From: Octopus sinensis
Taxonomy: Eukaryota
Length of the DNA: 64,000 nucleotides
Reading direction: 5' to 3'
Assembly: GCF_006345805.1 (NCBI RefSeq)
Contig: NC_043008.1
Location: 76,632,001 to 76,696,000 of the forward strand
The position numbers and the translations under genes were made by a program. Below the pieces are notes generated by a model that was given only the letters and a program-made list of their open reading frames with translations, was not told the DNA's origin and ran no database searches. Below, piece after piece: positions 1 to 64,000 of the stretch. Position 1 is the first letter of the stretch. The number at the start of each line of letters is the position of its first letter.

Positions 1-180
1 GGAGGTTTGTTTTCCATGCATTCGCAGATGAGATTTGAGGCCAAGAAAAGATTGTGCACACTAAAAGGTCATTGTCATTCACCATCTCGATCGTTACATT
101 CTTCCTTAGATTTCTTTTAAGTCTTACTTGTGCCTTCCTGGCCTCTTCAAACGCTTTCACTCCACTCCACACCTTAAAAC
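1..180 (-). mobile_element. RTE-clade LINE, 3' coding remnant
   Basis: The minus strand reads ..SGVKAFEEARKAQVRLKRNLRK.. and ..GLKSHLRMH, like the C-terminus and terminal His motif of RTE ORFs. It is frameshifted. Confidence 0.5.
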
Positions 181-233
181 TTATATATATATATATATAA
201 ATTTCTATTGAATTTTTTGCTACCCTTATATTG

Positions 234-266
<33 letters not shown>

Positions 267-302
267 ATATATATTATATATATATACATATATATATATA
301 TT

Positions 303-445
303 TCCGACAACGAATGTTCCAGTTGATCCGATTAACGGAACAGCCTGCTCGTGAAGTTAACGTACAAGTGGCTGAGCACTCCACAAACACGTGATGTACC
401 CTTAACAAAGTTCCCATGGAGATTCAGTATGACACAGAATTATAG
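303..445 (-). mobile_element. SINE 3' fragment (same family as 24533-24876)
   Basis: Reverse-complement match to the 3' half of 24533-24876 (GTGCTCAGCCACTT..GTTCCGTT..ATCGGATCAACTGGAAC). Confidence 0.75.
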
Positions 446-479
446 GTATAACTCATTTTTACCAGCTGTATACTTGTAG

Positions 480-2000
<1,521 letters not shown>

Positions 2001-3339
2001 CTTTCTTTCTTTCTCTGTGTTTACTTTATATTTCAGAATCCGGAAACCATCTGACCATTTTCCTCCCACCCCTGGAATATCCACGTCATTCTTCCTGTAA
2101 ACATGGATCTATCTAAGTTCAGATTGAACATCAAACTCATCAATATCACTAGTCAGGGATATCTTGTCAAATTCAAGGCTACCGCTCCTCCTTCCCTCTT
2201 CTTTACCTCCTCCATTCACTGACAGAATAAACTCCATGGTGCTCACCTCTCTTCAATCCTTAAGCTTATCTATAAAAACTTTGATAGTTGTTCGGAATGT
2301 GATACCAATTCATGTAATTGTATGTGTGTATGTGTGTAAGTGTTAATTTGTATGTAATATGCATGTGAATGAGAGTGCGTTTGCATGTGTACGTAGATTT
2401 GTGTGTTTGCGTGTGTATGTATGGTGGGGTTGCAATCTAATTTTTTATGCCAGTAAATCAAAATTGCAGCCTCTATTAATGCAGCCTTCGTATATTGGTA
2501 GGCCAATAATGGTGCTTAGGGTGGCTTTTAATCAAATATGTTTAACTCCGTCGAGAAAGTGAAAGGCAGGTCACGTGACTTAATCTACAGGGCATCGCTG
2601 TGAGCGTGTTAGAATGCATATTTGATCCAAATATTTCATTTCAAGTAATTATGTAATGTCAGCTGTGATTATTAACCTGCTCGAAACTGAGGTCTTCACC
2701 GACCAATTACATAGATGAACCTACTCTTTTTCGTTCAAGCAATGAAGAAATAGTGTTAAGTATTGATTTTTAACGACAGAACAGAAGTTGATGTGAACCT
2801 GACTATTAGATAGAAGCGGTCATGTTGACTTTCTAGTTATTTCTATTCTACCTTCTTTTAGAGAGAATATAAATGATTTTTCGACAGAATACTCCCATAT
2901 CTGCTGCTCATACAATTAGTTTCTTACATTTTATCCTTTCAGATTCTGTCATTCTAGATCAAGTTTCATTCTGATCGATCTAAACATGCGATATACTTGA
3001 CTTTCACATTTACACAACATATGTGTAATATTAAAGCTAGCATTTTTATTAGCTCCTAGATTTTTAATGTTATATGGTTATCTTCTCTTGTCAATAGACA
3101 ATTCAATATTGTTTGCAAGGAGGTTGTAATCATCCATAAGTTTGAAATGAAGCAGACTGCAAGCTGGAATTATACTGAAATTAATATAAAACAAATTCTG
3201 GAGGATTGGATTTCTGCGAAGAAAGGACTCAGAGACTGGTGAGTATTAGATTTCAGGTAAATAGAATATAGATGCGGAGAAAAGGGGAGACGAATAAATT
3301 AGAATTCATCCTGGTAAGGTATCTAGGGATCAATTAGTT

Positions 3340-3600
3340 CCAAGAAGCAGAGGACATCATTGTTGTTGTAGAGACGACAGAGAAGACACATCATGTTTGT
3401 GAGTGAGAGATTGAAGTGCATTGATGAACGGTTTTATATCAATTAATCAAGTAGCACTTCTCTGAATGCGATCTACAATGTATGCCTGTGCATGCGTAGC
3501 AGCACCATCCCAAATACTGGAACAGTACTTGGTCGCGGGTCTCTCTTGAATTTTGTTGAGAGTTAGTCTATTTTCACGCCTGCTAAGATGCATCTGAAAA
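3340..3600 (-). mobile_element. CR1/L2/Jockey-type LINE, post-RT C-terminal remnant
   Basis: The minus strand reads KYCSSIWDGAA..IVDRIQRSA..LI..LQSLTHKHDVSSLS, typical of the region after RT. Confidence 0.5.
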
Positions 3601-3639
3601 GCACCGCTCCCCTCTCCACTGCTTCAATTGCCTCTGACG

Positions 3640-4540
3640 GAATAATTAGACTGGCCCACGTTTTCTCTTGTTTAGTTCCCATGCTTGCGTTAGCATCTGG
3701 TCCCTATTTGTGACGTCCACAGTAAAGCGTTGTTTCTTTTTCTTCGCTGCTGCTGTTGCTGTTGCTGTTGAGTGAACGGTCTTCGTCCCAGAGCTCGCAA
3801 GATGGGAAAAGTCCGAAACGTGGTCCTTTGCTATTCGTAAGACCCGTAAAAGAGAAAGCAGGTCAACCCCTGACACCGAGAGCATCGACCGATGGCTGAA
3901 TGCGCATCAAGGTTCAGCGGTTGCGTAGGAAGTCGGGGAGCTGTTGCTGCTGCTGCTGCTGCAAACGTGCTTCTGTTGTTGGTATTGTTCTCACTGTTGT
4001 TGTTGTTGTTGGTGGTGGTAGTGGTGGTGCTGCTGCTGCTTCTGCTGCCATTGCTGTTGTTGTTGGTGCTCTTTTTGATGTTGTTGGTACGGGTTTTGTT
4101 GCTGTTGTTGTTGTTGTCACTTTTGCTCTAGTTGTTGCTGTAGTCGCTATCGGTAGTGCGGCTGCAGTTGCTGTCTTCTTCGTGGCTGATGTTGCTGTCA
4201 CTACTACTACTGCTGGGGCTGCTGTGACTGTTGCGGCTGCTTCTGTTATCGTTATTACCGCTGTTGCTGTTTCTGCTACTGTTGTTCTTGTTGTTAGGTG
4301 GACTTTGTACCGTGATAGTATTGTTTTTCTCCTCTTCCCTTTCTCCTGCATTGTAGCCAGTAACGGTGGGAAGGGGAGTAAAATCTTCAACAGTTACCAT
4401 ATTCAAAGGAGGGGTTGTTTTATTTTTTTCCCCAACACTTTCAAGATACGCTTGGCCATCTTGTTGAGTAATATTTGATTCAATTAAATTAAACACCCAC
4501 CGAAATTACTTGGTGGGACGAATATGGCCGCTCTAGGGGC
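3640..4540 (-). mobile_element. Probable decayed Tx1/L1-like ORF1 region with trinucleotide-rich linker
   Basis: A low-complexity CAA/CAG-rich stretch followed by a decayed VRG.P..F..DH knuckle-like segment. The layout resembles 6500-7200. Confidence 0.3.
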
Positions 4541-4707
4541 TAAACAACCATAGAATACCAGTAACAGGTTCCTGTGTTTCTATTCACAACTTGGGATAAA
4601 ATAAATATTGCAAAACAACACCAATCCTGGAGTAAATAAATACTTTGAACTGGACATACTTGGAGCGTTCGAAAACACGTCCGATGCATTCCGCAGCAAG
4701 TATAATG

Positions 4708-4765
<58 letters not shown>

Positions 4766-4767
<2 letters not shown>

Positions 4768-5222
4768 TATTCTGCTCAATACCACAGATTTGCTTGTCAG
4801 TTGCTTGACCTTAACCAGTTGAGCATGTCCCTTAGTGGCTGACGATATGTGCATCTCTGATCACAAGCAGAAGTAGTGGGGGAGCATCATAGCCATCTGT
4901 TGAGAGGGATTCTTTGGGGTTTGAATAATTCACCTCTGGAAACATGGGTGGTTCTTTCAACATCCTTAAACAACCCTTATTCAGGGACCTTTTGAGCGAG
5001 ATGGGCTACTAAACCTGAAGAAAATTCTAACTGGGCCCCACCTGCAAGGTCATGTGCTGTTTATCTTGATATGAGACCACCATGTCGCGCACATATGGTT
5101 GTGATGCATGTGCCTGGTGTACCCTTATCAGACGGGTAGTCATGATGGGTATATTGGGCTTCCTATATTTTACCCCAGTGTCACTTTGATGGCATGCACT
5201 GCTCTCTCACTCAATAATAATA
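4766..5222 (+). mobile_element. About 0.5 kb non-coding interspersed element ending in (AAT)n, copy 1
   Basis: Highly similar to 46010-46480 and 49452-49945. Embedded in (AAT)n. Confidence 0.8.
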
Positions 5223-7290
5223 ATACTTTATTTATTGGTCAAACATAAAACCTAGTGGGTGATACACAGACGAGGGACAGTAAGGTTAAGCTTGTAAACA
5301 GAAAACAAACACAACAATTAACAAAATGATTAAATCAACAATATACTTCACCAGTAAAAGGAAGTTTCCCTTAAGGTGACCAAAAGAGACCTCACGCCCT
5401 TCGGCCCCCTTAAGATCAGTGGCTCCTCAGGAAGGCACCCTTCTCTTCTCCGTTCCATCCGACCTGCGGGTGCTCACTTAGAGTAGGCCCATTCAAGCGG
5501 CCATTATTTCCACATACATCCACCTTTCAACGAACCTACTGGGTGATAGTACCACCCTCTCTAGCCTCACTTTCCTTTTCTGGTAGAATCTGAAAAATTC
5601 AATAGGCCTGGGCTAAAGAGGAAAGTACTCATCTTCAACTCTTGCAATCGCATCCACCACACAACCTCTTTTGTCATAGCCACCGGATAGAGAGCAAATG
5701 CCCTCCCTTCTTGGCCAAAGGAAAAAGGCGGGGCGATCTTCACAATGGACTCAGACGATAGCCGGATCCGTCCTACACGTGACACTTACTGTTCTACAAA
5801 GCTCCACAAGTCAGCAATGCACGGGCAATGTCGGAGAGCATGTAGAACGGTTTTATCGCTTCCCATGCATCTCGCACAAACCCAACTGACTGCATACCCG
5901 TTCTTGTAGAGCTCATCTCGAACAGGCAGCGCCCCCAGGTAACACGGCCAGACCAGGGATTTCTGGAAGTATCCATAGTTCCCGGTCCGAAAGTCCTCCG
6001 GAAGAGACCAGCCAGTTGATCCCCCTCGACACCCAGGTCCTCTCCGCGTATGTCATCGCTCTTGCTCTCCACCAATCTCCTCTCATGGACAGCTTCCTCT
6101 CGGCCTATTTCTGGGTGAAATTGGCCACCCTGTCTGTCACCTCGATCTAGTTCTTGTCCGCTTGGAGATCCGGACCGAACCAGACCATGAGTAATGTAAC
6201 AGGTCCTTCCATCCAGCGCCCCACAACACTGTCGGTTGGCATGGTCATGCCTCTCCAGATGCCGAGCTGCAGGTCCGATACGAACATTCCGCATCTCAGT
6301 TCCCGCGGGATGCCCCTCGAAACATCCAGCTTCCGCAGTTGTGCTTAGGTAGTTTCTTGACCTCCAGTATTGTATCTTCTAAACCTGCCAGGACGGTTCC
6401 ACTAACCAGGTAATGGATATTTCTGGTAGCACATTCAGCACCCTAACCATGGAAAGACGTTGGCCACGCTAGCTGGGGATTAAGAAAAGTTGTCATTCTT
6501 CAAAGTGATTGCGGAATAGCATCGAGCCTCTTATTCCGTCCTAAATCTCACCTCAAAGGTTCCAAACTTCTTTCCTCATGTGACGTGGGTCTTTTGTTAC
6601 CACTCGCGCCCAAGGCATTTTTGTACTTCGCTCTCGGGAGCATTTTCCACCCACCGAGACCTGATTCTGATGCAATGGTATGTGACCGTACATCTTGCGA
6701 TATTTTCTATCACGTCTGATGAAGGATTTAGAGCTACCCTTCTTCCATCTCTTTTAACAATTTTTCTAGCAAATTTTAATTCTTCTTCATCTATGTGGAA
6801 GCACTTCATAGTTCTCGCCACTGACGCAAAAGAAACAGGTGCGAAATTTGCATTTTTATGTTTTATTTATTTTTATTGTTGTTGCTGTTATTATTATTGT
6901 TGTTGTTGCTACTCCTGCTACTGCTGCTGCTGCTGCTGCTGTCACTGCTGCTGCTAATGTCACTGATGCTGCTGTTGCTGTTGTTGTTCTCTTTGTCGAC
7001 CCCTGAAGTTTTGACGTTGCTTAGAGACGAAATATTTTTCGCCCCGGTAACGTCATTAAATTTAGGCCATTCGATGATAATATTCTCATTTCTTTCCTTG
7101 ATCTCAAAATTTCTCAAGGAGCGCGTTCCTTTATCGAACATCATAATGGCTTCTTTATCAGCCATCTTTAAAAATTGCAGAAAATTGCGAAATATTTGTT
7201 TTTGCCGAAAGCAGTTAAAATTTTAAAATTATTTACGCGCACTTCCTGCGAAACAGTGGGTGTTTCTACATAAAAATACTATCTGCACAA
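5223..7290 (-). mobile_element. Internally deleted Tx1/L1-like LINE
   Basis: ORF1-like pieces (6863-7165, 6597-6821) join near 6310 directly to the ORF2 C-terminal domain (RRTFGPGTM..; RIRLSSESIVKIAPP..KEVVWWMRL). AATAAA lies at the 3' end, next to (AAT)n. Confidence 0.7.
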
Positions 7291-7420
7291 TCCAGACAAT
7301 CTCCGAAATGTAATGGTAACAACAGAAATGAAAAGATGGGGCCTTAGAAGGCCGAGACGATTACAAAAACTTTTTCAACTTACAGAGTACCCAATTTCCG
7401 TTACTTCACAGTATGGTGGC

Positions 7421-7495
<75 letters not shown>

Positions 7496-7527
7496 AAGAA
7501 GAAGAAGAAGAAGAAGAAGAAGAAGAA

Positions 7528-8322
7528 TACTTTGTTGACTACAAAGGCTGCAAAAAAACACTTAGTGCAATTCAAAGACAAAGGATAAAAAATGATATGT
7601 GACAAAAAATCCTAAAAAAATTCCCAATAGGGCAGGAAAGACATCCTGGAGAAGCCAAGGAACAACTCAAATCCCAAGCAAGCCCTTTATCAAGAGTACC
7701 ATGGCTAGAAATCATCTCCGTGATCATCAGCCTACAGGTGCCAACGTATAGTAGGCCCTCTGGTTCCATCCATGTTAGATACATTCACCATTTTAGAAAT
7801 TTACTGGGTTGAGGAACAACACCTCTCTTTCCACCATTTTCATGGAAAATTTGTTGAGATCTTTGCTGAAAAAGAAGGTGTTTGCTTCAATCTTTCAGCC
7901 GCGTCAATCACACATCTTTTCACCATAGCCAACATACAGAAGAAAACTGCATGCCCCTCGCTGCCACAAAGAAGTGGCGGGCGATGTTCACGATAGAATC
8001 TACCGATAGCCGGATAGGTTTTATACATGATTTCAGTTATCCGACGTAATTCTACAAGTCAGCAATGCTTGAGCACTGTACAAGCGCGAATAACCGCATG
8101 AACATGCAGAAAGAGACCAGCCGATTGATGTTCATCTCTTGGGGTCTGTGTCATTATTACCCACTTCTAATCCTCTTAAAGAAGCTATGGTGAAGCATCC
8201 AGTAACTGCTATGCTTGACTGACAGAGGGCTATGTTTACCTAGCATCACTCAAAGTACCTGTTACCCTGTCTGGCTCCACGCTTGATTCAAGACTACAGT
8301 TCTGCCAAAGAGACGAGTTCCA
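7528..8322 (-). mobile_element. Tx1/L1-like LINE 3' fragment
   Basis: C-terminal motif EGHAVFFCMLAMVK, homologous to the 5567-5785 ORF. The 3' end abuts (AAT)n(AAG)n. Confidence 0.6.
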
Positions 8323-8329
8323 TTTAATA

Positions 8330-8465
8330 AGCGGCGATTACACCACCTCAAGGAAACACCTTATGAACAAAAACGTAGAAGCTATACCTGGGCTCTCAAC
8401 ACTAACCAAAAAATAGCCCTGCTAGGAACAGCTCGCATCTTTCGCAAGACGTGTCAATTCAATAG
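8330..8465 (+). mobile_element. Dong/R4 LINE 3' end remnant
   Basis: Reads IPG..KIALLGTARIFRK, matching the C-terminus at 47690-47749. Confidence 0.5.
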
Positions 8466-8799
8466 TACAAACTAAATAAAACAATCCACAAACACAAGAC
8501 ACACTCTATACAGCAACTATCTAAAAAAAAATTTTAAGAAAAGATAAACTCACACAGCATGAACTCTACAGGTCGGATACCCAACAGAACAACTTGCATT
8601 GCATACACAAAACACTGATACAACAAAAGACTCTAATCAAACCCGATATCAAAACAAATTTATGCAATGCAATACCGGGAAGAGTTTGTACCTCCCCAAT
8701 AACAAAAAACAAGAACACAGAATGTTATAAACACACCTCAGTGACACGGCGACGTAGCAGGGGTTGCTGCAAATGTCTGCCTGAAATTTCCAATAATGA

Positions 8800-9762
8800 T
8801 AATTCCTTCTACGATAGGCACAATGCCTGAATTGTGGCAGGCGATCCCGAAAGGGTGAAAAGTAAAGTCAACCTCGGCGGAATTCGAACTCAGAACATAA
8901 GGAGGGGGAAGAAATACTGCTAAACATTTTCTCCGAATTGATAACGATTCTACTAGATCACCACCTTCATAGTAATAATGATCAAAATGGTTTCAAATTT
9001 TTCCAAAAGGACAGCAATTTTGAGGGTGGGTACGAGTCGATTACTTCGACCACAGTACTTAACTTATCGACACCGAAAAGATGAACAGTAAAATCGACCT
9101 CAACGAAATTTGAACTCAGAACGTATCGACGGGTGAACGAGTCTACCAGCTCGCCGCCTTAGAAATAATAATAATAAATGTTTCTACTATAGGCACAAGG
9201 TCTGGATTTTCTGGGGAGGGGGACAGTCGATTGCATCGAACCTAGTATTCAACTGGTACTTAATTTATTGATACCGAAAGAATGAAAGGCAACGTCGACC
9301 TCGGTGGAATTTGAAATCAGAACGTAGTGGCAGACGAAATACCTATTTCTTTACTACCCACAAGGGGCTAAACACAGAGAGGACAAACAAAGACAGACAA
9401 ACGGATTAAGTCGATTATATCGACCCCAGTGCGTAACTGGTACTTATTTAATCGATCCCGAAAGGATGACAGTCGACCTCGGCAGAATTTGAACCGCAGA
9501 ATTTGAATGTAACCGCAGACGAAATACCTATTTCTTAACTACCCATAAGGGGCTAAACACAGAGAGGACAAACAAGAACAGACAAACGGATTAAGTCGAT
9601 TATATCGACCCCAATTTGTAACTGGTACTTAATTTATTGACCCCGAAAGGATGAAGGGCAAAGTCGACGTCGGCGGAATTTGAACTCAGAACGTATGGGC
9701 AGACAAAATACGGCTACGCATTTTGCCCGGCGTGCTAACGTTTCTGCCAGCTCGCCGCCTTA
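8800..9762 (-). mobile_element. Cluster of about 5 tRNA-head SINE copies with a Nin/Deu-like central domain
   Basis: Head GGCGGCGAGCTGGCAGAAACGTTAGCACGCCGGG, B-box GAGTTCAAATTCC, then GCC(T/C)TTCATCCTTTCGGGGTC(G/A)ATAAATTAAGTACCAG. An approximately 180 bp body repeats in tandem at 9170-9762. Other copies lie near 21830-21970, 50060-50190, 54745-55050 and 59530-59670. Confidence 0.85.
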
Positions 9763-9783
9763 ATGGTAATAATCATAATAATA

Positions 9784-9832
<49 letters not shown>

Positions 9833-10703
9833 CGACGATGATGACTATGATGATGGCTATGATGATGACTATGATGATGATGATGATGATGACAGTCATG
9901 ACGGTGCTGCATTAACGCAACACATTCTTATTAGTGTTTCTGCTACTTTAAGAAATTAATTATGAAGTTGTAATTTCGTTAAAAAGTATAATCGATTCTT
10001 TCTAACAATTTTCTTAGCCACATCCAGTGTATTTGATTTCATGTATATTCTTTCTAGCTACCTTAATAAACAACATTATATTGATCTATCGTAATTCAAT
10101 TATTTTCTTACAGTTCCGAATACATTTGTCTTGTTAAGAACAAACGGAACATTGTTTAACATTGCTTCATAAAATATTTCAAGCTATGATAAACTGAGTT
10201 ATATGATTTCGTTGACACAACTGTAATAATTGCTTTATATATTATTATACCCGGGATCGTTCTTAATAAAATCGTTTTAGTTCATTGAATTTGCTCACTT
10301 GTTATCGCTCATAATCTAGTCATGGTGCTTGATTCTGTTTTATGTGTGTATTTATGTATATATATGTGTGCATGTAGGCATATGTATGTATCGGGATGTA
10401 TATACATATGTGTGCGTGTGTGTGTGCGTGTATTTGGAGTGTACTTTATGCAGATATTAGTGTGTAGATACCTAGATACATGGGTAGAATGATAAATAGA
10501 TAAATGAAGAGACAGACAAACAGAAAACAATGGTTGAAAGATATAGAGAAATGTGAAAAGATTCAAAACTCGTTTATGTTAGTATTTTGTATTACAGATG
10601 TGAAAGTGTGTGTATGTGTGTATGTATATATAGATGCATACATACATATATATATATGTATGTATGTGTGTATGTATGTATGTATGTATGTATGCATGCA
10701 TGC

Positions 10704-10746
<43 letters not shown>

Positions 10747-10859
10747 TATTATATATATATATATATTATATATATATATATTATATAACATTATATTATT
10801 ATATTACTTTACATTATATTATATATATATTATATTATATTATATATTATATTATATTA

Positions 10860-11950
10860 GAGAAAAAATCAAAAACAAGGCAGAACGAGCATCTCAAGTG
10901 ATTTAGAATAATTTAATTAGGGTAAGGTGAATTTGAATTCTTTCAGCTGTTTCTGGGCTAACTCAATTGGTTGGTTAGCATGTCCGTTCACTGATTATTC
11001 CATCATCAGAGAGAAGGTATGAATATTTTAGACTGGAAAAATTTACAGTTTACAAGTAATACAATTCGCAGTTTATAAAGAATAAAATAGAAGAATAAAG
11101 TACTAAAATAAAAGAATAAGGAGTAAAAGTAGTTAGAAGAAAATAGGCAGGAGAAAAATGTTCACAACTCATCTTTTCCCAGAGGATATGGGTGTTGGTC
11201 GGTACTTCCATGAACGTACTCGTTTTTAGTTAAAATCCCAGGTAAAACCAGGCAATATTTTGGCAATGTTCTGAATGATGTATTCATACTGTAAATGTGT
11301 ATATGGGGCGAGAATGTATGATGGACATAAATGGATTTTGTGAGTGGGTGTAAGAGAGAAAAAGAGAGAGGAGAAAGAGAGAAACAGTGATAGGAGAAAG
11401 GATTAAAAGATGGCAAAAGGGAAAAATAATAAAATCAAGATAGAAAATAATGAAAATTAAATAAGAAGAAGAAGAAAAAGATAAAAGATGAGGTAATGAC
11501 AGATATATCCAAAATGGGTTTTGTGAATGAGCGTGTATGGGAGAGAGGAAAATGGGAATAAAAATAAAATGAAGTAAGATAGAGGTAACAAAGAATAATA
11601 CGATAAAAAGTAAATAAATAAAAGTAAAGGTAGCGATAAAGATATGTCAATATTGTATGAGGGTTAGTGTGGGATTGGAAGGCTAATCTAGATAAGGTTA
11701 TAATGACAATAGTTTGGTGCAGATATTTAAAATTGTATTTCAAGCTTCATAGCCATTAAATTGATATAGGATAAAGGATTAAGCCTAAAATTCAAAATTA
11801 AATTTGAAAATTAAAATTTAAAACTTAAATTTAAAATTACAAATTAAAAAAACTAAGATCTAAAAACATAAAATTAGAAATTATTGAATTGAAGTTAGTT
11901 TCTAATATAGTTATGTTGATAGAGAGGTAAGGGAAAAAGAGGAGTGTGTA
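10860..11950 (-). mobile_element. Putative Penelope-like 3' region / pseudo-LTR
   Basis: Bounded by (TA)n tracts, carries a hammerhead-like motif near its 3' end, and is collinear and co-oriented with the Penelope ORF fragments at 13570-17270. Confidence 0.45.
10937..11013 (-). ncRNA. Degenerate type I hammerhead ribozyme
   Basis: Minus strand: ttctct-CTGATGA-tgg..(long loop)..cca-GAAA-cagctg-AA-agaa. Stem III is palindromic, but the cleavage triplet reads GAA rather than NUH. Confidence 0.5.
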
Positions 11951-12273
11951 CATATATATATATATACACATACTTATATAGACATAGACATATATACATG
12001 CATATATACATATAGATACATATATACGTACATATAAGGCGCGCACATACATATACACACATACATACACACACACATATGTATACACACACACACAAAC
12101 ATATATATATATATATATAAAATAAATATAAGAGAGTGGTCACTATATGGCTCACTCTAGCACCAGTTAATCCAAAAGGTTTCAACCACAAAAATACATG
12201 TTTCCCATGAAAGTCAGTACGATTGTTAGCTCACACGGACAGGGCAAATAAAAAATAACAAAAATACAGATTA

Positions 12274-12355
12274 TTTTGGGACAATTGTTTCGCTATTAAT
12301 GAATTAAATGTAATTTTACTTACAAAAAAATCCACTTGTAGCTCGTCAGCCAAAA
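12274..12355 (-). ncRNA. Type I hammerhead ribozyme (intact core)
   Basis: Reverse complement of 12869-12950. Confidence 0.85.
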
Positions 12356-12868
12356 CTATCTGGATGAAATCCACTCAATCACACGCCAGATTTTACCATA
12401 ACGATAAATACGCGTGTGGTTCAATTGATTACATCCGACGTTATAATTCAAATGCCCCAACTAACAGCGCGCCAAACTTTCACGGAAAACAAAGACTGCA
12501 TTTAGAAATAAATGCAGCATAATTATAATTAATTAATAAGGGTGAGAGAATTAGATACTAATTTAATAGTATATCTATTCAACACCAAGTGGCCTAGTGC
12601 TCCGAGAAACCTGGATTATTATAATATTTTATAATATATTATAATATTTTTGCAAAATAAATATAAGAGAGTGGTCACTATATGGCTCACTCTAGCACCA
12701 GTTAATCCAAAAGGTTTCAACCACAAAATTAAATGTTTCCCATGAAAGTCAGTACGCTGTTAGTTGGGGCATTTGAATTATAACGTCGGATGTAATCAAT
12801 TGAACCACACGCGTATTTATCATTATGGTAAAATCTGGCGTGTGATTGAGTGGATTTCATCCAGATAG

Positions 12869-12950
12869 TTTTGGCTGACGAGCTACAAGTGGATTTTTTT
12901 GTAAGTAAAATTACATTTAATTCATTAATAGCGAAACAATTGTCCCAAAA
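12869..12950 (+). ncRNA. Type I hammerhead ribozyme (intact core)
   Basis: ttttgg-CTGACGA-gcta..AT-rich loop..tagc-GAAA-caattg-TC-ccaaaa. It has a 6-bp stem I, a 4-bp stem II, a palindromic minimal stem III and a GUC cleavage triplet. Confidence 0.88.
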
Positions 12951-13246
12951 TAATCTGTATTTTTGTTATTTTTTATTTGCCCTGTCCGTGTGAGCTAACA
13001 ATCGTACTGACTTTCATGGGAAACATGTATTTTTGTGGTTGAAACCTTTTGGATTAACTGGTGCTAGAGTGAGCCATATAGTGACCACTCTCTTATATTT
13101 ATTTTGTAAAAATATTATATATTATAAAATATTATAATAATCCAGGTTTCTCGGAGCACTAGGCCACTTGGTGTTGAATAGATATACTATTAAATTAGTA
13201 TCTAATTCTCTCACCCTTATTAATTAATTATATATATATATAGCGC

Positions 13247-13303
13247 AGGATTAAAATTAATCAAAGGATGTACTTAGTATGTCCTTTGATTAATTTTAAT
13301 CCT
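13247..13303. repeat. Perfect 22-bp inverted repeat (hairpin)
   Basis: AGGATTAAAATTAATCAAAGGA, a 13-nt loop, then TCCTTTGATTAATTTTAATCCT. Confidence 0.9.
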
Positions 13304-13452
13304 TCAACTATTTAATGCTTTTTGGGGACCTGCAATTGCCTATATTACTGATTCTGTCATTAACGTGTTCAACTGTTACACTAGATAATAATAGACTCAA
13401 TATATTTGCAAGTATATTTTCTCCTGAATTATTTGCTCCGTACATACGTGTG

Positions 13453-13507
<55 letters not shown>

Positions 13508-13569
13508 TGTAACGACCGTTGATGGCTGTGATATACGTGTTGATTTTGTTTGCATTTGGTTCGATGGAA

Positions 13570-14020
13570 GAATTTAAATGTGTGATAGAACCTATGACAA
13601 CAGTAGAAAAAGCTTTGTTTTATTTATTTAGTAATTGCGGTGAATTACGTACTAATATTATTTTAGGCATAGTCCACAAATGGGTCGTTGGCCTTAGTAT
13701 GAGACCCCGGAATCTATTATGGCTCAGAATATTCTGCATGGTACATTTCTACTTATTAGACGGTTTATAAGGTTGGCTAGGGAGGTAGATTTGCTATGAT
13801 CCTCATACTTAAATGAGTTTATATGTGCAGAATATCTCTCTTTAAAATTAATAGTAGATCCGATATAGCAATTAATAGAATTATGCGATATGTTGTGGAC
13901 CGTGCATTTGTATACTACGTTAAATCTTCTACAGCTGAGTGTTATTAGTGGAAAGAGATGCTACAGTACTATTTATGAAGAAATTAGAATTAAGGGTGTT
14001 GTTAGGGATTTGGCAAGTAT
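13570..14020 (-). mobile_element. Penelope-like element, GIY-YIG endonuclease remnant
   Basis: Minus strand, with frameshift and stops: CRRFNVVYKCTVHN..CYIGSTINFK/RYSAHINSFKYEDHSKSTSLANL..CGLCLK..LLNK. Confidence 0.8.
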
Positions 14021-14043
14021 TATAATTATTGTTGTTGTTTTAA

Positions 14044-14101
<58 letters not shown>

Positions 14102-14107
<6 letters not shown>

Positions 14108-16085
14108 TAGTTTTATTTTTATAGCGTGCTTTCACTTCACTACCGAGCGCAGCTCTGTGTGCCTTGGGTATGTGCTGTGATTTGTTGTGATGCTCTGATG
14201 GTTATTGTATGGAAAGTGTTCTGCGTAGGGTGTGTGCAGTGCCTAGTAGTGCAATTTTCTGTATGTTATACGTGTTTGTAAGTCCTGGTGTTTATTTTTA
14301 TGTATTTGTCTGAATATTTTTTTATCATGCCTAATGCAACTCCTATGATAGGAATTGTTTCTGTTTTCAGATTCCGCATTCTAGTTACCTCTATTTCCAG
14401 GTCTTTGTATTTTGAAAGTTTCTCCATTTCTTTTAGAGACACGTTGTCATCTGCCGGTATTGATACATCAATTAGAAAGCATTTTTTACTTCATGATCTC
14501 TGACAACTATATCTGGTCTGTTGGCCTTAATTTCTCTATCTGTGTGTATCGGCATATCCCAGAGTATGGTTGCTTTCTCGTTTTCTGTGACCTTTTCTGG
14601 TGTGTGCCTATACCATCTTTTTTCTGTTGTTATTCCATAATGTTGGCATTGCTTCCGGTGTATGTAGGTTCCAACTCTGTCATGTCTGTGAATATATTCC
14701 TTCTTAGCCAGGACTGGGCAGCCAGAGATAATATGATTTATTGTTTCTTGTCCATCATCACATATTCTGCAGTTACTTGTTATATTTCTTTTCATTACAT
14801 GTTTTTGGTAATTTCTGGTGTGGAGGCTTTGGTCTTGTGCTGCAATTAAAAATCCCTCTGTCTCTGCTTTGAGTCCTGAGCTTCTCAACCATTGCTGGGA
14901 TTTTTCTTTGTCTATTTCTTTTGCGTTTAGTTTAGTCCAGTATTTACCATGAAAGAGCTTTTCTGGCCATCGTGTTATCATGGTTCGTTGCTGTTCTATT
15001 TTTAGTTTGGATTTCATTTGTTTTATAGCTTTTGTTGTTTCTTCTTCTTCTTCTTCTTCTTCTTCTTCTTCTTCTTCTTCTTCTTCTTCTTCTTCTTCTT
15101 CTTCTTCTTCTTCTTCTTCTTCTTCTTCTTCATGTTTATTAGGTGGTATGATTTCTTGTTTGTATTTGTCAGCTTCCTTAAATACTGAGAACAGTTTTTT
15201 GTTTTGCTCGTGTTTTGCCGCTATTTGTATCAGTTTCCCTTCCTTCTGAAGTAGATATTTTTGCAGTCCTATGGTGGTTATTCTATAGTAGTTTTCCAGC
15301 TTTATAAGGCCTCTATCACCTTCTATACGTTGTATATATAGTCTTTCTATGTCAAATTTTGGGTGATGCATCCTAGATCCTGTCAGTATTTTTCTTGTTT
15401 TCCTATCTATTTTGGTCAGTTCATTTAGTGTCCAGTTAAGGATATTGTAGCTGTAACTTATAACTGGGACAGCTAAAGTGTTAATACCTATTATCTTGTT
15501 TTTAGCATTGAGCTCTGTTTTTAGTATTGATCTAACTCGTCTATAATATTCTTTTTTTTATTTTCTCTTTCATTTGTGTGTGTTGTGTCTTATCTAGTTC
15601 ATGGATTCCTAAGTATTTGTAAGTTTGGCTTTGGTCTAATTCTTTTATTTCATTGGTTTTATCTAGTGTGATGTTGTTACTCTTAACTAGTTTTCCTCTT
15701 TTCATGGTTACTTTGGCGCATTTTTCTAATCCAAATTTCATATCTATTTCTTTGGTAAATCCATGAACTGTCTTTAATAGTGTTTCCAGCTGTTTGTCAT
15801 TTACAGCGTATAGTTTTAGGTCATCCATAAATAAAAGGTGGCTGATCGTTTTGCCGTAACATTTATATCCGCATCCAGTTCTATTTAGCATATCAGATAG
15901 AGGTGACAGTGCCAAGCAGAAAAGGAGTCGGGAGAGCGTGTCTCCCTGGAATATTCCTCTTCTAATGGGGATGGCGTTGGTTTTCATGAGTCCCTTTTTT
16001 GTTTGTAGCTGTAGCACTGTTTGCCATTTATTCATAGTGCCCTATGAATTTTATAATTGTTGGTGCTACTTTGTTAATGGCTAGT
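14102..16085 (-). mobile_element. 5'-truncated Dong/R4-clade LINE (RT, CCHC and restriction-like endonuclease)
   Basis: ORF 15541-16035 has RRGIFQGDTLS and HLLFMDDLKLY. ORF 14472-15371 has CRIC..ETINHIISGC..YIHRHD..RPDIVV. It is flanked on both sides by (TAA)n, the known Dong target. Confidence 0.92.
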
Positions 16086-16106
16086 GTTTATTATTATTAT
16101 TATTAT

Positions 16107-16161
<55 letters not shown>

Positions 16162-16207
16162 GGTGGTGGTGGTGGTGGTGGTAGTAGTAGTAGTTGTAGT
16201 AGTAGTA

Positions 16208-16254
<47 letters not shown>

Positions 16255-16389
16255 GTAGTAATGCCATTATCACTATCAATATCACTAGAAATAGTAGTAG
16301 TGGTGGTATCGGTCGTATTGGAGTTATTAATACTAGTATTAGTGGTGGTGCTATTATTATCAGTTGCCTCAGTTACACTTGTACCTTCA

Positions 16390-17270
16390 TAGGAAGCGGG
16401 GATGTTTATACCTTGGTTAATTCTGGTTGTAGTGCTAGGGTTGCGGGTGTGCTGCATGCCATCAATGTTGGTATTAGTGATTTTGGGGCTATGACATATG
16501 TCATGATTATGTATATTTAGTTAGTAGGAATTAAGTTTACGTTTATTGGAAGAGGTAACAATGGATTCTATATTGGGCGGAGATAATTTTATGGTAGATC
16601 TATTAGAGAATGAATGGTACATACGGTGACGTTGGAAGTTAAAGTCTACTATTTGAAAGAATGTTTTGGCTAAGCCCTAAGCGTTTAAGGCGAATGGGGG
16701 TGCAAACCAAAGAATGAATCTACCCCGCTTTTATTAGGTAAAATAGGGGAAGTATAATCTATAGTATTTGTTAGAGGAAAGTTGTCAGTTTCATTTTTGT
16801 TTATCTGCTTGAGTTTCGATCGAGTGTTATACAAGTGAGCGTAGGACTGACGAAAGTGTCTTACCCGAGGTCCTTCCAAGTTACTATCTGGGTTTTAAGA
16901 TTGTCTATTTATAGTGGAATCGTTCATTTGTCTATTAGTGGGGCGTGTCCTTTCGGGACAGAGATTAGCGATGTATTCAATTTGCAGTTAGTGCTTGGTT
17001 ATAATATGTAGCATGGTCATTGAGGATTTCTTCCGTGACCGAGATATCAAACAATCGGATAGATATGCCTTTAATTACACTATCAAAGATAGATTTATGG
17101 TGGTTAGAGTCTATGTTAACGTATCTGAGGTACTGATTAGGTTTATGGAAGGGGGAGTATAGCGAAGATTCTAAATCTGAAGTAACTTCTAGAAAGTTAG
17201 CTGTTTTTGTGTTTTCAAAACTTAGATTAAAATATATTGAAATACTAAAGAGTAAATTTATTCAATAAAA
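16390..17270 (-). mobile_element. Penelope-like element, RT thumb and linker remnant
   Basis: Minus strand: ANFLEVTSDL..YSPFHKPNQYLRYVNIDSNHHK..IRLFDIS..YNQAL, then ILWFAPPFALN and NRSTIKLS.PNIESIV. Confidence 0.8.
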
Positions 17271-17991
17271 TTGTCATTGGCTTCAAACCACGGCTTCCAG
17301 ACGACTTCCGAATCTCCAACAAGTCTTTGGATGGTCTCCTTGTTAAAGTTGCTGAATGCTGCCATAACCCTTGGCTTCAGTTTATCTTTGGTGTTACAAG
17401 GTGTTTTGCTTATCGCACATAATAATGAAGGGGGTTATAGTCTGGGGAGTTAGGTAGCCTGATGTTAGGTCGCAGAAATTCTGACAGCCATGGCTTGGTT
17501 CTCTTGCTTGTGTAGCATAGTGTAGAGTCCCGTTGCCAGACATGTGGTCTTCTAGCAGCCACCCTCTTGACCCAGGGAAGCACTACCTCCACCAGGCACT
17601 TGATGTAGGTCTTCTTATTGAGTGTGAGGTGGTGTGGAAAGATGAATGTAGACATAACATCGCCATCACTAGTGATCCATCCAAATATCATGGTGTTGAC
17701 TGGATGTTTAATTTTTAACGCTCTCGGTACATGTTTTGGGGACAGGATAACTCAACGGATGTTCTGTGTGTTCACCATCGGTTTGTATTGGAGCGCCCGG
17801 TGCGAATGCCAAGCAGTACAGCATGTGGTTTCCAAATTTCTGGTAGAGTGAATTGCGGCAGGGTACTGTTTTACTCACAGACGTTGCTTAACTGATCCTA
17901 TTATATTATGGCAATCGACAAAATCAAAAACAAAAATGCGCATGCGCGACATTAAAAGTATAAATGGTGATAATTTACCGATCACGCCCTG
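17271..17991 (-). mobile_element. Tc1/mariner (maT/DD37D-like) transposon remnant
   Basis: ORF 17410-17691 reads FGWITSDG..HVWQRDS..PNSPDYNPLHY. Terminal TA-CAGGGCGTGATCGG at 17991. Confidence 0.8.
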
Positions 17992-18006
17992 TATGTATGC
18001 GTGTCG

Positions 18007-18054
<48 letters not shown>

Positions 18055-18109
18055 TGTGTGTGTGTGTTTGTATGTATGTATGTATGTATGTATGTATGTA
18101 TGTATCTAT

Positions 18110-18664
18110 GTCAAGTCACTTTCGAGTGCTACTGGTAACATGTAACCCAGTACAACCTGTTGCATGGTCGGGTCGTCGGTGACTAAACCGGCAACCCCAC
18201 CATGCTTGCTTGGTAAGGAGGGTGTTTATTGGACACCCTACGGGATGAAAACCAAAACACGTCACAGGGCGGAGGAACTCTTGAGAGTCAACGGCCATCC
18301 AATAAATGTCTTAAGGATGTATCATGGGCGGGGACATAGAAATAATCGGACCGAATACCCGATCGCGTGGTTAAACGATTGGGAGTGAAGGGCTCCTAGC
18401 CTTTGTTAGCGCATCCTTCTAGGAGAAGGTAACTCAGGTAACTGGGATAACTCCGACATAAAACCTGCGGCTCAGTGGTTACCGATGATGTTGACTTGTT
18501 CTTCTTTTCGGATTATGGCTGCTGTTGCTTAGTGAGTGGGATTGACTCAGTGCACAGACTTTCCTCACTTTACAAAATTATATTCTTGCACAGGCATTGC
18601 ACGATAACAACATTGATTAAGCTTCGTGCAATGGCCAAACTCGATAACGAGGGGGCAGCCACAA
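18110..18664 (+). mobile_element. Non-autonomous RTE-derived element (5' UTR-like part joined to 3' tail)
   Basis: RTE 5'UTR-like motifs GGCGGAGGAAC..GAGAGTCAACGGCCATCC and CTAGGAGAAGGTAACTC, and an RTE-like 3' end CTCGATAACGAGGGGGCAGCC. There is no RT between them. Confidence 0.5.
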
Positions 18665-18666
18665 TG

Positions 18667-18697
<31 letters not shown>

Positions 18698-21600
18698 TTC
18701 ATCCAGGCGGTTACCGGTTTTTCACTCAAATGCCGGCTAACCACAACTGTCAGTATGTAGTACTCGAGCTAAGAATGAGCTGTTAGACCCTAGTAACCTC
18801 TCTCTTGGGGTAATTCCGTGGGCCCAGTTTAGTACTGTAAATGTTCCATAGAGTAATTAATAACATTAATAATGATAAGGAGTGGTGATTTTTCTCACAT
18901 CCATAATTTTATTTAACAATTATTTACAGCATATTTTCCGGACCTACGCGTGTTTCAACTGCACATAGTTAAATATGCATTCTAGCAATACATAAACATA
19001 TATGTAAATTAAAGAATTGAAGGTAATGCTATGCAACTTCGCTGTAATCCTTATTGAATATTGTTGATATATATATATATATATATGTATAAGTCAAAAA
19101 ACGTATAGTAAATAAACAAACGAAAGGGAAACAATCACAGAGGGTCAAGTTGAAAAACATATACTAAATGCACAGACGAACGAAAAACAAATACAGAAGG
19201 TCACCTCATCAATTTCGACTAGAGTGTCAAACGTAATTTCGTGCCATTATCGATGTATGTACGTAGGTATGTATGTATATATGTATTGCGTATCTCTGGA
19301 TGCAGGTTCGATGAAGTGCCATTCCAACGTAATCAGCCACAAATACTGAGTAATTTGACAGGAAACCCTTTATGCGTAATGTCATTGAAAACAAAATGCT
19401 ACTAAAACATTTTAAACCAATAATGAAGATGTGCTAAATTCATTCTTCGTCTTCTTATTTGGATCATGTGTGTGTGTGCGTGTGGTGTGTGTGGTGTGTG
19501 TGTGCCTGCGCGTGTTTATGTGTGTGCGTGTGTGTATTAATGATAAAATTTTACTCAGCTCCACCTGACTTAAATTGTCTTGGCCGTGTAGGAAACGTTT
19601 CTCACATGCTCCAAAGTAGAATATGAGGCTCCAAAGAAATTCAGAATGGCTTCTAGGTGTTTGGGCTTCTATTTGTCAGCTCGGATCACGTGGTATTAAT
19701 GTCATCAAAGCGACATTAGCTATTTTCTCTATTTGTAGGCCTATATGTTTTGGCAGGATGTTGGCAGGTAGCTGGTGCTACTTTGCTGGCACCACCAGGC
19801 AGGTTGCTGGTGACACTCAGCAACAATAAGATTTCTATTGATAAAAACTGCGATTGGTGGACTATGTGCAGTTTCTCGCCGAGACACGTTGACAACTGCA
19901 AGTCCGAGGTGAATAAGATGGCGCCCTGTAACTATGTATACCTTGACCTATAAGATAATGTCTCCTCTTATCAATACCACCCTCAGTACTCTGTCGTAAA
20001 GTAAAATATTAAAGAAAACAGATTTAGTACGGTTGGTTTTGCTCAAATATTTCTATATTCGTTTGGATAAATTTGAATGCTAAAATATAATTCTATGATA
20101 ATGAATAACAAACCAATATGATTGTCTCCTTCCATCAGCCCTCCAATATTTTAAAACATGACACAGAATCCGCAAATTTCTCTACACAAAAAAATCACTA
20201 TACTTAGTTTTGTGTCTAACCTTAAATTTTTCCAGAGTAAAGTTGGCTTTAGATTCTTTTGGAATCATTAAAATAAATTACAGTACTATAATAGATTTAA
20301 TTCAGCTACCATAACTCTACCCTCTTCTTACTGAATCATTATTTAGTGTCTGGTTAAAATAAATTAGCGTTTATCAAACACTAATTGCTCATACTAAATT
20401 TTCCATTGACTACAACTGATATTTAGAGTAAGATTGTTCTTGCTTTACAAAATAATAATGGTAATTCTCGCTGCATACTTGGTAATTCATTTTGAATCTC
20501 TATTGATAACCTGGATAGAAATATTTAGAAATAGGTTACGTAAAAAATTGTGTTCGTATATTCTTGCTTTCTCCACCAACCTAATTCTATTTCTGAAAGT
20601 AATTAAACAAGTTTTCTGTAAATAATTCTAATTTACAGAGAAATTAAACAGACGTTTCTAACAGATACATATGATGAGCAGATCGAATGAAAGAAACCAT
20701 TCACATTTTTTGGTATTTCTATTCATCTCTGCAGAATCAGTACAAAAGTATGTTCGTTAATAAAATACTTTGAATCAATTTTATGTATTTCACATGCCTT
20801 CACATACATACGCATAGACACATACATTTTTAATACAATCATCTTCTATGATTCATGTCGTATGATGTGTTTCAGTGTATTCTTTATATGATAAAATGAC
20901 GTATGGCCTTGTTGATTAGGGAATCGATGTTGCGTATAGCGTCACTTATACTTCCTTTTAACTAGTCGCAGCCACAGCTCACTATACTTTTATTTCCAAA
21001 TAACGTAATGGATTGGCTATTAGCTCCTCAATAACTAGTAAAAAAATATTTCATTTATTTCAGAATATGGAGCAGTAAACAAGAAATTAGCCAGCCGCAG
21101 GTACACAGTAATATTTTTCAATAATCAGAATCATTAGAATTCATTTTCCTGCTAGAAAAAATATGTCCTCAAATGTATCAAAATGGTTATAAAAGAAAAA
21201 CCTCTACACTTTATAATATTGTGGATCAATTTGCTAGTCGTGATTAATCAAAATCCCATACACTATTACTACATTTCGTATTAATATATTTCTAACTACC
21301 TTTTTATGAGGCCACATCAAATAGTGGTAAAGGTTACTGATTTTTCAAATAACCGTCATGTAATTTCTAAACGTAATGTTTATTACTACTTTGGCAGGCA
21401 TCAATATCATCAGTTAAACTTTTTATAAAAATATTCTACCCAATTCTAACGCAGCACCATTGGTTACATTTTCTCGTAATCATTCGTCTTAAAGATATTT
21501 GACATCTAAATGAGTTTGACTTTCACCAATCAATCATACCCCAATCTTAATCACCATGTAACGTTTAAAAAATGTTCATCTTTCGACATCAATTCCAAGT

Positions 21601-22286
21601 AATATTTTCCCAACTTGAAAATCGATTTGTCGAGAGTTTGCAATGGGGGACAAAATAAGATTTGCAATAAAGGAGAAACAATTCTATGAAAATGAGATTG
21701 CTGAAATTATTTTTATCATAAAATTTTTGTTATCGTTTTTCTTTTTTTTTCAAAATTTTCAAACTTTTCGAATAATCTTCATTTGATATTCTCACTATAA
21801 CCTGAACTAAGAGTGTCGGGTTGAATGACTTGCGAAATTCGTTCCGGCGCTCTGAGTTCAAATCACGCCGAAGTCAACTTTGCCTTTCATTCTTTCGAGT
21901 CTATAAATTAAGTATTATAACTGTTAGAGAGTCGGATGAGTCCTTTTGCCTTCTGAGTTCAAATTTTGTCTCGTCTTTTAGACTGATCTAAAGTTTTAAA
22001 AGCCCCATCATAAAGAGAAATCTGGTACATTACTCATACTTTCTCTGTTTATCACCACCATCACCTCCACCTAGACCAGTAGATACAAAACCAGTGACTC
22101 CCAAAGATAGAATATATTGAGGTACTCTTTAAACTTTATCTCACTTCTCTTAGACGAGACAATTCGAAACAGATTTGTAAGAATATTCCCAATTATTTTT
22201 CGGGTTACTTAAGAACACAATAGTATGTCTTCATATCATCTTGATTATCACAGCGGAAAATTTCAAACAAATAATTTATAAATTTT

Positions 22287-22660
22287 AGGCATGGTTGTGT
22301 AGTAAAACGTTTGTTTCCTAACCACATGGCTTCTGATTCAATCTCACTGTGTGACACCTGGGACAAGTGTCTTCTACAGCCTCGGGGCGATCAGGGCCTT
22401 GTTCGTGAATTTGGTACATGAATACTGAAAGAAGCTCGTGTTGCATACGTATGTGTGTGTGTCTTTGTGTCTGTGTTGATCTCTAAGCACCGCTTGGTGA
22501 CTGATACTGGGTTTTTGCGTCCCTTAACTTAGCGGTTAAAGGTTTACAAAATAAGCAGCAGGCCTTAAAAAGTAAGTACTGGGGTCGATTCGTTCGACTA
22601 AAACTCTTCAAGACGGTGCCCCAGCTGCTATCGATTGACTAAAACAAGTAAGAGATAGGA
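22287..22660 (+). mobile_element. tRNA-head CORE-type SINE with internal (TG)n
   Basis: AACCACATGG..TC.CACTG.GTG.CACC.(T/G)GG.CAAGTGTCTTCTAC..GCCTCGGG is shared with the copies at 34060, 41776 and 57742. Confidence 0.8.
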
Positions 22661-23472
22661 GTTAAATCATAAATGTTTGGGATATCCTGGATTATTCTGT
22701 GTTCTGTATAAATACATATATATATTATCTATATTTATAGTCACACACACACACACAAACACACACAAACACACACACACAAACACACACATACATATAT
22801 ATTCTTTAATTTACTTCTAGATTGACGAGAAATATTATATGCAAATTAGAACAGTTGTTATAATCTGTCAAGCTACAGCTGTATATAGAAAGATTTAGAC
22901 TCCAGATGCTCAAAGTGGCCGAAGAACTATGGTATATGCTCCTCTTAAGGAGGAAAAATTATCCAGAAACAGATTTATAAGGTGGTTCTCAGTTATGTTT
23001 CTATTTTCTTTAGGAAATAATAGAATATTTTCATATTATATTGACTTCCACAGCTAAAGCTGCCTAAACCAAACACACAAAAAACACACGCACGCATACA
23101 CATACATACGTACGTATGTATGTGTATCTGCATGTGATAGCATTCACACATGATTTAAGGAAAAAAATCTTCCTTCGGTTTTTTTTATGTTTTCTTTGAA
23201 CTTTTACTTTGTTTGCTTTCTTTCTTTCACTTTCTTCCTATTTTTATTGCTTTTCAGTTTTCGTCCTTTCTAAACTAGCATGAAAGGAGGAAAACTATCA
23301 TGAAACCATAAATTAAACTATATTTCATATTTTACATTAATCACTATCTCCACAAATTACTTAACCTTTCACCACATTTGTGATCACGATTAATAATATA
23401 GGATGTTATATATTTTTCCATATTGCTCATAATACAAACGGCAGTAGGAATATATATATATATATATATATA

Positions 23473-23792
23473 CAGGTTGTTGCAAAATTAAGGCAACCGA
23501 AGCTTCGAGCTTTAAAAGCTGTCGATAAATGTTTCGCTCGACGCTCTGAAGGCAAAACTGCGCCAGGAATGGACTGTGGTTCTGCGAGAACAATTGCGTG
23601 CCGTGTATGAAGCATTCATACATAGACTTAAGGCAATGATTTGAACCAGAGATGGTCATATCGAATAAATGTGGTAGTGTCAAAATTGTGTTTCTTTTAC
23701 CATTGCATTGCAACGCTTGGACTCGAAATATAACAATATTTTGTTTTGGCAAAATAGAAAAGAGTTGGTTGCCTTAATTTTGGGACACTCTG
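23473..23792. mobile_element. Tc1/mariner-type MITE
   Basis: About 26-bp TIRs (CAGGTTGTTGCAAAATTAAGGCAACC and GGTTGCCTTAATTTTGGGACACTCTG) with TA on both sides. Confidence 0.8.
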
Positions 23793-24532
23793 TATATGTA
23801 TATATAAGGAATAATATGCAATGACCATTATTTCTAACTTATTTCTTATATATCACTCTGTGTGAAAATCTCTTTGTCCGGAGCCCATTCACGGACTTTG
23901 CAATATAGAATTGTGATGAAACATGACCTTGGAGCCTGCCAAAAAGATTACCTGGAGTTCTTCACTAATCTAATCAATATTCTTAGCCTGATGTGCCAAC
24001 AGAGAGCTCATGAAGTATTTTTCCCGGATTGTCTCTACAAAATGTATCAAATGCAGCAAAGCAAGTGTTAAGTGGGCGAAATCCATCAATTTGTTACTAG
24101 ACTTAATCTGAGATGGCCCGGTTTAACAACACCATTACCTCACAATTCTGTGCTTTCAGCAAAGTTCACCCTGTAACATGTATACTGGTCAAAGTCCTCA
24201 CCAATCTCGTAGAACTTGTAAAACAAGGCAGTACCGCCAACACTTTCCTCAGTAAACCATTAACCAAATTTTACTCATTCTGATGCCTATTTCAGTGTCA
24301 AGTTGATGGCTCCAGCTAGAGATAATTTCTTCGTGTTACACGAAGGTTTATCAATTGTGCATATACAATTACTAAGTTTCACTCGTTGAATATCTTATAA
24401 GTGAAACGCATATACGTCATTACTTATTTATTGTGATAGCATTTACCGAAGAGGTTTGGTTGATTTTTATTTCGAGACGGCTGTTCACGAATCATTTTGT
24501 CATTTTCCATTGAACAGTCAAACACTATAAGC

Positions 24533-24876
24533 TGGAGGCGCAATGGCCCAGCGGACTCACGGTCGTGGGATCGCAGTTTCGATTCCCAGACCGGGTGTTG
24601 TTGGTGTTTATTGAGCAAAAACACCTGAGGCTCCGGCAGGGAGGGTGGCGAACCTTTCGCAACTTTTTCTCCCTCTTTCTTCCTGTTTCTGTTTTACCTG
24701 TATTTCAAAGGGTCAGCCTTATCACACACTGTGTCACGCTGACTCTCCTCGAGAACTACGTTAAGAGTACACGTGTCTATAGAGTGCTCAGCCACTTACA
24801 CGTTAATTCCACGTGCAGGTTGTTCCGTTGATCGGATCAACTGGAACGTTCGTCGTCGTAACCGACGGAGTGCCAT
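24533..24876 (+). mobile_element. tRNA-head SINE (near full length)
   Basis: Head GGAGGCGCAATGGCCCAG..GTTTCGATTCCCAGACCGGG. The 3' body is shared with 303-445 and 31918-32057. Confidence 0.8.
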
Positions 24877-25905
24877 GAGTGCCACGGAGACACTATAGGG
24901 TTTGAGTAATATGAATATCGTGATTATTTTGTAGAATATAAATACCAAGATTATATTGTACACTATAGATACTATGATTAACTCTATACTGTTTTAAGAT
25001 CTTTATTCATCTCTAGTTTCATAATACTAACGGATACTAGATTAACTTCTTAGACTTCAATTTTTGTCAGGTAATTTTCCCCTTGTGATATGGTATTTGA
25101 TCCCTAAATCTAGTTGGCACAGTGTAGAATAAAGATTTTTGTCGATAGTCCAACCAAATCACTTACTATGAATTCAAAACCATTATAAACAATTATAACT
25201 TATTTCTGCACTCTCTTCTCTCTCTGGTTCAAGAACATTTTTCTATAATATTTTTTCATACCTATTAACTTAACTTTCAACTGTTCGAATAATTTGATAT
25301 TAAAAAGGGAAGCAGCTAGAGAATTTTATTCGCAACTGAATCTTTTTTTTCTTTTTGTTTTGTTTTGTTTTCTTTGTTTGTTTTTTGTTTTTTGGGGGAT
25401 TTTGTTTGTTTGTTTTTGAAAATCAATTTTTTATTTCAAAATGAGTTAATTCCAAGCATATACTTTTTATTTCCAGCTTAACGTATTAATTATTTTAAAA
25501 TAAAAATTGTAAATGAAAATGAAATATTCAATTTTGGGCTCTTTTGGCATTATTTAATGTTTGCTAAGTTTCAGTTCCCAATGTTTTTACGCGATTGAAC
25601 TGAACAGTTTCAGCTGGAATTGTCGATTGTCTGAAAGGAATATTCTAAAAAATCTAATATGCTGCTTAACAACATCAAGTATCGACTGATGCCACTTGAA
25701 ATCAAATACTTTAATTCGTGTGCAGTAGTGGATTGCTTCGAAACAAGAAGGTTCTTGGATAATATTGTCTTCAAATCATGCTCTGGAATTCCAAATGATA
25801 TTCCAACAACATAAAAACATATTTGAATAACCTTAAATTTTTTGTCTTTTATTTGGGTCTTTCTATAGTTGAATTCTCTCTCTTTCTCTCTCTTTCTCTC
25901 TCTCC

Positions 25906-25943
<38 letters not shown>

Positions 25944-26079
25944 TTAACCAAGGATAAAATTTGTAATATTTTTACTCTGAACTGATATTGAAAGTATATA
26001 TAATGTTATAATTGTATTTCCGTTTGTTTCCTTAACTACATTTATTTCGTACATTGAATAGGAAATTCGATTCAGTATC

Positions 26080-26860
26080 AGATCATTGCAATGATGCTTA
26101 TATGGATGGATTCTGAACTGAAATGTTGGGTCATCCCATAAATAATGCGGGTTTTTTTCAATTGCTAAAACTAGCAGAGAAGCTTGCATTTGGTCATTCA
26201 ACCATTCATCGGCAACTTCGTGCTATTGGAAAAGTCAGCAAATTGGGTGATTGGGTTCCTCACAAACTTGCCGAGTCTAATCACGCGCAGAGAGTGAATG
26301 TTTGCTTTTCTTTGCTGTCACGTATCACGAATGAACCTTTTTTAACCGAATGATAACTGGTGACCAGAAATGGGTTCCTATAAAAATATCAAGGGCCGAA
26401 GACAGTGGATAGGGAAAGTAGAAACACCGGCAGTCCAGGCTTAAGAAGGTCTTCACCCACGTAAGGTGTTGTTATCTGTTTGGTGGTATATGACAGGTTT
26501 ATTCCACTTTGAACTTTTAAGCCCAAACCAAATGATAACAAAGGAGATCTGCGAGAAGCTTAGGCGGAAGGAAAATTACCATCTTTGGTTTCAAGACGAA
26601 ATGTGTTCTTCCATGAGGATAATGCTCGGATAGATACAGCGAGGATGACATTCCAAAGGCTGGAGCAGTTTGAATTGGAAACGATGCCCCACCCGTCATA
26701 TTCGCCGGACATTTGGGTGAAAAAAATATGAATTCTGTAGACGAGGTCAGAACAGTACTTGAGGAGTATTTTTCGGACAAGTTAATTTTGGAAAAGGAGC
26801 CTCGCAAGCCTAACATATAGAGTATATCTTAGATTAAAAAAGAAATTTTTTATCTTAATT
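26080..26860 (+). mobile_element. Mariner transposase pseudogene
   Basis: LAEKLAFGHSTIHRQL..KLGDWVPHKL..TGDQKW, and later HEDNAR and PHPSYSPD, with stops and frameshifts. Confidence 0.88.
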
Positions 26861-27349
26861 TTGAAAGATAAAAGAAGTATTATTTATAGGATGACTTGCA
26901 TTATCTATGGGATGACTTTAAGGCGGTGAACTGGCAGAATCATTAGCACGCCTGTTGGTTTCGGTTGTCTTTTTTTACGAGTGGATACAAAACATGGTTA
27001 ACCATTGCAGAGAAAAAATTCTCGCGTAATTTTGGGGTCAGGGAAAAACTAAAAATTGTGAAAATTGTTTAATTTGTTATTGTATTGCATTGTTGAACAA
27101 TTGTATTGCTGGTTAATGGCTGAATTATTTTACGCTGTTCCCCTTTTATAGGGGGCTGCGTAGCTTCAAGGATGTCCTATACTAGTAGCATGACCTCGTC
27201 TGAGTGTTCCTCCTCAGAAGAGGAACTCCTTAGAGCAATTGACAACGTAGATAAAATGAATTTTGCAAAGGCTGGTAAAAGTTACCAGAAAAATATTAAT
27301 TTGAATCAGATAGGAAAGTTTAATAAACCTTCCGTCGCCACTCATCCAG

Positions 27350-29790
27350 GTCCACTCTGGGACGACTATGCTATCGACGTGTGCGTCAACGATAGCGTGT
27401 AGTCTCCTAACACAACCGTCACGTGAAAGTTCTCCAGGCGCCGATAAAAATCAGTTTGTAATCCTCTAGCACAGGGTGCGTAGATTTCGATCAACCTGAA
27501 GGCCTTACCGCTGTGTGTCATACCAAGGACGACTAGGCCACATTCAGGGTCCACATAGACTGTACTTGTTTGCAGAGACAAGCCTTTTCGGACGAGTACT
27601 ACTACGCCCACTGGCTAGGTCTGGCTTGGAGACATGATTTTCTCATAGCCATTCAGCAGGGATGAGAAGGTTTGTAGACTGTCCAGCTTAGTCTCTGTAG
27701 CAACCATCACTTGTATATCATGTGATCTGAGGTCATCGAGGAAACAGGCCTGCTTCCACTTCGAGCTCAGACCACGCACCTTCAAGCACCCCAAGTTAAG
27801 CAAAGCCATAAAACAAGGGGAAAAAACAAGGGTTCTACTTACCCTTGACTGGTGATGTTGGGGTTGACCTCATTACACGCGGCGCAGCGCCTTCCTCCTC
27901 CTTTTTTTAAGTACGCTGGTAGGGTCGCAATTCTTCTAATAAGTTTAGGACACCTCTCCTTAAGTTGTTTGTATAGTGTTTCCCCTGTCCAGGAACACCT
28001 CTTTTTCATATCCCTTTGTTGCGGGAAAAGTTCCGTCGTATGGTGATTTGTAATGATCTCCTCCAAATAGCTGTCTTTTGTATTATACTCAGTCAGTATT
28101 TTTCTTGTTTTTATATTACTTGGGGGAGCAGGGTTTTGTTTTTGTTATGTGTAGTGACGTGCTGTTGTTTTCTTTTGTGGGGAATGTAGGAAGGCACGTG
28201 CGTTCATTTCCGAACTGTTGTAAACTCCCCCTCTGCCACCTCCATCGTGTCGTCAGGGAGAGTCATATTTTTACTATCACTTGGTGCCACAGGTTTCAAA
28301 ATGGTGGAGGTTTTGTTATTGTGGAGTCTTCTGTATGCAGGGGTTAGGTCTTTTTGTTTGTTTGTTTGTGGGGCGGCACAACAACAGAGGGTGTGGGAGT
28401 ATTTGTCTTTGTGGGGGCTGGTGTGTGTGTGGGCTTGGGGTTGTTTTTCACAGATGTAGAGCCTGGTGTTGTACAATACTGTCCTTTTTTCTTTTTTTTT
28501 TTTTTGCTTCCTTACCTCACAATTCAAACGAAAGTGGCCCTTCCTTCCACATTCATAACAGGTAGGTTTCTTCCCTTCCACCTGTATCTGAAGGGCCACA
28601 TTCTCCCCCACGAGTACCCGATCCGGAGTCATTTAAATACCTTCCGGTGCCCCTTGAATGATAGCTGAAATGCTCTGCCCCAGTCAGTTCTGGGATGCAG
28701 AGCATGTAATTTGTTGGAACTTAATTTTCCCTTGCCTGTTAAACAAAAGTGCAGCCATCACCTCCCTTGGACCGACTTCTGTTACCTTTACACGAGAAGT
28801 CCGTCTCCCCATGTAGGCTGGTAGAAGTGTCATTTCTTCTGTTTTCCGTGGACTCACCGAGTACCCGTGGGCCAATTCCTCGGTTCTGAATTGCACCTCT
28901 ATAGAGGCATACGTCTGACCCCTGGCGACATAAACAATATCTTTCCACACAGGGGCCAGACACTTTTCAATTTTTTCCTTATCGAAATGCCGGAATCTTT
29001 TATGTTCTGTGCAGAACGATTTGAATAACACAGTTTTTCTTTTTTTCTCTATTTCGTTGGAGGCGGGCGATGTCTTAATGTCTCCAACCTCTTCCGACAT
29101 TCTCTTAAATTATTCCTCTAATTTTTCTAGAGGAATAATAATTGTCTCTGTTGCAACGACTGCAAAAGGCGCAAACTTCTTAGCAGTAGTAGCATCATTG
29201 CCACACTGACACCTCCCTCTTCGAGGGTACATTTCTCTCTGATAATCTCGACCGACATACTCGCCCGAAATTAGCAAAGTCAGAAACAAGACAGAAAATA
29301 TTTTTTCCTTCTAGCGAGGATAATGTTCCAAGTACTACCCCGACTGGGAGCGGGGTTCTTTGTAAAACTTTACACCGGTTCAAAATAAATTCGTTTACAC
29401 AAAAAACAAATGTATCACTTCCACAAAAGTGGAAACTTATAATAATATTTTTTTAAATGTTCAGAAAAAAACGTAATATAGCTTCCACGAAGCCTAACAA
29501 AAGATAGTAATTCCAATCATCTCCCCCACTTGGGGGCGGGTGCAACAAAAACCCTAAAACGGCTTAATAAAGTTCAGTTTTTTTCCACTAAAAGTTTTCA
29601 AAGAATGTTTCTTACCTTCCCGCTCTGAGAGGCGTCACAAAATATTCGCAGGTGATAATCCGAATACAAGAGACAGTTTAAACAGGTACTCCACACAGAA
29701 AGCAAGTAATCCTCAGAACGAAAAATGCACGTCTGACTAGCTGAGACACAAACAGGAAGCAAGCTACTTACCACACAGCCACTCCTGCGA
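27350..29790 (-). mobile_element. Tx1/L1-like LINE, 5' portion only (5' UTR, ORF1 and start of the ORF2 APE endonuclease)
   Basis: ORF1 at 28684-29100 and 28204-28632 carries the CCHC knuckle CYECGRKGHFRLNC. ORF2 starts MALLNLGCLKVRGL..ATETKL, then GVVVL..IYAP..VVLGDY. Confidence 0.85.
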
Positions 29791-31917
29791 CTATGTGATA
29801 TACACATATGAATACAAGAGTAACCCAACCAAAAAGAGATCAGTTACCATAACCTAGCTTATATTAAATTACCCCACAGCTCCAGGTGGTTTATAGTTCT
29901 AGTACCTGTGAATATTTTTCAGGGTCAGACGAGTTGTGAATGGCTCTATTCTTCCTGAGGCATAATCTTTCAAATGTGGTCTTTATCGAAAATCAGTCTT
30001 TTCGGGGTGTCTGGTGCTGTTCTCTTAACTTACGCCCAAACAACATTTTAATTGAATCGTTTATCTCAGCGCTCAATGATTGAGTAGATGAATTGTTTCT
30101 TTTGGATCAACCCAAAGCCGAGATTTTTCATGAAGTTTTAAATCTTGTTTGCATCTGAGGCACTATCGGCTTGAACTCCTTCATTTTCCATTTTTCTTTT
30201 TCCCAACCGGCCCTGATATTTGTGCTATTCTCCAGTTTCCAGTTCTTCTCTAACTTTATATAAAGACAAGTTGTACTATAAGATGCAAGTGAGTTCACAT
30301 TGTCTTTGACTTTCTGATTTCGTGGTTGTAAAAACAGAAGGTAAAGCTATCCACGGCCGGATTTGAACTCAAAAGATGTGAAACAAACGGAGAAAATAAT
30401 TGTGTTCGAAAATGCTAACTCTAGGCACAAGACCCGAAATTGATTGGTTGAAATTACCGAAATACGACAACTTTAACGCGAAATAACTTCGTAAATATAA
30501 ATTTTCTCAAAAATGCTAACAGTAAAAGATGTTTTATATGACACATTCTACCAGTGTCCGAAGTTTGAAAGTGTTTAGTTACAAAAAGTTATTTTTAAAA
30601 TCTGTCGGTCAAAACGTAAAGATCCAAAATAAATATTCTCGCAGAGTCAGCAAAAATCTTCATTTTCAAAGTCACCACACTGTCTCTGCTACCATCACAT
30701 TTTCACACTATCTGTATCAAATATATGCTTTTGTGGTATCGCACTGGAACGTTATAGAACTTAATTCTGTAGGTTATTATACCAGAAACCTATTTAATAA
30801 AACACCACTATACTACAGAATAAATCCGAGACCTAAAGACTGTCTGCCCTTAGAAGACAGAATAGTTGGGACTATTGAATGTCAAGGAGTAATACCAGAA
30901 GGCAGCCATTACTGATGCTCATTAAATTCCTACCAAACAAGAAGGTCTGCTGCAGGTTCTTTTTGATTATAATTAATATTTTGACAAATCTGTTATATTC
31001 GCAGCAACAAAGTTTTCACAATAAATTCATTTAAACTTTGAACCGCTAAAATTGAATCTAAAACAGCAACCAAAACAGAAATATATAGTTATAAAGGTTT
31101 GCTTTTATATGCCCGAAATTTCTTAATCAAAACTGGACTCGAAGTATATTCATGAAAATATTGCTCTAAGATATTTTTACAGAGATCTGTCGTTTCTATC
31201 CCGATACTTACTTTAAATAGACAATGATTATCATCCATTGACATTTCTCGTAATACAAAGATGAAAGAAATTAAAGTAGTTTTCGAAAATAAATCCTATA
31301 GTCACAAATCTATTGTAGTGTTCTCCCTAGAAATATCTTGGTGATCATGTTGGAACTTGGATTTTTCTTGAGAGACATTCCATTGACCTTTGATGTTATA
31401 GTCCTCTTATTTCCTTCTTTTCCTTTATATCTTTTTCTTGCTAAATTAGCGATTAACCTTCTCTAATTCTGTATGTGATATTTCCCAGAGTCAGATCATT
31501 TGGATTGATGAGTTTAACTGATCAGTCATTTATATTCGGTACCGTCACTTCAGAATACTTACAAGATCAGTGGTTTAAGCTTTCTTCAAATGTATATTTA
31601 AGAATACTTGGTTAGCTAACTGAATTCTTTATTATTTTTGAAATCCCATATTCTTAAATGCATAAAATATTGTCGTGCAAATCAAATGTACAAAATAATT
31701 ATGTTATTTTATAATTTCCTTGTCTTACAATTTCCATTTCTTAACTCACAGCGCTATAACAAAGATATTATTGATCCAATTACTGCTTGTAACCTTTGCA
31801 CGGATAATGAAATCCCGAAGGAAAATAATATTGACAGGTATTTCTTCGTTTCCTATAGACGCTTTATTATATTGCTTTTCTGCAGTACAAAATTGGGATT
31901 TGCTTTTTAAAGATATT

Positions 31918-32057
31918 TGTGTCCCGCTGAAGCTTCCTGAGAACTACGTTAAGGGTACGCGTGTTTGTGGAGTGCTTAGACACTTACATGTTAATTTCAA
32001 AGTGTTCCGTGATCCGATCAGCTGTGATACTTATTGTCGTAACCGACGGAGTGCCAG
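31918..32057 (+). mobile_element. SINE 3' fragment
   Basis: Matches 24735-24876. Confidence 0.7.
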
Positions 32058-32109
32058 TTATACAGAAGTGGGCATAAATATAATTACGTAGATAAAAAAA
32101 AACAGGATT

Positions 32110-32450
32110 AAAGAAAACGGAAAGTAAGAGTTTATTGTAGTTCTTTATAGACAGTTAGTATCTAGAAAGTTCATGCTCTAATATCACAAATAAAAGAGGG
32201 GAGAATCCAGATAATCCTTTATTGTAGTTTTTCAAAGATGGATAGATATCCGGAGAGTTCATACTCTTACACCACACACAAGAGAAAATAGAATCAGACT
32301 ATGAACTCTCTAGATATCTATCTATGAAAACTACTATGAAGGATTATCAAAATAAACTTTTACATTTTATCTTAGAATAAGAACTTTCTGGATATCTATC
32401 TACTTATGAAGAACTACGGTGAATTTTCACTCTTTTGTTTTCCTGTTTTT
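32110..32450. repeat. Degenerate foldback: two direct units followed by two inverted units
   Basis: TTATTGTAGTT..ATAGATATC.(A/G)GA(A/G)AGTTCAT occurs twice, then GAACT(C/T)TCT(A/G)GATATCTATCTA..AACTAC occurs twice. Confidence 0.6.
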
Positions 32451-32739
32451 CAGTATTTCTAAATTATATTTAAACTCCTTTCAATACTAATATATAAACG
32501 CTTTGATATCTTTTATTTTATATATTCTATGTATAGGACGCGAGGAGTACTTGAGGACACTTAATTATGAGTATATTACTCTCTTCAGACCAATTAGAAT
32601 GTTTTTATTTCCTTCAGATAAAACGCTAGCACAAGAAATGAAACGAGACTGTTACTGTTGCTGTACGTGCCGAATGCAGCAATTTTAAAATACACAAAGT
32701 TCGAATGGACCTGGAATTCTCTGGCGGGAATGTTTCAAG

Positions 32740-33108
32740 AAAAAATGACATTCTAAGCATTCGAACACAATAAGGACGTCGCAATTCATCCAGTGGGTTC
32801 AAAACATTACCGATGGATCAGGTCAAAAATATCAATGAGGTTTAACTCCGAAAAACTTCAGATTTTAGAGGGGATTAGCAGAACTGCGGTGTAAGAGGAA
32901 ATTCGATGTATTAATTCATGTCTGCAAAGGCACATGGTTACTTAACAAGGTTAAAAACCATCACAAGCATGATTTTCTTTGGTTCTTAGAAGATAAGATA
33001 AGTGGCTATGTACAGATACTTCTGATATCTTCAGAATTGTGTTCCCTAAGTTTCCACCAAGTGTAATGGTTTACGTAGTGATAAATAATGAAGGTCATGT
33101 TATGCCAC
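32740..33108 (+). mobile_element. Tc1/mariner remnant
   Basis: [20 protein letters not shown], homologous to the 17410-17691 transposase. Confidence 0.6.
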
Positions 33109-33186
33109 TATATACATACATATATATACATACATACATACATACATACATACATGCATGCATGCATACATACATACATACATACA

Positions 33187-33302
<116 letters not shown>

Positions 33303-33415
33303 GATTCACTTGAATTAGGTATTTAAGTTGAAGCACCAAGTCAATACGGTATTATCCTCACAGCTCGAAGTAAGGTGAATAAAATCAGAATAAGCAACAA
33401 GATATCAAGTAGTGA

Positions 33416-33501
33416 TGCAGTTCGACCGTTTCATGTGGATTCATTTAATTGAAAAATGCAATCATTACATCAATTTAAATACAGTGCTATCATCAGCTGC
33501 A
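33416..33501 (-). ncRNA. Degenerate type I hammerhead ribozyme in a (TA)n-flanked segment (33296-34030)
   Basis: Minus strand: tgcag-CTGATGA..AT-rich..GAAA-cggtcg-AA-ctgca. Stem I is a perfect 5 bp, but stem II is poor and the triplet is GAA. Confidence 0.5.
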
Positions 33502-34059
33502 CAGATAAATAGAACTTTAACTAGTTGGACACATTAAAATAATTTTTCTCAAATACTTTAACAGAGAATGAAGATGGAAAAAATTCATGCCTCTATTGTA
33601 GCTAAGAATAGACAACACTTCCAAGAATGGCATGAAGCCAACAGTGGTCATAGCTTGTAAAATATTGTGGTTCATTTCTAATTTATTAGTCTTTTTATCA
33701 ACTACTAAATCTAAGACTAGAGGACTGTGTCTGTTTAGAATGAAGTGCAAGAGTGAGTTGACAACTCATGGCTAGGTATGGTCATAAATATTGTCATATG
33801 TATCCCTTTCCCTCAGGGAGGGAAGAAGACATTAGGAGTAGTAAATTGGATATAGAGTCTCTATCTATGAAAGGAGACTGGGTAGGGGAAGACTCAGTCA
33901 TGATGTTAATTACCAGTTAAAGGGGCAAGACGCAAATAAAACATAGGATGTTAATACAGAGGAAATTTTATCTTGGGGTGCTATGGATGAGTGTTAATAA
34001 ACAATATTGTTATGCTGTATAAAAATGAAATTGAAAATTTTACATATATATATATATAT

Positions 34060-34500
34060 AGGCGCAGGTGTGTCTGTGTCGTAGGAAGCTTGCTTTGCAA
34101 CCACATGGTTCCTGGTTTAGTCCCACTACGTGGCACCTTCGGCAAGTGTCTTCTACTATAGCCTCGGGCCGACCAAAGCCTGGTAAGTGGATTTGGTAAA
34201 CGGAAACTGAAAGAAGCCAGTCATGTGTATGTATATATGTGTGTGTGTATGTGTGTGTGTCTGTCTGTGTGTGCGTGTGTGTGTGTGTGCGTGTGTATGT
34301 GTTTTTCTGTCAGCGTTTCTCTTATCACTTCTTGACAACCAGCGTTCATGTTTACGTCTCTGTAACCAGTCTCTGTAAAGGTGGCCAATAGAATACGTAC
34401 AAGGCTTAAAAAATTAATCATGGGGTCGATCTGCTCGACTAGGACCCTTCAAGGTGGTGTTGCAGTATGACAGCAGTCAAGTGACTGAATCAAGTATAAG
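34060..34500 (+). mobile_element. CORE-type SINE, full length
   Basis: Same family as 22287-22660. Confidence 0.85.
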
Positions 34501-34537
34501 AAGTAAGAGAAAAAATAAACGAAAAATGTATGTGCAC

Positions 34538-34568
<31 letters not shown>

Positions 34569-34569
<1 letters not shown>

Positions 34570-35660
34570 TAGCAGAAATACCCGGCTTTCCCGGGTTAAA
34601 GAAAATAATGAAATTTAAAAATGCCTTTTACATCTCTAAGTAAAATGAAGCATGGATTATGCCATCTCAACAGTAATTAGCTGAGCCACAAACAATAAAT
34701 GTTAATAACATGTATAATCCGATGTTCTCACAGTTAAAATAGTTAAAAAATCAGGTAGTTTCTTTGTCATCGCAATCACCTTCAATTGTCAGTACTTATT
34801 TGAAACACGTTGAACTTGAAAATGTATAAATTTGATAAGAACCGCCCTGCTGGCGCTCCCCTCCTGTTAATAAGTACATTTAACAAAAATTCTATCAGAT
34901 GACGTGAGTATAAAAAAATACATTGAAACAAATCCAGAAATCAATCACAGTTTAATCAACTAAAGCGTCTAAATATACGATGTTTTGAGTGTACAAATTG
35001 GTGTACAAATTGTACAAATTGTACAAATTGGTGTACAAATGAAAAGATTTTGGGGACTTCCAATTTGCGATCATCCTACACATAATTGCCCATGAGAGAA
35101 GCAAGATGATGTCCAACAGCATTGAGAGGCTGTCCTTGAGACTTGTTTCTTGACATAGCGAAACTTAGCTTCACTGGGAACTGGAACTGTTTAAATTCAA
35201 AGGGGAAGTCGTGTGGGTTTAACGGGATCCGTGGAATGAAGACATCCTCACCCTTATAGTTCCCTGTCATGATTGTTGTATTTAGGACATGGGTTCGCAT
35301 CGCTTTCACCGCCAGTATGGTGCAATTTCACAGACGAGGTGGATCCAGATTCCTGAGCAGCTGATTGGGGCCCCCTTTCTAATTGTCAAGTGGTGAGACA
35401 GCATCCCAGATGGCTGTAGACAGTTCAAGAACTCAGTTGGAAAAACTACAGCCTAGTCCTGATCAATGACAGTGTTGGGGATTTGAAAGACTGTTCTTGT
35501 CCGGGCAACAGCTGCAAGAGATTCCATTTGATTTTGTTGACAGCATCATTACGTGTAGCTAAGATGGCTCGCTCACAGAGTCATTGACTGTTGCTAAAGT
35601 TTTGTGCAATGTTTGGGAGCATTGATATTTGGTACCATCTCACCAGCGATTGCACAACCT
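34569..35660 (-). mobile_element. Helitron 3' remnant (PIF1-like helicase C-terminus plus 3' terminus)
   Basis: LCERAILATRN..FPTEFLN..VFIPRIPL..QFPVKLSFAMSRNKSQGQ. The terminal hairpin CCCGGGAAAGCCGGG is followed by CTAG, inserted in (TA)n. Confidence 0.9.
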
Positions 35661-38378
35661 AAAATTTTCGGTCCAGTAAAGCTTGCATAGCACCTTACAA
35701 ACTCTCTCCACTCTACAGACATGACCCAAAGATAAACCAGAGCAAGATACCCTGTGCCAATATAGGTCGCACGCTCAGGAATGATCACAAGCGCAAGCAT
35801 ATTGGGTTTTTCATCAGAGTAACGTTCTTATGGAGACATACTTTAACAAATATGTATGTATGTATGCATGTATGCATGTTTGTTTGTTTGTATGTATGTA
35901 TGTATGTGTGTATGTTATAGCAGTTAGTTTGACTCAGTCTAAAAGAATATAGGTCCCGTACACGGTACTGAGTTTTAAAAGTTCGTTTCACAGCTACATG
36001 AGTTCATATTCAGTCACAAGCAAGCCTGTTTTCCTTTAAACCCGGACTGACCTATGATTAGAGAGTGAAAACTGAGAAGTAGCCGCTCTTATATGTGTGT
36101 GTGAGTGTGTATATGTGTGTGTACGTGTATGCATGCGTGTTTGTGTATGTCTGCGTGTGTAACGCTTGCGCGCTTGTCTCATGTAATTTAGTGGTACTAA
36201 ATATGAGGAAGCCGGGTTTATCGACTAAAACAACCTTTAGAAGGATGCCCCAGTATAACTGCAGTCTAATGACTAAATATGTAAAGTTATAAATGATATC
36301 ACATCTAACTTCGATTGTGTCCTACATTTTTTAGATTTGACAACTGTTTCTATTAGGCCGAATGACCTAACTGGCATGAGGCAAGATGATCACGGTTGGA
36401 AGCTTTTGATCATAGGTTTGTTTCATCATTGTCGAGCTGGAGATAAATAACATTAGGTTTCTATTGATTTTCATTGTTTTCGGGAAGGCTATAAACATAT
36501 CTATAGTCGGTTTACTCAGCCCCAGAATACTCTTGTGTCCCCTTTATCGTAGAGGAAGGATTAAAACGGAAACTGCAGAGATTTGAACTTAGAACATAAA
36601 TACAAGTAACTAAATGCAACAATGTATTTGGAGCAAGCTTCTGTCACTTTTAATCAACCTTCCGTCTGTAAGGTCACATATCAATTCTGACATATTTTAG
36701 CTTTTCCTTCTTCTGCAAGAGAAATACAAATGTGCTCTCAATTACGATGGTGATGACAGACAGTAAAAGTCTTTAGAAATCGTTTAATGTGGCGATTACA
36801 TTGAAATACATTCATCACACTTGATCTGTCAATAATAGTCATATCTTCAGCTCGAATGTCAATCTTTTTTCAGTGTGGGTCATATACGTTTCGGTTACCC
36901 CATTCGACTAGAACTGAAGTCATTTTCTGATGATGATGGAAATGTTGCAAGATTGAAGTTAAACAATAATAACGATTAACAATAGAAAGTTCTAGAATTG
37001 TTTTTCGATTATTCTCTTTCTCAGCGCTTCAGTTTAGGTATATAAGGAAATACATATTTCCCCTACTATAGGTTAATTATTCGTATATTGATGCAATGAT
37101 AAACTGTTGTAATGAAATCAATACCAAATGCCTGCTAGCTTTTAACTTTATCATTCTTCCACTTCCAAAAGAATCTTTTGAAATGGTGCAAACTGGATGG
37201 ATAAATTTAGTAAAGATGTCCAATATATTTTAATATTTTTACATTTCAAGTAATAAATTAGCTGAACCTTCTGTAACAGAAGTCTAAAAGTAAAGTGTTA
37301 ACTCCAGTTTTTGAAATCTTAAACAAATGCAAGAAATCTTCTCTGAGAGAGGAAACTGGTAAGAATCTTCAGATGTAGAAATCGTTGTCAGCAGGCACAG
37401 CGGATTACCTACAGTAAATTAAAACTCATAATTTACGATCAAATAGTTCAATATCTTAGTGGTCTGGTGATCACTGAAAACATTCACATTTAAAATCCGG
37501 TATTTTTTGGAACATCAATATTATATCTTCATATCGTGCCATAAAGAAAGGTACCGTTGAGAAACTTGCGAGAAACAATAGCCATTTTTTCCTGAAATTA
37601 CATCTTACTGTATTATGTAAAGAAAATTATATTGGAGAATATAAGAATATTGTCTCCGACAGACAAAACTGATGACGATTGGAATACATTTGTTCAGAGA
37701 TCACCTTGAAAGAAACTGAGGCTAAACAACAAAATCACGTTGGAACATTTTGATTTATTATTTTCTTTAAATTCATTACATTAATAATGCGAAATTTGAC
37801 TTAATGAAGTCGAATATGATCGAGTGTTGATGTGGATCCCAGCTAAAAAATAAAAAAAACAATGTTTTGAATTTTTCATCAGCGCCGCTTGGTAAAATTT
37901 AGAGAAAGGTTCTGAAATCTCATAAGACCCCTAAACTGCCAAAGTATAAATGCAGTGTATGACTGCTATCACCAGAAATTCTCTGTAAGTCTCTTTAGCT
38001 TGTTCTATTGAGCAACGATATGCTAAAATTTCTCAGTTGTCAGTTAGCCCTCCTTCCTTTGTCCTTAGCTCATCAAATGTCTTCAATGTCAATAGTTTCG
38101 TTTCAACAATCACACATTCCCAAAATAAATTAAGTAGTTCTTGTCAAACGTTTGATATTTATAGATTATATTTTTGGAACGATGCTTAGCCTTTTTTCTT
38201 ATATCCTCTATTTAACAGTTAGTTAACAGTTAGATATTGAAAAGTGCCAGAGTAAATGTAAAGTGTCTTTAGTTATGTCTCTTTACCTATAACGTTCATA
38301 TGTTCTATTGCCAATTAAATAAATATCAAACAAATAATTTAATGGGTTCCTGTGACTTTGCTCTCGCAAAACAAAAAA

Positions 38379-38440
38379 CGTCATTATCTTGTGTCTATGT
38401 TAGAATAAACATTCTGAATGTTTATTCTAACATAATGACG
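38379..38440. repeat. Near-perfect palindrome
   Basis: TATGTTAGAATAAACATTC-T-GAATGTTTATTCTAACATA (38396-38434), extended by CGTCATTA/TAATGACG. Confidence 0.9.
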
Positions 38441-39789
38441 AGCAATGTTTACCGAATAAAACATGGAAATGTCCTATAACTCATCAAAGATGAGTGAGAA
38501 ATATACATAGGGTGTTAAATTTTCACGTAGGAAGTCTATCAAACATGTTCGAAGAGTCAATGAAGAGAAAATCTTTGCCTGAATTTGCATTCTCTATATC
38601 GCTTGAGTAAGGTAAATATATATATATATATATATATCATTAAAGTTCGATCATTTTTACTTTGACACAGTAGAAAAATATTGCCAAAGTAATTGCCCTC
38701 AGTACATGAATTAATTTATTAGTCTTGAAGAACTAAAAAGTAAACCCGATTACAGCAGGAATTTAACTGAAAATGGATATAGTTAATTGTCTCAATGCTT
38801 TTAGTCCGTCAATCTACCGATTTTGATACTGAACATTTTTATTCCAGCTCCCTATTGTTTCTGTTACTGAGGACTTTTAATCCAACAACCTTCTGATTCA
38901 GCAACTAAAAACTTTCACTTTGTCTGCCAACCGTTTTTGTTACAACACCAACCAATGAAATTAAAATAAACATTAAACTACCAAGTTCAAGGAGACGAGT
39001 AAAATTACTAATATGAAAAATTTATTAAGCAGGAGGCCAATTTATATAATGAATTTAACTTGCGAATATGGCTTTCTGTTTGGCATTATAGAAAAGAAAT
39101 AAAGATAATCGAAACCACGTGTTGTATTTATCCCACTGTCGAAAATTACAAGCAAAAACAGCTGAGCTGCTGACAATGCTGTCCAAATATATTTGTACTT
39201 TTGCAAACACAGAATAATGTACGAGTTTTAAGAAAATAATCATTGAAAATTAATTTTTTAGTTTATTGTGTGGTCGAACTCAAAGCAATTGAGAATAATT
39301 ATTTTGCTGTGACTTCATTATTTTATGGAAATTATATTTATCTAAATTTTAACAAACGGTCTAAAGAAACTAACCAAAAACAAAATTACTTAAATTTCAC
39401 CTTGAAAGTAAACGAGTCGAAAACAATGCTTTGAGTTCTGTGAGCGAAAATAATCTATTCAGCTGTGTCTAAGCCATTTCATTTAAAGCATTAATAGTTA
39501 TCACTGATAATTTATCCCTGAGTTATTCTAATGACTTTCTGAATAATTTTGTTTTGGTCTTTATGTAAAAACTATTCCGAAGTGAAGCGAAATATCGCAG
39601 CAAAGGAAAAGAGATTCTTCAGAATATAGAATTATCGACAGACAAATACAAAACCAAGAATCCCTTGTTGATACTTAAACATTTAAATTAGATCTAGGAT
39701 GTGTTAGTCTTCACAACCTTCTAAACTTCTAATATGCACTTGAATATTAAAGATTTCCCTAACCCTTAGTGGTTAATAAAGAAAACATA

Positions 39790-39831
<42 letters not shown>

Positions 39832-41234
39832 TTACTTTATATGTGTGTTTATAAATGGCTGATTGCGTCTTTCTTCTGGAATCTTCCAAGATTACAAAAA
39901 AAGAATTGATAATGCTACAATTCATCTAGTGTCTCATTACAACAGCTCTCTGTGGATATTTTACAGTTGGATGTAAAAGTCAGAAGTAATATGATACAAG
40001 AGAGGAGAAATAGAAAAGACAAACATTTATCTATTATTATTCAGAAGAAAAACAATTCTGTGAATGCAAATAGTTTGTTTTTATTGTTCTTTACATATCA
40101 AGCACAGAAATGTGTTTGAATTTAGGATTTTTAAAGTAGACCTTCCTGATTCTCCATCATTCTATAGAAATTATAACAATGCTAAAATCTGTTTTGTGTG
40201 GACAGTTCCAACTTTGAAATATGATCAACATTATCGTTACGTACAAATGAATCTGCGCTTTTGTCCAACATATTTATGGCAGAATTGATTTGAAACAGAA
40301 TTTGATTGCATTCATCTGGAGTAACAGATAAGACTAACTGGACACCTTTACTAAAATGGTTCAATCGAGTTGAAGAAAATATGATTGGAAGCGTGAAATG
40401 ATAGCACTCTACAAACAATTCGTCGCTGCAAAAAATCTGTTGCCTTCAATGGCTATTCTTTATATTTACTGGTGAGAATATGTCTGTTGGTTTATAACAT
40501 TTTAATTGGCAAATATAGAACCATCATGTGTGATTTAAACTGAATGGTTGTTTTTTGTTTTTTTCTTCTGATTAAGACAGTTAATGGAATTAGTTATTAC
40601 CAATTATATGTATCAATATCACTTTATAATATATTTTTATTTCCCTTTTCAAGAACAAACAAATATTTAAGCTAAGTCAATTGTTGATAAATGGAAAATG
40701 TCTTTAAATAAAAAGGTTTTCAATGACATTTCAAGAAGCTAATGGATTTCTGGTTTTACCACAATTCTTCCTGATATTCTGATACACTGGGTAATATAAG
40801 GAACCGAATTAAATGAATTAATTTTGGCATCATGTTTCTTGACACTGGTAATTCTGTTCATCTTAGATACTGGGAACCATTAAGCGCCGAAGAATATGGA
40901 TTGCTAATATTCACCTCCCACTCTTCACTTACTTCCCGACACTAATAGTTCTGCTGTTCTCAAACACAGGAAACTAGAGCACGCTCGACAAAATGTTTCA
41001 TAGTATTTACAGCCATTTATGTTCTTGGTTCAAATAACTTATAAACTTATTTTCCTTCATTTTTATCTCTCACGCATCAATAAGCACGAATAAAAAAAAT
41101 AGAAATATACACATGTACACACATGCAAAGGGACACAAACACAGATACACACGCACGCACACACACGTGTGTGTGTGTGTGTCTGTGTGTGTGTGTGCGT
41201 GTGTGTATGTGTGTGTCTGTGTGTGTCTGTGTGT

Positions 41235-41277
<43 letters not shown>

Positions 41278-41463
41278 TGTCTAAGTACATATCTTAGCGT
41301 GCGTGTTCATATTAATACTGGAATGTTTGTACAGGAGGAAAGAAATCGGTGATGATTGTTGACTCCCAGAGCGTCTAGAGTGTCACATGGCTCACAAAAT
41401 GACGGTGATGAGGAAGGTGAATATATCTATCTCTCTGTCTATCTATCTATCTATCTATTTATC

Positions 41464-41761
<298 letters not shown>

Positions 41762-41955
41762 TGTATAATGCACACAGGCGTGGCTGTGTGCTAATAACCT
41801 TGCTTCCCAACCACATGGAACCAGATTCAGTCCCACTGCATGGGACTTTGGGCATGTGTTTTCTAGTATAGCTTCGGGCCTGTCCAAGCCTTGTGAATGG
41901 ATTTGGTAGACGAAAACCGAAAGATGCCCATCGTATACACACACACACACACACA

Positions 41956-42027
<72 letters not shown>

Positions 42028-42853
42028 CTAGCAGTATTGCCCGGCTCGTGCGTTCTATGCACGCGCGAATTAAGCTAAACTTGGATGAAGTTCAATCAAA
42101 ATTCAATTATTTGGGTTTTAAAATCAAGCTTTTAATGCCCTCTATTTTTGCGCTTATGTGTTCCATTTCCTCAATAGGAAGTACGTAGAAGCGTTTCATA
42201 AATTTTTGATGATCAAATAATTGCATTGTTGAATTATTCTTTTAGATCAGTATTTCTCAACGGGGATTTCAGGGGAGAGTTTATGGGAGTCGCTGGCGAT
42301 GTATCGTGATGATCAAAAATCCGGCCTGCTAAAATTTGGTTAAAGTGATTCAAACTGCGGACTCAACGCAAAATGGTCACATTTAATTCAAAGCGTTAAA
42401 AACGTTATGAAAACAATTGGTATGTGTTCACAAAGTCCAAACGATTAATACGAAAAAACCCTCCAGGCTACATCCCGAAAATTCATTTCTTTGCCGAATT
42501 TCTACAATGTTTACGGCGATTCGTTTTTATATCTTGATTTTTTATTTTTCATGCAATTTACGCATGCTTGCACGCGTGGTGAACACAGTTCACGACAAAC
42601 AGCTGACTGAGTAAAGTTCACTATTCAATGCATGAGATAAGGCCTAAACAAACACATTATCGATTTTTGCACTTGCGAGATGAATTTCGGAAGAGAAATA
42701 GCGCAGTTCAATTTTAATTCGCCTAAACTTTAAGTGACCCATTTTTGGTGGTTCTACGATTTGTTGGCTAGGAGGAGATGTGCCGGGAAGTTAAACACAC
42801 AAACACACACATATACACACACAGACACACAAGTTGAGTTTTATATATATAGA
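42028..42853 (-). mobile_element. Non-autonomous Helitron
   Basis: The minus strand starts TCTATATATATAAAAC and ends GCCGGGCAATACTGCTAG, inserted in (TA)n. Confidence 0.8.
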
Positions 42854-42903
42854 TATATATACATACATACATACATATATTCATATATTAGTTTATATAT
42901 ATA

Positions 42904-43289
42904 CTAGCAGTATCGCCCGGCGTTGCTCAGGTTTGTAAGGGAAATAACTATAAAGCATTTTTAGAGAGTTATAGCCAAAAAATAGCAAAAAAATGGAAAA
43001 AATTGATGGTAAATTTTTTTTTGAGATTTAAAAAAGGTGGAGTTGCGTCCCCTAGACAGTTTGTGGTTTGTGTTTCTGATTGTCGACCCCATGTCGAATT
43101 TATCGATTTTTTTTCAGAACTGGGGGAACTTTTCAAAATTTTCGCTGCGTTAGTTTTGAATTATGACATTGGGCTATGTGTGTGTCAAGTTTCATCAGAA
43201 TCGGTTGAAAGCCGTGGTCAGGGTGAGGGTACAAGCAAACAGACACACAGAAACACGCACAGACAAACTGCCGTTTATATAGAGAGAGA
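42904..43289 (-). mobile_element. Non-autonomous Helitron
   Basis: The minus strand starts TCTCTCTCTATATAAACGGC and ends CTGAGCAACGCCGGGCGATACTGCTAG. Confidence 0.82.
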
Positions 43290-43316
43290 TATATATTTAT
43301 ATATATATATATTTAT

Positions 43317-43471
<155 letters not shown>

Positions 43472-44917
43472 CACACATACATGTGTGAGTGTGCCTTTGT
43501 GCCTGTGTTTGTCCCCTTGATCACTTGAAAACTGGTGTTGGTGTGTTTACGTCCCTGTAAATTAGATGTTTAGCGAAAGAGACCGATAGAATAAGTACCA
43601 GGCCTAAAACAACACGTCCTGGGGTCCATTTGTTTGACTGAAACCCTTCAAGGTGGTACCCCAGATTGGTCGCAGTCAAATGACTGAAGCAAGTAAAATA
43701 TATTTATATATCTATAATACATTAAAAGTGAGCTTGAATCTTGCTTGCTTGCAATGTTACCCAGCCAAACTGGCGCATATTGGGAAAATGCCATGAATTA
43801 AGTTCCCCTGAAATGTGAATACGAACGGAATAAAACAAGCTTCGCGTGAACTGGACAACTGGTCATTGAGATATTAGGGGGTTTCGGAGTATAAATACCC
43901 AAAACGGTACATAATGGGAAAATTCTCCGAAAATAACTTAACTCTGATAGGGAAGAAACTCTTACCTTTTGGTTAGACACAGTGACTTGACAACGATAAA
44001 ATACGATTTGTTTTTTATTGTAAATATTTCTAGTTTCGTCTTGTTAAACGCAATATTTTAATCCTTTAGAAATATTTTTAAATATATGGGATTTCAAAAA
44101 TTTAAGTTGTTTGTACAGTAAGTATTTATATTTTAGCTTTCTTTAAGCAGACAATATTTTAATGGTTTTTAAAATTATTTTCAAGTGAATTTCTTTACAA
44201 AATTATTCGGGGTTTTTTTTTGCATATTTTAAAACTATTTTAAAGTGAAAATGGATTTAAAAATACGGTAAATATTTCGTAAAGAGACCCGTTCGTATCC
44301 TCGGTGGCAAATAATTTTTTTCCATGGGACTTTTTCGAGTGCATTCTACGTATCTCACCTTCAAAGATTTGGCTACTATTTCTAACACGCCCTGCTACTA
44401 GGTAACAGCTATTTGCGATAAAATACCCAAAATACCAGTTACGTGGTAGCAGGACGTACAAGAAATAGTGATTTCAATGTCACATTTACGCATGATTTCG
44501 ATGTCACATTCGTTGAGAGCATGCGAAATAACCTGAAAAAGGAAAAATAAAACGAGACAAAATTCCGTTGCTGGGAAACTCAAACTTTCCCGATATATAC
44601 TGTGTATGTATGTATGTATACTGATTTTGCATGTGTCTATATTTAGCTTTGCGAAATTTTTGAAGTAAAATCATCAAATCATCGGTTTAAATAGCTATTA
44701 TTCTATGGAAGGGTAATTTTCCAATAAAAACACAACCAATGGTTGTGTTTCACTTTTTTTCTTGTTATCAGTCAAGTGATTAACTGAATTGTTAGTTAAA
44801 TAATCAATTTTGTCAATCTTTGGCTTATTTAACCAGTCGGTTCGTCAGAGTCCTATTGGTTCAGTCTGCATCATTATCAATGCGTGCACTCAGCTACTGT
44901 TATTCTGTAACAAATTC

Positions 44918-44952
<35 letters not shown>

Positions 44953-46009
44953 GATACACACGCGCAGGCGCGCAAACATACATCCACACACACATATATA
45001 TATACACATACGCACACTCAGAACGTACACACATGTATAACAAAATGATGGATGATATACTGAATACTGTATACGATAAATTCTTAATTTATAGAAATTT
45101 CCTTCGCAGACAGAAAAGCAAAACAAAATGCTAATAAAGTTAACCGGAAATATACTGTAGTACAAGTAACAGTACTCTAACAGAAACTGTAAGGGAGGAG
45201 GAGGAGGAGTTACTGATTATGTAACATGTAACTCTTGCCAAAACTATTGTTAGTTCCTCCGTCACTACTGAAACCCTGTTGTACTATGAAAAATTACTGA
45301 AACACCTGAACAAAAAACAATGGGAAATTTATAGATTTGTGGTTCACATAAAGAAAACTGAAAGCCTAATGGGGTATTCCAGTCACTCGGTGTTGTTGCT
45401 TGGTTCCAAGACATTCTTGGTCGAACAAATCCTGTCCTTCTCTATTTTATCAGATACAGTCTAAGTAGTGCTACATTATCCAAGACGTTTGTGCATAATT
45501 TGGCTGTAATGTGGTTGATGCCTTTGATATGAAGCGAACATGTTCGTTTATTTTATAATTCCTGCGTGTTTCGTTAGTTTATAATATTTATAATATTGAA
45601 CACGTCTATAAAACCGATAGAATTATATCTTAAAGGTAACACAAACACGAACTCAAATCACATTTTACATAGCTAATGGCAATCTCACAGACAATATATA
45701 AATCATTCGTACGTTTAAGCTCTAATGTTAATGTTTTGCCAGAGTATGCAACAGAATCGTCCAATTTAGAAAACTAACGAAGTTATTTTGGCAGAAATGT
45801 CGGTATGGCTACTTCACGTTGCTAATCAATCTCAGAACATAAAACATATTCAACGCATTCTAAAGATTAGCGTCGAATATAAAATAAATTATGAGGACGT
45901 GTACGAGTAAAGACTGTTGCTGTTGCAATTAGTGATCAGATCCGTCTAGTTGTACATAGATGCGTTAAAGAAGTAATGCTTCTTGTAAGTTACAAGGAAT
46001 CTCATGGCT

Positions 46010-46476
46010 TCTGATCTTAACTGATTGGAAGCGTTATCATGTACCTGTTTTGTCTTGGTACAAAAGATTGGCTACTGCAAATGTTCTGCTGAGTATCACA
46101 GATTTGCTAAACACTTGCTTGACCTTCACCATTTTTAAGCATGTTCCTGATGGCTGACAATATGAGCATCTCTGAACACGAGCAGGAGTAGTGAGGGAGC
46201 ATCATAACCATGTATTTGGAGGAATTATTTGGCGTCTGAATAATTCACTTCCGAAAACATTAGTATTTCGTTCAACATTTTTAAACAAACCTTATTCAGG
46301 GACCTTTTGAGCAGGAGGGGCTACTTGACTCGAAGAAAATTATAACTGAACCCCACCTGCAAGGTCATGTGCAGTTTATCTTGATATGAAATCATTATGA
46401 TCGTGATGCATGTGCCTGGAGTACCCTTCGAAGACGGGTAGTCATGGTGGATATATTGGGCTTCGTATAAGGCGGG

Positions 46477-46480
<4 letters not shown>
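46010..46480 (+). mobile_element. About 0.5 kb (AAT)n-tailed element, copy 2 (diverged)
   Basis: Similar to 4766-5222 and 49452-49945. Confidence 0.75.
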
Positions 46481-46573
<93 letters not shown>

Positions 46574-46674
46574 GCAATAATAATAAATGCCAAGAGCCCT
46601 CCATTATCTAAGGTTACTTGTAGACCGATGTTAGGAATGTTTCTTTTCCAACAGTCTAATCTCTTGTATGCATA

Positions 46675-46757
<83 letters not shown>

Positions 46758-46758
<1 letters not shown>

Positions 46759-47363
46759 TGGCATATCGTTAGCGAATGCCCGAAATTGGCGCAACGCGAA
46801 TACAAAATCCCAGGACAATGTGGCAAGAATGATTCTTTGGGAGCTCTGTGGAAACCATGGCCTACAAAGAGCAATGACGTGGTGTGAAAAAGCTTCAGAA
46901 GCAGTCACCGAAAATGAGAATCGAAAATCCTGTAGGATGCAATGATCCTGTGCGATCAACCGACCAGACATCGGAAACCGGTCATTGTTGTGGCGAATAA
47001 AAATGAAAGAACATGTGTGATAATCGACATAGCATGGCCTGGTGACAACAGGATCAATGTGAAAGAAGTAAAAATAAAGACGATTTGAAGTTGAGAAATA
47101 CGAAGGTCGTGACCAATGAGGAGAGTAGACGTGATACCAATAGTGATTAGTGCACTTGGAAGTATCAGCACTTAACTTCCAACAAGGCTTGCAAATGTGA
47201 AGGTAGAACAACTACAAAAATCAGCATTGCATGGAACTGCAAGAATTCTTCGCAGGGTTCTTAAAGCATAACCAGTAAACCAGTAAACAACACCTTAGCC
47301 TGCTGGCTGTGGACTGCTGGCACTTTCCATTATACCTAGTAAAACAAGCTGTGAGTTTTCACA
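46758..47363 (+). mobile_element. Dong/R4-type LINE 3' fragment
   Basis: HIVSECPKLAQREYK..DNVARM..KPVIVVANKNERTCVIIDIAWPGD..QKSALHGTARILRRVL. Confidence 0.8.
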
Positions 47364-47428
<65 letters not shown>

Positions 47429-47446
47429 AATATAATAATAATGATG

Positions 47447-47490
<44 letters not shown>

Positions 47491-47495
<5 letters not shown>

Positions 47496-47850
47496 CGGCA
47501 GATGACAACGTGTCTCTAAAAGAAATGGAGAAACTCTCAAAATACAAAGACCTGGAAATAGAGATAACTAGAATGTGGAACCTGAAAACAGAAACAATTC
47601 CTATCATAGTAGGTGCATTAGGCATGATAAAAAAATATTCAGACAAATACATAACAAAAACACCAGGACTTACAAACACATATAACATACAGAAAATTGC
47701 ACTACTAGGCACTGCACACATCCTACGCAGAACACTTTCCATACAATAACCATCAGAGCATCACAACAAATCACAGCACATACCCAAGGCACACAGAGCT
47801 GCGCTCGGTAGTGAAGTGAAAGCACGCTATAAAAATAAAACTACTGAATA
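47491..47850 (+). mobile_element. Dong/R4 LINE 3' end (same family as 14102-16085)
   Basis: IPADDNVSLKEMEKLSKYKDL..IQKIALLGTAHILRRTLSIQ plus a 3' UTR nearly identical to the reverse complement of 14102-14460. Flanked by (AAT)n. Confidence 0.9.
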
Positions 47851-47884
47851 ATGATAATAATAATAATAATAATGATAATAATAA

Positions 47885-48759
47885 CCATACATCAGAAGGC
47901 TGAGGAACCTAATGACGTCGAAGCTAAATGATCCGAATCTAGTGAAGGCTGTAAATACTTCGGCACTATCATTACTTAGATACGCAGGAGATTTTGTAGA
48001 TTCGACAAAAACTGATTTAGCAAAGCTAGACAGAAGATATAGGAAGAATTACAATATGAATGGAAGACTCCACCTAAGGGCAGGAGTAGCAAGATTATAC
48101 TTATCTAGAAAGGAAAGTGGAAGAGGGTTAATTATCAGTGAATGACTGCGTGGAGTTAGCTAAAGTAGATACATATTCCTACGTAGGTAATAGTGAAGAA
48201 CGTTTATTAAAAGCTGCTACAGTCACAGCAAGTTATAGGGAAACCAAAAACTCTAAACGAACTTAGAAACCAGTAAGAAAGTAGAAATTATTTGACTGGC
48301 AGGAGAAGGCGCTGCATGGTAGATTCCCAAAAACATCTGCAGCAAATAATGAGACATGGCTACTGTTGTAGAAAGGACAGCTGAAAAGGGATACAGATAG
48401 TTTATTAGTAACTGCACAAGATCGAGCAGTAAGCATTAATTGGATAAAAGCCATGATAGACAAAAACAAATAGATTCCCAGTGTAGGCTATGCAAATCAA
48501 AAGAGGAAAGCGTACCCATATAGTAAGTGACTGTAGCATGCTGGCGCAGAAAGAATACAAGAAAGGACATGACAATCTACGGAGAGTAATCCACTTGGAG
48601 TTAAATAGAAAACCAGGATTTGGACATACTAATAAATGCTATGAATATGAACCTAGTAAATTACTAGAAAGTTAAGAATGCAAGATGTTTCACTTTAACA
48701 TTCAGACTGACAGACGAATAGAAGCTAGGTTTGATTTAGCAGCAGCAGCAGCAGCAGCG

Positions 48760-48832
<73 letters not shown>

Positions 48833-49193
48833 AGAAAGAAAATAGAAAGTGCCAAATAATTGACTTTACAGTTCCAAATAATGAAAAATCTGTTTGAGAG
48901 GTATAGAAAAAATAACAAAGTACCAGGACCTAGCTATTGAATTACAGAGACTTTGGAAAGTGCGGATCAAATGTATCTTAGTAGTTATAGGTGCATTGGG
49001 AACTATCCTAAAGATCTGAACAAATGGATAGAGGAAATAAGCATAAAACCAAGTTGAGTACCGCTGCAGAAAGCTGTTATTAAGAACAGCTAGGATACAT
49101 TGGAGGGTTCTTGACATCTAAAGGTTACTTGTTGTATCCCGATGTTATGATTTTTTCTCTTTTCCAACAGTCTAAGTTCTGGTATGTATGTAT

Positions 49194-49195
<2 letters not shown>
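47885..49195 (+). mobile_element. Dong/R4-type LINE 3' portion, decayed
   Basis: NLVKAVNT..LHLRAGVARLYLSRKESGRGL..LHGRF..CRLC..HIVSDCSMLAQKEYKKGHD..CQIIDFTVP..QKAVIKNS. Its 3' UTR recurs at about 46600-46678. Confidence 0.85.
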
Positions 49196-49231
<36 letters not shown>

Positions 49232-49369
49232 TAATAATAATAAATAATAATAATAATAATAACAACAACAACAATAACAATAACAATAACAATAATAACA
49301 ATAACAATAACAATAATAATAATAATAATATTAATAATAATAATAATACTAATAATACTAATAATAATG

Positions 49370-49451
<82 letters not shown>

Positions 49452-49452
<1 letters not shown>

Positions 49453-49945
49453 TGTAAAATCATGTACATGTCTTGACATAAAAGATGGGCCACAGCAAAT
49501 ATTTTGCTCTGTACCACAGATTTGCTTGTCCGCTGTTTGACCTTAACCAGTTGAGCATGTTCCTTAGTTGCTGACGATATGTGCATTTCTGATCACGATC
49601 AGAAATAGTGAGATAGCATCATAGCCATGTGTTGAGAGGGATTCTTTGGAATTTATATAATTCACCTCTGGAAAGATGGGTGTTTCGTTCAACATCCTTA
49701 ATACAACCCTTATTCAGGAACCTTTTGAGTGGGATGGGCTACTCAACCTGAGGAAAATTCTAACTGCAAGGTTATGCACTGCAAGGTTATGCACTGCAAG
49801 GTTATGCACTGTTAATCTTGATTTGAGATCACCATGTCGCGCACATATGGTCGTGATTTTTGTGCCTGGTGTATTCTTATCAGCTGTGCTTCGTATATTT
49901 TATCCCAATGTCACTTTGATGGCATGCACAGCTCTTTCACTCAAT
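49452..49945 (+). mobile_element. About 0.5 kb (AAT)n-tailed element, copy 3
   Basis: Similar to 4766-5222, with an internal triplication of ACTGCAAGGTTATGC. Confidence 0.8.
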
Positions 49946-49962
49946 AATAATAATAATAATAA

Positions 49963-49993
<31 letters not shown>

Positions 49994-50289
49994 AAGAAGA
50001 AGAAGAAGAAGAAGAAGAAGAAGAAGAAGAAGAAGAAGAAGAAGAAGAAGAATGGTTACTAATTTTGACACAAGGCCAGCAATTTCGAGGAGAAGGGAGC
50101 CAATTGCATTGACCCCAGTGTTCAATTGGTAGTTATGTTATCCAACCCGAGAGGTTGAAAGGCGGAATCAACTCAGAACGTTCAAATTCTGCTAAAGTGT
50201 AACATTAATAATAATTAAAGCCAGTATTAGAAGTAAAATAGTAGGTATAACTATTTTAACCATTTTACTTATTAGCTGTTGTAAACTAG

Positions 50290-51150
50290 AATTTAAGCGA
50301 ATTGAATAACTGAAAGAGAAAATCGGAAAACTACAGCATTCCGATCTTCAACGATGATATTGGGATAAGATATACCGTCCCGCATACAAATAGAATGAGT
50401 TTCATATAAATTGAAAACTACTACAACATAACAGTAGCAAAGGAAAATACTTAGAAGGAAGCAAAAGGAAACTGATTAATATTACAAGGAAGATAGAAGA
50501 AATCAAAAACTTTTTTCTATAAGTTACGAACTGGAAAGTAACTACAGTGAAGTAAAGGATGTCGATAACGACAAAGCAACAGCAAAGTTTAAAAAGAAAA
50601 GTAAAAGCAAAAAGCGGAATTCTAAAGTATACAAGAAAAATGAAAGAAAACTTATTCCATAACCATTATCTCACAAAGCTTAACCGCTAGAAAGCAAACC
50701 AAGATGGTGCTTGGATATGGTTCAAAAACGTTTGAGCTTAAAGCAAAAAGAGCTTTTATTCTTGCTGCTCGTGATTATTGCGTATCTTCAGGAAAAAACA
50801 TGCTAGTATCAAGTGCAAACTTTGCAACCAGTATGATGATATTCTTAACTATATCCTGTACGGCTGCGAAGTCCTTGATAAGTCAGAGTATATTCACAGA
50901 TACAGCCAAGTCAGTAACTATATTCACTTGGCAATATTCAAACACGCCGACCTGAAAACAGAAATGAAGTGGTATAAATATTTACCAAATAAGGTAATTA
51001 ACACGGGCCTAGAACAACCTGTTCAAACTGTTAAGGAAAGCATGGCAATTGGTCCAGATATAATAATTAAAGACTGTGTCGAAAACCTGCTCTGGAATAT
51101 TAAAACCCAATAAAATAACACAATCTATTCTTTTATATAACCGATACCAA
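50290..51150 (+). mobile_element. Dong/R4-type LINE remnant
   Basis: KCKLCNQYDDILNYILYGCEVLDKSEYIHRY..GPDIIIKD. Confidence 0.7.
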
Positions 51151-51179
51151 CACTATAACACCAACAATTCACACTTCAA

Positions 51180-53090
51180 CAAAGGACGAAGCTTAAGTGT
51201 AAGCTCAGTTTACCTGAAACAAATCTGACTACCAATTTGTCCGAAAATATTTGGAGGAAAAGCACATAGGTGACTATTAGAAATACCAATGATGACGTCG
51301 ACCCCTCGCTTATCTTAACTTTCGTAGCACAATATGGGCAGATGGTCAGCGCTCGTCTAACTTTTGGCACTACGTAGTCACGTGGGGGTCAACTTAAACA
51401 TACAAGTCCTCATTACCCATTAGGTGTCCTGGAGAGGATACTGAGAGGAAGACTTTAAATCTCAGCATCCAAGGTAGACGAACGCGATGCCAAATATGTG
51501 GAAATAAAACTCATGAGATTTCTTCACACAAGGTTTAAAAGAAAAGGAACAGTAACGAGCATACACTGGATATTGCAAGTCCGAAAGCGACGGAAGTCAT
51601 TATCCTAAAATAGGCACAAATATACCCCATCCTCGTTGCCAATAGAGATCCTGACAATTTGCCATCTCAGCCATATCAACAACACCAACAACACTCACAT
51701 CAACAACAACAAAAACAATAACAATAACATGGATATATGTCAATGAACCAGGTTAGCCATAGAAACAGGCAGGAAACCTTCATAAAAACAGAATTTAAGT
51801 CCATTGGGACTTGAAACGAGTTAAGCTACTAATAAAGAGTTAAAAGGAAATGAGAAAAATAGAGGACCCAAGTGTCACGGCCCCAAATAGTCTTCTTAAG
51901 CTATTCCCAAAAATCTCATAGAGAGAAAAATTCTTATTACCTACAAGAAAATCGTTAAGGCAAATGACTTCGTTTCTTCTTCCTTCTTTCCAACCAATGC
52001 GATGGCCTTAAGAGTAGATAGCTAGATATCATAAATGCATTTGGCGTGGGATTACTCTGGGAACAACCAGGTGTCGCTTAGGTTTGCATGTGATAGCCAT
52101 CTACGAGATCGAGATTTCCGACACATGACCTTAGCAACAACCGATAGTGGTTAACTCTGAAATGGATTATTAGATGTGAATCGATTAGACTTAGTTTGAA
52201 AATAGTCACAGAGTATCCTAGGATAGGCAAAGAGAGCTAGTTAGTAACCTAGAAGTGGTGCATAGAAAGGGTATTGCGATTGACATACTGCCGGCAAGAT
52301 AGGGTCTTGACCGATTCTTCAACGCTAAGCATGAAGGCTGCATATTCAGAGCCGGAGGTCGTGCTCTAAAGCATGAGAGAAGGAAAGCCGACTGATGGAT
52401 TTGTATAAGTACAAGGCGGCAACAGATTCACAATTTGGTGTTTGGAGGATTGAAAGGTGCGCGTGTTACTTATTTCTATGTAGATGTATGTAACTTATCA
52501 GTCGAACTTCGCTCGACTGTTTGGGTCGGTGGACCAAAGTTGTGGGTGGACTTTACCGCGTACCTAAACGCCAGCCAATACTCAACACCGGAGATGCGGA
52601 GTTCTGCGAAAAGCCGATAACAGTTGATAGATTACGTTAAGCGATGATGACCTGAATGATGGAGAAGTTGCCAGTGCTGGATGGTCTGCCCTAAGGTCAT
52701 ATTCTGGACTTATTCAGGCTCTTCTTGACAGACGTCAACTGCAACTCACAGCAGAAACGGGAAATTCCTGGCCTTGCAAAAAGGGGGGTGGTAGAGCTAC
52801 TGAGAAAGAATCCAAACAAGAGGATTGATTTTAATGACTTCAGGCCATCAGGTCAAGTGTTGAGGTATGCACCGTTTGAGCGTGTTGCTGCATTCATCAT
52901 TACTCGGTATATTCCTGGGTCCTCCCGAGTGACCCGTCCGGTAGAGGCCCAGTCAGTCCCTATCTCCGCGTGGTACCTCCTCATCTGCCATAAACATGTG
53001 GCATGTGTTAGACCAGATCGAACCGTCAACCCAGCACGATCCCCGGTGAACACAGTAACACAGGGAACACAGTAAGCAAGGTCTAAGTCG
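51180..53090 (+). mobile_element. Highly decayed Tx1/L1-like LINE
   Basis: ORF1-like LSIQGRRTRCQICGNKTH, and ORF2 pieces PVLDGLP and IPGLAKRGVVELLRKNPNKRIDFNDFRP. Confidence 0.65.
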
Positions 53091-53329
53091 AAAAAGCATT
53101 ATATCATCCATTAAAAGGAGTTGATTTATCGTAATATCAAACTGAGCGGGGTTATGACCAATAAAAATAGTAATAGAGATAAGCTATCACCTTGAAATAT
53201 ACCTCATCTGATATTCACCTTCCTAAGTCTTTATTTTCCTTCAATCAATTGATACTTTCATTGACCATTTTCTCCGTATTTTTACCACTCCAAACATGCT
53301 CATTGTTTTACTTATCCAACTGTGCAGTA

Positions 53330-54690
53330 CCATGTAATCTAATTATGCTATATCCAGTTCCGGCAATGTAATTGATAAGAGGGTTTTGTATATTGTTGTT
53401 ATAGGCCTGAAATTTTGTGGATGTATATTTTTGTTTTTAGTGATTGAGGTGGTTTCCTCTCCATCATCCAGTCAGATATCGATTCTGGTCTGCTTGGCAT
53501 TTTATTAAAGGCAGATGCAATGTATACATGGGTTTTAGTGAGGTATTTTAGCTAGAAGTTTGGGAACTATATCTATTCCAAGTGTTTTCCCATTACTGGT
53601 AGTTCTCAGTGCCTCGGTGAACTCCTTATTGATGATTTCTCTCTATATATTTTCATTTTTGCTTTGGTTGTCCATTTCCGCTCCACATTCCCTCACAATA
53701 TGTCAGCATTTCTGATGTTCTTAGTGTGTCTCATTGATTCATTATTTTTGCTGATATTCTTGTATTTAGTATTCCCCTCAAATTCCTTATTTTCATGGAA
53801 GAATCGTTTGCGTTTCGATAGTGTTTAATGCAGCATGATTTTGCCACCGTGTTCTGCTTTAGCTTTTTTTTTTTTTTGCTTCTCAAGTGTTTCCTTTTAC
53901 ATTTATGCTATATATTTATATACATATTGTTACCTCCGCCAAGGAAGGACGTTATGTTTTCAACGGCGTTGGTTTGTCCGTGTGCAAAATAACTCAAAGT
54001 TGTCAACGGTATTTGATGAAACTTGCAAGAAAGGTTGGTAATGACACAATGAACAGATGATGAAATTTTGGTAGTGATTCAGGAATTTTTATGGATTCTT
54101 GAAGGATTTTTCATTTGTTTATATTTACTCTACATGAGGAATTACAATGTTACAGTCTTTGATTATCTTCCTTGATAATCTCCCTATGGTGGCGTTGTTG
54201 TTTCCAAAGTTTATTTTCGTTTCTCTATTAGTAATTTTACTCGCGTATCTATCTTAAATTGAGCTTGGTGGAGGTCTGCGCTCTCCGAGTGCTTTTCTAG
54301 TTGTTATTGAGACTTTCTCTTGCTGCGCTCTTCTTTTTGTAACTCGCATAAGAAGCATAAGTCTTTTCTTTGTTTTTCGATTCTAATTCTGTATACTATA
54401 TTATAGTTTCACCTTGAGGTTTTGAAGGTATCTAAAGGTTGTTCTTTGTTTGGGTCAAGCCTAGTTTCTTTTGATATTTTTACAATTACATCGTATATCA
54501 AATCATTCTGTCTGTCGATATCCAATTGATCTGATATCCTGAGTATATGTTCCTGAAAGGTTCTGTTATATTTATTTATTCTTTCATGTAGCTGTCTAGT
54601 CCTTCATAATTTGGAGAAATGTCTACGCTGGCACTTGCTTATTGATCATGTATTGTTCACTCAATATTATTTTTTATTATTTCAATTATC
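53330..54690 (-). mobile_element. Dong/R4-type LINE remnant (pre-RT and RT start), interrupted by a Helentron-type element
   Basis: Minus strand: ALRTTSNGKTLGIDIVP..HVYIASAFN..ISDWM..RPITTIYK. Confidence 0.55.
53926..54302 (+). mobile_element. Non-autonomous Helentron-associated element (HINE-like)
   Basis: 5' TTACCTCCGCCAAG..TTATGTTTT and a subterminal inverted CTTGGTGGAGGT, followed by the hairpin GCGCTCTCCGAGTGC and TTTTCTAGTT. Confidence 0.8.
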
Positions 54691-56005
54691 TGTTGTATGT
54701 GTGGCTGCATCGTGAGCTGCCTGAATCTTTAGCACACGGTCACAGTGCTTAGCAGCATTTTGTCTGTCTTTATGTTCTGAGTTCAAATTCTTCTGGTGTC
54801 GTCTTTGCCTTTTGTTGCTTCGAGGGCGATAAAGTAAGTACCAGTTGAGTGGTGGGATCGATGTAATCGACTTACCCCATCCCCCGAAATTAATGGACTT
54901 GTGCTTAAATTTGAAATCATTATTATTGTCATTACTCTACATTCTGAGTTCAAATTCCGCCGAGGTCGACTTTGCTTTTCATCCTTTCGCAGACGATGTG
55001 ATCGACCATCCGCCTCTCCCAAATTTCACGCCTTGTAGAAAGGATTATTATTATTAACATCGTCATCATTATCAACATTATTATTTCTTCATTCGTTTGT
55101 TCTGATTACATTATATGTAAAATATTTCAATATGAACATTTCTGCAGTCTTGTTTCTAAATCAATTAATACTTATCTCATGTTATCAGCTGCCATTGAGT
55201 CTTTCTAAAGCCACTTCTGTTCCTGCAAAGTCTCTCGCAGCATTTAAACTCCATATTTACCATATATCTGCAGTGCTGTCAGAAATAATATAAGATGATC
55301 CATCACGTTATGTAGTCGTACAGTAGACAAAACAGTTTAGAATTTAAATATCTTGTTTCAGGAATAAATATGAAAACTTCACTACGATTTCATTTTACTA
55401 TTGGAAACGGTGATAAAATTATTCACGTTAGAACACTCATTGAACAGCAGTAGTAAACATGTCATGTAGCTCTAAATCTCACTGATTTCAAATAAATTCT
55501 TCAGACTGATGCAATCTACGAACTAAAGTGGAGTAGTCCATCATACATAATACCTAATGACAGTTTACATCATAAAAACACACCACTGTTAGGACTGAAC
55601 CACTGTTTTGCATATTTATTTTTCTTTTCTTTTCTTCAGTATTTTGAGAATGCTTCATGTAAATTATTCTGTAACAGGATTTCTAGTTTTAAGACAGAAA
55701 TGAAATTTATCCAGTCATCGCACTCTTCTCTTGTGAGACAAGTAGAGTGATTTCTGTTCTTCTTTTAATATTAACACATTCTTGGTGAAAAAAGAGAAAA
55801 TATTCCATTAGATGTATCTTACATATGAGTTGTCCTTATTTTACGCAAACCAAAGAAATGAAAGCACAATCGACTGTAGAAGGAATTGAACTTGGTATGT
55901 ACAGGCATCGCTAAAAATATAAATACTGAAAGACAGCCGTATTTTACTGATTGCTTCACTCCAGTTTCGAATTGTATAGTCGCAGCAGCAGCATCAATAG
56001 TAGTG

Positions 56006-56040
<35 letters not shown>

Positions 56041-56351
56041 TGTTGTTGTTGTTGTTGTTGTTGTAGTAGTAGTAACGGTAGCACGGTTGTAAAAGCGATG
56101 GTTGCGGTAATGGTGGTGGTGGTGGTGGTAGAAGCAGTGGGAGATAAGGTTTCTTTAGTCATCTGTCATATTCCGAACAATCACAGAATTTAAATCACTT
56201 TAGTCCTAACATCGGATGTTTTATTGACGATAGCTTAAAATATTTAAAGGAAATATCTTGTTAAAAGTATCTGATTTTATTTTTTATGTAAGAATAGGAA
56301 TATTTATAACATTGCAAGTATCAAGGATGTTGACTATGACTAACCATAGGA

Positions 56352-56450
<99 letters not shown>

Positions 56451-56454
56451 TCAA

Positions 56455-57105
56455 ATGATGGAGGAAGAACTCTCTACCGCTTACACTGAGGCCAGAGAGG
56501 CGGAGAGAGCGGTTGACGAGTTTAGGTGTAAAGAGAACTGGACGATTATCAATGACATCACAGGGAGGAAGAGAGGGAGTTTGAGTCAGATCCAGGGAAC
56601 AGGGCCCGAGGATAGGAAGAGTAAATGGCTTGGCCATTTTAAGATCCTACTAGGTGAGCCGCCTTCCACAACCCAGAACCCTGAGGAGATCAGGCAGCTG
56701 TTTGAGGAACTGGATGTTGAGACAGTACCCTTCGCCACAGAAGAGCTTCAGAGAACCAAGAAGATCAAGGAATGCAAGACCTATGGAAAAGAGGGAGTAG
56801 CACCAGAGATAGTGAAGAGGTATGATTTTGATAATATCGTCCTGGAGTTCTGTAATCAGTTGTACGAGGGCCTCTCAAAAGTTAGCTCGAAAATAACACA
56901 GAGGAGACTGAGGTTAGCTGTACATGCTCACCATCATTCAGAGTTGATACGGCACTCAGTACTCCAGTGGGAGCCCCTACATGGATACACTAGAAGAAGG
57001 AGACGAAGGATGACATATGTTGATGCTTTAAGGACAGACACTGGTCTCTGGGAGACGCAGGACATAGTAGCGATGATGAGGGACAAGGACCGTTGGAGAG
57101 AATAC
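56455..57105 (+). mobile_element. RTE-clade LINE fragment lacking the RT core
   Basis: The pre-RT segment (WTIINDITGRK..WLGHFK.LLG..PF.TEEL..GKEGVAPE) is fused at about 56860 to the post-RT segment (LY.GL.KVSSKI.QRRLRLA.H..VLQWEP.HG..TYVD.L..DTG..MRDKDRWR). Confidence 0.8.
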
Positions 57106-57144
57106 TGTCCATGGATCTCGGAAAGTTTACCTGCCCTAAATAGA

Positions 57145-57536
57145 TATTCTTTTATTGTTTTACATGTTTCAATCATTAGACTGCAGCCAAGTTTACTATA
57201 TACGTAACTACGGGAGGATAATGGCATATGAGAAGAGCTGAATTATAGTAAACATGTCTTCATTATATGCAAGTCAAGCGGTGAACGCTAAAATGAATAT
57301 GAAACAATACAGGAAGACTGACATCTTAGTGAGACAGACTTGAAAACTTTACATAATTTGTATATCTGAAGAAGTCGACCACAGGACTAATTCTTTGTAA
57401 GCTTTGTATTTAGTATATCGGGCTCTTTTGCCGACCAGCTAAGTTACAGGGACGTAAACATACCAACATCGGTTGTCAAGTGATGGCCGGGACAAACTCA
57501 GACACAAAAACACACACATAAATATATATGTACGTG

Positions 57537-57570
<34 letters not shown>

Positions 57571-57742
57571 ATACATACATAAAAGGATTCTTTCAGTTTC
57601 CGCCTACCAAATCCACTCACGAAGCTTTGGTCAGCCCTAGACTATAGTAGAAGACACTTGCCCAAGGTGCCACACAGTAGAACTGAACGCGGAATCATGT
57701 ACTTGAGAAACAATCTTCTTACCACACAGCCATTCCTGCGCC
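57145..57742 (-). mobile_element. CORE-type SINE interrupted near its 3' end by a 179-bp insertion
   Basis: Reverse complement of the 34060 family. SINE sequence resumes on both sides of 57190-57368. Confidence 0.75.
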
Positions 57743-57750
57743 TTTATATA

Positions 57751-57807
<57 letters not shown>

Positions 57808-57832
57808 CAAAGCAATTAAGTCTTATTGAAAT

Positions 57833-58040
57833 TCCTCCTCTTACCACTGGAAATGTAAATCTTCACTATGGATTAATTCACCTTTTCTGTGAAGCTAATA
57901 AGTCTTTAAAAACCTGTGATAAGTCTGTGCATCATCCTCCTCATATCTCTGGAAATTTAAATCTACACTATGGATTGATTCATCTTCTCTTCGAAACTAA
58001 TAAGTTTTTTAAAAATCTGTGATAAGACTGTGCATCATCA
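57833..58040. repeat. Tandem duplication of about 100 bp
   Basis: TCCTCCTC..CTGGAAAT.TAAATCT.CACTATGG..CTGTGATAAG.CTGTGCATCA occurs twice. Confidence 0.85.
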
Positions 58041-58386
58041 TTAAGGAACTTTGGAAAACAGTTTACAACCTATATCAGCCTCTAATGGAATTATCTCCAA
58101 TATTTCATGAGTATAGCCTCACCCACTAAGATGTCTAGAGAACTCAAATGTATTTTAGCTGATGAGTACGGGACACTTTTATCTGCTGCAATTTTTGCAA
58201 CTTGTAATAAAGCCTGTCTTTGTATGAAACAATTGTACTAAAAACTAATCCATTCTTGTTGCTTCTTTCTCGTATATATATATATATATATATATATAAA
58301 GCTTGTGTGTGTGCGCGCGTCTGTATGCGTGTGTGTATGTGTATGTGTGTGGGGGGTGTGGGGGTGAGAAAGAAAGCGAGAGAGAG

Positions 58387-58555
58387 AAGACGCATGGCCT
58401 AGTGTTTAGGCGTGTTGCACACATGATCGTGAGACCGTGGTTTCAATTCCCAGACCGGCTACGTGTTATGATTTTGAGCAAAACAATACAAAGCGCGTAG
58501 TGACGGAAGATGTATAACATCCGATTGTCTGGTCGACCACGTTATCGTGTAACAT
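58387..58555 (+). mobile_element. tRNA-head SINE remnant
   Basis: GCATGGCCTAGTGTTTAGG..GGTTTCAATTCCCAGACCGG..TTGAGCAAAACA. Confidence 0.6.
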
Positions 58556-59254
58556 ATGTATGAATGAGTGAATGGGTGAATGAATGACTGAATGAATGAA
58601 TGAATGAATGAATGCATTCTTAGAAATCCAGATATACAAATTATGTAAAGTTTTCAAGTCAGTCTTACTAAGATGTCAGTCTTCCTGTATTCTTTCATAT
58701 TCATTTTAGTGTTCACCGCTTGACTTGCATATAATGAAGACATGTTTACTATAATTCAGCTCTTCTCATATGCCATTATCCTCCCGTAGTCGCGTATATA
58801 TTAAACTATAAATGGAAATATATGTAAATTTATATGTTCTTTCCTATATTTTATGTCAGTAATTTTATAAATGTCTGTCATCATCTGCATCAAAAAGAAA
58901 GGAAATCTTGGCAACTTTCCTTTTCACCTCTAAACCTTTAAAAAGCCGAGATTATTTTAGTTTTACTTCCAAAAGTATAAAATATAATCAAAATGTTTAT
59001 TGCTCTTTCGTTTTGTAGAACTTCTGGCTTGTTGAGCTAAATAACAATTCTCACCCACAAATGTCTTTTTTGTATATATTTTATAATAAAAATTATTAGT
59101 TTAACCCTAAATACAGCCAAAGGAGAATTAACAGTTGTGAATGTCAGAAATTGAGCACAAACGATTTCTTTCACAATGTAACATTGTTTATAATGATGAT
59201 TTATAAAATTGGCACAATTTCACTGTTTGGGAAGAGGATATACTGGACTACTGA

Positions 59255-59520
59255 AGAGAGAAGACCACAAGTTTGAGCAAAAGACACAATACAGAATATC
59301 TGAGAACAAAGTACATTGTCACATATCTGAACACATGTCACAATATCATAAATTTGAGAGCACGTCACAATGTCACATATCTGAGAACACAATACAATGT
59401 CATATATCTGAGAATATGTCGCATTGTCTCATATTTGAGAACACATCATAGTTTATATCTGAGAATACACCTCAATGTCACACCCTTGAGAACAGTGCGC
59501 AGTGTTACATATTTGAGGAC
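59255..59520. repeat. Degenerate minisatellite with a unit of about 27 bp
   Basis: CAATGTCACATAT(C/T)TGAGAACAC recurs throughout. Confidence 0.85.
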
Positions 59521-59856
59521 AAAGGTGGGACGAATTGAAATGTTGCTGGGGTCAACTTTATATTTCATCCTTTAGGGTTGGAAAATAAGTACCAGTTGGG
59601 CAATGGGGCCGATGTAATTGACTTGCCCCTCCCCACTGAAATTGCTGGATTCGTGCCAAAATTTGAAGCTATTATTATAACTCAGGTAAAATGATTTCCC
59701 ACTGTTTAGTTATTATACATACATATATATATATATATATGCATGTATGTATATGTATTATACATACATACATGCATACATACATACATATATATATATA
59801 CATATATATATGTGTATATATATATAGGTATATATATATGCATATATATATATATG

Positions 59857-59908
<52 letters not shown>

Positions 59909-60206
59909 TATATATATGTGTATGCATATATATATATATAATATATATATATATATATTATATATGTATATATATGTATGTATGTATATATACATATATA
60001 TATATATGTATGTATATGTATATATATATATATATGTATGTATGTATATATAATATTTTATAATTATATACATAATTATAACAAGGAATCGGCTTTGCGC
60101 CTCACTACACACTGCAAGAAATATACGCTAAAGACCCTATTGCCACCTAAAAATCTCAGAGAATAACACACTATATTGTAGGCAAGCAAAAGAAAGGTTG
60201 GTTAAC

Positions 60207-60275
60207 TCAATACACGATCGAGTTTCAAGCTTAAAGTAAAATTTTAATATTTCACTTACTGCTCTCATCAGCGGA
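60207..60275 (-). ncRNA. Type I hammerhead ribozyme (core intact, stem I decayed)
   Basis: tccg-CTGATGA-gagc..gctt-GAAA-ctcgatcgtg-TA-ttga. Confidence 0.7.
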
Positions 60276-60559
60276 CGCATTCCATAAGATAAATTTACAA
60301 GTATTTCAAAATATGCATGCGATCGGCGACATCGCTTGACCAATATCCATCCACACTCGTAAAAATATACCGCCAAGTATAATTCACATCCCTCTTTTGT
60401 ACCCACGTGTAGTGTGTTAAGATCTAGACCGCAGTAAAAGCCATTTTCATTCATAGAGTAAATTTATTCAAATATTAATTATAATAAACAGGTAAAATCA
60501 ATAGGTCGCCGATCGCATGCATTTTTTAAAACACTGGTAAATTTATCCTATGGAATACG

Positions 60560-60633
60560 TCCGTTGATGAGAGCAGTAAGGGAAATATTTAAATTAAATT
60601 TTACTTTAAGATTGAAACTCTATCGTGTACGGA
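60560..60633 (+). ncRNA. Type I hammerhead ribozyme (C3-to-U core mutation)
   Basis: tccg-TTGATGA-gagc..gatt-GAAA-ctctatcgtg-TA-cgga. Confidence 0.65.
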
Positions 60634-60862
60634 GTTAACCAGCCTTGTTGCCTACAATATAGTGTGTTGTTCTCGGAGATTTTCAGGTGGTAATATGGGC
60701 TTTAGCGTCTATTTCTTGCAGTGCGTGGTGAGACGTAAAGCCAATCCCTTGTAATTATGTATATAATTATAAAATATTTTGTAAAATTTACCTATGAGGC
60801 TTTTATTTCCGCACTGACTACCTGCTAAATTTATTACTGATTTTACCCTTTTATTTAAAATA

Positions 60863-60943
<81 letters not shown>

Positions 60944-62040
60944 TTGTGAGAAATACATCGTCTCTGCTCTACACTACAATATACCATATCTCTGTGACAT
61001 ATTTCTCAACTCTAAACTATGACCTATCATATTCGTGAATCAATGTTTCCCTGTCTTAAACATTAATCTATCTTGCTGCTATGCAGAACTTTTTTTTTAC
61101 CTTAAACTATGATTTATGTAGATATTTGTGCCTGCAATATGAGTGCGTAGATGTGTGACGACCTGAGGAGTAGCAACAGAATCGAAATTATTACCAAATC
61201 TTTACTTTTGAAGCTCTTTCATCAAACTTTCTTTGATCACTTAAACTCGGAAATAACCTAACCAAAATAACTATAGTTTACCCCAAGCCACATAGACCAT
61301 CAGATTAACTAATTAATAAAAACTAATTTATGTTATCGTGTTCCTCCGTGTAATTGTACAAGCTGTAGTTTCCTACATCGTAAATCTCTGTTTTAAAGGA
61401 TGCGGGAACTTAATGTTTTTATTTTTATTTTTTAGCTTCTAATCAGCATAAATTAGCTATAAAAACTTTACAGCTCTGGTTTGTATTTTATATTTATAGC
61501 ATTGTTCATCCGGCTTTAAATGCAAGCTGTCTTTTATTGAACACAATGACACGGTTATAAAATGTTAAATAAGACAAGTCATAAATATCGTGCGTATGTG
61601 TGCGTGCACGCGCATTAATGATCGCCATCAATATGTCGGAATTGTTATATTAAATAAGTTTTTAAAAATTTGATAAATTTCTCAGTTGATACAAAATCAA
61701 AGGACTTTCTCAGGTACACAATTCCTGGAGTGTCTTTTACAGTGGACCTAGGATTAAAAATCAACAACAATTTTCTAAAAAACTAAAACTTATTTTGTAA
61801 AGAAAACTTTGTTTTCTTCTTTTAATAGTGAAGATTTTTTGTAGAGAGAAGTTCTAGTTTTTTTATACTCTTCTGCACTGTCATTGTATCAAAAGAGTAA
61901 CATCTAATAGTGCCAACATTCTGGTTAGTACCAAACTTTGGTGTCAGGAAGATATCAACAAAGATTGTGACAGTCGTGTGGAAGCCCAAGATTTTTTTCT
62001 GAAAGGAGTTCCTGCTGTTTCATTATTTATCCAAATAAAC

Positions 62041-62142
62041 CCTTAACGTTACTCCGGTGGCTCCGATGGTTCCTGTAACGTGGCTCCGGTAGCTGTAGCA
62101 ACGTGGCCTCGGTGGCACAATGACGTGACTCAGGTGCCTTAA
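62041..62142. repeat. Short GC-rich minisatellite between CCTTAA direct repeats
   Basis: About four degenerate copies of ACGTGGCTCCGGT(G/A)GC. Confidence 0.6.
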
Positions 62143-63316
62143 GCCGAAGATGTAAAACATAATTTGGATAAGTTTGTCTTCCAGGTCAGTAATAGTAAGC
62201 AGAATCATAATCATTGTAAATCTTCCTTCAGCAATTCATTGATTCAACAATAGAGTTTAGAAAGTCAATTAACATGCTATTCCCCTTGAAAATGCTTTGT
62301 ACAATCTTTAAAAAATTCGAAGGACATATTGAACAGTGTAAATTCTTGTTCCAGTATTACAGAATGATCATGGCTGGATGACTGACTATTGCTGCCTCTG
62401 ACTTCTCTTTTCATCTCTCTGGTGTAGATAAAATAAACACCACCACACTGGAGTCCACTCAGTACACTGTAAATGAATTCCTATTATACACTAACTACCA
62501 GTAATGTAATGAGGTCTACTCATTACACTATAACAGCTCATCCCATTATAAATTCTAAATTAGTGACATATTGGAGTCCAAACACGTTAAAATACGTAAT
62601 GATATCCCAATGTTACGATGGAGTTCCAGATTTTAGTAGAAAAAATAAAAGAAAATGCCTATTAAAACGTACAAAAGCACTTGAAAATAAAAGAAATCTA
62701 TCCATTCGTCTAATTTAAGCGATCGATATGAATAAATATTTTTTTAGTTCGATAAAATGATGACAACATGAATTATATTTTTATCGAGCAACGTTGGTAG
62801 AGTTTGAACTCATATTAGCCAGATAACACGCTTAACTACATTATGGCTGCGTGGAATAAAATTAAGTGGAATAAAAACTAATCTAATCAATGTCAAAATA
62901 AAAGGAAATAACGATATTCATGATATATTGATATTTGTTTCACTGGCTGAATAGAAATATCTTCTTCAAAATACCATTATCATCATGTTCTCTATTCATG
63001 AACGTCAGGATTTTTACTACATTTTGTGTGGTAAATCGGGAATATTGCTTTATAAAGATTTTTTCACTAAGCGCCAATAGCATGATTATTTTAGACAAAG
63101 AAAATTGGATGTAGTAACTGCCATGCCTTTTCCACGGTATTTATATAAGTGAAGTGGAATAACTTTCAACAAAAACGAAAATTTAATAAAATGGAGTAGA
63201 ATTAAAGTAGAATTAAACACACATACACGCACACCCACATACACCCACTAGCACACGCACACATACGCACACATAGTGGATCATAGTACTGGGAGGGGGC
63301 AAGGTTTCGGAGAGAT

Positions 63317-63720
63317 CGCCAGGAAAATGTAATTTATAAATGTAGTGTTGAGACTCAAGGAGGCCAGAGAAAAATATATATTGGAAGCTCAGTAGACTTT
63401 AAGCAGAGGTATCAATCCCACCTGAGCACTTTCAACAATCCTAAATATAGGACATCTACAACATTAGCATTATATGTTAATGACCTTAAGGAAAGGAATG
63501 TTGAATTTAAATTATCGGGACTATCCTTGCACATGCCTCCTCCCCATATAGAATTGGGTCCACTAGATGCAGTTTGTGCATAAGGAAAGCATATATTATA
63601 TTGAAAAATTACAACAACGCAATGTTAAATAAATTCACTGATTCAATACCAGCGTGTACGCATAAGATCCACTCGACGTTCCATAAGAAATTTAGAAATA
63701 AAAATAGCAATAAAAGTTAG
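63317..63720 (+). mobile_element. Penelope-like element, GIY-YIG endonuclease remnant
   Basis: RQENVIYKCSVETQGGQRKIYIGSSVDFKQRYQSHLSTFNNPKYRTSTTLALYVNDLK / ..PYRIGSTRCSLCIRK..MLNKFTDSIPACTHK. Confidence 0.85.
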
Positions 63721-64000
63721 AGGTAACAATAACAATTGAATTAAATATAGTAAATATAGTAAGTAGTAATTAAAATATAACTAAAGTATAATAATTGAAT
63801 CGTAATATAATAATTAAAAGAAAAAATAGCAAGTAGTATAAAATGTGTCAAGGACTTTGAACTCGAATATGTGGCTTTGCATGCATGGGAGAAGTTAAAA
63901 GATTAAATTAAATTAAGTGCAGAAGTGAAATAGTCCAGATGGAGCTGTGCGCATACCATTTACTATGGCTGCTGGATTGAATTATATACTTATAAAGTAG

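Follow-up and report, generated by a model that had tools for sequence, protein, structure and literature searches.

The window, by which we mean the whole 64,000-nucleotide stretch of Octopus sinensis DNA that was analysed, holds at 12116-13233 a foldback with a hammerhead ribozyme on each of its two inverted arms, and this raises the question of whether the inversion is an accident of one locus or the regular form of a mobile element, and how it is made. The initial annotation explained the inversion by a template switch and described a circularly permuted unit. The switch is no chance event, however, nor is the permutation arbitrary: the foldback is the normal form of its family rather than a one-off switch, produced family-wide from two fixed ends, here named sites A and B. 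The whole two-armed insertion lies in (TA)n, with site A at its left outer end and site B at its right. Numbered on a natural reference unit (L021:967-1500), the A arm (12116-12763, minus strand, 1.2 units) runs through positions 242-534 and then 1-354 before stopping at site A, while the B arm (12755-13233, plus strand) covers positions 1-480 and stops at site B. The arms meet head to head at 12755-12763 in a 9-nt overlap common to both, which agrees with the earlier placement of the strand switch near 12755 on microhomology, and the stretch from site A (about 13105) to site B forms a plus-strand "tail" of ~130 nt (13106-13233). Likewise, the arms are nearly identical, as had been noted (12109-12469 and 12755-13115 are 99% complementary), and the head-to-tail repeat holds, with the A arm crossing the unit boundary at 12469-12470 (minus strand) seamlessly at a measured period of 535. 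Overlooked until now was that the outer ends are two fixed and different sites.

The claimed lack of an ORF and the claimed (TA)n flanks were also found to be right: no stop-to-stop frame of >=120 aa overlaps 12116-13233, the element lacks the RT plus GIY-YIG ORF of an autonomous Penelope-like element (PLE), and the insertion runs into (TA)n at either end, which would mask any target-site duplication. The GC fraction is 0.325 for 12001-14000, where non-LTR retrozymes are expected to fall under 45-50%, and in predicted folds sites A and B each lie in a small AU-rich hairpin. Directly after site B, at 13247-13303, there is a 28-bp inverted repeat with copies 1 nt apart. The stretch is present in 19 of 22 listed sequencing runs, from five organism codes and seven studies, and no RNA run is on record as containing it, which has no bearing on expression.

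A descriptor scan confirmed the canonical type I hammerhead at 12869-12950 (plus strand, predicted cut after 12944) and its identical minus-strand copy at 12274-12355 (core at 12349, predicted cut at 12280), and in the whole 64 kb it returned these two and one unrelated hammerhead at 58159, with no others. The plus-strand motif consists of stem I TTTTGG/CCAAAA, the core CTGACGA from 12875, GAAA, a CAATTG stem III and GTC at the cut. Stem III is palindromic, as in the minimal type I hammerheads with which the initial annotation compared it, but the motif is not minimal in stem II, which has 4 bp plus an extension of ~50 nt. The covariance-model check proposed for it failed, as the Rfam hammerhead families gave no match either at the gathering threshold or at E<=10; the long stem II probably puts the motif outside these models. 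One Rfam match to U4 snRNA (13.7 bits, E=2.3) was treated as chance because it was not repeated in two sister-family loci.

In the best predicted fold of a single ribozyme, part of the core is paired with the cut site, and opening the core would cost 4.6 kcal/mol. A dimer formed through the CAAUUG palindrome with both cores open is predicted at -55.2 kcal/mol, compared with -46.0 for two active monomers, and is therefore 9 kcal/mol better than these and equal to two inactive ones. Since this fold leaves both cores open at a good energy, cutting is predicted to depend on dimers. The unit as a whole is also predicted to fold compactly (z=-8.15 linear, z=-6.6 circular), which is no demonstration of expression. 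Core positions are nearly invariant in about 340-355 scored units, with substitutions at 0.63% against 1.36% overall and the free N7 at 19%, and the variant U4C occurs in 16 units. U4C is found in four insertions (L053, L056, L064 and L146), one of them with 11 scored units, so that long arrays were still formed and this lineage has moved at least four times. According to passages of PMC3088659, U4C reduces hammerhead activity in vitro, and movement therefore probably does not require efficient cleavage.

The family is dispersed over many contigs of the 2.7 Gb genome, with a unit of 534 nt bearing a type I hammerhead and arrays of 1-18 units. An exact-pattern count of site-B junctions gave at least 575 insertions, and a 30-nt hammerhead half was matched exactly at least 1,532 times, against 0 for its reversed control, an abundance far beyond chance. 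With the window arm as query, a genome search yielded 649 candidates; the 40 that were scored showed 95-99% identity. In all, 100 insertions were assembled from three samples, comprising ~40 nearest the window copy, 40 regions chosen by position on C1 and C2, the two largest contigs, and 20 long arrays. Duplicate or overlapping rows (L068, L132 and the second copy in L060) were removed before counting, and L217a, L217b and L218, which are copies of one event, remain in the 100 and were reduced to one in the haplotype, substitution and breakpoint tallies. Divergence from the column majority had a median of 0.83% (range 0-8.4%, 86 insertions), and (TA)4 was present at the junction in 160 of 169 A or B ends, in line with the (TA)n or AT-rich target of PLE-mobilised elements. 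These data support the earlier reading of a young, non-autonomous, retrozyme-like, TA-targeted element copied from multimeric or circular RNA, and we regard its classification as a non-LTR retrozyme as very probable. A sister retrozyme family (L203-L207) has a 528-nt unit ~57% identical to this one and is two-armed too; its hammerhead has a compensated stem I and a U-U at the first stem II pair. The genome also contains a family of small hammerhead foldbacks (L183-L202; about 180-270 nt, 1,709 candidates), frequently near-perfect palindromes, with two ends ~85 nt apart as judged by eye.

In the retrozyme family the outer 3' ends occupy one of two unit positions, near 350 (A) and near 480 (B), which are separated by 130 nt. 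Head-to-head two-armed structures made up 73 of the 100 insertions, with A/B, A/A, B/B and atypical end pairs in a ratio of 69:0:0:4; among the four atypical cases, one is cut by a contig edge and one has an end called at 338, which was scored as A in the breakpoint analysis. The other 27 are one-armed, 20 ending at B and seven at A. The inverted 5'-truncated arm that marks PLE-mobilised copies is therefore present in 73 of 100 insertions, and the corresponding tail at one end, here about 130 nt, in 69 of the 73 with two arms. Using pattern coordinates only, we located 75 A ends and 82 B ends on C1 and C2, and 30 of the 31 divergent end pairs within 10 kb were A/B (p=1.4e-8); the lone B/B pair (L145) is two separate A/B insertions. 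A/B pairing is thus a near-strict rule across the family. Median arm lengths are 711 nt for A and 697 nt for B, both arms exceed one unit in 30 of 68 insertions, and the B arm extends past site A in 59 of 68.

The two arms of an insertion carry the same haplotype. Of 183 family-polymorphic sites in 40 informative insertions, 182 read alike on the two arms, compared with an agreement of 0.119 for shuffled pairs, and of the alleles private to one insertion 23 lie on both arms and 34 on one arm only. In the first sample, sequences diverged by 0.29% inside an arm, by 0.34% from arm to arm and by 1.06% from insertion to insertion. In L034 and L042 a unit-by-unit match between the arms is absent, which counts against a strict single-molecule template, and short-read polishing or gene conversion could have homogenised arms. 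The 68 junctions show an overlap of 2-20 nt in 29, 0-1 nt in 29, extra bases in eight and an overlap of >20 in two. Both 5' breakpoints lie within 15 nt of each other in 12 of 68 insertions (3.9 expected, p=5e-4), eight of these in one unit register, as expected if two enzymes run to one template end. Only one of 136 breakpoints is at the cut site (2.8 expected), which was passed by 54 A arms and 51 B arms in the 68 insertions; the cDNAs do not stop there, and cut linear monomers are therefore not the main template.

A candidate for the enzyme comes from the PLE family behind the second hammerhead of the window, whose ORF has the motifs of the Hydra clade as given in section 11 of PMC8557442. 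A 3' end of this clade lies at 57808-58272 (plus strand) and is used for comparison only; it has a hammerhead at 58153-58243, the short end and, inverted at about 57808-57826, a tiny arm with the long end. Autonomous copies in this genome have a 947-aa ORF with RWK, DKT and CxCX5C, and a genome search with the Hydra RT gave 10,729 candidates. In the autonomous copies the two ends are found some 35 and 155 nt past the cut, giving a ~120-nt tail, and all seven two-armed loci with both ends scored had one short and one long end; they also share a similar palindromic stem III with the retrozyme. Hydra-clade PLEs are very abundant here (window 57808-58272; L155-L182); their ORFs reach 1,124 aa, they have asparagine-rich inserts and long 3' UTRs, and they exceed the published under-3-kb elements in length. 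Decayed Hydra-like coding remnants lie in the window at 13667-13933, 16983-17231 and 63317-63663, and a broken LINE-type reverse transcriptase (RVT_1, zf-RVT) at 14472-16041 on the minus strand. Neptune-type PLEs are abundant too, with an end spacing of ~35-40 nt by eye.

One further locus, L258 (800-4050, G000:C16), places a third, 541-nt retrozyme relative that is 62% identical to the 534-nt unit and ends at an A-like site head to head with the middle of a Hydra ORF, with no TA between them and the ORF side stopping at the Hydra long end. This single old locus is possibly a mosaic insertion, in which case two RNAs can feed one event, and it could instead be two adjacent insertions. The retrozyme tail showed no significant similarity to six Hydra tails (z<=1.14), the match to Hydra being limited to about 50 nt at the 3' side of the hammerhead (78%, E=0.001), and the retrozyme had no match in 45 other loci. 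No autonomous partner carrying the retrozyme unit was found among 30 GIY-YIG loci, 15 plus eight loci of the second window hammerhead family, 20 plus 30 Hydra loci and five tail-pattern loci, a small share of the >10,000 candidates. The GIY-YIG matches in L094 and L095 resemble an SLX1-type nuclease of the host more than they do a PLE. PLE ORFs near L148, L059, L065, L137, L038, L045, L067 and the window copy were rejected as neighbours, lying beyond the 3' end, across a microsatellite or hundreds of bases off. Since the retrozyme has no ORF and no detectable tail homology, its link to Hydra consists of architecture plus one mosaic locus, and on this footing we lean slightly towards a Hydra-clade PLE as the mobiliser in trans.

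Taken as a whole, the locus is very probably a non-coding hammerhead tandem repeat, or non-LTR retrozyme, and a PLE, most likely of the Hydra clade, probably mobilises it in trans by starting reverse transcription at two fixed RNA sites ~130 nt apart; for two-site priming from both target strands by itself our confidence is good. The unit, hammerhead, TA target, two fixed ends, A/B rule and arm haplotype are read directly from the sequence, and from these we infer the remaining steps. The PLE protein would introduce a nick into each strand of a (TA)n target, and each strand would then prime one of the two sites, A or B. Both cDNAs would then run backwards along a multimeric or circular RNA, usually beyond the ribozyme cut site, stop, and be joined head to head, bluntly or through short microhomology, with a failure of one priming leaving a one-armed copy. 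With less support, cleavage by the ribozyme may be weak and occur chiefly in dimers, and circles of 2-6 units may have served as templates in some cases. In PMC11167929, purified PLE protein cuts and extends both strands, and the tail is delimited by its two internal start sites; however, the start sites were the same for the two strands in vitro, which counts against strand-specific priming.

An inverted arm could also arise from one priming and a snap-back, in which the cDNA folds on a short palindrome and copies itself and an endonuclease resolves the product at the other site, a scheme akin to the self-priming and EN-resolution ideas of PMC3846280 and PMC8557442. This would account for the shared arm haplotype and for the five near-perfect palindromic junctions with identical breakpoints (L128, L130, L139, L143 and L148), but 56 of 68 junctions are not near-palindromic and the absence of A/A and B/B has no simple reason under it. 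Furthermore, the arms are not nested in five of 68 insertions, which means that neither can be a copy of the other and that two primings on RNA are needed, and we consider snap-back unlikely. That the copies are ordinary pLTR fragments of an unfound autonomous PLE is more unlikely still, despite the abundance of PLEs in the genome and the match of Xenopus retrozymes to pLTRs described in part of 10.64898/2026.07.22.740005: not one of the 100 insertions has a PLE ORF attached in sense, and up to 18 units follow one another head to tail with no coding sequence between. Arrays do contain indel noise and the window junction is known from the assembly, yet an assembly artefact or a DNA-level satellite rearrangement would have to produce two nucleotide-precise ends at dozens of unrelated loci with differing junction points, and an A/B-type rule that holds in other families too, which is hardly credible.

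Within two-site priming, the template could take more than one form. One possibility, which we place a little below even, is that the templates are always linear, uncut read-through multimers, with the ribozyme a passenger and the arrays growing by local duplication. The mobility of the U4C lineage fits this, as does adjacent-unit sharing in L221, L224, L225 and L042, which points to local duplication; in passages of PMC11167929 hammerhead cleavage was unnecessary for PLE insertion in vitro, and in part of 10.64898/2026.07.22.740005 eight of nine Xenopus retrozyme dimers were not cleaved. Against it, the core is conserved ~twofold above background. Minor alleles recur with period 5 in L038 and L039, period 3 in L043 and L065 and period 2 in L034, and this had looked by eye like strong proof of circles; it failed a permutation test, in which 11 of the 13 informative arms (out of 46 long arms) were compatible with some period where 10.4 would be expected (combined p=0.24), a lack of significance that also suits linear multimers. 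L038 (2.8 rounds, p=0.016) and L043 (p=0.057) are nevertheless too short for an origin in place by repeated equal-offset crossover, although a longer source array could have passed the periodicity on to them. Overall, circular templates are plausible, and their use in at least some events has somewhat less than an even chance. A fuller version of two-site priming, in which a dimeric Hydra-PLE protein would hold one retrozyme RNA at two fixed hairpins 130 nt apart, prime one per target strand and roll around circles that the ribozyme has made and that contain one to six units, making the arrays direct prints of RNA circles, is doubtful as it stands. If true, the genome would document that a circular RNA of an animal can be retrotransposed, and the PLE tail and inverted repeats would find a general explanation.

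Similar joins are known from LINE-1 twin priming, where the second target strand primes an inverted arm and the join uses microhomology, as in the retrozyme; however, the second LINE-1 site varies, with the first cDNA ending close by, while both retrozyme sites are fixed and most B arms continue beyond site A. Animal non-LTR retrozymes, as described in parts of PMC7229834 and 10.64898/2026.07.22.740005, are likewise non-coding low-GC tandem units that each contain a type I hammerhead, occur as dimers to multimers and co-occur with PLEs, and the unit range of 51-972 bp given in the latter covers 534 nt. They differ in that most Octopus insertions examined are head-to-head and two-armed with two fixed ends, and in that circular RNA is demonstrated for the published retrozymes whereas the Octopus family is known here from the genome. 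The word "inverted" is absent from the main text of PMC7229834, no inverted-arm description was found in the available part of 10.64898/2026.07.22.740005, and a literature search at the level of titles and abstract openings, with few subscription journals, returned no two-armed retrozymes, no A/B pairing count and no tail >100 nt. The Hydra-clade PLEs in section 11 of PMC8557442 share (TA)n targeting and a canonical hammerhead, and those in this genome also share a ~120-nt tail and the identical short/long rule, although the retrozyme has no ORF and its tail homology is undetectable.

With PLE architecture in general, as covered in parts of PMC8557442, PMC3846280 and PMC11167929, the retrozyme shares head-to-head arms, a one-arm tail, an AT-rich target and two internal ends, but it is non-coding and tandem on both arms, and its tail of ~130 nt is three to four times as long as the published 30-40 bp. 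Retrozyme, inverted arm, tail and TA targeting were each already known singly, and the cited papers, in the passages concerned, describe the origin of the PLE inverted repeats and tail, and the enzyme that moves animal retrozymes, as open questions. Here, the arms of an insertion derive from a single haplotype, and both the exact start sites, two in number, and a candidate enzyme can be put forward, so that the mechanism can be tested directly in vitro. Where the three papers speak of an "optional" tail, hundreds of young, nearly identical insertions turn this into a near-strict A/B pairing.

Follow-up and report, generated by a model that had tools for sequence, protein, structure and literature searches.

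Non-LTR retrozymes, tandem hammerhead repeats without coding capacity, give rise to RNA circles and have been proposed to be non-autonomous Penelope derivatives moved by Penelope-like elements (PMC7229834; bioRxiv 10.64898/2026.07.22.740005). The parts of these two papers drawn on here call retrozyme mobilisation unresolved and describe the repeats without inverted arms or fixed paired ends. Insertions of Penelope-like elements, as described in the portions used of PMC8557442 and PMC3846280, consist of a partial tandem with an adjacent inverted 5'-truncated copy, are biased toward (TA)n, and carry a tail of 30-40 bp that is often confined to one end. The origin of these tandem and inverted structures is called unresolved in the same portion of PMC8557442. 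The purified Poseidon protein, a predicted dimer, cuts and extends both strands of its target, with two internal RNA start sites delimiting the tail and ribozyme cleavage unneeded, according to the sections used of PMC11167929. Metazoan type I hammerheads with a palindromic helix III act as dimers, and truncated copies of Penelope account for opposite-strand hammerhead pairs 100-700 bp apart (Cervera and de la Pena 2014, PMC4209133, in part).

The locus compared with these systems occupies positions 60052-60855 of the window, the whole 64,000-nucleotide stretch of Octopus sinensis DNA that was analysed (contig NC_043008.1). It is a decayed, ORF-less, two-armed repeat of a 520-bp unit, likely inserted into (TA)n in a single event by a trans-acting reverse transcriptase-endonuclease of Penelope-like, probably Neptune, type. 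Arms of this family end at two sites: site A, at unit positions 432-477 and mostly 463-469, and site B, at unit positions 8-50, both windows being drawn from the census data themselves. Apart from its longer tail, the combination of A and B in one insertion reproduces the footprint already known for Penelope-like insertions. The features of the locus, and one element used for comparison, are as follows.

59717-60051, no strand: left TA-type microsatellite (target)
60052-60503, minus strand: left arm, unit positions 1 to 464, without the tail; its 3' end is site A and adjoins (TA)n
60201-60282, minus strand: type I hammerhead motif, core intact, stem I partly decayed; predicted cut after 60211
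60483-60503, minus strand: unit positions 1-21 in the left arm, repeated at the right arm's outer end (60835-60855)
60503-60505, no strand: 5'-to-5' arm junction with a single base between the arms and no microhomology seen at this locus
60505-60855, plus strand: right arm, covering unit positions 173-520 and continuing through 1-21; its 3' end is site B
60553-60639, plus strand: type I hammerhead motif with a C3-to-U change (60564), a stem II mismatch and an intact stem I; predicted cut after 60629
60779-60855, plus strand: tail of 77 nt, from site A to site B, in the right arm only
60866-60940, no strand: right (TA)n microsatellite (target)
12101-13232, no strand: sister element of a young 534-bp hammerhead family, with an A-arm and B-arm layout (comparison)

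The two arms stand head to head, and 60052-60330 aligns with the inverted 60505-60778 at 84.9% over 284 columns; counted over 286 gap-free positions, the arms are 89.5% alike. The left arm is 87.6% and the right arm 83.6% identical to the family majority; unit positions 22-172 occur in the A arm alone and 465-520 in the B arm alone. The 3' end of each arm runs into (TA)n. An original prediction, made from the letters of the window, had described diverged inverted arms, each with a hammerhead, TA flanks and a monomer of roughly 0.5 kb, all of which is confirmed: both sides are TA-type microsatellite and the unit measures 520 bp. Its description of the architecture as tandem plus inverted holds for the inversion and fails for the tandem, given the unit positions covered by each arm. 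It had also placed an inverted copy of the element's 3' terminus in a spacer; the copy exists but spans about 21 nt (60483-60503 against 60835-60855) and is there because the left arm of the permuted unit starts at that point, while the spacer is the inner left arm. The 15% divergence of the arms upholds the argument made against an assembly artefact. No further copy of the element was found elsewhere in the window, and BLAST returned no significant match between it and the 12.5-kb element.

The minus-strand hammerhead carries CUGAUGA at 60271-60265 and GAAA..GUA at 60226-60211, and its mismatched stem I forms 3/5 pairs, as expected from a copy predicted to have an intact core and a decayed stem I. 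The plus-strand motif has UUGAUGA at 60564-60570 and GAAA..GUA at 60614-60629. Its C3-to-U change had been correctly called, its stem I, called intact, forms 4/5 pairs by an ungapped count, and its stem II mismatch had gone unlisted. A relaxed descriptor finds both motifs at the locus, compared with two single hits in 500 dinucleotide shuffles. Rfam searches of the window and of 60100-60800, at E up to 10, returned no hammerhead, just microsatellite-driven miRNA noise, so the ribozyme call rests on motif and covariation. When folded as single strands, the two local ribozymes do no better than shuffled sequences (z of -1.5 and -0.1).

Across 45 aligned copies, 87.1% of cells in the named type I structure are paired, compared with 25-47% in slid controls. 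Two-sided changes number 47 and the covariation score is 0.235; none of 500 shuffles reaches any of the three values, although relatedness (shared ancestry of subfamilies) inflates such counts. The base-pair swaps fall in helix I, II and III columns and come from different subfamilies. Conservation reaches 94% in the 12 core columns, compared with 84% in the others, and both core halves are kept in 26 of the 45 copies; the core conservation whose absence would have refuted the original prediction is thus present, as is the stem covariation that it proposed to look for. On this sequence evidence, the hammerhead of the 520-bp unit is predicted to self-cleave. Loop III, a segment of helix III, has a self-complementarity of 0.83, compared with 0.46 when shuffled, in the 36/45 copies that parsed, and the palindromic copies include short CGCG and UGCA forms. 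This palindromic loop matches hammerheads reported to cleave as dimers, and the family shares with them a short helix III, a self-complementary loop and a long helix II, as far as the part of PMC4209133 drawn on goes. The opposite-strand pair here, about 300 bp apart, also resembles the pairs of that paper, as described in the same part. Compared with the hammerheads in that part of PMC4209133, most copies of the 520-bp family have a longer palindrome, of 10 nt; the family's helix II is AU-rich and extended, and a G-U pair closes it beside the core.

The majority unit closes on itself and is circularly permuted. It contains no ORF, its longest stop-free frame being 86 codons, and has a GC content of 33.7%. 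Its circular fold reaches -143.7 kcal/mol, compared with -106.3 +/- 6.7 in 30 shuffles. Other genomic copies exist, as predicted: the searches gave 580, 174, 721 and 684 first-look candidates (580-721 per search in all but one), 40 scored in each, and exact motif searches added 5 and 29 matches. The census sample comprises 97 distinct loci and 168 arms out of several hundred candidates, leaving out repeated fetches and L007 and L029, which are near-identical duplicates of L004 and L024. Its loci are best-scoring or pattern hits, not random ones, and the pattern set guarantees one B arm. Arms of at least 150 nt (n=123) are 71-94% identical to the majority, with a median of 86%. With these identities, and a best non-self match of 87% over full length in a search with a near-majority copy, the family is old; it appears extinct, with an apparently inert copy at 60052-60855.

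Twenty-two of the 168 arms exceed one unit, which gives the unit its head-to-tail organisation. None crosses the cleavage site twice and there is no dimer in the 97 loci, the longest arm being 746 nt or 1.43 units; a circular template is thus putative for this family. Five long arms (L117, L120, L123, L277 and L284) start at unit 363-370 and have unrelated upstream flanks. This start holds both for long arms ending at A and for those ending at B, and it may mark a stop site or the fixed 5' end of an RNA.

The family resembles the non-LTR retrozymes of PMC7229834 and bioRxiv 10.64898/2026.07.22.740005, as described in the parts used, in that its unit encodes no protein, is low in GC, repeats head to tail and has a single type I hammerhead, and in the highly self-paired circle predicted by folding. 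Unlike those retrozymes, it has no dimer or multimer in any census locus. The unit is longer than the 150-450 bp of Cervera and de la Pena 2020 (PMC7229834, in part) and within the 51-972 bp of Li, Clavereau and Pollet 2026 (bioRxiv 10.64898/2026.07.22.740005, in part). Target-site duplications of non-LTR retrozymes exceed 4 bp when present; both flanks of 60052-60855 are microsatellite. With Penelope-like insertions, specifically those of Neptune as described in the sources used in part, the family shares a partial tandem, a head-to-head inverted 5'-truncated copy, a (TA)n target, a one-sided tail, and a hammerhead near the 3' end. It differs from them in having no ORF and a tail of 61-103 nt in place of the 30-40 published in those parts, and from Penelope-like elements in that the whole element is the repeat unit. 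Lacking both a dimer and an ORF, it is filed as a relic non-autonomous Penelope-like family of retrozyme type, not as an active retrozyme.

Of the 168 3' ends of arms, 71 lie at A, 66 at B and 31 elsewhere, so that 137/168 are at A or B, and 109 of these 137 touch simple repeats. Simple repeats are touched by 118/168 3' ends overall, compared with 19/168 5' ends. The 5' ends are scattered over the unit, and no pile-up is seen at the cleavage site (7/168 in unit 281-300). An adjacent inverted arm is present in 55/97 loci, every one in 5'-to-5' orientation, and absent from the other 42. Where both ends of a pair lie at A or B, the combination is A+B in 38/38 cases, with a probability of about 3e-12 if ends were independent; the remaining 17 inverted loci comprise ten A + other, six B + other and one other + other. 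Junction overlaps of 2-6 nt occur in 27/55 inverted loci. Tails span 61-103 nt in the 29 A+B pairs that were checked for nesting. A search that covered few subscription journals and no bioRxiv supplements found no paper counting A+B pairing for retrozymes.

The two arms at 60052-60855 resemble each other more than they resemble almost any of the 33 arms compared from other loci: their mutual identity is matched or beaten by 1/33 and 0/33 other-locus arms, and of eight derived variants common to both, as many are shared by 4/33 other arms. These near-best mutual matches indicate that the divergence of the arms reflects age, not separate origin. Among 22 overlapping loci, shared derived variants beat every outside arm in only eight, and the rest are uninformative or unremarkable; these arm comparisons were computed on a 503-bp majority. 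The original prediction of a shared insertion mechanism in place of a one-off rearrangement is supported by the inverted arms in 55/97 loci here and in 20/27 loci of the 12.5-kb family. It had left that mechanism unnamed, and the recurrent architecture matches the published Penelope-like footprint.

In the proposed mechanism, the enzyme would cut both strands of a TA repeat, and cDNA synthesis would then be primed by the two freed DNA ends at internal RNA sites, by one end at A and by its partner at B. The two cDNAs, each halted early at a point unrelated to the other's, would finally be joined 5'-to-5'. Longer arrays of the old 520-bp family may since have collapsed, a step that carries less weight. 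The strict A+B rule with non-nested arms favours two independent priming events per insertion over fold-back copying, and it defines exact RNA sites for an existing in vitro assay. The value of the inert copy at 60052-60855 is as a record of this mechanism. A broader proposal, to which we give a little less than even credence, is that Penelope-type integration is obligate asymmetric double priming, in which each half of an enzyme dimer begins cDNA at its own fixed site on a single ribozyme-made RNA circle, working from one of the two ends of the cut TA repeat. The RNA would then set the spacing of the sites, and retrozyme families of different ages within one genome would form a time series in which arrays collapse to less than 1.5 units while the A+B signature persists. 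The A-to-B spacing is 35-40 nt in the autonomous element, 60-100 nt in the 520-bp family and about 125 nt in the sister family.

That sister family, found at 12.5 kb in the window, tests more cleanly whether both arms arrive in one event. It has a 534-bp unit with an intact core, and its copies in arrays are 98-99% identical (loci L126-L145), with a single haplotype common to both arms. All 17 of its scorable pairs are A+B, its tail is about 125 nt, and its arms reach 9.4 units. Units differ by 3.6 substitutions per kb between opposite arms (81 pairs), 4.1 within the same arm (225 pairs) and 9.1 between loci (7606 pairs). When a variant occurs in more than one locus, it is almost always fixed throughout an insertion, and at L129 one private variant is fixed in 5/5 units across both arms; two loci fall short of full fixation, with a variant in 3/4 and 5/6 units. 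Such fixation is expected from copying one unit-length template, most simply a circle. A sequencing-run search with this family gave no RNA run among the matches listed. Neptune-type copies directly adjoin its arrays or lie no more than 2 kb away (L134:170-5590; L178, L179), and at L134 an array and a Neptune-type copy stand tail-to-tail in one TA tract.

A genome search for GIY-YIG proteins gave 5029 candidates, of which 150 were scored. Two genomic families have frames of 775-781 residues with RVT_1, a C-terminal GIY-YIG, a DKG motif and a CxxxxCxxC linker, the last tied to Neptune and its microsatellite bias in the part used of PMC8557442. In the younger of the two, (TA)n is reached at two end points separated by about 35-40 nt. 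A young Neptune-type family with a 781-residue RT + GIY-YIG frame is present in many near-identical copies (L176:1636-6460; L180) and has a 35-40-nt tail into (TA)n; the 781-residue frame is preceded by one of 479 residues that matches no Pfam family clearly. The search for a partner of the 520-bp family took in GIY-YIG matches, 20 long loci and a tail-motif pattern. Neither 50 GIY-YIG loci nor the sequence flanking family loci yielded an autonomous element with the unit's tail or ribozyme, no homology of the unit to an autonomous pseudo-LTR was seen in those 50 loci (from the 5029 candidates), and the 520-bp tail is absent from both RT + GIY-YIG families. No Penelope protein match was found in the window. 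Penelope remnants near L029, L064 and L249 were rejected as partners because they are separate insertions, and a tail-like match at L168 because it belongs to another non-coding family. The partner is accordingly assigned by type, as a probable Neptune-type enzyme.

We lean toward a ribozyme-made circle, not a linear transcript of more than one unit, as the template of the 520-bp family. The same Penelope-type enzyme and the same double priming could instead have used a linear partial-tandem transcript, with no circle and no need for cleavage, and this is a serious though less probable alternative; the template would then be a pseudo-LTR that stands free of its autonomous element, the latter being lost or not yet found. 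The absence of any arm crossing the cleavage site twice fits it, as do the five long arms that start at unit 363-370, as a fixed RNA 5' end might give, and the dispensability of ribozyme cleavage for insertion in vitro, as reported in part of PMC11167929. The unit, however, closes on itself with a strongly self-paired circular fold, and the young sister family reaches its 9.4 units with variants fixed array-wide. Collapsed old arrays would likewise leave fewer than 1.5 units, and the ceiling of 1.43 units fits either history. A single cDNA or antisense RNA that folds back and primes itself, an endonuclease trimming one end to produce the tail, has been proposed for rotifer Penelope elements from junction palindromes (PMC3846280, in part). 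It is an unlikely account here: the A arm does lie within the B arm in 10/29 pairs, and starts are at most 16 nt apart in 9/29, but in 17/29 neither arm contains the other. The 60052-60855 arms, each of which holds unit positions that the other lacks, belong to these 17, which simple fold-back copying does not explain, and paired-arm starts in the young family spread from 6 to 262 nt apart. Fold-back is thus largely refuted for mutually non-nested pairs, while it could explain the minority with adjacent starts.

Mobilisation of the RNA by a LINE or other non-Penelope reverse transcriptase, the inversion being ordinary twin priming, is very unlikely, even with LINE remnants abundant and the partner search described above finding no Penelope element. 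One such remnant lies at window 14475-16041 (minus strand), where two frames match RVT_1 (E 8e-13) and zf-RVT. L1 twin priming leaves adjacent, non-overlapping pieces. The arms of the 520-bp family, by contrast, overlap in unit coordinates, and the family has fixed internal start sites on a permuted unit and no poly(A) end. The one-sided tail is moreover described as unique to Penelope-like elements in the portion used of PMC11167929. Long inverted arms and TA flanks may at first sight suggest a MITE, a DNA transposon with terminal inverted repeats; a one-off rearrangement and an assembly artefact are further readings. All of these are highly improbable and are refuted by the locus census: both the lengths of the arms and their inner ends vary from locus to locus, the outer ends are unequal (A versus B) where a MITE has fixed terminal inverted repeats with equal ones, and the 42 loci without an adjacent inverted arm and the 15% divergence of the arms here also count against these readings.

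The match at L168, 73% over 138 nt, is the sole tail match to the 520-bp family and marks a third hammerhead family, likewise non-coding and about 600 bp long, for which there are 1646 first-look candidates. In this family (L168:2606-2873; L239:1475-2200; L225-L254), the A-to-B tail is 68-76% like that of the 520-bp family, the helix I flanks also resemble those of the 520-bp family, and the two-arm layout recurs in the loci read. Contigs of four sequencing runs were compared with 60075-60860: two gave no cover and two partial cover, with the centre unbridged and 60507-60614 uncovered, a result that speaks neither for nor against the arrangement. The contigs pile up on the site-A stretch 60750-60803 with several different loose ends, which suggests that the site-A motif is common to further families, and their summed depth is not a copy number. 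Small hammerhead-like motifs of other sequence occur at L183:6935-7120 and at L195:1415 and 4667, one of them between short direct repeats. A 27-bp minisatellite of about nine diverged copies lies at window 59261-59521.
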